Below, in pieces: positions 1 to 64,000 of a DNA stretch of 64,000 nucleotides; within the stretch, counting starts at the first letter, position 1; each line of letters begins with the position of its first letter. Source of the stretch: Candidatus Helarchaeota archaeon. GTDB taxonomy: Archaea > Asgardarchaeota > Lokiarchaeia > Helarchaeales > RDOG01. The DNA lies in contig JAHPZH010000006.1 of the NCBI GenBank assembly GCA_019058315.1, positions 192,001 through 256,000 on the forward strand, written 5' to 3'. The notes under the pieces were generated by a model. The model was given only the letters and a program-made list of their open reading frames with translations. It was not told the DNA's origin and searched no databases. Made by a program: the position numbers and the translations under genes.

Positions 1-1111
1 CTTCTGTCCAATAGTGAACGTTAAGTAATGGAAGCCAAGGTGGGGTAATTGTTAGATAACCTACAGTTCCCATGACATATCTTGTAGAAATATTTAAATA
101 TCTCAAGAACAAAGAAAATGCAGTCGCGAAATCCTCGCTATCTCCATATCCACTTGTTAAAAATCGAATAATATCTTTATTCGTTGTATTTATAATAGGA
201 TTATAGCGGAACCTGGTTTTAAAATACTCTAAGGCTGCTAAAGTTGTATCATAAGTATTATTTGTACTTGATATTGGGCTAATTGTTGATAAAAAATCTT
301 GAAGATAAGTATTTATAGAAGGTATATTTGTAACTTGTAAATATTTTCCTGGAAGTGAAGCCCCTTGAGAGGGAGGAGTAGAAGCGACATTTTGCTCAAT
401 ATAAGTTAAATTTGCATTAGGATTATAACTAACATTATAAATTATTTGACAGTTAGTTGGGTTTATTCCAGTATAAGTTAAATTTAAAATAGCATCTTTG
501 TATTCATTAGTTAATAAATTCCACGTTATATTAACACTAGGAGTTATGCTAAATGCTGGTGAGGTTAAGATTAAAGGAGAATCCCAAAGAATTGGTAGGG
601 GAATTGGTGCCCCACCTATCCCTTGTAATGCCAAGTCTATTCTAACTTGATAAATATCAGCACCTGAAAAAGGAGTAGCATAATTTAAAGATTGAAATGT
701 TGTATTGGTTTGGGACCAATCAGTTCCATCAAAATTATCATATGTAAAAAGTCTCCAGTAACGAGGAATAGTATCTGGAGTTACTGAAATATTGATATTA
801 GTTCCTAAATCATCCGGTAGGAGATCTATTGATTGCATTAAATCTATTAAAAGTTGTAACAAATCCTGAGGTGATATATCCTGTTCTAGGGGTGGTATAA
901 ATGCACCAATAGGAAAATCTCCTAATCTTATTTTACTTGTGAGAGCCCCTGGATCAAAGAAAAAGGATGATGGTAAAACTGAAATCACAACTATCCCAGA
1001 AAATAAAATGATAAAGGTAAAAGCAGCAGTTGTTATCGGTTTGCGGGCATATCTTCTAGCAGATAAATCTTCTGTTTCTCTTCTTCTATCTTGATTATTC
1101 CGAGAGGACAT
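1..1111 (-). CDS. Membrane-anchored transglutaminase-like (TgpA-type) protein, truncated by window edge
   Basis: Not in ORF track (runs off the left edge). ATG at 1111; N-terminal TM segment, RYWRLFTYDNFDGTDW motif, GYGDSEDFA and VHYWTE motifs in the same frame. Confidence 0.75.
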   Translation of the reverse strand, partial: MSSRNNQDRRRETEDLSARRYARKPITTAAFTFIILFSGIVVISVLPSSFFFDPGALTSKIRLGDFPIGAFIPPLEQDISPQDLLQLLIDLMQSIDLLPDDLGTNINISVTPDTIPRYWRLFTYDNFDGTDWSQTNTTFQSLNYATPFSGADIYQVRIDLALQGIGGAPIPLPILWDSPLILTSPAFSITPSVNITWNLLTNEYKDAILNLTYTGINPTNCQIIYNVSYNPNANLTYIEQNVASTPPSQGASLPGKYLQVTNIPSINTYLQDFLSTISPISSTNNTYDTTLAALEYFKTRFRYNPIINTTNKDIIRFLTSGYGDSEDFATAFSLFLRYLNISTRYVMGTVGYLTITPPWLPLLNVHYWTE

Positions 1112-1452
1112 TAAAGATTCCTTACCCGCATAACTAGATGATTATGAAATTTTTAATTTTTAATTAAACAAACTTTGAATAATAAATCTTAGAATAATAT
1201 TAATGAAATATCTTACATAAATTTCTTACTTATTAGGTAATACGAAGAATTTTATTAAAATTAATTTATTTTTTGTATGTTCTTTTTAAATATAATTTTA
1301 ATTTTATTCAATAAATCTGAAATTACTTCTATCTTCTATAAATTAAAAAATTCATTTTTAAGAAAAATAATCATAAATATATTTCATTTTTAATAACTAA
1401 AGAAATTTTGAAAATTATCCCTAAAATAATTAATATTGCTGTATTGGAGAAA

Positions 1453-2967
1453 CTAAAAAAATGTATATTTCAGCAAATCCAAGACCATTTTAATCCTATT
1501 CATTAAAATATTTTCATCAAATTTTGGATGAAATTTAAAATAATTTTCAAGATTTTTCATTTGATAAGTTAAAATTGGATTAGTCTTAGATGAAATGAAT
1601 TTTTTTAATTCAAGCGATTTTTTCAATATATCTCTAACCGTAAAATTTTCTGTCTCATGTGTTATTACAGAAGGATACCAAGAATCTATGTTTCTTTGGG
1701 TAGTAGAAAAAGTAAAAAAATCTTGAAATTTCTTTAATTTTAACTTAATACCATATTTTTCCGCATTTTCAAACAATTCTAAACCTGGGAATAGGCAAAG
1801 AGGAGTTATCCATTTTGGAAGTGCTCCTAATTTAATAGTTTTTACTATTAATTCCTTTGTTTTTTCAATATCGTCCTCTGTTTCAGAAGGTAAACCAACT
1901 AACCAGTAAGTTTTTGGTAGTATACCACTTTTTACAGAATGTTTTATTGAATCAATAACAATAGGAATCGTGTAAGGTCGTTTCATTATCTTTAAAATCT
2001 TTTCAGAACCAGTTTCTATACCAAAATCTACATTATCAACTCCGGCTCTGGAAAGAGCTGTAAAAATCTCTTGATTTAGACTTCCAGGTAGGGCTGCAAA
2101 ATTAAAATACTCTACTTTCTCATCTAGATTTTCCTTTTGCATAGCTTTTGCAATTTCTAATACATTTTTAGGTCTACAATAAATATAATCCTGTATTGAA
2201 AGCTTTTTAACATCCTTTAGAAGTATCTGAATTTGGGATATAATCCATTTAGGTGAATGAACAGCTAAATTTGTTCGATTTGATTTAAGAGAACTTGAAT
2301 AAGTATTTTTATTCCCAATACAATAATAACAATTATGAATACATGGACCTCTACAAGTATTAATCATACCAATATCATATGGTGGTATTAATCGAGGTTT
2401 TACTATATTGAGCTTATATGGTGGTATATCATCAATATTTTTTAAAATTTTAGCGGGCCCTTGATCTCTAATTCTATCATTCTCATCTATTCTTAAAATT
2501 CCTCTTACTTCGGATAAATCTCTATTTTTTTCTATACTATTAATATAATCTAAAAAGGTAAGTTCTGATTCTCCAATAAAAATTGCATTAAATAATTTTC
2601 TATAATTTTCTAAAATTTCACTCGCAAAAATAGTGGCATTAACTCCTCCTAAAACAATTGGTGTATTTGGAAAAATTTCTTTTAATTTTTCAGCACATTC
2701 AATTGCTCCTTTGCTAAATTGAATCCAATTCAACTCTATTCCTATTAATTTTGGATTATAACTTTTAAATATGTTAAAAATATTATCTTCTGTAAAACCC
2801 AAAGAATATGCATAAGGAATATTGAAAATTTCAACATTAAATCCTTCTTTTTCTAAAAATGCCCCAATTGATAACATTCCATAGCCAATCATTATTGATG
2901 ACATAATGGATTTCTTGGATTGCTCAGCATCTAAAATGGTTGGAGGATGAATTAATAAAATGTCCAA
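1453..2967 (-). CDS. B12-binding radical SAM protein
   Basis: N-terminal cobalamin-binding-like region (PIVLGGVNAT, IFIGESE), RGPCIHNCYYC CxxxCxxC motif, GIETGS. Confidence 0.85.
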   Translation of the reverse strand: MDILLIHPPTILDAEQSKKSIMSSIMIGYGMLSIGAFLEKEGFNVEIFNIPYAYSLGFTEDNIFNIFKSYNPKLIGIELNWIQFSKGAIECAEKLKEIFPNTPIVLGGVNATIFASEILENYRKLFNAIFIGESELTFLDYINSIEKNRDLSEVRGILRIDENDRIRDQGPAKILKNIDDIPPYKLNIVKPRLIPPYDIGMINTCRGPCIHNCYYCIGNKNTYSSSLKSNRTNLAVHSPKWIISQIQILLKDVKKLSIQDYIYCRPKNVLEIAKAMQKENLDEKVEYFNFAALPGSLNQEIFTALSRAGVDNVDFGIETGSEKILKIMKRPYTIPIVIDSIKHSVKSGILPKTYWLVGLPSETEDDIEKTKELIVKTIKLGALPKWITPLCLFPGLELFENAEKYGIKLKLKKFQDFFTFSTTQRNIDSWYPSVITHETENFTVRDILKKSLELKKFISSKTNPILTYQMKNLENYFKFHPKFDENILMNRIKMVLDLLKYTFF

Positions 2968-3081
2968 ATTTGTTCAACAAAATAAATTCAATATAATATA
3001 TTATTACATTATTCATACACAATTTTTTAAACTCCATTGAAAGTTCTTATATTAAAAAAAATTGATTTTGAAGGTAATAAA

Positions 3082-4041
3082 GTGTCAAAAGAGAAAAAGA
3101 CAACTAAAGAGGCTGAAGAAGAAAAAACACTTGAAGAACTCCAAGCTGAAAAAATAGAAAAAACACGAGAAGCTGGAAAAATAACACAAGAAGTCTATCC
3201 AAGGGCACAGAAGTTAGTAAAAATTGGTGCTAAAGTAATTGATATTTGCGATAATATAGAACAGATGATTAAAGAAAAGGGCGGAGAATTTGGATTTCCT
3301 TGTAATGTTTCAATTAATTCTATTGCTGCACATTATTCCTCTCCACCTAACGATGAGACTATAATAAAGGAAAATGATGTTGTTAAAGTCGATTTTGGGG
3401 TTCATAAAGATGGATATGTTTCGGATTTTGCTTTTACAGTATGTTTTAATCCAGAACTCAACTCTTTAGTCGAAGCTGCTGAAGAAGCATTAAGGACAGT
3501 TATTGAAAATGTAAAACCAGGGGCAAAAACTAATGAATTGGGTGCGCTTGCAGAACAAGCTATAAAGAAATATGGTTATCGTCCGGTTATTGATTTATCG
3601 GGACATTTACTTGAACAATGGGAATTACATGGAAAAAAGGTGATTCCTGAAATTTCTCTGCCTACTGGAGAAGAAATTAAAGAAGGTGAAGTCTACGCCA
3701 TGGAAACGTTTGCAACAACAGGTTCGGGCAGAGTTCATGATCTTCCATATTGTTACATCTATAATTTACTTCCAACCAGAGTCTATCCCAGATCTAAACC
3801 AGCTAGAAAAATAATTCGCATCATTAGAGATAAATATAAAACTTTACCTTTTGCTAAACGATGGCTCCCTAAAGATGTTGGTATGGGGTACTTGCTCGGA
3901 CTTCGGGAACTTGTCAGGTTTAAAATTTTACATGAATATAAACCATTGGCTGATATAAAAGAAAGTTACATTGCACAAAGAGAATATACATTTATTGTAA
4001 CTTCGGATGGTTGTGAAGTTATAAATGGAAAATTTCCATAA
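3082..4041 (+). CDS. map: Methionine aminopeptidase type II
   Basis: FPCNVSINSIAAHYS, DFGVHKDGYVSD, SGH, METFAT; GTG at 3082 after AAGGT is the likelier start (track start 3037). Confidence 0.93.
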   Translation: MSKEKKTTKEAEEEKTLEELQAEKIEKTREAGKITQEVYPRAQKLVKIGAKVIDICDNIEQMIKEKGGEFGFPCNVSINSIAAHYSSPPNDETIIKENDVVKVDFGVHKDGYVSDFAFTVCFNPELNSLVEAAEEALRTVIENVKPGAKTNELGALAEQAIKKYGYRPVIDLSGHLLEQWELHGKKVIPEISLPTGEEIKEGEVYAMETFATTGSGRVHDLPYCYIYNLLPTRVYPRSKPARKIIRIIRDKYKTLPFAKRWLPKDVGMGYLLGLRELVRFKILHEYKPLADIKESYIAQREYTFIVTSDGCEVINGKFP

Positions 4042-4116
4042 AATAAAATAAGACTGGAATAAAATATCTAAATAACTTTTAAACCACATTTTCCAAGTAC
4101 AATTAGAGCTTATTTT

Positions 4117-4833
4117 ATGAATTTAGACAAAATTGTGACTAAATCTGATTATAAAATTCGATACGACCTTTATAAATTCTGTAAAATTACTTCAAAAGGT
4201 CTTTTATTTCCTAATTTTAAATTAATTCTACGTAGAGTAGCATGTGGTAATCCTAATCCGAAAAAAAAGGAATATGCTTACTATAGAATTTTGGAAAATA
4301 AAGATGAAAAATGTATTCAGTTCATAATATTTTATCAATGGCAATATTTTCCACCCCATAAACATGATTATCATCCATTTTTTATATATTTAGATAAAAA
4401 CTTAAACGTTAGCCACATGATTTATGATAAAGGACATCATAGAGGTAAAAAAATAATCCCAACAAAAAAACCCTTAATTTTTTCAATTTTTTTGCCTGAT
4501 CATCATTTCGAAACTAAGTTTAAATCTATGATTTTAACAAGACCTCTTAAATGTACATATAAACCTCTCAAACCAAAACAAATTATTTATTTTTGGAAAA
4601 TAAATAGCATGGCACAATTAAAGTTGAGAACAAAATTAATCGATCCTTGGGATTCAGGGATTCATTATACCTTTAGGGATGAGGTTCAATGCCCAAATTG
4701 TGGAAATTCACATCTTTTAGATTTTATGAATCTTCTAAAAAATAGACTTTTTTTAAAAATCGAATGTCAAAATCATAGCTTTAAAGCTGAGTATGATATA
4801 ATTGACCAAACATTTACTACTTTAAAGTTGTGA
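4117..4833 (+). CDS. Hypothetical protein with His-rich motifs and C-terminal CxxC
   Basis: 238-aa ORF; HKHDYHPF, GHH, DHH, CPNC. Confidence 0.55.
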   Translation: MNLDKIVTKSDYKIRYDLYKFCKITSKGLLFPNFKLILRRVACGNPNPKKKEYAYYRILENKDEKCIQFIIFYQWQYFPPHKHDYHPFFIYLDKNLNVSHMIYDKGHHRGKKIIPTKKPLIFSIFLPDHHFETKFKSMILTRPLKCTYKPLKPKQIIYFWKINSMAQLKLRTKLIDPWDSGIHYTFRDEVQCPNCGNSHLLDFMNLLKNRLFLKIECQNHSFKAEYDIIDQTFTTLKL

Positions 4834-4855
4834 CAAACAAAAATAATAATTTTTA

Positions 4856-6682
4856 TTATTTTTTTCGATAAAAAATACCTTTTTTAATTGTGCCTTCCAA
4901 TTCTCCACTATCAATTAATTTAATTATGATACCCTCAACTTTGATATTACTCATTCCTAATTTTTCAGCTAAAATACTAATTGGTATTTTATCTAATTTT
5001 TCAAGTCGCTTAGCCAATTCTGATTTTGGTTTAGGAGGTGGACCGGTAGGTTTTTTTGCTACTTTGACAGATTCTGGGGTCGGAGCTATAGGGGTTTTTT
5101 TCGGCTTTTTTTCTTCCTTAACTTTTTTAATTGGAGTTATAGCACTTTCAAATAGGTTCAAATATGTCATTGCACCTAATAACAAATTTCCTTCTAAAGA
5201 ATTACGATCACTAACTTCTAGGGGTTCTGCAAACTTAACTTCTGCTTCTAATAAGAAATCCATAATTTTATCAGAACTGAATTTTATTTCAGGATGTTCT
5301 ATGTTTAATTTTTTAATTTTTGAAATATCGTTCAAGACTCTTTTATTCCATTGTTCAAATTCATCTAAATTATAGATAAAAACTCCATGTTGAACTGATG
5401 TAGAGCTGAACCATCCAATTAAGTCACGAATTATAAAACCAGTGCAATTACCTTGAGTCCAATCTATTTTTGGATGAAATTCTTTACAAACTAGATTATT
5501 CATACCAGAAACGATATTACAAGAGTAATTTTCTTTTCCCCAATTATCCCATGCTAGATAAATGAACTTTTCTTCTCCTCGATGTTTTATTTTTAATTTA
5601 ACTTTATCATCTTCTAAAATAAAATCTCCTATTTTAGCTGTTATAGCTGTGTTTAATGGTGCCTGTCCTTCTTGCTGAGGGGAAGTTGGAGGCTGTGTGG
5701 TTTGCGAAGTTTGTGAAGCAGTAGGTTTGGGAGGGAGTGCTATTATTTTAGAAGCAGGTTTTGAGGTAGTTTTTTCCGTAACAGGTAATTTTAATAAGAA
5801 TAAACAATGCGGACATCTGCAAACACCGCCTTCAATCATTTTACTTTGTTTAGCCCATTCTTCAGCACAATGAATATGCATTCCTGTTTTGCAATATGGA
5901 CATAATCTAATACATTCTGTAGTTCCATCAACTGGACATTTATCAGTTCTACAAATTTCACAAAAATTTACTTTTACTCCCATTAATTTATTTACTGCTT
6001 TTTGCATCTCTTCTGAAAGGCTGGTCAAATCCAATAAATCAGCAGCAATTAAGGATAACTTTGGCATTGTTTTTTTCAATTCGAATACATCTTTCTTATG
6101 GCTCAAGCTTTTTATAGTAACTTCAAGCAAGGATTTATCATAAATATTATAAAATTCACCTAGAATTGCCATTGATTCTAATAATTTACCAAAAGATCTA
6201 GTTTCTAGTTTTGAAATTTCAATACAATCAGTAATTATTCCTAACTCTGCAGCTACATTTGCTCTCTCGATGGGATCTATACTCGAAAGTGTTGCTTTTC
6301 CATCTGAAATTATTAAGATACGATTAACATTCCCCCCACTAGCAGAATCTCCTGCCTTAGCCATCTTTTGACCTATAAATTGAACTGTAAATCCCATTCC
6401 TTCACCCAAAGCTGAAATTCCGTGGACTCTAACATTTTTTATCGCACTTATAATTTGATCTAAATCATCAGTATAATCTTGAACTACTTGACCAGCTGTA
6501 GAAAATGTGATAAGTGCAAATCGATCTGCCTTATCTATTTCATTTTTCAATTTGACCCATTCTATAAGAGCACTTTTAACAGCCTCAATTCTACAAGGAT
6601 CAAAATCTTTTCTTGCCATCGAACGTGATACGTCCATAAGTATAACAGTATCTTCGATATCAAATTCTCTAGTATCGGACAT
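4856..6682 (-). CDS. vWA domain + RING/PHD-like Zn finger + C-terminal PCI-like winged helix protein
   Basis: MIDAS DVSRS and ISDG; CxxC..CPYC..HIHC..W..CPHC; C-terminal IPISILAEKLGMSNIKVEGIIIKLIDSGELEGTI. Confidence 0.75.
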   Translation of the reverse strand: MSDTREFDIEDTVILMDVSRSMARKDFDPCRIEAVKSALIEWVKLKNEIDKADRFALITFSTAGQVVQDYTDDLDQIISAIKNVRVHGISALGEGMGFTVQFIGQKMAKAGDSASGGNVNRILIISDGKATLSSIDPIERANVAAELGIITDCIEISKLETRSFGKLLESMAILGEFYNIYDKSLLEVTIKSLSHKKDVFELKKTMPKLSLIAADLLDLTSLSEEMQKAVNKLMGVKVNFCEICRTDKCPVDGTTECIRLCPYCKTGMHIHCAEEWAKQSKMIEGGVCRCPHCLFLLKLPVTEKTTSKPASKIIALPPKPTASQTSQTTQPPTSPQQEGQAPLNTAITAKIGDFILEDDKVKLKIKHRGEEKFIYLAWDNWGKENYSCNIVSGMNNLVCKEFHPKIDWTQGNCTGFIIRDLIGWFSSTSVQHGVFIYNLDEFEQWNKRVLNDISKIKKLNIEHPEIKFSSDKIMDFLLEAEVKFAEPLEVSDRNSLEGNLLLGAMTYLNLFESAITPIKKVKEEKKPKKTPIAPTPESVKVAKKPTGPPPKPKSELAKRLEKLDKIPISILAEKLGMSNIKVEGIIIKLIDSGELEGTIKKGIFYRKK

Positions 6683-6738
6683 AAAATCCTCTATTCACAT
6701 TTCATTTTATAAATTAATTTTTCAAATTTTAATTTCAA

Positions 6739-7143
6739 TTATTCATTCTTTAAATTTGAAATTTTCTTAATTAACTTCAAATATTCTAGAATTGAAGAAT
6801 TTTTTAATCTATAATGTATAAATTTACCCCTTTTAATTCCCTCAATAAGATCTATTTCTTCTAATTTTTGAACATGATGAGATATTGTAGGTTGCTTCAA
6901 ATCTGTTAATACTTGAAATTCACAAATACACATTTCTTCTTTATGTACGAGTAGTTGAAATATTAAAAACCGAGTTTTATCAGCTAAAGCTTTAAAAATC
7001 TTCAATAAATCAGTAAAATCTTGATTATTTTCAATCTTTTCTTGTAATTGTTTTAGATCATCGATATATTTATTTATATCAGTTCCTTCTTCTTTACACT
7101 TCATTAAAACATCTAATTGCTTTAATTCTATATCTTCAGACAT
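6739..7143 (-). CDS. arsR: ArsR/SmtB family transcriptional regulator
   Basis: FKALADKTR, EMCICEF, QPTISHH; divergent from acr3. Confidence 0.88.
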   Translation of the reverse strand: MSEDIELKQLDVLMKCKEEGTDINKYIDDLKQLQEKIENNQDFTDLLKIFKALADKTRFLIFQLLVHKEEMCICEFQVLTDLKQPTISHHVQKLEEIDLIEGIKRGKFIHYRLKNSSILEYLKLIKKISNLKNE

Positions 7144-7237
7144 TTCATTTACCCTAAGATAATTATATCTAAGAAATATTTATATATATTGAATCGTATC
7201 GTTCCACATAGATATATATCGATACACAACCAATTTA

Positions 7238-8401
7238 ATGAATATAAATGTGATAAAAATGCATGGAAACTCTGAAGAAATTGAACAAATTGAAGAGGTA
7301 TCAATGAGTTTATTTGAAAAATATTTAACTCTATGGATTGTTCTATTTATGGTAATTGGTGTTTTATTAGGTCAATTTTTTCCTATTATTTCTGATACAT
7401 TAGCTGGTTTTCAATTTGCGGGTTTTTCAATTCCTATCGCAATTTGCTTGTTTTTCATGATGTACCCTACTCTAATTAACATTGAACTTTCTGAATTAAA
7501 GAATGTCGTAAAAGCTCCAAAATCTCTGTTAATTACGATTATTGCAAATTGGGCAATTAATCCTATATTAGGTTACTTTTTAGCACATGGATTTTTTGGT
7601 GCAAATGGGATTTTTAGTCAAGATGGTCAAAACCTAATCATTATAGGGATATCTCTAGTAAATCCAGTTTTAGGTTATATAGCAGCTAATACATTATTAG
7701 GGATTAACCAACAATATCTAGTTGGTTTATTATTGCTTAGTGCTTCCCCATGTACAGCCATGGTTCTTTTTTGGAATAAGTTCGGAAAAGGAGATATTCA
7801 TCAAGGTCTAGTTAATACATCATTGAATAGCATTTTAATCTTGTTTCTGTATTCCCCCTTAGCATCATTACTAATTGGATTAAGTGGCATTCAGGTTCCA
7901 TTTGAGACTCTATTATTCGGTACTATATTCTTCCTTGCAATACCATTAATATTAGGAATAATTACAAAAAAAATAATTTATAGCAAAAAAAGTAAGGAAT
8001 ATTATATCGAAACATTCAAACCCACCTTGGATAAAATAGCAATAGGTGCGTTATTAATTACTTTAATTGTTCTATTTTCTTTACAAGGAGATGTTATTAT
8101 TAATAGACCCGCAGATGTCCTAAAAATAACTATTCCACTGGTCATCGGCTATGTAGTAATGTTCAGTTTAGTATTTTTGATATCATGGGCTGTTAAATTA
8201 AATTATAAACAATCCGTTACCTCTACAATTATAGGGTCAAGTTCTCATTTTGAAATTGCAATAGCGACTGCAATAGCACTATATGGAGTAGGAAGCTCTG
8301 CAGCGTTTGCAACAGTTATTGGACCACTATGGGAAGTGCCTTTAATGGTAACATTCATTACTCTGGCCTGGAGGTTAAAGAATCGTTTTCCAAGAAAATA
8401 A
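7238..8401 (+). CDS. acr3: Acr3 family arsenite efflux transporter
   Basis: FEKYLTLW, MMYP, SPCTAMV, SSHFEIAIATAI, GPLWEVP. Confidence 0.93.
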   Translation: MNINVIKMHGNSEEIEQIEEVSMSLFEKYLTLWIVLFMVIGVLLGQFFPIISDTLAGFQFAGFSIPIAICLFFMMYPTLINIELSELKNVVKAPKSLLITIIANWAINPILGYFLAHGFFGANGIFSQDGQNLIIIGISLVNPVLGYIAANTLLGINQQYLVGLLLLSASPCTAMVLFWNKFGKGDIHQGLVNTSLNSILILFLYSPLASLLIGLSGIQVPFETLLFGTIFFLAIPLILGIITKKIIYSKKSKEYYIETFKPTLDKIAIGALLITLIVLFSLQGDVIINRPADVLKITIPLVIGYVVMFSLVFLISWAVKLNYKQSVTSTIIGSSSHFEIAIATAIALYGVGSSAAFATVIGPLWEVPLMVTFITLAWRLKNRFPRK

Positions 8402-8424
8402 TAAACTTTATTCATCTATATTTT

Positions 8425-9525
8425 TTATTTTATTTTAATAAAAGACAATAAATCGTTTATATTTTCTTTATTTTTTGCAGAAATGTAAAAATATGGATAT
8501 TTTGAAAGTACAGGTTCTAAATATTGTATAATTATTTCAAACTCCTGCTTTGATATTAAATCAAATTTGTTGAAGACTAAAAGGACTTTATTAAGATTTA
8601 TGCCAATTTCTTTTAACAAATTTAAGCTATATTCCAATTTATAATTAATTAAATCGAGTTTGTCATCAAGTGCAATTAAATAGATCAAAATATCAGCATT
8701 TTGCATGTCCATTAAGTTCAATTCAAAGCTTTTAATCAATCTTGGGTCCAAATCTATTACAAATCCTATGGTATCAACAAACATGATATTAAAATTTTTA
8801 TTAATTCTCCGATATTTACTAGATAATGTGGTAAAAGGTAAATCGCTAGTAGGTTTCTGCGAACCAGTGAATAAATTAAATAATGTCGTCTTCCCAGCGT
8901 TATAATAACCTACAATGCAACAAATTTTTCCACCATTCAATATTTCTCTTCTTTTTTGGATTCTCTTTAATTTTTTTGTTTTCATTTGTTCTATTTCAGT
9001 TGTCAAAGTTGCTATCTTTTTATCATAACTCTTAATTTTTGAGTGAAATGCAAATTCTCCTGGCCCAAATTTTCGAGCTGGTAGGTCTTGTTTAAATTTG
9101 ATATTAGCCTGTAATTTATACAAAGGAAACTGTTTTCTTAATTGAGCTAATTGAATTTGAATCTTTGATAGTTTATCTGTTGAATTCTTTTCAAAAATCT
9201 TTAGTGTAAGTTCATATCGGTCTAAAATTTCAACCTCTTGATGACCAGATAATTCTGTTAATAAATTCAGTTTCTGTTTGCTAGTTAAAGTATTGTAAAA
9301 AATAACAGTTTCAATATTTAATTCTTGAATTAATTTCTTTAGTTCTTGAACTTTGCCTTTTCCTATAAGAAATTTGGATTTTTTCTTTAATTTAGTTTGA
9401 ATTATTTTCGTGATAATTTCATAATTTAATGATTCTGCAAGTTTTTCTAGTTCTCTTATTTGGATTTTATAAAAAAAATGATCATGAATATCGGTTTTAA
9501 GCAGACAGAGGATACTTCTTTTCAT
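8425..9525 (-). CDS. hflX: HflX family GTPase
   Basis: IGKGKVQEL, ILDRYEL, GPGE, VGYYNAGKTT, DTIGF, NKFD, ISAK. Confidence 0.9.
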   Translation of the reverse strand: MKRSILCLLKTDIHDHFFYKIQIRELEKLAESLNYEIITKIIQTKLKKKSKFLIGKGKVQELKKLIQELNIETVIFYNTLTSKQKLNLLTELSGHQEVEILDRYELTLKIFEKNSTDKLSKIQIQLAQLRKQFPLYKLQANIKFKQDLPARKFGPGEFAFHSKIKSYDKKIATLTTEIEQMKTKKLKRIQKRREILNGGKICCIVGYYNAGKTTLFNLFTGSQKPTSDLPFTTLSSKYRRINKNFNIMFVDTIGFVIDLDPRLIKSFELNLMDMQNADILIYLIALDDKLDLINYKLEYSLNLLKEIGINLNKVLLVFNKFDLISKQEFEIIIQYLEPVLSKYPYFYISAKNKENINDLLSFIKIK

Positions 9526-9683
9526 TAAATAATCTTCTTCAGTATTTAAGTTCTTTAAAGTAACTTGATGATAATTATTTTAAAATGAATTACTTATATC
9601 CTTTGCATAAATATTTGAAAGATTACAAGTCTAATTACTAAAATTAGATAAAAGAAAGTTATTATAAAAAATTTGAAGAAAAT

Positions 9684-10346
9684 TTATGAACGAACATTTA
9701 TGATTCTGATAAAATCTGCAGTTTCTTCAGCAAAGTCAGAGATCTGTTCAAAAGCTTGTACCATATCAAATACAGTTATTGCAATATATGGAGAATAAGC
9801 TGGTTTAACATTAATTAGTTTTCTTTTAATTTCATAATTAATACCATCTACATCATGTTCTAATTCATTTATTTTCATAGTGCTTTCCATTACTTTATCC
9901 ATTGTTTCACCTAACTGTAAATCTATGGTTTTATGCAACAGTTCCACACATTTTAATGTTATCTCACTCATCTTTTTTAAATCATCTGCGATTGGAGCTA
10001 AAACATCAGGAGATAATATTCCTAGTCGATTAGCAGTAGCATTTGCATTATTTGCAACTGAATCAAGTCTTGAAATTAAATGTGCTAAATCTTCCCTTAC
10101 ACTGGGTGTTAATTCTCCTTTTGAAAGTTCTACCATAACTTTTCTTCGAATTGAGTCGCATTCACGTTCTAAATCATCAATTTTTTTTATGTTTTTACTA
10201 ACATCTGTACCTTTTCCGTCTAGAAATAATTTTATTGTTTTGTCCAGTTCATAAACACTATCATATACTTTTTTTGCGTGTTCTTTCGTTTCTTTTATTA
10301 TGCTAGCCTCACGCCTAGATTTAAACCAATCTATAAGAGTTCCCAT
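9684..10346 (-). CDS. DUF47 / PhoU-like phosphate transport regulator
   Basis: LERECDSIRR, REDL, LEHDVD, EQISDFAE helical repeat motifs; ATG at 10346 preferred over TTG 10376. Confidence 0.85.
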   Translation of the reverse strand: MGTLIDWFKSRREASIIKETKEHAKKVYDSVYELDKTIKLFLDGKGTDVSKNIKKIDDLERECDSIRRKVMVELSKGELTPSVREDLAHLISRLDSVANNANATANRLGILSPDVLAPIADDLKKMSEITLKCVELLHKTIDLQLGETMDKVMESTMKINELEHDVDGINYEIKRKLINVKPAYSPYIAITVFDMVQAFEQISDFAEETADFIRIINVRS

Positions 10347-10449
10347 AGTATCACTTTCTTTATTAGATTTTTTCAATAAATTTACTAATAATATTTAAGT
10401 TTTTTTAATACCTACTATCATTATAATAAAAACATTGTTATGAAAAAAG

Positions 10450-10765
10450 TAGATCAATGTTCAAAGTGTTTATATACTTTATGAACAAGTTTTTAAATTT
10501 TCAATTTTGTCAATAAACATACTAATTGAAATCAAACTTTTTTAATTAAAAATAATAATTAATCAAAAATTAGATCAATGTTCAATTTATTTATATTCAA
10601 TTTGAACAAGTTTTTAATTAAAGTTTTAATCAATGAACAGTTTAAATAAAATCAAATTTACTTAAGTAAAACTTCTACTTCTTCAATAAATTAATCAATG
10701 TTCAACTTATATATAAATAATTTGAACATGTATTTAAACAATATATTTTGTCATTAAACAGATTA
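10450..10765. repeat. Three ~120-bp tandem units, each TGTTCA-N18-TGAACA around a TATA-like core
   Basis: TGTTCA at 10458, 10579, 10699; TGAACA at 10482, 10603, 10723; third T(G/A)AACA at 10514, 10634, 10755. Confidence 0.85.
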
Positions 10766-11012
10766 GTTAAAAGAATAGATTTATAAAGTGTTTTTAATAG
10801 TGTACCTCACCCAAGATTACGAAGAACGAAAAATGACTTATATGATGCATAGTTTTCAGATTAATTACAAATCTATTGGACAAAAAATCTTGACAACTAG
10901 GAATTACAATAAGACAAAAAAATTAGAGATTTATTTAAAATTGAGTTATTTTTTAAGGTCAGTTCAATTCAATTTTAAAAAATGGTAAAATAATAACAAT
11001 GGAGTTAAAAAT

Positions 11013-11210
11013 ATGAGAGAAAAATACAAAATAATAATATTAGTGTCAATATCAATAGCCCTAGGACTACTTACAGGTATTTACTTTGGAATGTTAACAG
11101 CAACTGCATTGAATGTTACTGGTCTTGGTCTAATTAGACAAGAAAAGAATAAAAAAATCCATATTAAAAAGGTGAAAAAGAATTATATCGAAGGAAGAAG
11201 TGGATATTAA
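11013..11210 (+). CDS. Small membrane protein
   Basis: GGAG upstream, hydrophobic N-terminal helix; overlaps the next gene start. Confidence 0.4.
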   Translation: MREKYKIIILVSISIALGLLTGIYFGMLTATALNVTGLGLIRQEKNKKIHIKKVKKNYIEGRSGY

Positions 11211-12387
11211 GCAAAAAATCGCCAGAGCAAAACGACTTAGAAAACCAAAAAACCGTTTAACAGTTTATGCTATGATATTCTTAACTTGTTTTTCAGTCGG
11301 CATATTAATAGGAATGGTGTTTCAAACTGATAAAAGACCTTATCCTGTTGTAACACTTTCTATGGCCTATGGTTCGGAGAAAAAAAAATGGATAAATGAA
11401 ATTACGCAAGATTTCCAAGTTTATGCATTTACTGAATCCCTTAAGAGATATGGTATTCCACTATGGGTTCTTTGTGATTTTAAACCTATGGGATCTCGCA
11501 AAATGGTTCTTTCTACTTTAACAGGAGAAATTCAACCCACAATACTCAGTCCAGCATCCAGTATTTGGATTGACTATATGAATTATAAAGCAATGGCCAT
11601 AGGTGGACATCCACTTATAAATAAAGATGATCCAGAATGGACTAAAAAAGTAATTTATTCCCCAGTAGTTATAGGAACATGGAAAGTCTTTAATGAAACT
11701 TGGGATATTGATGGATTTGACTCTCTTATGAAGATCCCTGGTAGGTTTGCTCATACTGATCCTCAACTATCTAACAGTGGGGCAATGTCACTTCTAATGA
11801 TGGTAGCAACATTCCTTGAAAAAGATGTGTCAGAAATAGAATATGCGGATTTATTTAATCCTGAGGTCTTTCTTAAAATGTCGCTTATTGAAAAAAAATG
11901 TACCTATTACGGAGAGAGTACAGGATTTTTAGGAAAAAAAGCTTTAGATGGAACTCTTGACGTTTTTATGGTATACGAGAGCGTAATAATTGATAATAAT
12001 AAAAAACTTCAAGGAGGAACCATTCCAGCACTACAAACTGGTGGTATGGTAGCGGTATATCCTGAAAATGGTACTTTGTATTCAGACCATCCATTTTGTA
12101 TAATGGCAGGAGATTGGGTTACTCCAATGCAGTTATATGCTGCTAAATTATTTTTGGATTTTATAGATGAACCTAGTACGATTGAAGTAGCTTTTAGTAA
12201 AGGAGGCTTCAGACCAATCAATGCATCCATACTGAATAATCCTGATATAAATGCTTCCTATGTTAAAACTTTTAAAGAATCTAATGGCGTACAATATAAA
12301 CTTACAGTTCCTGAATTCCAGGGAGATGTAAATCCATTTATTTTAAACCAAATACCTGAATTATGGACTATGATGCGTTCAAAATAA
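11200..12387 (+). CDS. ABC transporter substrate-binding protein (type seen fused to vWA domains)
   Basis: N-terminal TM anchor; YGSEKK, PASSIW, SPVVI, HTDPQLSNSG, YGESTGFL, YPENGTLYSDHPF. Confidence 0.8.
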   Translation: MDIKQKIARAKRLRKPKNRLTVYAMIFLTCFSVGILIGMVFQTDKRPYPVVTLSMAYGSEKKKWINEITQDFQVYAFTESLKRYGIPLWVLCDFKPMGSRKMVLSTLTGEIQPTILSPASSIWIDYMNYKAMAIGGHPLINKDDPEWTKKVIYSPVVIGTWKVFNETWDIDGFDSLMKIPGRFAHTDPQLSNSGAMSLLMMVATFLEKDVSEIEYADLFNPEVFLKMSLIEKKCTYYGESTGFLGKKALDGTLDVFMVYESVIIDNNKKLQGGTIPALQTGGMVAVYPENGTLYSDHPFCIMAGDWVTPMQLYAAKLFLDFIDEPSTIEVAFSKGGFRPINASILNNPDINASYVKTFKESNGVQYKLTVPEFQGDVNPFILNQIPELWTMMRSK

Positions 12388-12408
12388 TAAAAAAAGAGGT
12401 TAATTTTA

Positions 12409-14211
12409 ATGCAAAAAACAGAAAAAACAGAAATAGAATTTGAATCTTTTCAAAGAGAAAAATTAGACAGAATAGGTAGATTTGAAAGAAATATATCCTC
12501 AGAAAAAGTAAGAAAACTATCAGACGGGATATTTTTGGCAATATTTTTTGCATTCTTTATAATTCCAATATTTTATATTTTTATTTGGTCGTTATTTAAT
12601 TGGAATGCAATCAACTTTGCCATCTTTAACAACCCCATATCTGGAGCAACTCGTGCGAGTGACATAGGAATCTCTTTACTAAGGTCTCTTTTTGTTGCAT
12701 CAGTTGTAGTACTGGCAGACATAATTATTGGAATTCCTATGGCAATAATATTAGCAAGATATGAATTTCGTGGAAAACGGTTATTGGACACCCTAGTAGA
12801 TTTACCCTTAGCTATTCCAACAGCTGCGCTTGGATTTTCGATATATCTTTTTTGGGGAGCACCCCAGGGAATTGCACCATTACTTGGTATCTATCAAAAT
12901 CCAATTCAAGTATTATCAGGAACAGCTAGTGGCGGAGGACTTATAGAACCAGGATTGTGGTTAATAATACTTGCCCATATACCATTTACATTTCCATATA
13001 TCACAAGAAATTTAAAAGTGGTAATCGGTAATATTGATAAGGACTTCGAAGATGCAGCTAGGAGTTTGGGTGCCCAAAAATACACTGTATTCCGAACAAT
13101 CACCGGTCCTTTAATGAAGGAAGGTTTGATTGCAGGTGCGATTTTAGCATTTACTAGGAGCATAGGTGAAACAGGAGCAACATTATTGGTTTACGGAGTT
13201 GAAGCAACAGCACCGATTCAAGTTGTAACTCTGACTAGATTAGGACAATATCAAGCTGCTGGATTTCTATCTATGATACTAGTTTCTATCTCCATCGGGA
13301 TGTTATTCTTAGTAAAAACAGTTTCTAGAAGAGTCGGTCTACCAGTTCAAAGGATATGGTACGGCTTTGAAAAAATTGTATCTAAGAAACCAGTAAGAGT
13401 TACAAGGGACACTATGACTATGATATTATTCATTGGTGTAATAACTATTCCATCATTTTATGTATTAGTGTACTTGTTTACAAATTTCGTTGGAGTCGAG
13501 GGTGCATTTTACAGTGTTTTCTATGGAGCAGATAATAAATGGGCTGAAATATGGGTTCAACTAATAAATTCACTTTCAATTGCAGGAATTGCAACGCTTG
13601 TAAATATATTAATTGGTATACCTCTAGCTTTCATGATTGTTAGAAGAAAATGGGGAAAATTCAACATGATATTAGATACTGCGGTGGATCTTCCGCTAAC
13701 TGTTCCATCTGCAGCTTTAGGATTTGCAATATTTCTCTTTTGGGGAACATTAGGACCATTTGCACCAACTGGAATATTTACACCGGGTTATATGCTGATA
13801 CTCATTGTACATGTTGTTTTTACTTTACCGTTCATGGTTCGCGTTCTAGTTGCCGTACTTATGAATATGTCACCAGGTTTCGAAGAAGCATCTTCAACAA
13901 TGGGGGCGAGTAGATTTACAACATTTCGTAAAATAACTTTACCAATGTTAAAAACTGCTATTTTAGCGGGTGCAATCATGGTATTTATGAGATCATTAGG
14001 CGAAACTGGAGCCACAGTAGTTGTTATGGGATTAATCAGAACAGTGCCTGTTGGTATAATTGATTATGCAGAATCTATAGAATTTGAAGCTGCAGCATTT
14101 TCAAGTTTTGTCATAATTCTCATATCGTTTGTTTTGATATTTGTTTTAAGATATCTCTCAGGGGAAGAGAGAGAAGAACCATTAATAAAAAGAGGTCTAA
14201 CATATGCCTAA
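12409..14211 (+). CDS. ABC transporter permease, two fused TMDs (CysTW/FbpB/ModB-like)
   Basis: Two EAA loops (FEDAARSLGA, FEEASSTMGA), duplicated DLPL..P and RS.GETGAT. Confidence 0.9.
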   Translation: MQKTEKTEIEFESFQREKLDRIGRFERNISSEKVRKLSDGIFLAIFFAFFIIPIFYIFIWSLFNWNAINFAIFNNPISGATRASDIGISLLRSLFVASVVVLADIIIGIPMAIILARYEFRGKRLLDTLVDLPLAIPTAALGFSIYLFWGAPQGIAPLLGIYQNPIQVLSGTASGGGLIEPGLWLIILAHIPFTFPYITRNLKVVIGNIDKDFEDAARSLGAQKYTVFRTITGPLMKEGLIAGAILAFTRSIGETGATLLVYGVEATAPIQVVTLTRLGQYQAAGFLSMILVSISIGMLFLVKTVSRRVGLPVQRIWYGFEKIVSKKPVRVTRDTMTMILFIGVITIPSFYVLVYLFTNFVGVEGAFYSVFYGADNKWAEIWVQLINSLSIAGIATLVNILIGIPLAFMIVRRKWGKFNMILDTAVDLPLTVPSAALGFAIFLFWGTLGPFAPTGIFTPGYMLILIVHVVFTLPFMVRVLVAVLMNMSPGFEEASSTMGASRFTTFRKITLPMLKTAILAGAIMVFMRSLGETGATVVVMGLIRTVPVGIIDYAESIEFEAAAFSSFVIILISFVLIFVLRYLSGEEREEPLIKRGLTYA

Positions 14212-15313
14212 TTTGAAAGTACAGAATCTAAATAAAGTATTTGAGAAAGCTAAAGTCTGTGCGGCTAAAGAAATTAACTTGACAGTGAATGAAGGAGAAT
14301 ATTTGACTTTACTTGGACCTAGTGGATGCGGAAAAACAGTCTTTGTGAGAATGATCGCAGGTTTGGAATCGATAGATTCTGGTAAAATTTACATTGATGA
14401 TAAACCAATAAATGAAATACCAACAGAGGACAGAGATATTGGAATGGTTTTCCAATCATACGAAATTTTTCCTTTTATGGATGTATGGGACAATGTTGCG
14501 TATCCAGGTATTGTAAGAAGATGGCCCAAAGAAAAAATAGAAACAGAAACAGTAAAAGCTTTAGAAGTAGTAGGTTTACTCGATCGTGCTGGTGAATTTC
14601 CAGATCAATTATCGGTTCCTGATCTACAACGTATTGCTATTGCAAGAACTCTTGTGACTGGTTCAAAACTTCTATTATTAGATGAACCACTTAGTTCCTT
14701 GGATCAACGCTATTCTGAGGAATTTCGTCACGAACTAAGAAGATTAGTGAAAGATTTAGGTTTAACAGCAGTTCATATCACCCACAACCAAGATGAGGCA
14801 ATGATGATTTCGGATCGTATAGTAATAATGCGAAAAGGAGAATTTCTTCAAGCAGGAACTCCCGCAGAAATATACGAACACCCGAACAGTATTTTTGTAG
14901 CTAATTTTATTGGCGAATCAAATTTTTTGGATGGTAATATAACTGAAATCAAAGATGAAGGATCTATTATTACATTGAGACATGATGGACCCAAGATAAT
15001 TTCGTCAAATAAAGAATTCAAACGAGATACTAGAATAGTAGCGAGTATTAGAAAAGAATTAGTAAAAATTTACCCCGCAGACTCGGATAAACAATATACA
15101 ATAGAAGCTAAAGTAAAAAATATAATTTTTCTTGGATCATTTTTGCGAGTATTTTGTGAACTTTCTAATGAAGACATTGTTGAAGCAAAAATTACCTTTC
15201 CACCAAAATTTGAGTTAAATAAGGGTGATAAGGTTCACGTAAAAATGCATCCTGACAATATATTATTGTTTGAATATCCAGATGATCTGGCTTATGAATT
15301 AGCATTAGATTAA
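14204..15313 (+). CDS. ABC transporter ATP-binding protein (PotA/FbpC-like), degenerate signature
   Basis: GPSGCGKT, LLLLDEP, ITHNQ; signature LSVPD. Confidence 0.9.
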   Translation: MPNLKVQNLNKVFEKAKVCAAKEINLTVNEGEYLTLLGPSGCGKTVFVRMIAGLESIDSGKIYIDDKPINEIPTEDRDIGMVFQSYEIFPFMDVWDNVAYPGIVRRWPKEKIETETVKALEVVGLLDRAGEFPDQLSVPDLQRIAIARTLVTGSKLLLLDEPLSSLDQRYSEEFRHELRRLVKDLGLTAVHITHNQDEAMMISDRIVIMRKGEFLQAGTPAEIYEHPNSIFVANFIGESNFLDGNITEIKDEGSIITLRHDGPKIISSNKEFKRDTRIVASIRKELVKIYPADSDKQYTIEAKVKNIIFLGSFLRVFCELSNEDIVEAKITFPPKFELNKGDKVHVKMHPDNILLFEYPDDLAYELALD

Positions 15314-15325
15314 GGAGTGTAAATA

Positions 15326-16429
15326 ATGTCAGAAGTAATATTAAAAAATGTAATAAAAAAATATAATGGAAAAGCTGGTATATCCATTAGTTTTGAGGTT
15401 AAACCTGGAGAATACTTTACTATCTGTGGACCAACAGGTTCTGGAAAGAGTACACTTATGCGAATGATTGCAGGATTGGAAAAAGTTGACGATGGGCAAA
15501 TATTCATAGGTAAAAAAATGGTTAATAAGGTTGCAGCTGAAGATCGGAAAATAGGGATGGTATTTGAGCACCCAACATATGCAATTTTTCCACATTACAA
15601 TCTACTTGAAAATGTCATTTACGGACCACGAGTGAAAGGTGGTAAAATTACTGAAATTCAAAAAACAGGAAAGGAAATGCTTGAAATGATGCTTCTCGAT
15701 GACAGAGCAGACTTTTATTGGGACGAATCTAGTGGCGGAATGCTACAGCGAATATCTTTAGCTAGAGCGTTGATGACAAGTGATAAATTAATTTTATTAG
15801 ATGAACCACTTTCAGCTTTGGATGCAAAAATTAGAATGGCTTTGCGATATGAACTTATGAGCATCATTAAAGAAGTAGGTGTAACATGTATCCATGCAAC
15901 TCAAGATACGGAAGAAGCATTAATGGTATCAGATAGAATTTTAGTTTTAAATAAAGGAGTAGTCGAACAGATTGGAACTCCTTTAGAAATATATCAACAC
16001 CCCGCAAATCTTTTTGTCGCAAGGTTCATGTGTGGATGTAATGTTATTGAAGGGAAGATAATAAAGAAAAACAATACATTTTCTGAAATTCAATTAGCAA
16101 AAAATATAACAATAAAAGCATCTGATACTTCATTTTCTGAAAATGATAAAGTAGCTATCGCAATTAGAGCTGAACATATAGATGTTGAAGGTGGAAAAGT
16201 GAACGGAGATAATAGTATAAAAGGAGTTATACAATCATCCAGGTTTACAGCAGGAAATAATATTGATGAAATTCTCTTAGAAACTGGTGACGTATTTTTT
16301 TCAAAAAAACACGCGACTCATATATGGTTTTCCAGAGGCGATGATGTCACGATTTCATTTAAGCCAGAAAATATAATCTTATTTCCATATCCTGTAGAAG
16401 GATTAGAAAAAGCATTGGAGCTGAATTAA
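15326..16429 (+). CDS. ABC transporter ATP-binding protein (PotA/FbpC-like), H-loop His to Gln
   Basis: GPTGSGKST, SSGGM, LILLDEP, ATQD. Confidence 0.9.
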   Translation: MSEVILKNVIKKYNGKAGISISFEVKPGEYFTICGPTGSGKSTLMRMIAGLEKVDDGQIFIGKKMVNKVAAEDRKIGMVFEHPTYAIFPHYNLLENVIYGPRVKGGKITEIQKTGKEMLEMMLLDDRADFYWDESSGGMLQRISLARALMTSDKLILLDEPLSALDAKIRMALRYELMSIIKEVGVTCIHATQDTEEALMVSDRILVLNKGVVEQIGTPLEIYQHPANLFVARFMCGCNVIEGKIIKKNNTFSEIQLAKNITIKASDTSFSENDKVAIAIRAEHIDVEGGKVNGDNSIKGVIQSSRFTAGNNIDEILLETGDVFFSKKHATHIWFSRGDDVTISFKPENIILFPYPVEGLEKALELN

Positions 16430-16442
16430 AAATTAAAAGAGA

Positions 16443-17012
16443 GTGAATTTGATGAAAAGTAAAAATGCATTTGGATTAGCAATTTTATATACAGCACTTG
16501 TAAGTTTCATGATATACATCCAATTAATTAACAGTCCAGTTTTTAATCTTCTTTTTTGGATTGGAATAGCTGTTTACATGGCATCAGGAGCTTTTTTCAT
16601 TGGAAGTAGTTATATTGACAATAAAAAATATATGACAATGGGCTTAATAGTCGGAATTGCATCATGGACTCTATTATTAATCGGTGCAAGCTGGGGTGTT
16701 TCAATAAACCACGATATTATAGAAAGGTGGAAATTATGGGACGCCTTATCAAGTTATATCGATGGAATGGATGAATATCTTGCCTTTTTCATAGATAATC
16801 TTGATGAAATAATTAAAAACGCCGATCTACAAGCATTTTTTTCAGCCGAAATCATAGTACAGCAATGGTTTGTCGGACCATTTGTATATTATGTCATTGT
16901 ATCAATAACAACTGTTATATCAATAATAATTGGAGTATCCATTGGATTTATTTCCTTCAAAGATGAGCAAAAAGTTAAGGAAATATCAAGTAGTTATTCA
17001 AAAGGTCTTTAA
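16443..17012 (+). CDS. Hypothetical membrane protein
   Basis: About 4 hydrophobic segments; follows the ABC operon. Confidence 0.6.
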   Translation: MNLMKSKNAFGLAILYTALVSFMIYIQLINSPVFNLLFWIGIAVYMASGAFFIGSSYIDNKKYMTMGLIVGIASWTLLLIGASWGVSINHDIIERWKLWDALSSYIDGMDEYLAFFIDNLDEIIKNADLQAFFSAEIIVQQWFVGPFVYYVIVSITTVISIIIGVSIGFISFKDEQKVKEISSSYSKGL

Positions 17013-17102
17013 ATTAATAATTTTTTTTATTTCTAATTATTGTTTTTAGAATTAGTGAGATAATTATAAAATTTTAAAAAAATTGAAGGAGGTGATAAAT
17101 TT

Positions 17103-17816
17103 ATGAAGAAAACTTGGCTAATTTGTGATTTTCATATTCACACAGATATAAGTGACGGAAAAATACCAATTAATGAAGTGATAAAACTCTATGGAGAACA
17201 CCATTTCGATGTTATCAGTATTACAGATCATATTGTTGATAGTAAATGTCTAGAGAAACGAGAAAAGAATAATGAACCTTTATATTCATTACAAAAAGAA
17301 AATTTCCAAGATTATTTAAGATTACTATGGAAAAAATCAGTTGAAGCATGGGAAAAATATAATATGTTAATTATCCCAGGAGCAGAAATTACAAATAATA
17401 CTAATGAATATCATATACTTGCAATAGATATTAAAGAATATATTGAACCTGATTTATCTGTAAAGGAGATAATACAAGAAATTCATAAACAAGGTGGTAT
17501 TGCAATTGCTTGCCATCCACATTATAAATCAAATGATGGTCCACAGCCATTTTTACATCTATGGAATAACCATGATAAATATGCGAATTTGTTTGATGCT
17601 TGGGAAGTAGCTAATCGTAATGAGCTATTTAATGTAATAGGTCTCCAAAAATTCAATTATATTGCTAATTCAGATTTTCATGAAGCTAAACATCTTTATT
17701 CTTGGAAGACTTTTATAGGTGCTGTGAAAAATAGAGAAGCTATAAAAACAGCTATTCATAAAAATGATAGTGTAGCTATCTTTTTATATAGGAAAAATAA
17801 CAAGATAAAAATTTAA
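17103..17816 (+). CDS. PHP domain metallo-phosphoesterase
   Basis: DFHIHTDISDG, ITDH, CHPH, NSDFH; GGAGGTG RBS. Confidence 0.88.
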   Translation: MKKTWLICDFHIHTDISDGKIPINEVIKLYGEHHFDVISITDHIVDSKCLEKREKNNEPLYSLQKENFQDYLRLLWKKSVEAWEKYNMLIIPGAEITNNTNEYHILAIDIKEYIEPDLSVKEIIQEIHKQGGIAIACHPHYKSNDGPQPFLHLWNNHDKYANLFDAWEVANRNELFNVIGLQKFNYIANSDFHEAKHLYSWKTFIGAVKNREAIKTAIHKNDSVAIFLYRKNNKIKI

Positions 17817-18137
17817 AAAAAATTGAGCAAATATGAAACTAATAAATATTTTTGAATCGCTTTTTTGGAAAAAAATTATAATTATTTATTTGAAATCCAA
17901 TATTATGTTTCTTTTCTTAATAGATTGAATAAACTAAAAATAAATCTTAATTAGTCAACTAATTAAAAGTAATATTATTGAATTGAACAAAATATTAAAT
18001 TTCAAAAAAAAATTGAACAAAAATATAATTATATAGGAAAAAAATTAATTTTTTTTAATAACTTTATAAAGGAAGTTACAAAATGTTATTAAATACAGAA
18101 TCTAATCTTTATACGTTCAATTGTTGAAGGTTTACAA

Positions 18138-18599
18138 TTGGAAAAAGAATACGAAATTGATGAATTAGACCGACAAATCATAAGAATATTATCAAATGAC
18201 TCAAAAACTAATTATCGAGAGATATCTAAAACGTTGGGAACAAGTTTAGGAACTGTTCATAACAGAATTAATAACTTAAAAGAAAACAATATAATTAAAA
18301 AATTTAGTGTTGATGTTGATACATTTAAACTGGGATATAAGATAACTGCTATTATTCTTATGCAAATAGAAGGTAAACATATTCAACAAATAGAAGAAAA
18401 GTTATCCAAGGAACCTAATATCTATAATATTTATGATACAACAGGGGAATGGGATTGTATCATTACCGTTAAATTCAAAAAAATGGAAGATCTAAATGAA
18501 TTCCTAAAAAAAATTAATAAGATGGATCATATTAAACGAACTATTACATCTATTTGTTTAAATGTTATCAAAGAGAATTCATTTCTTCCAACAAAATAA
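18138..18599 (+). CDS. Lrp/AsnC family transcriptional regulator
   Basis: IDELDRQII, HTH GTVHNRINNL, LGY, YDTTGEWD. Confidence 0.9.
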   Translation: MEKEYEIDELDRQIIRILSNDSKTNYREISKTLGTSLGTVHNRINNLKENNIIKKFSVDVDTFKLGYKITAIILMQIEGKHIQQIEEKLSKEPNIYNIYDTTGEWDCIITVKFKKMEDLNEFLKKINKMDHIKRTITSICLNVIKENSFLPTK

Positions 18600-18650
18600 A
18601 TAAGATTTATTATTGAGTAGTTTTAAGAATTTTTTTTAGGTAAAAATTAA

Positions 18651-19460
18651 ATGAAAATTAAAAGTTTTGAAGGTTTAGCAACAATTAAATTAATTTTAGC
18701 TATTAGTTCTCTTTCTATATCATTATTTCATATTATTATACCAGTCAATATTGATCCTTTAATGAGTTTATTTTATTGGGTTGGTGGTGGTGTGTATATT
18801 ATAACTGATTTATTATTTTTAATTACTATTAAAGATGATAATTTAGATGGAATGAATGTTTCATTCATTTTTGATTTAATTATCTGGACAATACTAATGT
18901 GGGGTATCATTCGTCATATAATGGATGCAAGTGTGGGTGAAATGGACTATTATAGCGAATTTCTAACACCTGAGGGAAGTTATAGTATAATACAAGGATT
19001 TTATTTGGCTCAACTTATTTTAATTATTATTTCTTTTTGTTTAGGATTTGGTATTTCAATAGTAAAAAATTTAAGAGAAATTGGAATATCGAGAAAAATA
19101 AAAAGATTTTGTCCTAATTGCCACCAAAAAATCTTTGGGGAAAGTAATTTTTGTAAAAAATGTGGATTAAATTTCGAGATTTATGAAGTTATAGTATACG
19201 ATGGTAAATATGATTTAATAGAATGCCCAAAATGTAATGAATTAATTGAATATATAGAAGATTTTTGTCCTAATTGTGAGGTAGCATTAGACCTTTGTGT
19301 ATTTTGTAAGAAATTTATAAAAGATGAAGATGAAACGATTAAATGTCCAAAATGTAATTCAAATTTTCATAAAAATGAATTAATTAAATGGGTTAGAGAA
19401 AAAAAAGCATGCCCTTTTTGTTATAAAGATATTAGTCTAGATTTACAAGAAAAACTATAA
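18651..19460 (+). CDS. Membrane protein with zinc ribbons and C-terminal RING-like finger
   Basis: 4 TM segments, four CxxC motifs, then CVFC..CPKC..FH..W..CPFC. Confidence 0.7.
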   Translation: MKIKSFEGLATIKLILAISSLSISLFHIIIPVNIDPLMSLFYWVGGGVYIITDLLFLITIKDDNLDGMNVSFIFDLIIWTILMWGIIRHIMDASVGEMDYYSEFLTPEGSYSIIQGFYLAQLILIIISFCLGFGISIVKNLREIGISRKIKRFCPNCHQKIFGESNFCKKCGLNFEIYEVIVYDGKYDLIECPKCNELIEYIEDFCPNCEVALDLCVFCKKFIKDEDETIKCPKCNSNFHKNELIKWVREKKACPFCYKDISLDLQEKL

Positions 19461-19511
19461 AATAATAAGAATTATTTAAAATATTTGAAATCCTTTGAAT
19501 TTTTTTTATTT

Positions 19512-19590
19512 GGTGGGTAAAGCCCCATATCAAACTGGAAGTGAATTTTTAATTAATATGATAAAAATAATTGGAGCTTTACCTTTCACC
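19512..19590 (-). other. Long stem-loop in the 3' region of the glutamate synthase operon
   Basis: Minus strand GGUG-AAA-GGUAAAGCUCCA pairs with UGGGGCUUUACC-CACC; inner UAUCA/UGAUA. Confidence 0.55.
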
Positions 19591-19605
19591 TAAAAATAAC
19601 ACCTT

Positions 19606-20418
19606 TTAAATTGGTTTTGCAGTATAATAAGCTGCATATGGACGATGAGATCCTGGAATTATTTTATAAAATGATTTCTCCCAGATAAATTCTTGATTTA
19701 TATTAAAAATTTCACAATATTCTTTTATAATCGGTTGCAAAATTTGGTGATCTTCTTCTGAAAGTGTGTTTTTGACGGTTCCGATTCCTAAATAATTTTC
19801 TGGAACTTCTCCTCTTATATATATCTTTCCACCATGAATACCACTTGCTAAATTAGGTGATATAAAATTTTCAAAATTTGAGATTTTTGAATTCTCATAT
19901 TTGAGACCTAAAGCTATTAAAATCCCACCTGCCATGTATTCTCCAAAAAATTCCTTTGCTTTTCCACCAATTACTATTATTGGTATTTGATCCTGGTATT
20001 CCTTCATATGTATTCCAATACGATATCCTGCATTTCCTTTTACGAATATTTTCCCCCCTCTCATTGATAAACCTGCTACATCACGGCAATCTCCTTCCAC
20101 GATAATTGTTCCACTATTCATTGTGTTTCCTATTTGGTCTTCCGCATTACCTTTAACTATAATTTTTGGTCCATCCATAAATATTCCTAAATCATTACCA
20201 GGGACTCCATGAATCTCTAATTCTATTGGATCTTTTTCAGAACATTCTAAACCTGCACCAATGAAGCGTTGACCACAAACATCTAATAATTTAATCAATT
20301 TGTGACCATTATTAACTGATTCTTTAATCAAAGAGTTTAACTTCTTGTAAGATAATGGAGTTTTGTCTTTTCTAGCATTAATTGTATGCCAATCTGAAAT
20401 TTTTTTAGTCTCCAGCAT
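19606..20418 (-). CDS. Glutamate synthase, stand-alone GXGXG (domain 3) subunit
   Basis: GQRFIGAG, GVPGNDLG, repeated GxAG, GEYMAGG. Confidence 0.9.
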   Translation of the reverse strand: MLETKKISDWHTINARKDKTPLSYKKLNSLIKESVNNGHKLIKLLDVCGQRFIGAGLECSEKDPIELEIHGVPGNDLGIFMDGPKIIVKGNAEDQIGNTMNSGTIIVEGDCRDVAGLSMRGGKIFVKGNAGYRIGIHMKEYQDQIPIIVIGGKAKEFFGEYMAGGILIALGLKYENSKISNFENFISPNLASGIHGGKIYIRGEVPENYLGIGTVKNTLSEEDHQILQPIIKEYCEIFNINQEFIWEKSFYKIIPGSHRPYAAYYTAKPI

Positions 20419-21928
20419 GTTTTACACCTAAAATTTCTGCTATTTTTGGATTTGAACCAACATATCTTAATCTATCTCTATTCCCTTTTAGGCTTTCAAC
20501 TGAATCAATTCCTAAAGCACCTAAGATCTCTCTTAATTCTTCATTCCATGCTTTAAAAAGATTTGTTATTCGTTTTGCTGAAACATCAACATCTAATCTA
20601 TGAACTAAATCTGCCCTTTGAGTAGCAATGCCCCATGTACATAAACCTCTATGACAACTCTGACAAACTGTACATCCCATTGCAATCAAAACAGGTGTAC
20701 ATACTTGAGCGGCATCTGCCCCCAAAGCTATTATCTTAACTAAATCTGCAGAATAACGAATACTACCTCCTGCAAATAAAGTGATATTTTGTCTAATACC
20801 CTCTTCTCTTAATCTTTGATCTACAGCCGCAATGGCTAGCTCAATAGGAATACCAGCATGATCACGAATTATTCTAGGGGCTGCTCCAGTTCCTCCTCTA
20901 AAACCATCTATGGTTATAAAATCTGCGTCTGCTCTGGCGATTCCACTAGAGATTGGGGCTACATTATGAACCGCTGCGATCTTAACTCCTACAGGTACTT
21001 GATAATCTGTTGTTTCCTTTAAGGCAGCAATTAATTGAGCTAGATCTTCTATAGAATAAATGTCATGATGTGGATATGGAGATAAAGCATCAGATCCTTG
21101 AGGAATCATTCTTGTTTCGGAAATCATTTTAGAAACTTTTTCTCCAGGAAGGTGACCACCATGACCTGGCTTTGCTCCTTGACCTATTTTAATTTCTAAT
21201 GCCGCAACTTCTTTAAGATATCTATTATCTACTCCAAAACGACCGGAAGCAACTTCACTGATAACATTATCTTTATATTGAAAGAAATCTTTATGCAATC
21301 CTCCTTCTCCAGTACCAGCTAGGGTACCAATTCTTTTTGCAGCTTTCAAAATAGAAAGACAAGCATTATAACTAATTGAACCTATCGACATATGCCCAAC
21401 AATTATTGGTGTCTGAATTTCTATATTTGGAGGATATTCTAAAGCTAGAACTACATCTCTTAAGTCAGTTTCAAATTCTAATTGTGATAATTTTTTCCCA
21501 ACAAATACTTTTGTTTCTACTGGTTCTCTAAGTGGATCTATTGCGGGATTTGTAACTTGACAAGCATCCATTAATAGATCATCAAATACGTGATGATATG
21601 CCAAATCATTTCCTGTCGATGCTAATAATACTCCCCCAGTGCCTGATTGTTCAAATATTATACGTCTAATTCTATCATTATAATTATAATGAGGTGCATA
21701 TTGTACATCATTCACTCTTACTGTTATAGCACTTTGAGGGCACATTAAAGCACAACGTTGACACATAACACATTCATAATTATCAGCAACAATACGTTCT
21801 CCATTAAACGAGAGTGCTCCATAAGAACAATTGATTGTACATCTTTTACATAAAATACATCGTTCTCTATCAATATTGACAAGAAATTTTGGAGGTACTC
21901 TATGTCTGATGTTAGATTCTAAAGCCAT
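20405..21928 (-). CDS. gltB: Archaeal-type glutamate synthase FMN-binding subunit with N-terminal 2[4Fe-4S] ferredoxin
   Basis: Two CxxCxxCxxxC motifs; TGEGG, EIKIGQGAKPGHGGHLPGEKV, GGTGAA, CTVCQSCHRGLC. Confidence 0.93.
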   Translation of the reverse strand: MALESNIRHRVPPKFLVNIDRERCILCKRCTINCSYGALSFNGERIVADNYECVMCQRCALMCPQSAITVRVNDVQYAPHYNYNDRIRRIIFEQSGTGGVLLASTGNDLAYHHVFDDLLMDACQVTNPAIDPLREPVETKVFVGKKLSQLEFETDLRDVVLALEYPPNIEIQTPIIVGHMSIGSISYNACLSILKAAKRIGTLAGTGEGGLHKDFFQYKDNVISEVASGRFGVDNRYLKEVAALEIKIGQGAKPGHGGHLPGEKVSKMISETRMIPQGSDALSPYPHHDIYSIEDLAQLIAALKETTDYQVPVGVKIAAVHNVAPISSGIARADADFITIDGFRGGTGAAPRIIRDHAGIPIELAIAAVDQRLREEGIRQNITLFAGGSIRYSADLVKIIALGADAAQVCTPVLIAMGCTVCQSCHRGLCTWGIATQRADLVHRLDVDVSAKRITNLFKAWNEELREILGALGIDSVESLKGNRDRLRYVGSNPKIAEILGVKHAGD

Positions 21929-21943
21929 ATTTTCACCTATTTA

Positions 21944-23098
21944 TTAACTTCCTTGAAAATTCATTGGCAATAAATTTCTTTGATTACCAACCGAAATAAT
22001 CCCTTTACCAAGTTCTGCAATTACGGGTACCCCTGCAGTTGGTTCCCAAATTCTTTCTATTCCATTTGCAACATGTTTTATAGCACTTTCTTCACTGCTT
22101 ATATAAACAATATTTTGATCCTCAGATAGTCCTGCGATTAATGGACGTAATTTCTTCCGATCTGTTAATCCAATTATTGAAGGAACAGGTCTATTACAAC
22201 CCACTAGAATACTGAATGGACCATTTAGCATTGCAGAACCGTAATTGACTCGTAACAATTTAAAAATATTTTGATATCCATTTGTCATTCTAGTAATTTC
22301 GTCATAATAAGGTGGGGCTACAATATTACAAGCCATCAATTTGGATAATCTATGCTTTCTTGTTAATAAATCGAATAGATAAGCTACAACTTCAGTGTCT
22401 GTTAATAATCTGCATTTATATCCCCACATTTCCAAATATCTTTTATTAGTTCCATAAGAAGTTATTTCTCCATTGTGCACAACAGAATAATCAAGAATAT
22501 TAAATGGATGAGCTCCTCCCCACCAACCTGGCGTATTTGTTGGAAAGCGAGAATGACCTAACCAAAGGTAACCCTTATAACGTTCAATTTGATAAAAATC
22601 TGCAATATCAGCTGACCAGCCGTTTCCTTTAAATACGACCATATTTTTACCACTAGATAAACAAAAAGCACCATTAATTTCGGAATTTATATACATCACT
22701 ACATCGACAATGAAATCATCAGGATTACTCATTTTCGGAGAAACATCAATAAAATATCGCCAAATAATGGGTGCAGGAGAAATATTATTTGATACTGGAC
22801 ATTTTTCATCTTTAATAATGTCCACTACTGTTTTCAAATATTCTTCTACATTATTTTTAGCAATTAAATCATCTAATAATAGTTGTATACAGTATAGATC
22901 TTGAAGATTAGGCCACACTCCATAAACAGCATAACCACCACCTAATCCATTTTCTCGATCTTTTAAAACTGACATCATCCTCTTAACTTTTACTCCACTT
23001 TCAAGTTTTCCATCAATATTTAAAAAACCTGCAATTCCACATGCATCAAAAATTTTATCATCCTTTCGTTCTGGCATATTTGCAAAAGAAATCTTCAT
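21944..23098 (-). CDS. Glutamate synthase, stand-alone class II amidotransferase (domain 1) subunit
   Basis: DACGIAG, HSRFPTNTPGWWGGAHPF, HNGEI, TDTEV. Confidence 0.92.
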   Translation of the reverse strand: MKISFANMPERKDDKIFDACGIAGFLNIDGKLESGVKVKRMMSVLKDRENGLGGGYAVYGVWPNLQDLYCIQLLLDDLIAKNNVEEYLKTVVDIIKDEKCPVSNNISPAPIIWRYFIDVSPKMSNPDDFIVDVVMYINSEINGAFCLSSGKNMVVFKGNGWSADIADFYQIERYKGYLWLGHSRFPTNTPGWWGGAHPFNILDYSVVHNGEITSYGTNKRYLEMWGYKCRLLTDTEVVAYLFDLLTRKHRLSKLMACNIVAPPYYDEITRMTNGYQNIFKLLRVNYGSAMLNGPFSILVGCNRPVPSIIGLTDRKKLRPLIAGLSEDQNIVYISSEESAIKHVANGIERIWEPTAGVPVIAELGKGIISVGNQRNLLPMNFQGS

Positions 23099-24423
23099 GT
23101 TTCCACATCCGTATCTGATTTTTTATGAATTAATTTTTTCAAATCATCAATACCATCCATTAAATCAATAGAAAGATCTAATTTTTTTCTTTGGCTTAAT
23201 ATCTTTCCAGTTGCTATTCCTTCTTTAAGGAATTTTTTAGATTCTGAAGTAATAGATTGAGGTCCATAACCTAATTTTATAGCCAAATTTCTTAATTTTG
23301 TAAAAAAATGCGCGAGTCCCATTCTTTGAGGACATTTTTCTAAACAAGAATAACAATTTAAGCAGTACCAGATTCCATCGCTTTTAATTGCTTCTTCAAT
23401 TTTACCATCTATGATTAAATCAACGTATTTAAGGGGATCAAATTCAAGTATACTTACCAAAGAACAATCTTGAGAACAAGCTCTACATTTTGCACAATTT
23501 TTTAAAAGATCCAATCTGAAATTTTCAGAATTAATTTGTATTTCTTGTTTAGGTGTAAAATCGCTTAGTTTAAAGTCAGCTTTAATTTTATGTTGTTTTA
23601 ATAAATTATCGATTTCATCTATTCCTAAAGCCATTGCTATGATTTCTGATAGATGAAGAACAGGTATAGAAACTTCAAAATTATTTTTTTGTAATTTAAG
23701 TTGCCCAATTTCAAATTGAAGAAAACAATATGGGCATAAAACTGCTATACAATCTGCACCTGCGTTTTTAATATTGGATATCTTTTTAGTTATTGATTTA
23801 AAAGAATCCATTTCATCAATGAAATTTAGGCTACCACCGCAACACATATCTTTACCCTCATAATCGACATTTTTAGCTCCTAGTGTCGTCAATATTTTCT
23901 CGATTGATCGTGGTCTGCGGTGATCATCGAATTCCACAATATTTGATGGTCTGATTAAATGACATCCATAATGAGTAGCAATTTTAAGATCGCTTAAATC
24001 AAGAGTTACTTGCTGTTCAAGCCTTTTTAAGCCTATATCACGTAGAATTAATTCATGAAGATGCTTGATCTTAACTTTTCCTTTGAAATTAAGATCTAAT
24101 TTATCTAATTCTAGATTAATTTTATTTAATAAATTACTATCTTCTTTTAATAATGTTGAGACTTTTCGAAAAGTACTATAACAACCATTACAAATTGTAA
24201 ATATATCTAGATTTAAACTTTCAGCAATTGCTAAATTCCTAGCTGCTGTTAAAATCCATAATTCTTCGTTATAACTTTGTAAACCTTGTGGATCTGGACA
24301 ACATGTGAATTCTTTTGGTTCCCTTAATTTAATATTAAACCTATTTGCTACTAACCTCATCGATTTTTCGATATAAGGAAAACGATATGTAATTAAACAT
24401 CCAGGATAAAAAATCATTTCCAA
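23095..24423 (-). CDS. Heterodisulfide reductase HdrB-like (two CCG domains) fused to C-terminal HdrC-like 2[4Fe-4S] domain
   Basis: YPGC, TCCPDP, CNGC, HYGCH, CCGG, CPYC; then CAKCRACSQDC and CLNCYSCLEKCP. Confidence 0.88.
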   Translation of the reverse strand: MEMIFYPGCLITYRFPYIEKSMRLVANRFNIKLREPKEFTCCPDPQGLQSYNEELWILTAARNLAIAESLNLDIFTICNGCYSTFRKVSTLLKEDSNLLNKINLELDKLDLNFKGKVKIKHLHELILRDIGLKRLEQQVTLDLSDLKIATHYGCHLIRPSNIVEFDDHRRPRSIEKILTTLGAKNVDYEGKDMCCGGSLNFIDEMDSFKSITKKISNIKNAGADCIAVLCPYCFLQFEIGQLKLQKNNFEVSIPVLHLSEIIAMALGIDEIDNLLKQHKIKADFKLSDFTPKQEIQINSENFRLDLLKNCAKCRACSQDCSLVSILEFDPLKYVDLIIDGKIEEAIKSDGIWYCLNCYSCLEKCPQRMGLAHFFTKLRNLAIKLGYGPQSITSESKKFLKEGIATGKILSQRKKLDLSIDLMDGIDDLKKLIHKKSDTDVET

Positions 24424-24792
24424 TATATATTGCTTCCAGTTTAATTGATCATAGTTATTACGAGAAACTTCAAATAATAATCTTTTTCGTCATTTTTGAT
24501 ACCTTTTTACTTAAAAATAATATTTTATTTTGTATATTAAGTCGGTTAACTTAGATAAATGTGACAATATATTAGGCAAAAAATACCATAATATACAAAA
24601 TTAATGATGACAATAATCAATTCTTTACATAATATTATTTTGTAAAATTTCCTCTTTACTTTTTGATAAATATGCTACTTTATGATATAAATAGTGACAC
24701 TATGCCTCAAATAAAATTAATAAATGATAAATAATAACTTAATATTAAACATAAAAAAAAGTGAACAAAAGAATTAAAAACTATTATATTAC

Positions 24793-24806
24793 TGAACATA
24801 TATTCA
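24793..24806. promoter_or_regulatory. Putative operator TGAACATATATTCA upstream of glnA
   Basis: Matches the TGAAYAWWTRTTCA palindrome; second TGAACA 31 bp upstream at 24762. Confidence 0.6.
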
Positions 24807-24844
24807 AAAGAATTAAGAAAAACAATAAAGTTAGGTGTTTGAAA

Positions 24845-26308
24845 ATGCAAATAATTGAGACTGTTGAATCGATTAAGAAAAAACTAACAGATAATAATAT
24901 AAATTGGGTACTTTGTGCAATGACCGATATCCGAGGGATTTTCCAAAGTTTCAGCTCACCTGTTGAAAAATTTTTAGAAGATGATCAATATTTTGAAACA
25001 GGAATAGGATTTGATGGCTCTTCAATTCGAGGTTTTAAATCAATTGATGAAAGTGATATGATATTCTTCCCAGATCCAAATGGTGTTTATATACTTCCTT
25101 GGGTGAATGGAGAAACTAGAAGTGCTGTAATAATTGGAGATATTAGAGAACCATTTGGAAGTGATCAGGCATCAGATGTGGATCCAAGAGGTTTTGTGTC
25201 AAAAAATGCAGTAAAATTAGCAAAAAGTATGGGATATACATCATACTTTGGACCAGAGATTGAATTCTTTGTATTTAAGTCAATAAATCCATCAAAACTA
25301 CAATATGACTATTTTGTTTCGCCTAATGGCGGTTCTTCGGATAGCTGGGGACCACCCCGAATAGTACCAGAGTCACCTGATGCGACACCAGGTGGTTATA
25401 TTCTGCGACCTAAGGAAGCATATTTTAGAAACCCTCCTGAAGATACAACGCATGATTTTAGAAATGATTTTGCAAATGCATTGATAAAAATGGGATATCA
25501 AATTGAAATGTCTCACCATGAAGTTGCTTCACATGGTCAAGTTGAGATCAATTTCAAATATGGTGATTTAGTTCAAACAGCGGATCGTGTCCAAATTTAT
25601 AAATTTGCGGCTAGAAATATAGCAAAAAAATACGGTTGGATAGCTACATTTATGCCTAAACCAATTTATCTCGATAATGCGAGTGGTATGCATGTTCACA
25701 ACTCTCTTTTCAACAATGGAACAAATGTATTCTATGATCCTAATGATAATTATGCAGAGATAAGCCAAGAATGTCGATATTATATTGGTGGGTTATTAGA
25801 ACACGCAAAAGCTTTGACAGCTCTTTGTTGTCCTACAGTAAATTCTTACAAGAGATTAGTTCCAGGATTTGAAGCACCAATAAATGTAATGTACAGTAGA
25901 AGAAATAGGTCTGCTCTGGTGAGAATTCCTGTCTATCTAAAGGGTGAAAAATATCAAAAAAGGAAAAGAGTTGAATATAGAGGTGTAGACCCATCTACTA
26001 ATTCCTATCTAGCCTTTGCTGCTATTTTGACAGCAGGTTTGGATGGCATCAAGAAGAAAATTGATCCTGGAGATCCTGTAGATGAAGATGTGTACGAAAT
26101 GACTACTGAAGAAAAAAATGCACATGGAGTAAACCAACTGCCTACAACTCTTAAAGATGCATTGGATGAGTTGTCAACAGACGAAGTTCTACAAAAAGCA
26201 TTAGGTAGTCACGTCTATGATGCTTTTATAGACTATAAAACAAACGAATGGAATCAATTTTGTCTCTATGTTACTCCTTGGGAAATAATGAAATACTTGG
26301 ATTACTAA
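24845..26308 (+). CDS. glnA: Glutamine synthetase type I
   Basis: FDGSSIRGF, GPEIEFF, HHEVA, TFMPKP, SGMHVH, NSYKRLVPGFEAP, NRSA; ATG 24845 follows AGGTG. Confidence 0.96.
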   Translation: MQIIETVESIKKKLTDNNINWVLCAMTDIRGIFQSFSSPVEKFLEDDQYFETGIGFDGSSIRGFKSIDESDMIFFPDPNGVYILPWVNGETRSAVIIGDIREPFGSDQASDVDPRGFVSKNAVKLAKSMGYTSYFGPEIEFFVFKSINPSKLQYDYFVSPNGGSSDSWGPPRIVPESPDATPGGYILRPKEAYFRNPPEDTTHDFRNDFANALIKMGYQIEMSHHEVASHGQVEINFKYGDLVQTADRVQIYKFAARNIAKKYGWIATFMPKPIYLDNASGMHVHNSLFNNGTNVFYDPNDNYAEISQECRYYIGGLLEHAKALTALCCPTVNSYKRLVPGFEAPINVMYSRRNRSALVRIPVYLKGEKYQKRKRVEYRGVDPSTNSYLAFAAILTAGLDGIKKKIDPGDPVDEDVYEMTTEEKNAHGVNQLPTTLKDALDELSTDEVLQKALGSHVYDAFIDYKTNEWNQFCLYVTPWEIMKYLDY

Positions 26309-26329
26309 TTTCTTTTTTTTTTCGGTTGA

Positions 26330-27073
26330 TTGATGATGTCGACCCCTCAAAAAAATTTAAAAAATAAAATCAAAAATCCAATCTTAATTTTAAAAAATAA
26401 TGAGAATGAGGGGCCTGGATTAATAAAAATTTTTTTTGAAGAAAATAATATTGATTATGAAATCAAAGAATTTTACCAAAATGATGAGGAATTAAATTTA
26501 GATTCATTTTCTGCTTATATTATTCTTGGAGGTCCCATGAGTGCCAATGATGATCTACCATTCATAAATAAAGAAATCAAACTTATCCAAGAAATTATTC
26601 ATAGAAATATTCCATTTCTTGGTATATGTTTAGGAAGTCAACTACTTGCAAAAAGTGGTGGAGCTTTTGTAAAAATAAATGGAATAAAAGAAATTGGTGT
26701 TTATAATGTTTTCTTAACTTCCATGGGAATAGAATGTCCTCTTTTTAAAGATATAAAAAATCCTATAAAGGTATTTCAATGGCATGGGGAAACTTTCTCA
26801 ATTCCTCCTTTAGGAAAATGGCTTGCAACTTCTGAAACTTGTAAAAATCAAGCAGTTCAGCTTGGAAATGCCTTTGGTTTGCAATTTCATCTTGAATTTA
26901 CCCCGAAAATGGTGAAACAAATAATTGATCAAAATATCCATGAATTCAACAATGATAAAGAAATTGTAGATATTTTAAATCAATTTGAAAAGTATTATCC
27001 AGAAATAAAGGATTTGGGATATAAATTAATCCAAAATTTTTTGAAGATAATAAATAAACCATTTAATACTTGA
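26330..27073 (+). CDS. Class I glutamine amidotransferase (stand-alone)
   Basis: ILGGPMS, GICLGSQLLA, FQWHGE, QFHLE (Cys-His-Glu triad). Confidence 0.9.
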   Translation: MMMSTPQKNLKNKIKNPILILKNNENEGPGLIKIFFEENNIDYEIKEFYQNDEELNLDSFSAYIILGGPMSANDDLPFINKEIKLIQEIIHRNIPFLGICLGSQLLAKSGGAFVKINGIKEIGVYNVFLTSMGIECPLFKDIKNPIKVFQWHGETFSIPPLGKWLATSETCKNQAVQLGNAFGLQFHLEFTPKMVKQIIDQNIHEFNNDKEIVDILNQFEKYYPEIKDLGYKLIQNFLKIINKPFNT

Positions 27074-27118
27074 ATTTAGAGGCTTTATTGATTTTATATG
27101 TTTATAACCTGAATAAAG

Positions 27119-27907
27119 ATGATTAATCTGAATATTGAACAAGAAACAAATCGAATTATAGATTTTATAAAAAAAATTTTCAAAAAATCAAATGCTAAAG
27201 GAATTCTTTTAGGAATAAGCGGTGGAATTGACTCGGCAACAACAGCTGCTTTATGCACCCGCGCAATTGGAAAAAATAATATGTTATCTTTAATTCTACC
27301 TTGTCATTCAAATGATAATGATTTAAAAGATGCTAAATCTGTTGCAGATTATCTTGGAATCAAGCATATAATTGTTAATTTAAATGAAACTTATGATATC
27401 ATTTTAAAAACATTTGAAAATGTCAATGATTTTAAAAATGAAAATTTAGAAATTCCAAAAGCTAACTTAAAGGCTAGGTTAAGAATGTGCTCAGTTTACT
27501 ATTTTGCCAACTTGTTGAATTATTTAGTCGCTGGAACTGGAAATAAATCTGAAGATGATATCGGTTATTTTACAAAATATGGAGATGGTGGGGTTGATTT
27601 TCTTCCTATACAACATTTATATAAGCATGAAGTTAGAGAGGTTGCAAGATTTCTTAAAATTCCTGATAAAATTATCGAAAGGAAACCAACTGCAGGATTA
27701 TGGGAGGGACAAACCGATGAAGATGAATTATCCAAACAGTTGGGATTTAAAATTACTTATGATAAATTAGATGAAATGTTAATGAACATCGAAAATGGCA
27801 AATTTGATATGCATAATGGAGAATATAAAAATTTAACACAATTAATGAAGAAAAATCGGCATAAAATAGAGTTACCACCTAACCTGCAACGAAAAAACGA
27901 AAATTAA
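27119..27907 (+). CDS. nadE: NH3-dependent NAD+ synthetase
   Basis: GISGGIDS, NLKARLRM, GTGNKSE, GYFTKYGDGG, PTAGLW; no glutaminase domain. Confidence 0.95.
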   Translation: MINLNIEQETNRIIDFIKKIFKKSNAKGILLGISGGIDSATTAALCTRAIGKNNMLSLILPCHSNDNDLKDAKSVADYLGIKHIIVNLNETYDIILKTFENVNDFKNENLEIPKANLKARLRMCSVYYFANLLNYLVAGTGNKSEDDIGYFTKYGDGGVDFLPIQHLYKHEVREVARFLKIPDKIIERKPTAGLWEGQTDEDELSKQLGFKITYDKLDEMLMNIENGKFDMHNGEYKNLTQLMKKNRHKIELPPNLQRKNEN

Positions 27908-27975
27908 GATTAATTTTGATTGAAAAAGATATTGTTGAAAAATTAAAACCAAAATTGTAATGAATGAAATAAAAA

Positions 27976-30606
27976 ATGGATAAAGAAATTAAATTAAATT
28001 TTAGTTCAGGAATTCCTGCATTAGATGAAATCCTACAGGGAGTGCTTCCTGGAGATAATGTAATTTTTAAAATAGATAGGCTTGAAAATTATATTCCATT
28101 TGTAAACGCATTCTGTAATTATGTCAATAAGGAAAATTTGGATTTAATATATCTCCGTTTTAATAATCATCAATATTTGTTACCAAAAAATATCAAAGCA
28201 ACAGTCTATGAATTGAATCCAAAAAAAGGATTTGATTATTTCATATCTGATATTATAAAAATCATTGATAAGCATGGAGTCGGAGCTTGTTATGTTTTTG
28301 ATTCTCTGTCCGATTTAGCTGTGAATTGGTATTCTAATGTCATGTTAGGAAATTTTTTCATGCTTATATGTCCTTATTTATATAAATTAAAAACTGTAGC
28401 TTATTTTGGATTATTTCGAAATTATCATGATTCAAAAACACTGAAAGATATTCAAAATACTGCTCAAGTAATTATTGACGTATATCAAGATGGGGAAAAT
28501 TCCCTTTATGTTCATCCAGTTAAAGTTTTCGAACGTTTTTCTTCAAAGATATTCATGTTGCATAAATGGTCTGATTTAAACAATCCCCTTAGTTCATTTC
28601 AAACTATAAAATCCAGTACAAGAATTGCTAATATTATTTCTAAAAAGCATTTCATATCTCTGAATCCAATTCAAGATCATATTGATGCTTGGAATCTCAC
28701 CTTTCAAGAAGCTCAAAAAACATTGGAAGGAATAGTTCTAGGGCAAATATCTGTCAAAGAATTAAATGCATTTAAGAGTAAGATATTAAGAAAAGCTATT
28801 GTTCAAGATGAATTCCAATTAAATTTGGCTCTAAAGTATTTTGACTTAGATGATATTCTTGATATAAGAAAACGAATGATCGGCACAGGATTTATTGGAG
28901 GAAAATCCTTGGGCATGTTACTTTCAAGAGCAATAGTAAAAAAGGAAATTCCAGAATTAGAACAAAAGTTAGAGGTACAAGATTCCTTTTTTTTAGGTAC
29001 TGACATATTTTATACATATCTAGTCAAAAATGACTGTTGGTGGTTACGAAGAAAGTTATCAAATCCTGAAACTTTTCTTGAGGGATTGGAAGAAACATGT
29101 GATAAAATGCAATCAGGAACATTTCCGGACTATTTAATTGAAAAATTTATTGAAATGTTGGATTATTTTGGGCAGGCCCCAATAATTGTTCGCTCAAGTA
29201 GTTTACAAGAAGATTCTTATGCAGATTCTTTTTCTGGTAAAGCTGTCAGTATCTTCTTAACTAACCAGGGAACTCTTGATGAACGTTTAAAAGAATTTCT
29301 CAAAGCAATTCGTACCGTTTATACAAGTTCAATTAGTCCAAATACTCTGTGTTACCGAAAAAACCGTTTACTATTGGATAAAGATGAACAAATGGCGATA
29401 TTAGTTCAACGGGTCTCTGGATCAATTTATGGAAAATACTTTTTCCCACATATTGCGGGTACAGGTTACTCTTTCAATCCTTATGTATGGAATGAAAGAA
29501 TTGATCCAAATGCTGGATTTTTGCGTTTGGTGTTTGGACTTGGAACGAGAGCTACAAGTCGAACAGATGATGATTTTCCAAGATTGGTTGCACTAAATGA
29601 ACCTTCCTTGCGAGTTGAGAGTACACTTGATGAAATTCAAAGATATTCCCAGAAAAAAGTTGATCTATTAGACATTGAAAAGAATAAATTTATTACAAAG
29701 AATTTTTTAGATTTTCAATCTATTAAAGATAGTTTACCAATGCATATCTTTGCTACATATGATTATGAACTTGAAAAACGAATGCAGCAATTAGGTAGAG
29801 AATTTATTTTTCCTTGGGTCTTAACCTTTAATCATCTCTTGGAAAAAACAGACTTTACAAAGAATATGATAAGAATATTAAATGCTTTAAAAATGGCATA
29901 CAAATGTCCTGTTGATATAGAATTTGCCGTAAACTTCTTTGATGATCAAAATTATAATATAAATCTTTTACAATGCCGTCCATTTCAAGTTAAAGATCAA
30001 ATAAAAGACATACCAGAACCTAAAGATATTGAAAATAAATCTATTATATTCCAAACTTCAGGTCCTATAATTGGAAATAGCATTGCAACTAAAATTGATC
30101 GCATTATTTATATTGAACCTGAAGTCTTTAGCAAAATGACCATACAAGAAAGATATTCTATTGCCCGTTTAATTGGAAAAATAAATCAATTAAGTGAAAA
30201 ATCAGATAAAAAAATAATGCTTATAGGCGCCGGAAGGTGGGGGACATCAACACCAAGTTATGGAGTTCCAGTTTCATTCGCTGAAATTAATAATATATCA
30301 ATTATTTGTGAAATTAGAGAAAAAATGGGGCATTTAACTCCAGATGTCTCATTAGGAACTCATTTTTTTAATGATCTTGTAGAATGTGATATGCTCTATT
30401 TTATAATTTATCCTGAAAAAGAGAGGTATTCTATAAATCGAAATTATTTTAGAAAAGCAAAAAATTCACTTACAAAGTTAATACCCGAATCTGAACAATG
30501 GTCTCAAGCTATCAAAGTCATAGATTTAGATACAAATGGTTCCATAATCCATATCTACATGAATGCTTTTAAACAAGATGGGATTGGTTATTTGACAAAT
30601 GAATAA
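27976..30606 (+). CDS. PEP/pyruvate-binding (PEP synthase N-terminal-like) protein with N-terminal KaiC/RecA-like region
   Basis: SSGIPALDEIL N-terminus; IGGKSLG, VRSSSLQED, FSGK, MAILVQ, VFGLGTRA, DIEFA, LLQCRP, GRWGT. Confidence 0.85.
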   Translation: MDKEIKLNFSSGIPALDEILQGVLPGDNVIFKIDRLENYIPFVNAFCNYVNKENLDLIYLRFNNHQYLLPKNIKATVYELNPKKGFDYFISDIIKIIDKHGVGACYVFDSLSDLAVNWYSNVMLGNFFMLICPYLYKLKTVAYFGLFRNYHDSKTLKDIQNTAQVIIDVYQDGENSLYVHPVKVFERFSSKIFMLHKWSDLNNPLSSFQTIKSSTRIANIISKKHFISLNPIQDHIDAWNLTFQEAQKTLEGIVLGQISVKELNAFKSKILRKAIVQDEFQLNLALKYFDLDDILDIRKRMIGTGFIGGKSLGMLLSRAIVKKEIPELEQKLEVQDSFFLGTDIFYTYLVKNDCWWLRRKLSNPETFLEGLEETCDKMQSGTFPDYLIEKFIEMLDYFGQAPIIVRSSSLQEDSYADSFSGKAVSIFLTNQGTLDERLKEFLKAIRTVYTSSISPNTLCYRKNRLLLDKDEQMAILVQRVSGSIYGKYFFPHIAGTGYSFNPYVWNERIDPNAGFLRLVFGLGTRATSRTDDDFPRLVALNEPSLRVESTLDEIQRYSQKKVDLLDIEKNKFITKNFLDFQSIKDSLPMHIFATYDYELEKRMQQLGREFIFPWVLTFNHLLEKTDFTKNMIRILNALKMAYKCPVDIEFAVNFFDDQNYNINLLQCRPFQVKDQIKDIPEPKDIENKSIIFQTSGPIIGNSIATKIDRIIYIEPEVFSKMTIQERYSIARLIGKINQLSEKSDKKIMLIGAGRWGTSTPSYGVPVSFAEINNISIICEIREKMGHLTPDVSLGTHFFNDLVECDMLYFIIYPEKERYSINRNYFRKAKNSLTKLIPESEQWSQAIKVIDLDTNGSIIHIYMNAFKQDGIGYLTNE

Positions 30607-30672
30607 CCAGTTCTTTCTATATTAATAATTTTATCAAGTTAAGTCAATGTTGCATGTTTAAGATGGTTTAAA

Positions 30673-32508
30673 ATGTGTGGAATTGTTGCAATAGTTTTAA
30701 AAGAACAAACACCTGTGGCTCCTATACTAAAAGATTGTTTACAACGATTAGAATATAGAGGCTATGACAGTGTTGGAATGTCGACATTATACAAAGGAAG
30801 TATATATACAAAAAAAGATAAAGGCAAAATTGCTGAAGTTGATGCGAAATTACATTTTGATGAATTACCTGGCAATATAGGTATTGCTCATACAAGATGG
30901 GCAACACATGGCGGAGCGACAAAAGTTAATGCTCATCCTCATCAATCTAGTTCAAATAATATTTCGGTTGTTCATAATGGTATTATTGAAAATTATTTGG
31001 ATTTAAGACAGGAATTAGAAGAAGAATATGATCATACATTTATTTCGGAATGCGACACAGAAGTAATACCTCATTTAATAGAAATAAATCTACAGAATGG
31101 AAAAAATCAGCTAGAAAAAGCAGTTAAAAAAGCATTAAAAAAAATAAGAGGGTCATATGCATTAGCAATTCTATACAAAAATAATCCTAATCAAATAATT
31201 TTAGCTAAAAAGGAAAGTCCTCTTGTTATTGGTCTTGGGACTAATGCAGTTTATGCAGCAAGTGACATTCCTGCGTTTTTACCATTAACAAATCGCGTGA
31301 TAATACTTGAGGACGGAGAATTTGCAGTTTTGAATTATAATAATGTTAAGATATATAAAACAGAAAACCACGATACAATTATCTCAAGAAATCCACAAAT
31401 AATTGATTGGAATTCTGAAATGGCTAAAAAAGGGGGAATGCCACATTTTATGCTAAAAGAAATTCATGAACAACCGAAAGCGATAAGCAATACTCTTAGA
31501 ATTAATAATTTCAAATATTCTCCCTTTATAAAATTATTAAATGATGCAAAAAATATATTTATTACTGCAGCTGGGACATCATTTCATGCAGGATTAGCAA
31601 GCTCTTATACTTTTAATAAAATCTCGAAATTAGATAATAATCCAATAATTAGCTCCGAATTTATCGACAATGTTGGGGGAATGATAGACGAAGAATCAGT
31701 AGTTTTAGCAATATCACAATCTGGAGAAACAATGGATACTTTAAATGCAATAAATTATGCTAAAAAGAAAGGTGCAAAAATTTTATCTATCACAAATGTT
31801 ATGGGTAGCTCTATTATTAGAATGTCAGATCATGAAATTATCACTCAAGCTGGTCCAGAAATTGGTGTTGCGGCAACTAAAACTTTCCTTGTCCAATTAA
31901 TATGCCTCAGTCAACTAAGTTTGTATTTAGCTGAAATGAGAGGACTTTTAAATTCAGCCGAAATTAAATTTTTAAAGCAAAATTTAATGAACATGCCAAG
32001 AATCATTGAAAAAATCATAGCTAATCAAGAAGATAACATTAAAAACATTGCTCAACATTTTGCTAATAAGTCAAATTTTTTGTATTTGGGTAGGGGAATA
32101 AATTCAATAACTGCCGCTGAAGGTGCCTTAAAATTAAAAGAAATTTCTTATATACATGCAGAAAGCTATCCCGCAGGTGAGTGTAAACATGGACCAATAG
32201 CTTTAATAGAGAAAGATTTTCCAGTTGTTTTTATCGCTCCTCCCGATGATACTCAATCTCTTCTAATATCAAATATCATGGAAATGAAAGCTAGAAATGC
32301 TAAAATTATAACTGTGTCAGAAGAAAATGATAATAAAATTCATAGAATATCAGATGCAAAATTTATTATTCCATCAAAAATTCCAGACATTTTTACTCCA
32401 ATAGCTTATATTGTACCTCTCCAAATATTTGCATATTTCTCTGCAGTTTTTAGAGGTTATGATCCCGATAAACCAAGAAATTTAGCAAAAACAGTTACAG
32501 TTCTTTAA
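30673..32508 (+). CDS. glmS: Glutamine-fructose-6-phosphate transaminase (isomerizing)
   Basis: MCGIV, LEYRGYDS, HTRWATHG, SQSGET, KHGP, DKPRNLAKTVT. Confidence 0.96.
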   Translation: MCGIVAIVLKEQTPVAPILKDCLQRLEYRGYDSVGMSTLYKGSIYTKKDKGKIAEVDAKLHFDELPGNIGIAHTRWATHGGATKVNAHPHQSSSNNISVVHNGIIENYLDLRQELEEEYDHTFISECDTEVIPHLIEINLQNGKNQLEKAVKKALKKIRGSYALAILYKNNPNQIILAKKESPLVIGLGTNAVYAASDIPAFLPLTNRVIILEDGEFAVLNYNNVKIYKTENHDTIISRNPQIIDWNSEMAKKGGMPHFMLKEIHEQPKAISNTLRINNFKYSPFIKLLNDAKNIFITAAGTSFHAGLASSYTFNKISKLDNNPIISSEFIDNVGGMIDEESVVLAISQSGETMDTLNAINYAKKKGAKILSITNVMGSSIIRMSDHEIITQAGPEIGVAATKTFLVQLICLSQLSLYLAEMRGLLNSAEIKFLKQNLMNMPRIIEKIIANQEDNIKNIAQHFANKSNFLYLGRGINSITAAEGALKLKEISYIHAESYPAGECKHGPIALIEKDFPVVFIAPPDDTQSLLISNIMEMKARNAKIITVSEENDNKIHRISDAKFIIPSKIPDIFTPIAYIVPLQIFAYFSAVFRGYDPDKPRNLAKTVTVL

Positions 32509-32829
32509 TTATTTAAAAGATCATTAAATGTTATAAAATTACTAATTTTATCTGTTTGATTATTATATAGGTTATAAATCGGTTATTCTTTTAAGTTCTG
32601 GGTATATTTCAAACATTACTTTTCTATTTTCTTCATTTTTCCAAAATTTAGATTCCATTGAAATTGAGAGTGATGCATCTCCTTTGGTAATATAGATAAT
32701 ATTTGATTTTATCTCTATTTTTGCATCCGTAATTTGATTCATTATTTATCATCTCATCGACAATAATATTTAAATAAATCTGTTTAAAATTAGTTTTTTT
32801 TATTATTATTTTAATATCTTTAAATAAAT

Positions 32830-32920
32830 ATTTAAATTTAACTGAATATATTGGACAATAATCCATTTCTTTTAAGATAATTATTTAAATTTTACTGAAT
32901 ATATTGAACAATTGTTCATT
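32830..32920. promoter_or_regulatory. Direct repeat (53-bp period) carrying two operator-like palindromes
   Basis: TGGACAATAATCCA at 32852-32865 and perfect TGAACAATTGTTCA at 32905-32918, each preceded by ACTGAATATAT. Confidence 0.65.
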
Positions 32921-32981
32921 ATTCTAAAATAAAATTGATAAATTAAAATATTAATGTTTTTGGTTTGGAAAGAAAAAATTA

Positions 32982-33155
32982 TTAAAAATTATAGACTTTA
33001 AGATCCTTTAAAAGCTTATTACAATATGGGCATATATAAGATTTATTATTTTCATTATATTCTGCTTCTATACGTATAGACTCTCCTAAACAGTCGCATG
33101 TTCCAAATGCAATCTCATTTATTTCCAAATTTTCATCTCCATATTTAAAAATCAT
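32982..33155 (-). CDS. Small zinc-finger-like protein (57 aa), not in ORF track
   Basis: MIFKYGDENLEINEIAFGTCDCLGESIRIEAEYNENNKSYICPYCNKLLKDLKVYNF; CxC + CxxC; follows glnK on the same strand. Confidence 0.6.
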   Translation of the reverse strand: MIFKYGDENLEINEIAFGTCDCLGESIRIEAEYNENNKSYICPYCNKLLKDLKVYNF

Positions 33156-33198
33156 TTCATTTTTAATTCATAAATCATTTAAAATAAAAAAGGAGGGA

Positions 33199-33543
33199 TT
33201 AAATTACCTCTTCTCCTCTATCTCCAGTTCGTATTCTGATGGCTTCATCAACGGGTAAAATAAAAATTTTCCCATCACCTGGTGCACCTGTAGATGCATT
33301 TTTCATGATAATATCCAAAATATCGTCAATTTCATGTGAACCATTTATAAAAATTTCTAATTTTATTTTGTTAATCCAATGTATCATGTATTCTCCAGTT
33401 CTGCCTGTCAATTTAATACCTCTTTGACGGCCATGTCCTTTTACCTCATACATGGTCATTCCTTGGATTCCAATCTTGAAAAGAGCATCTTTAACCATTT
33501 CTAATTTTTCTGGTCTAATAAAACATTCAATTTTTTTCATCAC
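33199..33543 (-). CDS. glnK: Nitrogen regulatory protein P-II
   Basis: KKIECFIRPEKL, GHGRQRG, TGAPGDGKIF, IRIRTG; adjacent to amtB. Confidence 0.95.
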   Translation of the reverse strand: MMKKIECFIRPEKLEMVKDALFKIGIQGMTMYEVKGHGRQRGIKLTGRTGEYMIHWINKIKLEIFINGSHEIDDILDIIMKNASTGAPGDGKIFILPVDEAIRIRTGDRGEEVI

Positions 33544-33558
33544 TTCATAAATCCTCCT

Positions 33559-34797
33559 TTAGACTTGTTCTCCATGTTGTGTAATATCCAGTCCTACATA
33601 TTCTTCTTGAGATGTAACTCTCAATCCAATTGTCTTTTTCAGTATTAGAACTATGACTAAAGTAACACCAAAGGAGTAAGCCATACAAATTAAAGCCCCG
33701 ATACCTTGTAGAAATACTTGAACAATATTACCAGTAATTAATCCTTCTACTCCAAAACTTGCAAAAACTCCTGTTAGAATTGCACCTAAAATTCCGCTTA
33801 TACCATGAACTGACCAAGCATCAAGAGATTCATCGATACTAGACTTCGTACGCCAACTCAATACAATATAAGAGACTGTACTAGAAGCCGCACCAATGAC
33901 GAGTGCTGCCATAGGGGAGACAAACCCCGCAGCCGGTGTTATACCAACTAGACCTGCAAGGACACCAGTTACAAGACCCAACATACTTGCTCTTCCTGTT
34001 TTATACCAAACTATTAATAACCAAACAAATCCTGCAGCACAAGATGACATAAATGTATTAAATAATGCTAAAACAGCAGCTCCATTTGCCCCTAGTCCAC
34101 TGCCCCCATTGAAACCAAACCATCCTATCCATAATAATGCTGTGCCAAGTAATACATAAGGAATATTAGAAGGTTCCATTGGTTCTTTATTGTAACCTCT
34201 CCTAGGTTCAATAATTAATGCTGCTGCTAAAGCTGAAAATCCAGCATTAATATGGACAACTGAGCCTCCAGCCCAATCTAATACACCCATCGAGCCTAAA
34301 AAGCCTCCATCACCCCATACCCAGTGTGCTATAGGACTATAGACTAATAATAGCCAAAAAATACAAAAAAGCACAAATGAACTGAATTTTGCTCTATCAG
34401 CAAATGGACTTGCAACAATTGCAACTGTAATTATTGCAAACATCATTTGATAAATTACAAAAAGCATATGTGGTATTGTGGTTGAATAAACTGGGTAATA
34501 AAATGGATCAACTGCATTCATACCAATAAAATCTAGCCCTCCTATTATTCCACCACCAATATCAGGGGCAAATGCTAAACTATAGCCTAAAATAAACCAA
34601 AAAAGAGCTACTACGACTATTGAGGTAAAACACATTGCCATCATTGAAATCATATTTTTTTTCCTTAAGAGACCACCATAGAAAAAAGCTAATCCTGGAG
34701 TCATTATGAAAACAAGACATGTACAAGTTAATAGCCATGCTGTATCAGTTCCGCCAAAATCTGCAAATATAAAAAGAATTATATCTTCAATTGCCAT
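33559..34797 (-). CDS. amtB: Ammonium transporter
   Basis: MTPGLAFFYGG, QMMFA, AHWVW, DWAGGSVVH, GWFGFNGGS, GLDITQHGE; ATG 34797 after AGAGGTGA. Confidence 0.96.
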   Translation of the reverse strand: MAIEDIILFIFADFGGTDTAWLLTCTCLVFIMTPGLAFFYGGLLRKKNMISMMAMCFTSIVVVALFWFILGYSLAFAPDIGGGIIGGLDFIGMNAVDPFYYPVYSTTIPHMLFVIYQMMFAIITVAIVASPFADRAKFSSFVLFCIFWLLLVYSPIAHWVWGDGGFLGSMGVLDWAGGSVVHINAGFSALAAALIIEPRRGYNKEPMEPSNIPYVLLGTALLWIGWFGFNGGSGLGANGAAVLALFNTFMSSCAAGFVWLLIVWYKTGRASMLGLVTGVLAGLVGITPAAGFVSPMAALVIGAASSTVSYIVLSWRTKSSIDESLDAWSVHGISGILGAILTGVFASFGVEGLITGNIVQVFLQGIGALICMAYSFGVTLVIVLILKKTIGLRVTSQEEYVGLDITQHGEQV

Positions 34798-35243
34798 GAA
34801 ATCACCTCTAAATATCCATTGTTTATTTATATTTTTAATAAGCAAATTCTGATATTTTTGCTGATTATTGTTTATTTTTTTTGTTTATTCATTCAATTTT
34901 TTTAAATTCTTTTGAACAAAACAATATTGTTGTAATTTATTAATATTTCTTATTTAATTCGATACTTTTTATAGTAGAAAATGTACAATATGTTATAATA
35001 AAAGTAAAAAGATGCATAAAAAAAAATTAATAAAATAGATATATAGTGGCATATATTCTAAAAATTATATAAAGTTTTAATTTTCTAAATATAAGAAATA
35101 AAATTATTAAATATATAATAAAAAATAAAATTTATTCTCTATTTTATTCTTTAAATTTTTGTTAATTTTCCCTTATTCTAGAGAATATCTAAAAATTAAT
35201 GTTTTAAAATGATAAATTTTTCTACTTAATACAGATTTTAATT

Positions 35244-35729
35244 TTATTCTTTAAAATTAAATTCATTAATCCGCAAATCTTCTTTTATAACATTAAGTGC
35301 AATATTTGTAACTGTTTTTTTTATATAAGGTTTTGATAGAACTTTTTTTACGAAATTATTAAGTTCTTCTTTATTTTTAAATCGAGCCACAAGTGCAATA
35401 TCAAAATCACCAGTTATATCATATAACATAATTACATTATTATTCTTTGCAAGCTCTTTTTCTGCATCTACGAGTTTTCTTCCTTCTGCTTGAATAAGTA
35501 TTATAACTGTTAAATTATAGCCAGCTTTGATCGGATCTACAATAACGGTATAACCCTTTAATATCCCTCTCTCCTCTAAACTCTTTACACGGTTATAAAC
35601 TGTCCCAACCGCTATATTAAGACGTTTTGCTATTTTATTATAGCTTAATTTTGAATTTTCTTGAAGAATTTGAATAATATTAAAATCTAGTTCATCAAAT
35701 TTTTCACTTATTTTTTGTTCCAAACCCAA
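35244..35729 (-). CDS. Lrp/AsnC family transcriptional regulator
   Basis: DELDFNII, GTVYNRVKSL, YDITGDFD; paralog of 18138-18599. Confidence 0.92.
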   Translation of the reverse strand: MGLEQKISEKFDELDFNIIQILQENSKLSYNKIAKRLNIAVGTVYNRVKSLEERGILKGYTVIVDPIKAGYNLTVIILIQAEGRKLVDAEKELAKNNNVIMLYDITGDFDIALVARFKNKEELNNFVKKVLSKPYIKKTVTNIALNVIKEDLRINEFNFKE

Positions 35730-35757
35730 CCAACTCAGTTTTTATTTTACATACAAA

Positions 35758-35771
35758 TGAATAATTATTCA
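35758..35771. promoter_or_regulatory. Perfect palindrome TGAATAATTATTCA upstream of the Lrp gene
   Basis: Matches TGAAYAWWTRTTCA; about 30 bp upstream of the TTG start. Confidence 0.6.
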
Positions 35772-35913
35772 ATATCCTATTTTTATATTAAATATTTGAA
35801 CAAAAAATATTTTGATTTTTTATATCAGATCTTTAATAGAAATTTTTATTTTCACATAAAAATTATTCTTTAAAAGGTGAAAACTAAAAAATATTTGAGT
35901 TGGGAGTTAAAAA

Positions 35914-38097
35914 ATGAATATTGAAGAGGAATTAGATGGAATATCCACCAGTGGTGGCATTGAGATTAAAGAGGGGCTAGTTCTTAACCATAATAATACT
36001 GTAAGATCTATAGCTATCTCTCCTAATGGAAAATATATCATTAGTGGGTGTAATGATAAAATAATCAGGATTTGGGAATCAAAAACAGGGAACCTCATCC
36101 GTGAGCTAAAAGGACATGAGAATTGGGTATTAACAGTTCTAATTTCTCCAGATGGAAAATATATTATTAGTGGATCTGCGGATAAAACAATAAAAATTTG
36201 GGATTTTAAAACTGGAATGCTTATTAATACCCTTAAGGGACATAATTTACACATCTTTTCAATTGCTCTAACACATGATGGAAAAACTATCATTAGCAGT
36301 TCGTGGGATAAAACGATAAAAATTTGGGACTTAAAAAAAGGGAAACTCATAACCACACTTGAAGGTCATAAGGATTGTGTATATTCTATTTCGGTTTCCC
36401 CTAATGATAAATTCTTAATTAGTGGCTCCTGGGATAGAATGATAAATTTTTGGTTATTAGAGGAAGGAGAATTAGGTCGTTCTAATGAGGCACACTCTTC
36501 TGCTATTTACTCTATTACAATCTCTCCTGATGGAAAATATATAATAAGTGGGTCAGAGGATAACCTTATAAAAATTTGGGATTTAGGGACAGGTGCATTA
36601 TTAACTAAACTTGAAGGACATGGAGGTAGGATATATACAATTGATATTTCTGCTGATGGAAAATTTCTAATAAGTGGCTCTGAAGATAATACTATTAAAA
36701 TTTGGGAATTAATAACTGGAAGGATTTTACATACAATTAAAGATCATATTGATAGTATTTTTACTCTTGCCTTCTTTCCAGATAATAAATTTATTGCCAG
36801 TGGTTCTGCTGATAAAACCATTAGGATATGGAATATCGAGAAGTGGTTAAAACCACCTAAAGCTCAAAAAATTAAAGTAGAGCAAAAAAAGAAGAAAAAA
36901 ATTCATAAAGACGAGAAATATTATGAAAAACTTCCTATAAATAAAGAAATACTAACATTACTTTTAAATTTTGAGGAGAGGCGAAGACGATTTTCTTTAC
37001 CTGAAGGTGAAATAGAAAAAGTATCAGAAGAACTTTCAAGACTTTATGATAAAATTTTAAAAATTGATCCAAATGATAAAGAAATATGGTTTAGACAAGG
37101 TTATACTCATGCAACCTTAAAAAGATATACTAAAGCACTGTCCTGCTTTAAACAAGCAGTAAAAATTGATTATAACTATACTGAAGCTTGGAGAGAATTA
37201 GGAAATGTCTATAGCTTACTTAAGAATGAAAAAGAAGCGATTGAATGTTATGAATATGTTGTTAAAAAAAACCCCAATGATGATAAAACTTGGTACAATT
37301 TAGGAGTAGCATACTATCATATAAAGAATTTAGAAAAAGCTGCTGAGTGTTTCAAAAAAAATATACAGTTTGATCCCTATGATGTTGATGCAAGGAAAGC
37401 ATTAAATAAAATAATGAATGAAAAAACGTATAAAGAGGAAAGAGAGAAGATAGAAGCATCAGAGGATACAAATTATGGTCATATGATAGTAGATTGGGAT
37501 AAAGATGATTACCCATATAGTAAAGTGATGGGTTATCCAACACCTTGGATTTCATCAAAATTAAGAACTGAAATCAATTGTATTTGTGGTAATTCATATA
37601 ATGTAGATTATATTTCCGATATTAACACGTGGGCAGGTCGTAATCTCCATAATGAATTAATCAAGAAATTAATTGATGGAACTAATTACACTTTCAAATG
37701 TCCAAAATGTCACAATTTAAATAAAATTTCAAAAAAAGTCCTTATCATTTATCCTGAAGGAAAATTTTGGGTGCCAACAAATGAAAACCCAAATAAAATT
37801 AAAAAAATTCTCACAAATTTTGGAGTACTGGAAGAAAATGGAAGCATTGTTGATGGATTTGTAAAGATGTTTTTAAAGAGAGAAGCTTCACATATTCGAG
37901 ATACAGCTTATATGCCTCTTTATGACATTTTCGGCATAAAAACTAAGCAAGATAGAGAAGACTTTATAAAATTTTTATATGAAAATATAAAAACCTTTCA
38001 AGATTTAGTTGAATTTCATGAAGCGCTTCTTTTTAATACCAAATTTCACAAAGGAGATGTTCCTTCCTTAATTAAAAAATGGAAAAATCGAATATAA
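35914..38097 (+). CDS. WD40 repeat + TPR + CpXC-like Zn-binding domain protein
   Basis: About 7 GH..SGS.D.TIKIWD repeats, 3-4 TPRs (W..LG..Y), CIC...CPKC. Confidence 0.88.
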   Translation: MNIEEELDGISTSGGIEIKEGLVLNHNNTVRSIAISPNGKYIISGCNDKIIRIWESKTGNLIRELKGHENWVLTVLISPDGKYIISGSADKTIKIWDFKTGMLINTLKGHNLHIFSIALTHDGKTIISSSWDKTIKIWDLKKGKLITTLEGHKDCVYSISVSPNDKFLISGSWDRMINFWLLEEGELGRSNEAHSSAIYSITISPDGKYIISGSEDNLIKIWDLGTGALLTKLEGHGGRIYTIDISADGKFLISGSEDNTIKIWELITGRILHTIKDHIDSIFTLAFFPDNKFIASGSADKTIRIWNIEKWLKPPKAQKIKVEQKKKKKIHKDEKYYEKLPINKEILTLLLNFEERRRRFSLPEGEIEKVSEELSRLYDKILKIDPNDKEIWFRQGYTHATLKRYTKALSCFKQAVKIDYNYTEAWRELGNVYSLLKNEKEAIECYEYVVKKNPNDDKTWYNLGVAYYHIKNLEKAAECFKKNIQFDPYDVDARKALNKIMNEKTYKEEREKIEASEDTNYGHMIVDWDKDDYPYSKVMGYPTPWISSKLRTEINCICGNSYNVDYISDINTWAGRNLHNELIKKLIDGTNYTFKCPKCHNLNKISKKVLIIYPEGKFWVPTNENPNKIKKILTNFGVLEENGSIVDGFVKMFLKREASHIRDTAYMPLYDIFGIKTKQDREDFIKFLYENIKTFQDLVEFHEALLFNTKFHKGDVPSLIKKWKNRI

Positions 38098-38145
38098 AAA
38101 TAAATTAGAACTAGAGAAGGAAATTCTATATATTCTATTTATTTA

Positions 38146-38394
38146 TCACAAATTAAAACTAGAAGATGCATCCAGTAAGTTATTTTTGATGGAATTTAAA
38201 TCAAGTTCTTTTTTACTCAATTTTAAAAATTTGATATTATCTAAAATTCGTTCTATAATATTTCTAGCCACATCCAATTCTAAATAAGATATTAATTCTG
38301 AAATAATTTTCTCCCAAGTGTCTTTTTCTTTTTGGAGATCATCAATTGGAAAATAAAAAAAGCGAATAAGTTCATCTAACAAATTTTCCTTCAC
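38146..38394 (-). CDS. Hypothetical; possibly the frameshifted tail of, or a gene coupled to, the upstream LAGLIDADG gene
   Basis: Frame stays open upstream to 38448, overlapping the stop of 38421-40319. Confidence 0.45.
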   Translation of the reverse strand: MKENLLDELIRFFYFPIDDLQKEKDTWEKIISELISYLELDVARNIIERILDNIKFLKLSKKELDLNSIKNNLLDASSSFNL

Positions 38395-38420
38395 CTCTTC
38401 ATCAAAATCATATTCTGGTT

Positions 38421-40319
38421 CTATATCTGCTCGAGATCTTCTGTAAAATTAAAATCAAATAAATGTGAAAGATAATTTGTTATCTCTTCTTCATTCATAG
38501 ATGTTCTAATTTTTTTGATAAATTCATTTAATTTAGTTATTAATTCTTGAACTGTAAAACTAGCAAGATTTAATTTATCATTATAATCACTTGAGGTTGA
38601 ATTTTTCATTATATGATCAAATTTATTTACTATTATTTTGAGAATTTTATTCAAATCAACATATTTACCTACTAAACTAGGATTAAAAATATTCTTAGAT
38701 ATCAGTTCACTTATAATTAATCCTGAATTTAAAACGCTTGATTTGTAAGCTCCTTTATAATGTCCTTGTAACACTGTTACTTCTATATGAAAACCTATTT
38801 TATTTCTAAATTTCCGAATTTCATCAATCGCTCTTATAATAATTTCATTTTGTTTTTTAATGTGATTAATACCCATTAAATTAAGAATTTCACTGAATTC
38901 ATCTAATAAATGAGGATTATGGGAAGCTAAAGATATGTAATATTGAATATAATAATCTTTGTTATTTCTTCTTCCTTTAGAAAGACTGAAACTGCCTTCT
39001 GTACTAGAAATTATTTGAAGAATATCTTTTAACTGATTTTTATTATTAATATTCGATTTTTTCTTAATTTCCCCTAAAAAATATTTTATATAATTTATCA
39101 ATTTTATATAGGTTGTAGGTGGGTAATGATCCTTAAATGGAGTGCATTCTAAACAAGGAATTCCTGATAATTTATCTAAAAATTTTGGGCATAGTGGCCA
39201 ATGTATGCATTTCTTTGCTCTATAAGTAGGAGAAAAATTATATGAAATATCAACTAATTTTTTATTTTTAACAACAGAAGTAAATGGTTTTTTATAAATA
39301 TTGATTTTATCATCAATTAATTTAATATTTTTTTCAAATTCCCTCCGTAAAATGGGATTCTTACTAGTAAATGCAATCTCATATCTTTCATTTGACCTAG
39401 ATATGTTTCCATCTGTTAATAAAAATGCAAGGTTTTTCAATAAATTATATTTTTTAGTCCTTAATAGCTTGTCTTTGTATACTCTGTATTTTTTTAATTC
39501 TTTTTTAAAAACTGGATTATTCAAAAAATTCAAATTTGAAATATTTTTTAATTTCCAAATAGCTTCTACGTACCATATATGTTCTATAAACTTATTAATT
39601 AGAATTATAAGACATTCAACAAATCTTTGACGATGGTATACTCTTGGAATATTTCTAATTTGTTGATTACAAGTCGTTATTGCTGCATGAGCAAATTCTT
39701 TTAAATTTTCAATGGCTAATTTAATCCAAGCTTCGGATTCTAAATTTTCTTGTAAACTTGTTCTACAAAAGTCTATTATTTTCTTTTTTTCTTCTTTATT
39801 TATTATATTTTTTGTAATATTATTAGAAATCTCACTAATTTTTTTAAAATGATAATTATTTGGTTTAAATATTTCATTCCAATTTACCCTAAATGTTAGA
39901 TTTTTTCTATCTTGAGGACTTGTCAAAAATTGCTGATCAAATTCTTTCCTTAAGATCTTGTCAATAAATCCAATTTTTCTTTTGAATCGGTGTTCTTTTT
40001 CAAAACGATATATAAATGGTCCTCTTTTTTTTGGTCCTTTATCAATGAGCTCAATAAATTTATATTTTAATAATTCTTTCAATATCTTTTCTACTTTAAA
40101 TTCTGATAATCCATTATAATTTTCTAATTCTTCCTGAGAAAAGGGTGTTTTTCTTTCTTTCCAAAATTCAATGAATTTTATTAGATCTTTTTGATTTAAT
40201 GTCCAGAAGGATGAAAGTGGAGAGATGCTAAAAAACTCACTAAAATCATGGTCATTGATTTTTTCGTTGTGTTTAATTTCTCGGTTTAAAATGGAAGTAT
40301 TATTTGACATAATCATCAA
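38421..40319 (-). CDS. Free-standing LAGLIDADG-type endonuclease-like protein with N-terminal winged helix and Cys4 insert
   Basis: LAFLLTDGNI..IAFTSKN and LQIISSTEGSF..ISLASHN double motif; CIHWPLC..CLEC; wHTH SQEELENYNGLSEFKVEKILKELLKYKFI. Confidence 0.7.
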   Translation of the reverse strand: MMIMSNNTSILNREIKHNEKINDHDFSEFFSISPLSSFWTLNQKDLIKFIEFWKERKTPFSQEELENYNGLSEFKVEKILKELLKYKFIELIDKGPKKRGPFIYRFEKEHRFKRKIGFIDKILRKEFDQQFLTSPQDRKNLTFRVNWNEIFKPNNYHFKKISEISNNITKNIINKEEKKKIIDFCRTSLQENLESEAWIKLAIENLKEFAHAAITTCNQQIRNIPRVYHRQRFVECLIILINKFIEHIWYVEAIWKLKNISNLNFLNNPVFKKELKKYRVYKDKLLRTKKYNLLKNLAFLLTDGNISRSNERYEIAFTSKNPILRREFEKNIKLIDDKINIYKKPFTSVVKNKKLVDISYNFSPTYRAKKCIHWPLCPKFLDKLSGIPCLECTPFKDHYPPTTYIKLINYIKYFLGEIKKKSNINNKNQLKDILQIISSTEGSFSLSKGRRNNKDYYIQYYISLASHNPHLLDEFSEILNLMGINHIKKQNEIIIRAIDEIRKFRNKIGFHIEVTVLQGHYKGAYKSSVLNSGLIISELISKNIFNPSLVGKYVDLNKILKIIVNKFDHIMKNSTSSDYNDKLNLASFTVQELITKLNEFIKKIRTSMNEEEITNYLSHLFDFNFTEDLEQI

Positions 40320-40370
40320 ATATATTTATGCAATGCGCAAGATATAAGTTTTTATATATATAAAGAGGGG

Positions 40371-40384
40371 ATTTTGCGCAAAAT
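40371..40384. promoter_or_regulatory. Palindrome ATTTTGCGCAAAAT in the divergent LAGLIDADG/leuC promoter
   Basis: Perfect 14-bp palindrome; second TGCGCA at 40334 with TTTATATATA between them. Confidence 0.5.
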
Positions 40385-40461
40385 TTAAAAATTCAGAAAA
40401 GAAATGAATAACAAATTAATAAAATTTATATTTTATTGTTTATTAGAGGTGAAACTTTAAG

Positions 40462-41748
40462 TTGAGTACGATTGCTGAAAAAATATTAGCATCACATTGT
40501 GACAAAGATATTGTTAAGTCAGGAGAATTTATCACCGCAAAAATTGATTTGATAATGTCTCATATTGGTACTGCGAAGGTAGTTATAGATTTTGGCAAGA
40601 TTAGACCTTCAAAAGTAAGGAGAGTATTCGATCCTGAAAAGATTGTTATATTATTCGATCATTATGTTCCTGCGCCGAACGAGAGGTGGGCTATGGCCCA
40701 TGGTCTCATCCGAAATTTTGTTAAAAAGCAAAAAATAAAGCATTTCTATGATATAAAGGCTGGAATTTGTCATCAAGTTCTTCCTGAAAAAGGTCATGTA
40801 AGACCTGGTATGTTGATCGTGGGCGGCGACAAATCATAATTTATATGATTTCGCTAGAGCCATACGACAACTTACGGAGCACTCAATGCTGCAAGTTGTG
40901 GATTAGGAAACACTGACCTCTTTTATGCTTATGTTAAAGGAGAATTATGGTTTAGAGTTCCAAGCTCTATCAAATTTAATATTAATGGCAAATTACCACA
41001 TCATGTAATGAGTAAGGATATCATATTAAAAATAGCAGGCGACTATACGGCAGAAGTAGCTACATATAAATCAATTGAATTTACTGGAAAGACTATGGAA
41101 GATTTATCGATAGCATCTAGGATAACAATGTCCAATTTTTCTCTAGAACTTGGGGCAAAGTTTGCATTTGGTGTTCCTGATCAAAAGGTTGTTAATTGGG
41201 TTAAAGCCAGAACAAATAAACCATTTGAATTAGTAAAACCAGACGAAGATGCAGTTTATGAAAAAACTTATGAGATGGATGTTTCCAATTTGGAACCTCA
41301 AATTGCCTGTCCGCATACAGTGGATAATGTAAAACCTGTGACGGAAGTACAAGGTACTAAAGTCCATCAAGCATTTCTCGGCTCATGTACTAATGGAAGG
41401 TTTGAAGACATAGAAATTGCAGCAAAAATATTAGAAGGAAATAAAGTGCATGAAGATGTTCGATTGATTGTTACTCCAGCAAGCCAAGAAATATGGCTTA
41501 AAATAGCAAAGACTGGTATAGCTGAAACGTTGATAAATGCTGATGCAATTATTTGTAACCCTAATTGTGGTGCCTGCTTTGGAGCCCATCAAGGCATGTT
41601 AGCACCTGGTGAAAATTGCATTTCAAGTTCAAATAGAAATTTCAGAGGTAGAATGGGATCAGAGAACGCAGGAATTTATCTGGGTTCTCCAGCAACTGTG
41701 GCCGCATCAGCTATTAAAGGAGTAATCGCTGATCCTCGAGAATTTTAA
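40462..41748 (+). CDS. leuC: 3-isopropylmalate dehydratase/homoaconitase family large subunit, two exons (40462-40830, 40858-41748; 419 aa spliced)
   Basis: TIAEKIL, FDHYVP, GICHQVLPE, GGD|SHTTTYGA restored by removing 27 nt, GSCTNGR, CGACFG, SSNRNFRGRMG, SPATVAASA. Confidence 0.88.
40831..40857 (+). other. Candidate bulge-helix-bulge (BHB) mRNA intron, 27 nt
   Basis: AAATCATAATTTATATGATTTCGCTAG with in-frame TAA, TGA, TAG; 4-bp helix GGCG/CGCU flanked by 3-nt bulges AC|A and AG|A. Confidence 0.8.
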
Positions 41749-41765
41749 AATATGAGGTGATTTGT

Positions 41766-42305
41766 ATGATGGAATTAAAGAAAGGTGAATATAAAGAACA
41801 AATTATTGGAAAAGTATGGCTATTCCCGGATAATGTTGACACTGACGTAATTTCACCTGGAAAATATTTAGATGATGTTAAAGCAACTCTTGAACATACT
41901 TGTGATACTATTATTAAGGAATTTCCAAGTGAAGTAAAAGAAGGAGATGTAATCGTTGCTGGTCGTAATTTTGGCTGTGGTTCCAGTCGTGAAACCGCTC
42001 CAATTATCCTTCGGGAAAAAGGGATTAATGCAGTAGTTGCTGAATCGTTCGCACGCATTTTCTATAGATCCTCATTTGCAATAGGTCTACCATTATTTGA
42101 ATTAGACGGGATATCAAAGGAATTTAAAACAGGGGATGAGATAGAAATCAATGTTTCTACAGCTGAAATTAAAAACAAGACAACAGGAAAAGCCTTTAAA
42201 ACAAGTCCTATTCCAGAACTCCTCATGGATATATTAAAAGGGGGAGGTTTGGAAAAAAAGTTATTACAAGAGCTCAAAGAAAAAGGCAAAGAAATGAAAA
42301 AATAA
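41766..42305 (+). CDS. leuD: 3-isopropylmalate dehydratase/homoaconitase family small subunit
   Basis: DNVDTDVI, AGRNFGCGSSRE, AESFARIFYR; ATG 41766 after GAGGTGA. Confidence 0.9.
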   Translation: MMELKKGEYKEQIIGKVWLFPDNVDTDVISPGKYLDDVKATLEHTCDTIIKEFPSEVKEGDVIVAGRNFGCGSSRETAPIILREKGINAVVAESFARIFYRSSFAIGLPLFELDGISKEFKTGDEIEINVSTAEIKNKTTGKAFKTSPIPELLMDILKGGGLEKKLLQELKEKGKEMKK

Positions 42306-42469
42306 GCCCAATAACATGTAATCTATTTTTTTTTCTTTTTAGGCAATAAATAAAATTTTTGAAAAAATTATATTTTTATTTGAGTAAGAAATAAATTATC
42401 TCAAAAAAGATGGTATTTGATAAATTTTTAAAATTCTTTTTATTAATGTAATTGCTTGAGCTGAGATAA

Positions 42470-44128
42470 ATGGTAGATAAAGAAAATGAAGAAAAAATAA
42501 GTGAAGATTTAAAAAAATGGGAGGAGAGTATTAAAAAATTTGATTTAAAAGATGTTGAAAATACTTCACATTTGAAAATTAAACCCATATATACCCCATT
42601 AGATGTAAAAGAGACTACATATGATGATATCGGCTTCCCCGGAGAATTCCCCTATACTCGAGGACCATATTCAACAATGTATAGGGGTAGAACTTGGACT
42701 ATGCGTCAATATAGTGGTTATCAGAATGCAAAATTAACTAATCAACGTTATAAGTTTTTAATTGAACAAGGTCAAACTGGATTAAGTGTAGCATTTGATT
42801 TGCCCACTCAAATGGGATATGATGGAGATCATCCCCTCGCTCAAGGAGAAATAGGACGAACTGGTGTTCCAATTTACACCTTAAAAGATATGGAAGACCT
42901 TTTTGATGGTATTCCTTTAGATAAAGTTAGTACATCTATGACAATTAACTCTCCTACTGCTATTATATTGGCTATGTATATTGCATTAGCTGAAAAGCAA
43001 GGAGTTACCCCAGATAAATTACGTGGGACTGTACAAAACGATATATTAAAAGAATATCTTGCCAGAAATACATATATTTTCCCTCCAGCACCTTCAATGA
43101 GGCTAGTTTCTGATGTGATTGAATATTGTTCAACAAATCTTCCTCGATTTAATACTATATCAATCTCAGGTTATCATATCCGAGAAGCAGGAGCTACTGC
43201 TGTCCAAGAAATCGCCTTTACCTTAGCAAATGCAATTGCATATGTCGAGGATGTTTTAAAACGAGGACTAGATATAGACCAATTTGCAAGCCGTTTATCC
43301 TTCTTCTTCTGTACTCATAATGATTTCTTTGAAGAAGTAGCTAAGTTCAGATCTGCTAGAAGGATGTGGGCAAAAATCATTAAAGATCGATTTAAAGCCA
43401 AAAATCCTAAATCAATGATGTTACGATTTCATACTCAAACTATTGGCTCCACATTAACAGCACAACAACCAGATGTTAATTTAATAAGAGTGGCAATTCA
43501 AACCCTAGCGGCTGTAATGGGTGGTGCACAATCACTCCACTCAAGTAGTCGTGATGAGGCTCTAAGTCTTCCAAGTGAAGAAAGTGTCCGGTTATCATTA
43601 AGAACCCAGCAAGTTATTGCTTATGAAAGTGGTGCAGTAAATGCTATTGATCCTCTAGGTGGTTCGTATTATTTGGAAAATCTAACAAACAAGATGGAAG
43701 AAGAAGCATTTAAAATAATTAAAGACATTAAGGCAAGAGGTGGGGCAATTAAAGCTATAGAATCGGGATATATTCAAAAACAAATACAAGATAATGCATA
43801 TAAAATACAGAAAGATATTGAAGATGGGAAACAAATTGTTATTGGTGTCAATAAATTTCAAATCAAGGATGAAGATCTTAAATTAGAAATTTTAAAAGCA
43901 GATCCTGAGATCCAAAAACAGCAAATTGAAAAATTGGAAAAAATTAAGGAATCTAGGGATAATAACCTAGTAAAAGAAAAACTAGAAAAAATTAAAGAAG
44001 TAGCAAAGACTAATGAGAATCTAATGCCCTATTTAATTGAAGCAGTAAAAGCTTATGCTACTAATGGGGAAATTTGCGATGTATTAAGGGAGATTTTTGG
44101 AACTTATAAATTAACAACTATTATTTAA
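42470..44128 (+). CDS. Methylmalonyl-CoA mutase, substrate-binding (large) subunit
   Basis: [54 protein letters not shown]; no B12 domain. Confidence 0.93.
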
Positions 44129-44165
44129 TATTTTATTTTAAATGTGAATAGATAAAATTAGATTT

Positions 44166-45443
44166 TTATTCTCTTCTTCGTTTTATGACGGAATATAATA
44201 AAACTATAGAAATTGTAAAAACTATTAATAAAATTGAAAGCGACAGACTCCAGTGTAATTCAGGTTCTAATTGCCATGGGACTTGTGTGAAAAGTAATAA
44301 TATTGGCCATCCATATATTTCTAAAATTTCTAATGCGTTATAGGTTGATGAAACTGTAGAAACTGGTGATGCAGGAGAAGATCCGAATCCTCCATATAAA
44401 AGTCTTTGACTTGAAAATATCCAAATAATTAATTCAAAAGTTTTTATCTTACTGAGCCCACCTAATAAATTTAAAGCTTTAATTGCCGCACATGAGCTTG
44501 CCATGGTAGATCTAATATCATCTGGATTTCCAAATCCTCCATAATCTTTTAGATCACCTGTTTTTAAATTTAAATTTTGGCGAGCTGCAATCCAATTAAC
44601 AGCAGCAGTTTTATTTATACCAACAAGGGAGCCGTTCGCTGCAAGTAAAGCCGAAACTGCTTCGTAAGTTGAATAAATTGAGTAAACCGGGTCACTACTA
44701 TTACTAGAAAAAGCACCATAGTTTTCTGAACTAACTTCTAAATTTTGAGTCTGAATAATCCAATCTGAAGCATTATCGATTAAATCTAATCTCCCAAATT
44801 TCCTTAACAAACTAATTGCATACATAGTGGCTCGTAAAGATGAGGTTTGATTATAAGTATTGCCAAATCCCCCATCATCATTTTGTAAACTATCAACGAA
44901 ATTTACTAAACTAGAATCAGCACTTCGTCCTAGAAAATCAAGAGCTCTAACTGCGTAATAAGTACTATATAAATTCACATCGTATTTACTAGTTTCACCA
45001 TATGCTTTTAAGGTTATATTCCATTTTGAACCGATAAAACTAACGGTCTTTCCAAAATAAAATTCTATAGGGATATTACTGCCCGCAATTTGACCATATA
45101 TACTCTTAACATATGTAGAACCACCCAATAACCATATTACAAAAGGCATACTAATGCCTTTATATTGCCCATATAATGAAGTTACAGCGGAAATCCCCTC
45201 ATAGGTTGTTTTTAACTCTACATCACCGCCGATCCCGTTTGAAAATCCTTTCATACCAGCATCATAAAAATTGAGTGTTAAGAAATGAAGTATCAAATTT
45301 CTTCGTGTAATAATATTAGGGTCCTCTTCAAAATTAAATGTTTCTAGATTTAAAATAAATTGAGCATTTGAGTTATATATAAACGTAGAAAATGTTAAGA
45401 GTCCTATAAATAACCCTAATATAAAAATCGATTTGGATTTCAT
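44166..45443 (-). CDS. Secreted/membrane-anchored prenyltransferase/squalene-cyclase-repeat protein
   Basis: Signal peptide, LQNDDGGFG/YGGFG repeats with STYYAV, C-terminal TM + KRRRE. Confidence 0.75.
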   Translation of the reverse strand: MKSKSIFILGLFIGLLTFSTFIYNSNAQFILNLETFNFEEDPNIITRRNLILHFLTLNFYDAGMKGFSNGIGGDVELKTTYEGISAVTSLYGQYKGISMPFVIWLLGGSTYVKSIYGQIAGSNIPIEFYFGKTVSFIGSKWNITLKAYGETSKYDVNLYSTYYAVRALDFLGRSADSSLVNFVDSLQNDDGGFGNTYNQTSSLRATMYAISLLRKFGRLDLIDNASDWIIQTQNLEVSSENYGAFSSNSSDPVYSIYSTYEAVSALLAANGSLVGINKTAAVNWIAARQNLNLKTGDLKDYGGFGNPDDIRSTMASSCAAIKALNLLGGLSKIKTFELIIWIFSSQRLLYGGFGSSPASPVSTVSSTYNALEILEIYGWPILLLFTQVPWQLEPELHWSLSLSILLIVFTISIVLLYSVIKRRRE

Positions 45444-45551
45444 TATAACTCAAATATTTGTGATTAATTAATTTTTAACAAAATTACCTTTATTGAATTT
45501 TTGATATTTTTGATACATTTAATTAAAATAAATTGGATTTAAATCGTACTC

Positions 45552-46247
45552 TCAGTTATCGAAACTATCTAATTTTTTTTGTAATAATTCATTTTTGATA
45601 TTTTTTACAGTTTTCCAAGTTTTACGAACAAATGGTGGTAAATCATTATGCTTTTTTATCCATTTTTTTAAAAATTGTCTTGTTTTTTCATCAGCTGGAT
45701 AACCACTTCCTAAATCACCATATTCTTTTTTCAATTTTTGAATATCTGTATCTCTTTCAACTTTGGCAAGAATAGAAGCAGCAGATACAACTGGATATAG
45801 TTCATCTGCCTTAAATTCTGCAATTATTTGTGGTTTTACAGATTTTGAAAGAGTTGATATATAGTTTTTCAAGTATTTTGTGTATGCTTTTATATTATTA
45901 CTAGGGCAATCCAAATAGAGTTTATTGATTTTAACTCTTTCATTCAATGTGATAAGTAATTCGGCTGATTTTATGGCTTCTAGCCAATTTAAATTTAATT
46001 CACTTGATTTCAAAGCATTATCTATTTCTTTTGGTGAAATAGAAACAATTTCATAATCCACAGATTTTTTTAATTGAGAACTAATTTTTTTACGCTTTTT
46101 TGGAGTTAATTGTTTACTATCTTTTACTCCCAAATTTTCTAACAAAGCATATTCACTTTCTTTTATAGCAACTATCGCCATTACCATAGGACCAAAAAGA
46201 GGTCCTCTACCCGCCTCATCAATACCAGCAATGATTATTTCTTTCAA
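45552..46247 (-). CDS. rnhB: Ribonuclease HII
   Basis: GIDEAGRGP, DSKQL, KAD, VSAASILAKV, GSGYP; C-terminal PIP box QKKLDSF. Confidence 0.95.
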   Translation of the reverse strand: MKEIIIAGIDEAGRGPLFGPMVMAIVAIKESEYALLENLGVKDSKQLTPKKRKKISSQLKKSVDYEIVSISPKEIDNALKSSELNLNWLEAIKSAELLITLNERVKINKLYLDCPSNNIKAYTKYLKNYISTLSKSVKPQIIAEFKADELYPVVSAASILAKVERDTDIQKLKKEYGDLGSGYPADEKTRQFLKKWIKKHNDLPPFVRKTWKTVKNIKNELLQKKLDSFDN

Positions 46248-46253
46248 AGTTTA

Positions 46254-46757
46254 TTAACTCTTGTCATCTTTAGCTAATTTCGCAATTTTTTTTATGGTTC
46301 CTGACATAACTTGTTCGATCGACAAAAGTTCTAAGTCCTGCATTAATTTTGGTAAATTATTTTCGCCCCAATCCAAAAAATGATCAGTATTGACCAATGC
46401 ACCCTTTTTTATTTTTTCTAAAGTCTTTTTATTTTTTAAAACAAAGCTTTGTCTACAACGTTTTAAAAAATAATTACATTCACCAGGATCATCCCCCAAA
46501 TCGGTTAATATAACAATTCTTATGGAATATTTGGGACTATGAATTCCAATTAGTGAATATTTTTCCTCCATCTCAATTTTTTGTATTCCTTTTCCCCCCA
46601 TAGATTCTGCAAATTGTGAAATTGCGGATAATAATCCTGTGATTAAATCCGGGCTTTGTTGCTTATTATGTATTTCATCTATAAGAAATTGTCTGGTGAA
46701 CATCAATTGCCCGTTTTTGTGAAACACATAAAGAGATCGGATCAAATAAATTCCCAC
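46254..46757 (-). CDS. Longin-like domain protein
   Basis: SLYVFHKNGQLMFTRQF..DLITGLLSAISQF..IQKIEME pattern. Confidence 0.65.
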   Translation of the reverse strand: MGIYLIRSLYVFHKNGQLMFTRQFLIDEIHNKQQSPDLITGLLSAISQFAESMGGKGIQKIEMEEKYSLIGIHSPKYSIRIVILTDLGDDPGECNYFLKRCRQSFVLKNKKTLEKIKKGALVNTDHFLDWGENNLPKLMQDLELLSIEQVMSGTIKKIAKLAKDDKS

Positions 46758-46937
46758 TATATTTTATCTATTTAAAAAAATAAAATTAATTCACATAAAT
46801 AAATTCTTTTTATCTCTTGATTATTTTTTTCCTATATTCTTTAGATTAAAAAAAATAAAAAATATTAAAATTTTATAGTAATTGAATTGTTTAAAAAAAG
46901 ATTAATTTTTCTTAATCGAAATATTGTGGTTTAAATT

Positions 46938-48686
46938 ATGTCAGATTCTGAAACACATATTTGGGCTGATAAATTAGCTAAAAAATTGATAGAAAGACAA
47001 AATTATAATTATATTGATAAGAAAATTCCCAAAACTTCTCATTCAATTAAGAGCAGCACCTCTATTTCAGGAGTTCCCCATATTGGGAATGCATGCGATG
47101 TCTTTAGAGCCGAGGCTGTTGTAAAAGCTCTAAAAGATAGGGGTGAAAAAAATATTAAATTCTTTTGGGTTGCAGAGGACTCGGATCCATTCCGTAAAGT
47201 TCCCGCAGGTATCCCGAAAGAATTTAAAGAACATTTAGGTAAACCTGTCAGTGATCTTCCTTGCCCAAAAGGGTGTTGTGACAATTATTCTGATCACTTT
47301 GTTAATTTATTCGTAGATAGCCTAATAGATAATTTTGGAGTAAAAATGGAGGTTTATTCTACTACAAAATATTATAGAGCTGGTAAATTTTATAATGAAA
47401 TTAAAATTGCTTTAGAAAAAGTGGATGAATTAAGAGGAATTATTAATAAATATCGAAATCCCGCCAATCCATTGCCCATTTCGTGGATCCCATGGCAGCC
47501 AATCTGTGATAATTGTGGTAAGATAATTACTACTCGTATGAAAGAGATTGATGGTGATAATGTTACTTATTCATGTGAAGATTATCAATTTAAACATGCA
47601 ACAGTAAAGGGCTGTGGTCATGAAGGGGTTAGTGATATTAAAAAAGGTTATGGAAAAATGGGATGGAAAACCGAATGGGCAGCTGAATGGCATGTTTGGA
47701 ATGTAACATTTGAACCTTATGGAAAGGAACATGGCGTAAATTGTCCACATGAAGGTTATGGTCCTGTAGGTGTGGGTTCCTTTTGGGTTGCGGGAACAAT
47801 ATCAGAATTGATTTATGATTGGCCTGAACCTTGTCCAACTAAAGCAACCAACGTTTTACAACCATATGAGTATATATTGATTGGAAAAGAAAAAATGAGT
47901 GCTTCTAAAGGAAATATTATCTCTACGTGGGATTGGCCCAGTTTAGCGCCACCAGAAACCTTAAAATTATTCTTTCTTCGCAAGCCAAATTCTCAAACTA
48001 ATATTATGTCCCTTAAGAAACTCAAAAATGCATATAAAATGATTGATGATCATAATGAAATTCCAAAATTAATTTTCGATTTTGAGAAACTTACAAAGAT
48101 TTACTATGGTTTTGAAGAAGATGAAAGAATAGAATATTCTAAAAGGCTTTATGAATTAATCCAAGTTAAAAAAATATCAGATAAAATACCTTATTTTCTA
48201 CCATTTAGATTTGCAATTGATATATCCCAGCTTGAAACTTTATTACCTCAAAAAGATATTTATGAAAAATCAAGAAATATGATATCCAGAACTTATAATA
48301 AGGTACTCGTTAACGGTGAAATTAAGAGAATAATTAAGGATACTTTAAGCAGAGCTAAATATTGGATAAATAATTTCGCCCCTGAAAAATTGAAGTTCGA
48401 TTTTTCGGAAGCTAAATTAACCGAACTTACAAAAAAATTTACAATTGACCAAAAATCTGTTTTGAAAGAAATTACGAAATTGCTACAACAAGATATTGAT
48501 TGGGATGAACAAGAGCTCCAAAATAAATTATTTACAATAGGAAAATCGCTCGGAAAGCCAAAAAAATTTTTTGAAACTGTTTATTTAGCTCTTATAGGAA
48601 GAAAATCTGGTCCAAGATTGGCACCTTTTCTATTATTACTTGATAAAAATTGGATAATAAAAAGATTTCAAAAAATAACTGATTAA
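46938..48686 (+). CDS. lysS: Lysyl-tRNA synthetase class I
   Basis: HIWAD, SGVPHIGN, DPFRKVP, EPYGKEH, KMSASKGN, GPRL. Confidence 0.95.
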   Translation: MSDSETHIWADKLAKKLIERQNYNYIDKKIPKTSHSIKSSTSISGVPHIGNACDVFRAEAVVKALKDRGEKNIKFFWVAEDSDPFRKVPAGIPKEFKEHLGKPVSDLPCPKGCCDNYSDHFVNLFVDSLIDNFGVKMEVYSTTKYYRAGKFYNEIKIALEKVDELRGIINKYRNPANPLPISWIPWQPICDNCGKIITTRMKEIDGDNVTYSCEDYQFKHATVKGCGHEGVSDIKKGYGKMGWKTEWAAEWHVWNVTFEPYGKEHGVNCPHEGYGPVGVGSFWVAGTISELIYDWPEPCPTKATNVLQPYEYILIGKEKMSASKGNIISTWDWPSLAPPETLKLFFLRKPNSQTNIMSLKKLKNAYKMIDDHNEIPKLIFDFEKLTKIYYGFEEDERIEYSKRLYELIQVKKISDKIPYFLPFRFAIDISQLETLLPQKDIYEKSRNMISRTYNKVLVNGEIKRIIKDTLSRAKYWINNFAPEKLKFDFSEAKLTELTKKFTIDQKSVLKEITKLLQQDIDWDEQELQNKLFTIGKSLGKPKKFFETVYLALIGRKSGPRLAPFLLLLDKNWIIKRFQKITD

Positions 48687-48811
48687 TTTATTTTTCTTTC
48701 TCCTTATATTTAAGAATAGAAGTTTTAAAGTATACTCATTTATTTTAAATCATTTCTGTTCAAAACATTTTTATAATTTTTCTGAAATTCTTATAAAAAT
48801 ACAATTTTTAT

Positions 48812-49543
48812 GTGAAAACTTTGGTAGGCACAAAAGCAAGACCTAAATTAAAAAAAATTTTAGAACCATTAGGAAGATTTGGAGACAGAGTTGGATTAAC
48901 TCCTAATAGAATTACTGTAATTGGATTTTCCATTTCCATTTTAACTGGTGTAATGATTTATTTATCACAAATTTTAACCCCTAAAATTGAATTTTTTGGT
49001 TTTACGTGTATTTTATCTGAAAATACTAGAATTCTATTTTTGGCTTTTGCACTTGTTTGTTTATTTTGGTCTGGGTTTTTTGATGTATTTGACGGTGCAG
49101 TGGCTAGATATCAAAATTCTATTACGGTTTTTGGAGGGTTTTTAGACTCAGTTTTAGATCGTTATTCTGATGCAATTTATTTATTCGCTATAATTTTTTC
49201 TGGATATTGTGAATTATATATCGGAGTATTTGCTCTAATTGGGTCCTTGCTTGTTTCTTATACTAGAGCCAGAGGGGAGGCAGGAGGTGTTGATGCCAAA
49301 CATATGGCCGTAGGAATTGCAGAACGCTCTGAGCGACTAATTATTATCTTTGGAGCTATCTTTTTTCATGGACTATTTTTATATTTAGATCCTAGTTCAA
49401 TTATAGATCAACGTTGGGGTGCTATTGGGTATGGTATTTTAATTATAGCTATTATAACTCAAATTACAGTCTTTCATCGAATTTTTGCCGCCTATAAGAA
49501 TTTTCCAAAAGAACCAATAGAAGACCAAAAATCAGAAAATTAA
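48812..49543 (+). CDS. CDP-alcohol phosphatidyltransferase (archaetidylinositol-phosphate synthase-like)
   Basis: TPNRIT, DVFDGAVAR..GGFLDSVLDRYSD, SYTRARGE, ERSER. Confidence 0.9.
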   Translation: MKTLVGTKARPKLKKILEPLGRFGDRVGLTPNRITVIGFSISILTGVMIYLSQILTPKIEFFGFTCILSENTRILFLAFALVCLFWSGFFDVFDGAVARYQNSITVFGGFLDSVLDRYSDAIYLFAIIFSGYCELYIGVFALIGSLLVSYTRARGEAGGVDAKHMAVGIAERSERLIIIFGAIFFHGLFLYLDPSSIIDQRWGAIGYGILIIAIITQITVFHRIFAAYKNFPKEPIEDQKSEN

Positions 49544-49601
49544 TTGAAATTCAAAGATTTTAAATGTAAAATAGGGTTTAAATATTAATTAAAAATGGAT
49601 A

Positions 49602-50045
49602 TTAGACTTTATCGAAGATCTCATTCATTAGAGCAGCTAAATATGATCTTGCAAGGTCCATAGTTTGTTTCCCTAACTCTGTAATATAATAATATTTTCT
49701 ATTTGGCTTACCTGAGTTTTGATTTTTTTCATCATTTTGTTCCCACTTAACGGTAACTAAATTATCTTTTTTCATTTTATACAAAATCACATATCCACTT
49801 ACAATAGCTGGTGAGAATCCAAATTTATCCTTGATCTTATTTTTAATTTCATAACCATAATGTGGTTTCTCTTGCAAAAGACGTAGTATATATAACCACA
49901 AATTAGCTTTGGTGATTTTTTCTACAAGACGATGTATTGCTTTAGGATATTGTCTATGTGCTTCCCCATCCCCAAAAATCTCATTTAATTCACGTAAATT
50001 TTTTTTTGTTGCACTTTCTATTGCATTTTTAGTATCTTCTGACAT
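49602..50045 (-). CDS. PadR family transcriptional regulator
   Basis: PHYGYEI, YVILYKM, RKYYYITELG. Confidence 0.85.
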   Translation of the reverse strand: MSEDTKNAIESATKKNLRELNEIFGDGEAHRQYPKAIHRLVEKITKANLWLYILRLLQEKPHYGYEIKNKIKDKFGFSPAIVSGYVILYKMKKDNLVTVKWEQNDEKNQNSGKPNRKYYYITELGKQTMDLARSYLAALMNEIFDKV

Positions 50046-50251
50046 ATTTCTTCATCTTATTTGCTTTTATCTCATATTTAATTTTAAAAACTTTTGTTTT
50101 TTTGTCTCTTTGTACTTCTTATTTTCCAATCTTTTTAATTTTATTTTATATGTGTAAAATAAATGAAAATTTATAAAAATAACTCAAAAAATTCTAATTA
50201 ATTTAAAAAAAGGTAATAATCGATTTGTTGAGTAAAAATTGATAAAATTTT

Positions 50252-50629
50252 CTAATATTCCTCCATAAGTTCAGACATAAAAAGACCCACTAAGGCAACA
50301 AAATGACTTTTATCTGAAATACTCTTTCCAACATATTCTATATTTCCTAAAATTTCGAGTGCTGTATATGAATCCCTTCCAGTTAAAAATTTTACAAGAT
50401 TTCCATCCAAGCCTTTAAATGTCATATCTGGATTATCACATTCACCTGTTAAAACGTCAATTACACCATCTTTGATTTTTAAACAACATTTCTTACCTGC
50501 ACTAACATCAAAAAAAATAGTTTTATCCCAATTTTTAAGCTCATTTTTTATTGCAGCACTTTTCAAAGCAACTTTTTGATATATTCGGCAAGTATCTAAT
50601 GTTGTATATACACTCAATTCAATCCCCAA
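50252..50629 (-). CDS. SCP2 sterol-carrier-like domain protein
   Basis: WDKTIFF, LKIKDG, PDMTF, FLTGR..LGNI pattern. Confidence 0.6.
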   Translation of the reverse strand: MGIELSVYTTLDTCRIYQKVALKSAAIKNELKNWDKTIFFDVSAGKKCCLKIKDGVIDVLTGECDNPDMTFKGLDGNLVKFLTGRDSYTALEILGNIEYVGKSISDKSHFVALVGLFMSELMEEY

Positions 50630-50657
50630 TGGAATTAACTAGGATAATTAAAATTCA

Positions 50658-50930
50658 TTAAGTTTTTCTTTCATCCTTACTCCTTATCTTAACTAATCTA
50701 TAATGAACTGCGCATTTCACACAATAATATTTTACTGTATGTCTTCTTGGAATAATTGCACCTTGTTGTTTTAACTCTTTATAAATTTTAGGGTCCACTA
50801 CAGATTTGGTTGCTGATCTTTTTTTTGCCTTATCTCTAGGAACTAGACGACCACACTTTGAGCATTGAACAGTAGGAGGTCTACCCTTTTTACCTTTAGA
50901 ACGACCACCGCTCTTACGTTTTTTAGGCAA
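50658..50930 (-). CDS. rps26e: 30S ribosomal protein S26e
   Basis: PKKRKSGGRSKG, CSKCGRLVPRDKA, YCVKCAVH. Confidence 0.96.
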   Translation of the reverse strand: MPKKRKSGGRSKGKKGRPPTVQCSKCGRLVPRDKAKKRSATKSVVDPKIYKELKQQGAIIPRRHTVKYYCVKCAVHYRLVKIRSKDERKT

Positions 50931-50932
50931 AT

Positions 50933-50966
50933 CGATGCCCCCTATCCATTTTAGGGGTCGTCATCG
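50933..50966 (-). promoter_or_regulatory. 5'-UTR hairpin of rps26e covering the SD-like sequence
   Basis: CGAUG/CAUCG and CCCCUA/UAGGGG stems ending 2 nt before the UUG start. Confidence 0.5.
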
Positions 50967-51040
50967 TGTATTTTTTGAACATCTTTAAACCTCAAAAAAA
51001 ATTTTATATTCTAATAATATTAATTTTTTTGCTTACTTAA

Positions 51041-51481
51041 TTGTTTTATAGGTCGTATATTGTTTTGGATAAAGAGGAATTAATTGAAGAATTTTTAAAA
51101 CTTGAAGGAATAGATGGAGAAATTGCATTAAAATTATACAATGCTGGTATAAAATCAATTTCTGATTTAAAATCATCAGATCCTCAAAATCTATCTGAAA
51201 AGATTGGTTATCCGATTAAATTAGTAAAATCTTGGATTAACTCAATTGTTAAATATGAACAACAAAAGAAATTTGAAAAAAGTGAAGAAATTATTATTAA
51301 ATTAAAAGATTCTTTAAATTGCAGTTATGAAATTGCAAAAACACTTCGAAATGTGGGCATTCTCAGTCTAGAAGACCTTACTAATGAAGATCCCGCTCAA
51401 TTGGCTGATGATGCTGAGATTGATTTGAAGTATATTAAATTATGGATTAAGAAAGCTAAAAAGATCTTAAAAAGTAAGTAA
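51041..51481 (+). CDS. Tandem helix-hairpin-helix protein
   Basis: LEGIDGEIALKLYNAGIKSISDL and repeat IAKTLRNVGILSLEDL. Confidence 0.7.
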   Translation: MFYRSYIVLDKEELIEEFLKLEGIDGEIALKLYNAGIKSISDLKSSDPQNLSEKIGYPIKLVKSWINSIVKYEQQKKFEKSEEIIIKLKDSLNCSYEIAKTLRNVGILSLEDLTNEDPAQLADDAEIDLKYIKLWIKKAKKILKSK

Positions 51482-51570
51482 GTGAAATTAAAGTTAAGAC
51501 GAATGAATTTAAAATAAAAGAGATATAAAATTGATAAATAACACTCATTAAAAATGATGGAGGAATAGAA

Positions 51571-51912
51571 ATTAAAAAAATTAACCCAGCGATTAATCAA
51601 TTTTGTTTTGCTGAAAGATTAAAAGGTTTTATAATCATCTTAATTAATAATATTTTAAAATACTCAGATTATCTCCAAGCAAATAAAGAACTCTCTTCTG
51701 ATGATATTTTAAAATGGTTTCTTAATGATTTGGCTCGAGAAACAGAATTAGCTATTAATGTAACAAAAGGTACTCATTTCGAATCAGCACTACCTTTAAT
51801 TAATAAAGCAATTTCTGAAGTTCCTGAAAAAACTGAAGAGGCACTTAAGGATTTACGGGATGCCTTAACCAAAATTACTACACAAGCATCACAGGCATTC
51901 TCAAAGATATAA
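51571..51912 (+). CDS. Hypothetical protein, probably starting at a non-canonical ATT
   Basis: Frame of track ORF 51730-51912 is open from 51538; GGAGGA at 51559-51564 precedes ATT 51571. Confidence 0.5.
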   Translation: MKKINPAINQFCFAERLKGFIIILINNILKYSDYLQANKELSSDDILKWFLNDLARETELAINVTKGTHFESALPLINKAISEVPEKTEEALKDLRDALTKITTQASQAFSKI

Positions 51913-51933
51913 ACTACTTTTTATTGTTGATTC

Positions 51934-52830
51934 TTGATGTATGATCTTACAATTATAGGTCACTTTACCCTAGATTATTTCAAAGGAAGAGAAGAATCTC
52001 CAGATTATATACGAATTGGGGGAACATCCGTTTATGCTTCAAAAACTGCAAACCAATTGGGTAAGAATGCGGCTGTTATAAGTGCAAATGGTTCCGATTT
52101 TAATAAAGATTTCATAAAACCACTAAAAGATAGTGGTATAAATATTCATTTAATAAAAACTAAACAAAAATCAACTGCATTCGTTCATGAGTATATTAAA
52201 GGTGAGCGAAAGCTAACCTTAAAATCCCGTTGTAAAGTAATTAATCAATCAGATATCCCTGAGGAATTCCTAAATTCAAAATTATTCTATATCGGTGCTA
52301 TAGCAAATGAAGTAGATACAAGTGTTTTGAGTAAGATTTCAAAGACTAAGGCCCCTATTGCTTTGGATCTGCATGGCTTTGTAAGAAAATTTAATAAGAA
52401 AGGGGAAATGTCTGTGAATGATTGGCCAGAAGCTGAAAAATATCTTAAATATGTGACCTTTCTTAAAGGAACCGATAAAGAAGCAAGAGCCCTTACTGGC
52501 TTAAAGAATTTACAAGATATTGTTAGATTTATTTCTAGTATGGGACCAAAAGTTGTTATTCTTACTCTTGCAAAAAAAGGGAGTCTTATTTATTCAAATA
52601 ATCTTTCTCTCCAAATTCCGACTATCGCTTATGAAATTGTAGATGAAACAGGTGCAGGAGATACTTATTTCACAGCTTTTTTGTTGGATTACCTAGAAAA
52701 ACAAGATTTATATCATGCTGCCATTTACGGGGCAAGTGCTGCATCTTTTGTTATGGAAAAACAAGGACCATTTGGATTTGCAACACATGAAAAAATAGAG
52801 GAACGCGTCCAAGAATTTTTAAACAAATGA
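51934..52830 (+). CDS. PfkB family carbohydrate/nucleoside kinase
   Basis: GHFTLD, IGGT, DETGAGDTY. Confidence 0.88.
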   Translation: MMYDLTIIGHFTLDYFKGREESPDYIRIGGTSVYASKTANQLGKNAAVISANGSDFNKDFIKPLKDSGINIHLIKTKQKSTAFVHEYIKGERKLTLKSRCKVINQSDIPEEFLNSKLFYIGAIANEVDTSVLSKISKTKAPIALDLHGFVRKFNKKGEMSVNDWPEAEKYLKYVTFLKGTDKEARALTGLKNLQDIVRFISSMGPKVVILTLAKKGSLIYSNNLSLQIPTIAYEIVDETGAGDTYFTAFLLDYLEKQDLYHAAIYGASAASFVMEKQGPFGFATHEKIEERVQEFLNK

Positions 52831-52835
52831 GAAAA

Positions 52836-54284
52836 TCAATAAGCCTTGCCCAAATTTACTGTTTCAATTCCTTTTTTATCACAAATTGGACATTTTCCAG
52901 CTTTAATTTTCCATTTATCATCAATTGGAGTTCCTAAAACACCCACACCTACTCGTTCTTCTAATTCCAGAGCACATTCTTTTTCACCACACCATGAAAT
53001 TTGAACCATTCCAATATCTGATTCTAACAATTTTTTTGCATCATTAACATCTTTTGCAATACAAATTAATTCTGAAAAATTCTTTTCTGCCATTAAAGCC
53101 AGATTTTCTTGAATTTGATCTAGTATTTTTTTAACATCCTCAAATAATGAAGCAGAAATCGGAATTGTGCCTTTTTTTGATGTATCCCTTCGTGCATAAG
53201 TTATTTGCTTTTTTTCAACATCCTTTGGACCAATTTCTATTCTTAATGGGACTCCTTTCATTTCCCAATTATAGAACTTTTTACCTGGTTTTGCGTCTGA
53301 ATCGTCAATTTTAATCCTAAAACCCGCAGTTTTTAACCATTTATATACTTCTTTACTAACATCATTAACCTTGGCTTCTTTCCCCTTAAAAGTAATTGGA
53401 ATAATAATAATTTGAATTGGAGCTATTGATGGAGGGAGCCTCAACCCCGTGTCGTCTCCATGAACCGCAATTAGTGCCGCAATGGTGCGTTCTGAAATAC
53501 CATAACAAGTTTGATAAGCAAAATCTCGTCCACCATCTTTTGTCTCAAATTCAATTTCGAAAGTTTTTGCAAAAGTCTGACCTAAATTGTGAACTGTTCC
53601 TATTTGTAAACTACGACGATCTGGAGTAAGTGTATCAAAAGCTAAGGTATAAACTGCTCCCGGAAATTTGTCCCATTCGGGGCGTTTACTAATAATGAAT
53701 GATATTCCAAGTTGTTCAAAAAATCTTGAATAAACTTCGACCGCTTCTTTAACCTGTGCTTCTGCATCTTCCCAAGAACCATGCGCAGTGTGCGCCTCCT
53801 TGAAGGTGGTAATTTCTCGCACTCGAATTAGAGGTTTGGTTGCTTTAGTTTCGTATCTGAATACGCTTACAGCTTGATACACCTTTAATGGAAAATCAGC
53901 ATGAGAACGGATCCACTTGGCAAACATTGGATACATGGCTGTTTCGCTTGTCGGTCTCAAGGCGAGTTTCACATCAAGTTCAGTTCTACCACCATGAGTT
54001 ATCCAATAAACTTCATCTTCAAATCCTTTTACATGAATGGCTTCCTTTGCAAAAATATTATCTGGAATTAATAAAGGAAATAAAGTTTCATCATGCCCTG
54101 TTTCATCAAGTAAATCACGGATGATTTTTAATGTATTATTCCTTATTTTAAACCCATATGGTTGCCATACACCACAACCTTTTAGTGGATATCGATAATC
54201 TAAAATCTCAGCTTCTGAAATAATATCACTTAACCATTCACTAAAATTTTTTTTCCATTTACCTTTTTTTATTTCCGTCTGCAT
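52836..54284 (-). CDS. proS: Prolyl-tRNA synthetase, archaeal/eukaryotic type
   Basis: [42 protein letters not shown]-terminal AY. Confidence 0.96.
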
Positions 54285-54392
54285 TGCATCCTATCCTTGA
54301 TGAATTTTATTTTTTAAATTAGCTTTATTTCTTCTCTCTAAATAAAAATTAAAGATCTTTATTTTACTTTTTGGGAGGGCATAGAAGTAAAA

Positions 54393-54818
54393 TCATGATT
54401 CAATAAATAAAGAAAGTAACCAAGCCCTAATTTGATTAATATTAGTAATTCTTTTTTGCTGAATTTGAACAAGATACAAAACTATGTTCTTTCCAATAAA
54501 ATCAATATCCTCAAGTTTGGAGGTATCAAAAAAATGATATCCATTTATTTCTAAAAATCGAACTGCTGATATCCATGCAACTCTTTTATGCCCATCAACA
54601 AAAGGTCGCGGTTTTGCAGTAACTAACTCTTTTATTAATACCGAGGCTTTCTCAAAAATATCCCCAGTATATTCTTTGGCTTTCTTAATTACTTCATCGA
54701 GTTTTTCTGTATTAGAAATTTTATGGACTCTACTATAATGCTTCATTATATTTTTGTAAATGTCTAAAATCTCATCTTTTTCAAGATAATTTATAGTTTG
54801 ATCTTTATGAATCGCCAC
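54393..54818 (-). CDS. Fic/Doc family protein with variant motif
   Basis: RPFVDGHKRVA..FLEING versus canonical HPFxDGNKR. Confidence 0.75.
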   Translation of the reverse strand: MAIHKDQTINYLEKDEILDIYKNIMKHYSRVHKISNTEKLDEVIKKAKEYTGDIFEKASVLIKELVTAKPRPFVDGHKRVAWISAVRFLEINGYHFFDTSKLEDIDFIGKNIVLYLVQIQQKRITNINQIRAWLLSLFIES

Positions 54819-54908
54819 AATTTTATTATAATTTTTATTTTATTATTTTATATACAGAAATAGACAAATAATTATTAATGTGGACAATGCTCGGATTGGG
54901 TTCTTTTT

Positions 54909-55358
54909 ATGGATGAAGATAAAAAAGAAAGAAAACGAAGAAAAAAAGCATTTTGGAAACCACGACGTCCACCTTTACTACCAATAAAGCAACCACCACA
55001 TCCCCCTGATAAATTTTTTGAAAATCCTTTGAAGATCTTAAAAATTTTTGATCCTCTTGGTATTACAGATATTGTCCAATACATTCGAAATGAGAAATTT
55101 CTAATCGAAGAAAGGTTTAAATACTCAAGAGAACGTTTAAAACAATTTATTGATTCTGTAATGAATTTCTTTGATTTAGACTTCTTTTCTGATAAATTAT
55201 TTATTTATGTTCAAAAAATTTTAAATCGATTCCTTGCAAAATCATATAAAATCGAACTCGATATCGGAGGGGTTAAAAAAATAGTATTTGAACTGTATCC
55301 TATTCGTAAACTTTTAAATGAACATAGAAACGTTATAGATGTTCTATCTCGGTATTGA
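54909..55358 (+). CDS. Hypothetical protein
   Basis: 149-aa ORF with basic/Pro-rich N-terminus. Confidence 0.45.
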   Translation: MDEDKKERKRRKKAFWKPRRPPLLPIKQPPHPPDKFFENPLKILKIFDPLGITDIVQYIRNEKFLIEERFKYSRERLKQFIDSVMNFFDLDFFSDKLFIYVQKILNRFLAKSYKIELDIGGVKKIVFELYPIRKLLNEHRNVIDVLSRY

Positions 55359-55391
55359 GTGATATATCAAAAGCCAGAGGAGTGTAAATAA

Positions 55392-55655
55392 ATGATTGAA
55401 TATATCGAGAACTCTGGAGAATCTATGGAAACAGCTATAATAATTAAGAATGCACCAAACCACTTTAATGGAGTCAATGCCGAATATATTTATCTATCCA
55501 AGAAATTTGGTATCAAAGGAAAGGATTGGAGACTGAAGCAACAATCTTTGCTCCCGAAAAATGAAAAACATTTTGATAAAATGGAAATTATATTAGCTGA
55601 CGGATCTGAAAAGACGATATATTTCGATATTACTGAATTTTATGGGAAATTTTAA
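55392..55655 (+). CDS. Small hypothetical protein
   Basis: GAGG upstream; compact ORF GESMETAIII..GVNAEY..YFDITEFYG. Confidence 0.6.
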   Translation: MIEYIENSGESMETAIIIKNAPNHFNGVNAEYIYLSKKFGIKGKDWRLKQQSLLPKNEKHFDKMEIILADGSEKTIYFDITEFYGKF

Positions 55656-55715
55656 TTCTTTGCTAAAAATTATTGATTCTTGTAATCATTAACCATACTT
55701 AACTAGTGAATTATT

Positions 55716-56255
55716 ATGAGTCATAGAATATGGGATGAAGAAGAATATGAGTGGAATGAAGATCTTCAAAATTGGATATGCGAAGAAAAAAAATTACTAT
55801 TGGATGGTAAAGAAATTCAAAGATTAATAACAACAACGGATATTGTATTTTACTTATTTAATGGTAAAGAATCTGAAATTATTTATGAAGATTTTGAAAT
55901 TGCATCGATTACAGAGCTAAAATATATACGGGGGGAACCAGGAATTTGGAGAATATTCCTTGCAAATAGTTTAAATGATGAACCCGAACTTATCTACATT
56001 AAAATCCCAAATTCTGAAAAAAAAATAACCTTATCTTATCTTAAAAAATCAGAGGCTATGAAACAGGTTGAACAATGGATTCCAAATCTAATCAAAGGAA
56101 ACTTAGCTCAAGATCCAGAATTTAATCAATTTCTAAGAGATTATTTACAGACTAAAGAAGGTAAATTTTTATCGAAAATGGTTGAGGGTAATTGGCTCCA
56201 AGATCCAAAATATAAGTCAACTATACTTAAATTTCTCAAAAAACGGAGTTATTAA
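55716..56255 (+). CDS. Hypothetical protein
   Basis: 179-aa ORF with short internal repeat (IKGNLAQDPEF / VEGNWLQDPKY). Confidence 0.55.
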   Translation: MSHRIWDEEEYEWNEDLQNWICEEKKLLLDGKEIQRLITTTDIVFYLFNGKESEIIYEDFEIASITELKYIRGEPGIWRIFLANSLNDEPELIYIKIPNSEKKITLSYLKKSEAMKQVEQWIPNLIKGNLAQDPEFNQFLRDYLQTKEGKFLSKMVEGNWLQDPKYKSTILKFLKKRSY

Positions 56256-56338
56256 AAATTTGGTTGGTGATCTTTCAAAGTATCTTAGCAGATGTAGCAA
56301 TTATTTTAGTGATAATAATAAAAAGAGGATATAAATAA

Positions 56339-57277
56339 TCAAATATTTTCCTGTTTTCTTAATGATTTAATATTTTTTTTTGGAGGAACTGCATTAATAT
56401 TTCTTTTTTCATCATAGTAAAGCAGATAATTTTTTCCTACTAATCTCTCAATCCAATCGTGATATTTTGGATTTCTATCCTTTAACCATCTTAAAGCTCT
56501 ATAAATGGTATATATTAAATATTTTTGCTCTTTTTGACTTAAATTTTCTTTTTCTTTCAACCAATCCTCTGTTAATTTTAAAATTTTATCAGGCATATAT
56601 TTTGTCAAATCTTTAAGGTTGTTACCTACTGCCTTTCGGACATAAATTGACTCATCATGATTTAAAAATGTTAAAATTTTTAGAATCTCATCATTTTGTG
56701 TTGAATCCCTCAACCATTTTACTTCAGCTTTCGGTCTTAAGCTTTCAGCAACAAATCTTCTAATATTAGGATTTTCACTATCTACCCAGCTTGATAGCAA
56801 ATCAAGAGCTTTTTTCTGATTATTCTTTAATCCTGATAATAGTGGATAAATAGCATTTTCTCGGATTTCCCAATCTTCATTATTTGCCCATATTTCAATT
56901 TTTTCGATGGTATTATCAAAAAAATCTAAAGCAAAATTTGAGGTTAAATGAATGCTTAATACTAGAGTGTCATTTATCGCTTCGAGGATTTCAATTGCTC
57001 CTGAAACAGATTTTATAAATTTCTCTTCGTTAATTTTTCCCTTCTGACTACCCAAATATTTCTTTTTTAGATATTTATAAAGAGCTTTAGCTACAATTTT
57101 TGAAATATAAACTCTACCTTTTCCTATTCTTTCTTTTTCTGGGATTGTGTCATATTCTTTTTTTAAATACTCTATAATAAGCGAAACTTGAGATCGATTG
57201 AAGCTATTGAGGTTCAGTTTATTAAATATAGCTATAGCACGCTTTGATATTTCAGAAGCTGAACTTATAGATACCAA
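56339..57277 (-). CDS. DNA alkylation repair (AlkC/AlkD-like HEAT repeat) protein
   Basis: NEDWEIRE, SENPNIRRFVAESLRP, DESIYVRKAVGNNLKD. Confidence 0.8.
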   Translation of the reverse strand: MVSISSASEISKRAIAIFNKLNLNSFNRSQVSLIIEYLKKEYDTIPEKERIGKGRVYISKIVAKALYKYLKKKYLGSQKGKINEEKFIKSVSGAIEILEAINDTLVLSIHLTSNFALDFFDNTIEKIEIWANNEDWEIRENAIYPLLSGLKNNQKKALDLLSSWVDSENPNIRRFVAESLRPKAEVKWLRDSTQNDEILKILTFLNHDESIYVRKAVGNNLKDLTKYMPDKILKLTEDWLKEKENLSQKEQKYLIYTIYRALRWLKDRNPKYHDWIERLVGKNYLLYYDEKRNINAVPPKKNIKSLRKQENI

Positions 57278-57420
57278 TTCAATCAGATTCTTTGATTTTA
57301 ATGAAAAATTTGTTGCAATTATATACTCACAATCTTTGTCTGTTAAATTTTATGACTTTGATCCCTATACAAAAGATTTATATGCGCAAAATTTATATAA
57401 ATTTTAGATTTATATAAAAA

Positions 57421-58872
57421 TTGAAATTAAAAAAAGTGAAAAAAATGACTGAAGAAAAAATTCCGAAAGAAAAAACAACAACAAGAAATGTAGATGAAAT
57501 ACGAGAAACTTGGTTTTCAAAATTTTTTGCGTCAAAAATAGCTTTGATTATTCATTTGTTCGCATATCTGTCAGTTAATGGTCTTTGTTACATGTTAAAT
57601 CTAATGTTTTGGAACGGGCGTCTCTGGGCATGGCATGTAAGTCTCGGATGGGGCATAGGACTATCGGTTTACCTCGGGTTCTATTACATCTTCACCAGTG
57701 GTATAAAAAGTATCACTAAAGCTATATTTTTAATACATCTGATAGTTTATACAACGGTTAATGTCTATTTGACTTTAATTAACTTTGTTTACATGGCTTC
57801 ATGGCCTGGTGTTTTATGGGCTCATATTCCTGCCTTGTTATGGGGATTTGCTGTTATGATGAACTTCGTTTTAACCATTATGATATCAGGAAAGGGATTA
57901 TCGGCTGCAGAAATTAGAAAAAATGTGACGGGAATACTATTGTTAACCAATATTGGTTATTATGGCATCGTAAACGCTTTATTATATGCTCTAGGTAAAT
58001 ATGCCACAGTATATCATTTAGCTGTTGGAACTTTGCTCTACTGGGGTATTGCAGTTCTTGCTCATGCTGGTATTACGCTCCTATATAATTATGTAGAAGG
58101 CGTTAGTGGTGCTAAAAAAGGAGTAATTCTACACGCAATCATATTTGGACTTTCAGGTTTGATCAATGTTATTGATATCACGTTTTTTAGTGAATATATG
58201 CTATTTTATACTACAAGGGTTAACGGATTCTTAATTTCTGTTGGAATTTGGGCATTAGTAATTGCAGCACATGCATTCTTAGCAATAAGATGGGATCAAA
58301 CAGGTGGAGATGTTAAAGATTTAATGAAATGGCTTTTAATTATGCATCTTGCAGTATATTGTGCTAGTGTTGGATATATGCTATTCTTAAATTTTAGCAT
58401 CTGGGAAGGCAGATTTTGGGTTCCGACGGCTGCTTTAGGATGGGCTATAGGACTAAGCTTACATGGTCTCTATTATATTATTGTAAAAACTGATGAAACA
58501 AATATCATGAAAATTTCCCTATTGCTTCATTTGATAGCTTATATTGGTACGATGGTGTTATTAATCTGGCTCAATCTCGCTATCTGGCAAGGACGTTTTT
58601 GGGTCCCAACAGTAGCATTAGGATGGGGAGTCGGTTTAGCAGCACATACAACGATTTATCTACTTAATAAAAACAACATGTTTACCTCTGAAAATGGTCT
58701 AAAAGCTTCGGTTTTCTTACATTTAACTGCTTATATTGCTGTTGCAGCCCTATTGATATGGTCGAATCTTTCTATGTGGGAAGGTAGACTTTGGTTTCCA
58801 ATTGCATTAGCAGGCTGGGGTATTGGCTTGGGATCTCATATTCTCGTAAATTATTTCATCACAAGGAGATGA
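57421..58872 (+). CDS. Polytopic membrane protein of about 7 tandem 2TM-like repeats
   Basis: Repeats HL..Y...N..W.GR.W...GWGIGL..H; start may be ATG 57445. Confidence 0.75.
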   Translation: MKLKKVKKMTEEKIPKEKTTTRNVDEIRETWFSKFFASKIALIIHLFAYLSVNGLCYMLNLMFWNGRLWAWHVSLGWGIGLSVYLGFYYIFTSGIKSITKAIFLIHLIVYTTVNVYLTLINFVYMASWPGVLWAHIPALLWGFAVMMNFVLTIMISGKGLSAAEIRKNVTGILLLTNIGYYGIVNALLYALGKYATVYHLAVGTLLYWGIAVLAHAGITLLYNYVEGVSGAKKGVILHAIIFGLSGLINVIDITFFSEYMLFYTTRVNGFLISVGIWALVIAAHAFLAIRWDQTGGDVKDLMKWLLIMHLAVYCASVGYMLFLNFSIWEGRFWVPTAALGWAIGLSLHGLYYIIVKTDETNIMKISLLLHLIAYIGTMVLLIWLNLAIWQGRFWVPTVALGWGVGLAAHTTIYLLNKNNMFTSENGLKASVFLHLTAYIAVAALLIWSNLSMWEGRLWFPIALAGWGIGLGSHILVNYFITRR

Positions 58873-58920
58873 AAACAAAATCAATTCTTTTTTTTTATTT
58901 TAATAAAAGGTGATTAAAAA

Positions 58921-59391
58921 ATGAATAATTTAGAAATTCCTAAGGTGCCTGTAATTAAAAGCAAAGCACCTGACGATACTGGATCTAAAAAGAAATATAA
59001 GGTGGATTGGTTCACAAAAACTTTTTCAGCTGATTTAACATTGTATCTTCATTTATTCGTATATGCTTCAGTAATTGGACTTTGTTTAATGTTAAATTTA
59101 ATGCATTTTAATGGAAGGCTATGGACAATTACAGCGGCGCTCGGATGGCTAGTTGGCTTGTCTACTCATTTTACATTATATTTACTCTTCAAAGAAGATA
59201 TGTTAAACAAAGAAGAAGGACTCGAAGGATCTTTCTATATTCACTTATCGATATACATTTCGACTAACATTCTTATGATCTGGAGTAATTTAGCAAATTT
59301 TGAAGGTTGGTTGTGGTTCCCCATTGCAGCAGCTGGATGGGGAATTGGCTTAGGTGTGCATTTTCTCATATCTCGATATGCAGAAGTCTAA
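58921..59391 (+). CDS. 2TM-like repeat membrane protein (2 repeats)
   Basis: Same repeat as the upstream gene; AGGTGA RBS. Confidence 0.75.
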   Translation: MNNLEIPKVPVIKSKAPDDTGSKKKYKVDWFTKTFSADLTLYLHLFVYASVIGLCLMLNLMHFNGRLWTITAALGWLVGLSTHFTLYLLFKEDMLNKEEGLEGSFYIHLSIYISTNILMIWSNLANFEGWLWFPIAAAGWGIGLGVHFLISRYAEV

Positions 59392-59429
59392 ATTAAAATA
59401 TCTCTTTTTTATCTTTTTTTTTTAAAATA

Positions 59430-60380
59430 TTGTGTATTAAAATGACTAAAATAAGCAAAGTGAATTCTAAAAATAATAGTAATCAACAAAAAGATAGAAA
59501 TAATTCAAACAAAGATGATCAAACACAAACTTCAGATCCTGTAATTATTAGATTTTGGCAACGGATTCCCCTCTTGATCCGGGCTACAATTTTAGGAATA
59601 TTTGTCAGTATGATTGGTATTTACTCTTGGTTAATACCTGCATCCTTTATTCCCGCACCTTGGATATTCTTCATTATAGCTGGTGTGCTATGGATCTATT
59701 GGAAATATTTTCGTGGAAGTTGGTGGCCTAAGTCCACGGAAACTGCTAGAATAGAATATTCGCGTTCAAAAAAAATGTCAGCTCCTGTTTTGAAGTGGGG
59801 TTTATTAGCAGCGATAATCTTCGTAATTCTTGCACAATCTAGCTTGGTAGTTACTTTCAGAATCATCCCATTTCCTGCTGAAGCATTTACATCAGGGAAT
59901 AAGTACTTAAATACCATGCCTGGTTGGCTTGCTTGGGTGATTATTAGCATCAATTCGTTAGTAGCAGGTATTTGTGAAGAAACTGGAATTCGTGGATACG
60001 CACAAGTTCCCATGGAGAAGCGTTATGGACCAGTAGTAGGAATCACTTTTTCTTCAATTTTGTTCCTCCTTATCCACGTGAATCAGGCTTGGTTTCTTCC
60101 AATTTTCATTCAAGTTTTTTGTCTTGGCATGATCTTGGGAATTCTAGCCTATACATCTGATTCCTTAATACCGGGCATAATTGCTCATTCAATCATGGAT
60201 GTTGTTAATTTTTCATACTGGTGGTCTGATATTGCGGGAAAATTTGAAGGAAGACCGATTTCTGAAACTGGAATTGATTTTATTTTTATCCTATCGCTTC
60301 TAATCTTTGTCTCATCTTCAGTGCTGTTTTTTTGGACTAACCGAAAAATAATGGCTGCTCGTAATGAAATGTCTTTGTAA
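59430..60380 (+). CDS. CPBP (CAAX protease family) intramembrane metalloprotease
   Basis: CEETGIRG, FLLIH, IAHSIMD. Confidence 0.85.
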   Translation: MCIKMTKISKVNSKNNSNQQKDRNNSNKDDQTQTSDPVIIRFWQRIPLLIRATILGIFVSMIGIYSWLIPASFIPAPWIFFIIAGVLWIYWKYFRGSWWPKSTETARIEYSRSKKMSAPVLKWGLLAAIIFVILAQSSLVVTFRIIPFPAEAFTSGNKYLNTMPGWLAWVIISINSLVAGICEETGIRGYAQVPMEKRYGPVVGITFSSILFLLIHVNQAWFLPIFIQVFCLGMILGILAYTSDSLIPGIIAHSIMDVVNFSYWWSDIAGKFEGRPISETGIDFIFILSLLIFVSSSVLFFWTNRKIMAARNEMSL

Positions 60381-60581
60381 TTGTCTTAATTTTATTTTTT
60401 TTCTTTTTATTTTTAAATAGACTTTTTTTACATTTCTCAATAGACTTAAACTCAATTTTTATTCAAATTAGAAATTGTAATTAATATTATAAAATATCTT
60501 TAAAAATACAAAAAAATCAACGTTATAACAAGATTTTCCATTTTATTTCCCAACCTATGTTAAATTAAAAAGGAAAGGAAT

Positions 60582-61601
60582 GTGATAAAAATTTTCATAA
60601 AAGAAAATTGCAATTATTGTGGCGATTGTCTAGCTCGTTGTCAATATTTAGGATATGATACTGAAAAAGCAATTGCAGAATTCAAAAAATTAGTGGATGA
60701 CCAAGAAACCCCTGTATTGAGTGATTGTGTCACTTGTTATGCATGTAACGAATATTGTCCCAAAGATGCAAACCCCTTTGACCTTATAGTCCAAAGACAA
60801 GAGGAACATAACTCAGTAAATATACCAGAAGGAATGAAACAGATGATTGCAGATCAACTTAAGCCTCCAGGTTTAAAAGGACCAATAGATACAGAAGGAA
60901 AGATGGTAATGTCAATCTGTGTATTTGCAGACCATCCTAAATTCTATGAAGGACAATTATTTAAAGATTTAAAGTTAATTAGCGGTCGAAATTTTTTCTG
61001 TAATCTTTTATATCTTCATACTGGTCAAGAATCTGTAATAAAACAAAGAGCTCAAACCATAATTGACAATCTTGCAAGTCTAAATGTTCCCGAAATTATT
61101 TTCTTCCATGACGAATGTTATGCATTCACGACAAAATATGCACCAGGATTAGGAATTAATGTCCCATTCAATTCGATTCATCTTTACGAATATCTTTATG
61201 GTTATCTAAAACATAATAAGGATAAAATAAAGAAGCTTGGGCTGAAGATAGCATTACAAAGGTCATGTTCTAACAGGTTTAACCCCGAAGTCGACCATTT
61301 TGTTGATGATATCTGTGAGCTTATTGGTGTTGAGCGAGTTGCACGAGAATATGATCGTGAAAATGCATTATGTTGTACTGCCCCTCAAGGTCAGTTAGGG
61401 AAAGGCGATATGGCAAAGGAAAATATTAAGCGAAATATGGATGATGCTGTAAAACATGGAGCACAAGCTATGGTTACCATGTGTCCAATGTGTTATGATA
61501 CTTTAAAACGCCCAATTAGAAAAGCTGGAATGAAAAAGCTTTTCATCCACGAACTAGTTAGATTAGCATTGGGTGAGCTTGATTTCGAGACTTTAAAATA
61601 A
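60582..61601 (+). CDS. Fe-S oxidoreductase (HdrD/GlcF-like, CCG domain)
   Basis: CNYCGDCLARC, CVTCYACNEYCP, LCC, CPMC. Confidence 0.85.
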   Translation: MIKIFIKENCNYCGDCLARCQYLGYDTEKAIAEFKKLVDDQETPVLSDCVTCYACNEYCPKDANPFDLIVQRQEEHNSVNIPEGMKQMIADQLKPPGLKGPIDTEGKMVMSICVFADHPKFYEGQLFKDLKLISGRNFFCNLLYLHTGQESVIKQRAQTIIDNLASLNVPEIIFFHDECYAFTTKYAPGLGINVPFNSIHLYEYLYGYLKHNKDKIKKLGLKIALQRSCSNRFNPEVDHFVDDICELIGVERVAREYDRENALCCTAPQGQLGKGDMAKENIKRNMDDAVKHGAQAMVTMCPMCYDTLKRPIRKAGMKKLFIHELVRLALGELDFETLK

Positions 61602-61649
61602 TTTTTTTTTATTTTTAAGAATTTTTAAAAATTTTATAAGGTTAAAAAA

Positions 61650-63065
61650 ATGTCAGCTGAAGATCCGATTTTAAAAAGATTAGAAGAGATAGTAGGAAAA
61701 GATTTCGTATCCAATCGAATCGAAGAGCGATATTATTATTCTAGAGATGCAGGTGCAACAGAACCATCTATGCCAGATTATATTGTCTTACCAAGTTCAA
61801 CTGAAGAAGTTCAAGCAATAGTTAAATTGGCTAATGAGAAAAAAATCCCGATTACGCCATTTGGTGGTGGTGTGACTACTTCTGGTCTTGCAATTGCTAC
61901 ACGGGGCGGAATTATAATTGACTTTAAAAGAATGGATAGAATATTAGAACTAAATAAAACAAGTTCCTATGTAATAATTGAACCTGGAGTCACACAAGGA
62001 CAATTAAAAACATATTTAGAGGAAAATACTAACAACGAATGGCAACACTCAATGCCTGGGGCACCCCCATCTGCTTCAGTTATTGGAAATTTAATGATTT
62101 ATGGAGCAGGGCATTTATGTAATAAATATGGGTATAATCATACAATGTGTAATGGAATTGAAGTTGTTCGTTCAGATGGTGAAATTTACAAATTAGGATC
62201 ATGTGCTGTTTCCGATAAATGGTTTGGAATACCTCCTATGCCTGATTTATCAAGCATTTTTTTAAATGGATGGATGGGAATAACAGGAATAATAACAAAA
62301 TTATCACTCCAAATTTTTCCAAAACCACCATTTAAAGAAGCTTTAGTATATACAACAACCAAGATTGACGATTTTACTGATGGAATGTATGAAGTTTTAA
62401 AATATGAGATTTGCGAAGATGTACTAGGTATGGTTGCTGGAATATTTGGCAAAACTATTATGTTATTTATGGTCTTTTCTGCAAATTTTCAAGAAGAATT
62501 AGATCTTAAAAGAAAGATGCTTAGAGATATTCTAGATAAGTTTGGACAGGGTCTTAATCCAAGAACTGGAAAAAAAAGACGACTTAGAGAGATGAAAGGG
62601 GTACCACAATCTCTTATAGAGGGTTTTTTAATTGTACCTCCTCCTGCATTAGCTAGTACAATGGGAGATGTTAGAAAAGGAGGCGGTGCAGAGTATATCG
62701 GAAGTTATATTCCATTTGAAGCGATTAAAGAAGTTTTTGAAGGTGGACGTGAGATTTGTAATAAATATGGATTGGCAAAGGAGAGTTATATAATAAGGGC
62801 AATTTCATTAAATCATGCTGTCATGTTTGCCTTAAATTATCCCTATAACCGTAAAGTTGAGGAAGAACGTAAAATGGTCGAGAAGCAACTAGCTGAAACA
62901 ACAGAACTTATTTTAAAAGCTGGAGGGATACCATGGAAGCCAGATGTCCATGCACAGAAAAAAATTTTGAAGCTGGCTGATCCAAATTATGTAAAATTGA
63001 TGAAAGAAGTGAAAAATTTACTAGATCCAAATAATATTTTAAATCCAGGAAAATGGGAGAAATAA
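61650..63065 (+). CDS. FAD-linked oxidoreductase (GlcD/Dld-like)
   Basis: PDYIVLP, GGG..SG, EPGVT, GIITK, DPNNILNPGK. Confidence 0.88.
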   Translation: MSAEDPILKRLEEIVGKDFVSNRIEERYYYSRDAGATEPSMPDYIVLPSSTEEVQAIVKLANEKKIPITPFGGGVTTSGLAIATRGGIIIDFKRMDRILELNKTSSYVIIEPGVTQGQLKTYLEENTNNEWQHSMPGAPPSASVIGNLMIYGAGHLCNKYGYNHTMCNGIEVVRSDGEIYKLGSCAVSDKWFGIPPMPDLSSIFLNGWMGITGIITKLSLQIFPKPPFKEALVYTTTKIDDFTDGMYEVLKYEICEDVLGMVAGIFGKTIMLFMVFSANFQEELDLKRKMLRDILDKFGQGLNPRTGKKRRLREMKGVPQSLIEGFLIVPPPALASTMGDVRKGGGAEYIGSYIPFEAIKEVFEGGREICNKYGLAKESYIIRAISLNHAVMFALNYPYNRKVEEERKMVEKQLAETTELILKAGGIPWKPDVHAQKKILKLADPNYVKLMKEVKNLLDPNNILNPGKWEK

Positions 63066-63069
63066 AAAA

Positions 63070-64000
63070 ATGACACTAGAAAAATTTTCTGAAATAGTTC
63101 ATCGATGTTTTAGATGTGGGTATTGTAAATTTACCGGAGGTAAAACTGTTGATGATCAATGGTTCATTAATTGTCCCGCTTTTAAAAAATGGAGATTTGA
63201 AACTTTTTCTCCTGGAGGAAAAATGTGGCTTATTTTTGCAGTTATGAATGACGAATTAGAATGGAGCGAATCAATGGCTAAAATTATCTATTCTTGTACA
63301 ACTTGTGGTAACTGTATGGAACACTGTGTATTCAATTTTAATGAAGATATAATTGATATATTTGAAGCTGCTCGGGAACAATTATTTTTTCAAGAGTTAG
63401 CACCCGAAAAATTCCGTCAATTTGGAGAACATGTAGCCAGAGAACATAATCCTTATATGGAGGGGCATAAAGATAGATTAAATTGGCTTCCTAAAGATGC
63501 TAAAATATCCGAAACCGCTGAAGTGGGATATTTTGTAGGATGTACTGCCTCATACAGACAAACTCAGATAGCACAAGATACTGTTAAAATATTGAATAGA
63601 CTTGGAGTTGAATTCCAAATTTTAGGAGAAGAATGGTGCTGTGGTTCACCACTAATTCGTACCGGACAAACAAAAACTGCGCTTGAACTGGCTAAACATA
63701 ATATTGAAAAATTTGAAGAAGCTGGGATCAAACAAATAATCACATCTTGTGCCGGGTGTTATCGTACATTAAAAGAAGATTACCCAAAAAAATTTGAATT
63801 AACCTATAATTTTAAAGTATTACATCTAACAGAATACCTTGAAAAGAATTTAGATAAACTAAATTTTAAAGAAGCTTTGAATAAAACCGTTACTTATCAT
63901 GATCCGTGTCATTTAGGTCGACATGCTAATTTATATGAAGCTCCCAGAGCTATTTTAAAGAAATTTCCAGGTATTAAATTTATGGAAATGAAAAAAAATC
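63070..64000 (+). CDS. Fe-S oxidoreductase (HdrD/GlcF-like), truncated by window edge
   Basis: ATG 63070; CFRCGYC, CTTCGNCMEHC, FVGC, WCCG, SCAGC, YHDPCHLGR. Confidence 0.85.
   Translation, partial: MTLEKFSEIVHRCFRCGYCKFTGGKTVDDQWFINCPAFKKWRFETFSPGGKMWLIFAVMNDELEWSESMAKIIYSCTTCGNCMEHCVFNFNEDIIDIFEAAREQLFFQELAPEKFRQFGEHVAREHNPYMEGHKDRLNWLPKDAKISETAEVGYFVGCTASYRQTQIAQDTVKILNRLGVEFQILGEEWCCGSPLIRTGQTKTALELAKHNIEKFEEAGIKQIITSCAGCYRTLKEDYPKKFELTYNFKVLHLTEYLEKNLDKLNFKEALNKTVTYHDPCHLGRHANLYEAPRAILKKFPGIKFMEMKKN

Follow-up and report, generated by a model that had tools for sequence, protein, structure and literature searches.

The closest described precedent for a bulge-helix-bulge (BHB) intron in a protein-coding sequence is that of the cbf5 pre-mRNA of Crenarchaeota (Watanabe et al. 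2002; Yokobori et al. 2009, PMC2738675). An mRNA of Haloferax volcanii, HVO_1309, also carries a BHB intron, in this case within the 5′ untranslated region (Schwarz et al. 2020, PMC7714728). In the literature that we searched, cbf5 was the only BHB intron found in a coding sequence and HVO_1309 one case in a 5′ UTR, which bears out the statement in an initial annotation of the present locus that BHB introns in mRNA are known mainly from crenarchaeal cbf5. With respect to Asgard archaea, many tRNA introns with repeated independent gains have been reported (bioRxiv 10.64898/2026.10.13.758758); that study deals with tRNA introns only, and the word "mRNA" does not occur in it.

The locus considered here lies in a 64,000-nucleotide stretch of DNA, referred to below as the window (coordinates count from its first letter). 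A LeuC/HacA-family coding sequence in the window is interrupted by 27 nt that most likely represent a BHB (tRNA-type) intron spliced from the mRNA, with cleavage and ligation inferred in the absence of RNA data. The RNA structure, the restoration of frame and motif, the intact exons, the presence of the enzymes in the genome and the existence of sister introns are each shown.

The interrupted gene and its insert

Table 1. Positions of the interrupted gene, its putative intron and the neighbouring genes in the window
Feature	Position	Strand	Description
632-aa divergent gene	38421–40319	-	LAGLIDADG domain at residues ~290–535; Cys4 insert; N-terminal extension of ~290 aa
LeuC/HacA-family large subunit, exon 1	40462–40830	+	TTG start; 123 codons; terminates ...LIVGGD
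Whole BHB	40812–40871	+	Exon-exon helix 40812–40824/40859–40871, with two single-base bulges
Codons GGC GGC GAC	40822–40830	+	Rare synonymous choices bordering the insert
BHB central helix	GGCG 40825–40828/CGCU 40852–40855	+	4 bp
BHB bulges	ACA 40829–40831 and AGA 40856–40858	+	
BHB intron (putative)	40831–40857	+	27 nt; in-frame TAA, TGA and TAG; sole copy in the 5.79-Mb genome
Intron hairpin	40832–40838/40844–40850	+	7 bp; extra U at 40851
Exon 2	40858–41748	+	296 codons plus stop; opens SHTTTYG
LeuD/HacB-type small subunit	41757–42305	+	Intact; same operon, 8 nt downstream; TIGR02087 167 bits, above cut-off

The open reading frame table of the window lists a 125-aa frame (40462–40839) and a 246-aa frame (41008–41748) that share a single reading frame, and translating straight through the unspliced sequence gives ...LIVGGD-KS(stop)FI(stop)FR(stop)-SHTTTYG..., in which the insert contributes nine codons, three of them stops. 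The insert is situated directly 3′ of the GAC codon at 40828–40830 and separates the Asp codon of the GGD/SHT motif from its Ser codon. Its deletion joins GAC to AGC and produces ...LIVGGD/SHTTTYG... within a protein of 419 aa (123 + 296 residues) that aligns with its orthologs without gaps. In tblastx comparisons with close ortholog loci, the match breaks off at 40830 and is taken up again at 40858, with no gap in the ortholog's own coordinates, and the insert is therefore exactly 27 nt. Exon 2 has no in-frame ATG, GTG or TTG ahead of 41008 and so could not be made in full as a protein of its own; a C-terminal piece translated on its own would be without SHT and ~50 more residues.

In terms of family assignment, the read-through protein, with the nine extra positions kept, scores 548 bits against NF001614 (the aconitase/3-isopropylmalate dehydratase large subunit family) and 525 bits against TIGR01343 (hacA_fam). 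It falls short of the equivalog cut-off for LeuC as well as of that for HacA, and the gene is for this reason called LeuC/HacA-family here. The gene has a G+C content of 30%, and an intact paralog of 52% identity is present in the same genome (G000:C5:765476-766720). The 125-aa fragment is recorded as protein P0004; that is, gene callers have split the gene.

These results uphold the core of the initial annotation, which had described a 27-nt insert with three in-frame stops whose deletion restores GGDSHT and a 419-aa protein. Its identification of the gene as leuC-like holds at the level of a LeuC/HacA-type large subunit of the aconitase family, with an intact small-subunit gene behind it, and its expectation of mis-annotation holds insofar as the gene has indeed been split. 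That the host is a probable Asgard archaeon holds as well, given that the closest ortholog belongs to Candidatus Helarchaeota and others to Promethearchaeota. For its suggestion that the intron is possibly regulatory, there is no evidence for or against.

RNA structure, exon codons and splicing machinery

The RNA spanning 40805–40878 is predicted by RNAfold to fold at −27.5 kcal/mol, as compared with −13.2 ± 2.5 kcal/mol in 200 shuffles, none of which equalled it (z = −5.8). The helices, the bulges and the hairpin with its bulged U that the initial annotation had named are all present, as judged from the sequence and from RNAfold. In the minimum-energy fold, A40829 is paired with U40851, which extends the central helix to 5 bp and leaves a 5′ bulge of 2 nt rather than 3; the strict form, with a 4-bp helix and a 3-nt 5′ bulge, requires U40851 to be unpaired. 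The 5′ side of the motif is thus mildly relaxed, whereas the 3′ bulge is canonical, as is the 4-bp helix GGCG/CGCU, which the two bulges flank on opposite strands.

Cleavage past the second nucleotide of both bulges would generate the GAC/AGC junction and restore GGDSHT with no residue gained or lost. The cuts previously proposed on this basis, between C40830 and A and between G40857 and A, hold in geometry and frame, with cleavage itself inferred. Because A40831 and A40858 are the same base, shifting both cuts one base 3′ would yield an identical mRNA. The likelihood of meeting such an arrangement by chance was estimated in 200,000 trials in which shuffled versions of the insert, or 27-mers drawn at random from the genome, were embedded between the native exons. 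A BHB in exact register and with an inner helix of at least 7 bp arose in 18 (shuffled) and 19 (random 27-mers) of 200,000, and one with an inner helix of at least 4 bp in 310 and 203, respectively, which corresponds to a rate of ~1e-4 to 1.5e-3 among shuffled or random inserts.

An alternative to RNA cutting is translational bypass, in which the ribosome would hop over the 27 nt as it does in phage T4 gene 60 and the yeast mitochondrial byps. The short insert, the hairpin and a stop near the take-off point do bear a superficial resemblance to gene 60. However, no matching landing codon is found, as the take-off codon would be GAC and the triplet preceding AGC is TAG, and the first stop lies two codons past the take-off codon rather than adjacent to it. 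The structure fits an EndA substrate base for base, and the 29- and 31-nt sister inserts described below follow the BHB cutting rule. We consider bypass very unlikely.

Further indications come from the exon codons that border the insert. At the homologous codons, relatives use GGA, GGT or GGG together with GAT, and in the genome as a whole 8% of Gly codons are GGC and 15% of Asp codons are GAC, giving an expectation of ~0.001 for the run GGC GGC GAC from genome codon usage. Two of its three third-position C's (40824 and 40827) form G-C pairs, the former in the exon helix and the latter in the central helix. The duplex between exon 1 and exon 2 reaches −18.5 kcal/mol, versus −7.4 kcal/mol on average and −13.6 kcal/mol at best in 25 intron-less homologs whose encoded peptide is near-identical. 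It is probable that synonymous exon codons have been tuned to the RNA structure, which lends indirect support to a working intron.

The exons themselves contain no second stop and no frameshift over 1260 nt. Among 167 alignment columns that are invariant in 14 orthologs, 163 are kept and the four changes are conservative; in a leave-one-out test, the intact orthologs showed 0–5 such columns changed. Relaxed selection on the exons, which the initial annotation had named as the mark of a pseudogene, is accordingly not what is observed. A sliding-window identity comparison with nine orthologs revealed no foreign co-conversion tract around the intron.

With respect to the enzymes, the genome holds two genes of PF01974, the fold of the EndA catalytic domain, which encode proteins of 184 aa, on G000:C12, and 201 aa, on G000:C1. 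The 184-aa protein contains GPGIDHAPF with the catalytic His, and its best match of solved structure is Aeropyrum pernix 3P1Z_B (4e-45), the alpha (catalytic) subunit of a heterotetrameric enzyme. In the 201-aa paralog, a Pro is aligned opposite the His of Methanopyrus kandleri chain 5X89. Judged from sequence alone, this pair probably forms an (alpha-beta)2 enzyme. That type is reported to accept relaxed motifs (PMC5829648), and it has been inferred, or two EndA paralogs found, in 44/60 Asgard genomes (bioRxiv 10.64898/2026.10.13.758758). RtcB is represented by one gene, at G000:C5:272272-273576. The dependence on EndA and RtcB proposed in the initial annotation is therefore supported to the extent that the enzymes are present; no RNA run was found to contain the locus, and splicing is inferred rather than seen.

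In the mechanism that we propose, the exon ends of the pre-mRNA would pair with each other and exon 1 would pair with the 3′ end of the intron, leaving two bulges with the 4-bp helix between them. The splicing endonuclease, apparently an alpha-beta heterotetramer, would cut after C40830 and G40857, and RtcB would then ligate the exons and probably circularise the 27-mer. The spliced junction is expected to read GGCGGCGAC-AGCCATACG. Spliced mRNA would encode the intact enzyme, and unspliced mRNA only a 125-aa fragment without the active site.

Sister introns and distribution among relatives

Two other genes of the same genome carry frame-breaking BHB inserts. One of 31 nt lies in an EF-2 gene, where the same cutting rule restores DTPGH/VD, and one of 29 nt lies in the RNase Z gene, where it restores DCGE/GTQ. 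At these lengths any other cut register would break the frame, and the restoration of both motifs thus validates the cutting rule within this genome. The split RNase Z is alone among the RNase Z matches of the genome in exceeding the family cut-off, with profile positions 1–37 and 37–300 contiguous across the insert. The split EF-2 has the higher summed aEF-2 score of the two EF-2-like genes in the genome, and its profile positions 2–97 and 96–515 are likewise contiguous. G001, which belongs to a different genus of the same family, also has the EF-2 intron. There it is 33 nt long and occupies the same junction; its inner hairpin is wholly different and its central helix is GGUC/GACC, with the BHB geometry retained. 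RNase Z and EF-2 are both probably indispensable, and in the absence of RNA data it is likely that the cell must splice inserts from mRNA in any case.

The initial annotation had anticipated more such introns in the genome, and this holds for EF-2 and RNase Z. When the whole genome was scanned for BHB motifs that, once removed, join two open frames, the introns of leuC, EF-2 and RNase Z were recovered together with a likely intron in an HTH gene. The total of ~4,100 was not above that of controls in which the 3′ cut was shifted by −1, +1 or +2, even with strict filters. The scan is swamped by adjacent genes, and no intron count can be drawn from it.

Among relatives, the leuC insert is absent from 40 whose orthologs have 65–81% identity and no internal stop, from seven metagenome contigs (76–82% identity) and from the loci of five close named MAGs. 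The closest of these five is from a Candidatus Helarchaeota archaeon (84% identity), and the other four are from Promethearchaeota/Promethearchaeia. A contiguous GxDSH motif was present in 76/80 species-genome loci, mostly distant homologs. Across 300 genomes of the phylum, no further insert at the GGD/SHT site was found in the stop-bearing homologs that were checked among about 150 of the ~310 matches; in these homologs the stops sit elsewhere. Homologs in G147 and G120 had been flagged as containing stops that proved to be upstream of the gene and not internal, and that of G026 has a plain in-frame TAA. We also searched 5.8 billion proteins for N-terminal fragments ending at G-x-D. The two best candidates were rejected as introns: in L035 a TGA replaces the Ser codon and other breaks are present, and L036 has an internal deletion.

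No relative that was examined carries the leuC intron, so the covariation among orthologs that the initial annotation had suggested as a check cannot be counted. The absence of the insert from these relatives suggests that it is lineage-specific and was probably gained recently, and by the same token its persistence over time is unproven. The RNase Z intron resembles it in being absent from the 14 relatives compared. As the RNase Z and leuC introns are both missing in relatives, the lineage seems likely to have gained mRNA introns recently, an inference from the sequences alone.

A separate insert was observed in five species of another Asgard genus (G083, G103, G066, G098 and G075), which have a paralog of the leuC gene with a stop-bearing, in-frame insert of ~30–33 nt placed after ...VHEMLG. 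It can be folded as a BHB with exon helix AUGC/GCGU, central helix UCGG/CCGG and bulges AAA and ACU, and its removal yields HEMLGMRIAQIY, which aligns gap-free with intron-less homologs. Over the five sequences, 95% of pair cells are paired, versus 18–44% when the partners are slid. One pair is changed on both sides. The shuffle control (96 of 500) carries little weight given that only five sequences are available.

An alternative for the leuC locus is a young pseudogene: a BHB-shaped element or a chance insertion would recently have entered one of two paralogs and would be unspliced or poorly spliced, with the gene now decaying. In favor of this reading, the insert is absent from all relatives examined, RNA data for the locus are missing, and the intact 52%-identity paralog means that loss of the split copy might be tolerated. 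Broken copies of the family do occur, as in G026. Against it, there is no second lesion in the 1260 nt and the conserved columns are kept as in intact orthologs, the helices are built by rare synonymous codons, the downstream small subunit is intact, and both paralogs are retained in relatives. The cell, moreover, likely needs to remove inserts of the same kind from RNase Z and EF-2. The pseudogene is accordingly judged unlikely, and a working intron is favored because of the tuned synonymous codons, the undecayed exons and the frame-breaking sister inserts in EF-2 and RNase Z.

A further possibility is an assembly or sequencing artefact, in which the 27 nt would be absent from the DNA of the organism. 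The locus comes from a single MAG, and when contigs from four DNA runs were aligned, none of the source-run contigs retrieved was found to span the site. On the other hand, the contigs that Logan assembled independently from the probable source run contain all 93 sampled words (31-mers) of the stretch, and neither an exact-register BHB nor tuned exon codons would be expected of an artefact. A 245-nt contig of 95% identity, from a run belonging to a different study, stops 11 nt into the insert, and a further contig, 92% identical, has an alignment that starts exactly at 40858 with 6 unaligned letters; both are hints only. DNA support beyond the assembly is thin, but we regard an artefact as very unlikely.

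A neighboring LAGLIDADG gene and comparison with known systems

Approximately 0.5 kb upstream of leuC is a divergent gene encoding 632 aa (Table 1). Its match to PF14528 (LAGLIDADG_3), at 25.2 bits, is just above the cut-off of 22.5, and it contains the double LAGLIDADG motifs LLTDGN and SSTEGS. An AlphaFold model of the protein (pLDDT 83) matched I-LtrI, I-OnuI, E-DreI and I-Tsp061I with a match probability of 1.0; these are monomeric double-motif meganucleases and include the archaeal intron-encoded I-Tsp061I. On the strength of its two motifs, which have their acidic residues, and of the double alpha-beta-beta-alpha-beta-beta-alpha fold in the model, the gene qualifies as a double-motif LAGLIDADG homing endonuclease, with target cleavage hypothetical. 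A word-indexed search for relatives of the protein returned only the query itself. An exhaustive search found 54, mostly of 210–300 aa, which align to residues ~290–535 and share LLTDG, S-x-EG and the four-Cys insert; three contigs inspected for genomic context proved too short to show any. The best family members in the phylum are located inside 23S rRNA genes (G077 and G291) and beside 16S rRNA sequence (G060).

Like the leuC intron, the 632-aa gene was not found in the 40 relatives. A bolder reading of this co-occurrence is that the mini-intron and the LAGLIDADG gene constitute a two-part mobile unit of the "collaborative homing" kind. In this view, the endonuclease, from a family that otherwise resides in rRNA introns, would cut the conserved GGDSHT-coding site in intron-less alleles, the BHB intron would protect the carrier by splitting that site, and repair would then copy both the intron and the endonuclease gene across. 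The notion is no more than possible, as it rests on co-occurrence in one genome and on a hypothetical cleavage. No LAGLIDADG neighbor accompanies the introns of EF-2 and RNase Z, and no convincing BHB-split gene was found near the other LAGLIDADG_3 matches in the genome. A second free-standing family member (C5:411378-412127) adjoins an intact 988-aa synthetase-like gene. If true, the idea would extend collaborative homing to the BHB introns of archaeal protein genes, and it could help explain the gains of leuC and RNase Z introns that are missing in relatives. The likeness to phage collaborative homing, known from T4-like phages and cyanophages (PMC3984707, PMC2790892), consists in an ORF-less intron at a conserved coding site with a separate endonuclease-family gene close by, and here neither component was found in any of the relatives searched. 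The phage systems differ in that their introns are self-splicing group I introns, whereas the present one is of the BHB type and its link to the endonuclease gene is co-occurrence only.

Returning to the reading that we favor, a spliced BHB intron, the inferred consequence is an Asgard gene of central metabolism that can be read only after tRNA-type splicing, and the same step would be needed for the only family-level RNase Z and for the better-scoring of the two EF-2-like genes. EndA and RtcB would then resemble a genuine mRNA-splicing system in the prokaryotes most closely related to eukaryotes, which bears on how protein genes first tolerated introns. The RtcB-dependent unconventional splicing of HAC1/XBP1 offers a point of comparison. 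Since automated gene prediction breaks such genes up or labels them as pseudogenes, metabolic reconstructions from Asgard MAGs may under-count pathways. The putatively young leuC intron may also provide a view of a fresh gain, including exon codons that appear tuned to RNA structure.

In relation to the BHB introns of archaeal tRNA and rRNA, the recognition motif and the enzymes are alike, and independent gains recur as in leuC and RNase Z, but the hosts there are stable RNAs. HVO_1309 shares with the present case an mRNA as substrate of the archaeal splicing endonuclease, which is inferred for leuC; its intron, unlike that of leuC, lies in an untranslated leader and leaves the reading frame uninterrupted, and its splicing has been verified both in vivo and in vitro. 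The closest parallel remains cbf5. Like the leuC insert, its intron is a short, ORF-less BHB in a coding sequence that is handled by the tRNA-splicing endonuclease and a ligase (by inference for leuC), and its hosts, as apparently the one here, have an EndA of the (alpha-beta)2 type that accepts relaxed motifs, together with lineage-specific intron gain and loss. The host genes differ, as cbf5 encodes a pseudouridine synthase, an RNA-modification gene of Crenarchaeota, and the gene here is a metabolic dehydratase in an Asgard archaeon. The leuC intron also stands apart in being in frame at 27 nt, in lying within a catalytic motif, in its restriction to a single lineage and in sharing its genome with several mRNA introns, and its splicing has not been shown experimentally. 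The leuC intron, with an aconitase-family large subunit as its host gene in place of cbf5 with its known crenarchaeal intron positions, is not homologous to the cbf5 intron, and the two are inferred to be removed by the same mechanism.

BHB inserts in other genes of the same genome

Two further protein-coding genes of the window's organism, both outside the window, are interrupted by inserts with bulge-helix-bulge (BHB) geometry, from which splicing is inferred in the absence of RNA data. With respect to EF-2, the break falls at DTPGH|VD, and positions 2-97 and 96-515 of the aEF-2 profile run contiguously across it. The closest relative, which belongs to a different genus of the same family, carries an insert at the same junction that shares the BHB geometry and has a wholly different hairpin, and EF-2 was uninterrupted in the remaining relatives searched. 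The second insert breaks the RNase Z gene at DCGE|GTQ, with profile positions 1-37 and 37-300 on either side. This broken gene is the genome's only RNase Z match exceeding the family cut-off, and the insert was missing in 14 relatives, the closest one among them.

A further candidate has a CUAG/CUAG central helix and a 9-bp inner helix, and its removal joins ...GVSQSLIAR|IETGSVDARL.... Judged from sequence alone, the joined product resembles an XRE-type helix-turn-helix motif.

Features located in this analysis (G000, genome of the window's organism; G001, closest relative; other G, further genomes; C, contigs; L, extracted loci)
Feature	Location	Strand	Size
EF-2 BHB insert	G000:C6:81229-81259	minus	31 nt
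EF-2 BHB insert	L247, G001:C23, about 61503-61535		33 nt
RNase Z BHB insert	G000:C6:64108-64136	plus	29 nt
BHB candidate	G000:C5, insert start 499169	plus	33 nt
BHB insert, paralogous LeuC/HacA-type gene	L149-L153: G083:C181, G103:C68, G066:C254, G098:C138, G075:C1		about 30-33 nt
In-frame TAA, LeuC/HacA homolog	L156, G026:C85:8900-10390		
N-terminal homolog fragments, metagenome contigs	L035 3300-3480; L036 3300-3480		
LAGLIDADG-domain relatives of the window's 632-aa protein	L124, G077:C5:336678-337436; L126, G291:C11:4102-4803; L127, G060:C142		
Second free-standing LAGLIDADG family member	G000:C5:411378-412127 (L143 955-2409)		484 aa
Acyl-CoA (methylmalonyl-CoA-type) mutase large-subunit-like gene, 3' of leuCD-like pair	window 42470-44128		552 aa

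LAGLIDADG relatives and tRNA genes

The window's 632-aa LAGLIDADG protein shares a four-Cys insert with three close relatives of its LAGLIDADG domain, two of which are enclosed by archaeal 23S rRNA genes while the third adjoins 16S rRNA sequence; all three are presumed to be endonucleases encoded in rRNA introns. The second free-standing member has its own N-terminal extension and lacks most of the Cys ligands. It adjoins an intact 988-aa aminoacyl-tRNA-synthetase-like gene, and no split gene was seen nearby.

In terms of tRNA genes, ARAGORN reported only 27 across the whole 5.8-Mb genome of the window's organism. Introns are present in 12, and many of the genes are grouped in one cluster on a single contig, around 627-632 kb. 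These figures suggest that numerous tRNA genes are too heavily interrupted to be recognised.

LeuC/HacA-type homologs and gene order

Five species from a different Asgard genus have a paralogous LeuC/HacA-type gene that is interrupted, after VHEMLG, by an in-frame, stop-containing BHB insert. Its position is kept in all five, and one compensatory pair was observed (five sequences, with a weak shuffle control).

Other interrupted homologs were rejected as introns. The single in-frame TAA of one (IREG*IEIF) leaves its length unchanged, indicating a point stop or sequencing error. The two metagenome fragments, considered as same-site splits, comprise one in which TGA replaces the Ser codon of GTDSHT, with further breaks, and another with about 80 codons deleted internally.

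Downstream of the window's leuCD-like pair lies a mutase-like gene, an order conserved in the closest relative, which hints that the pair serves something other than classical leucine synthesis.
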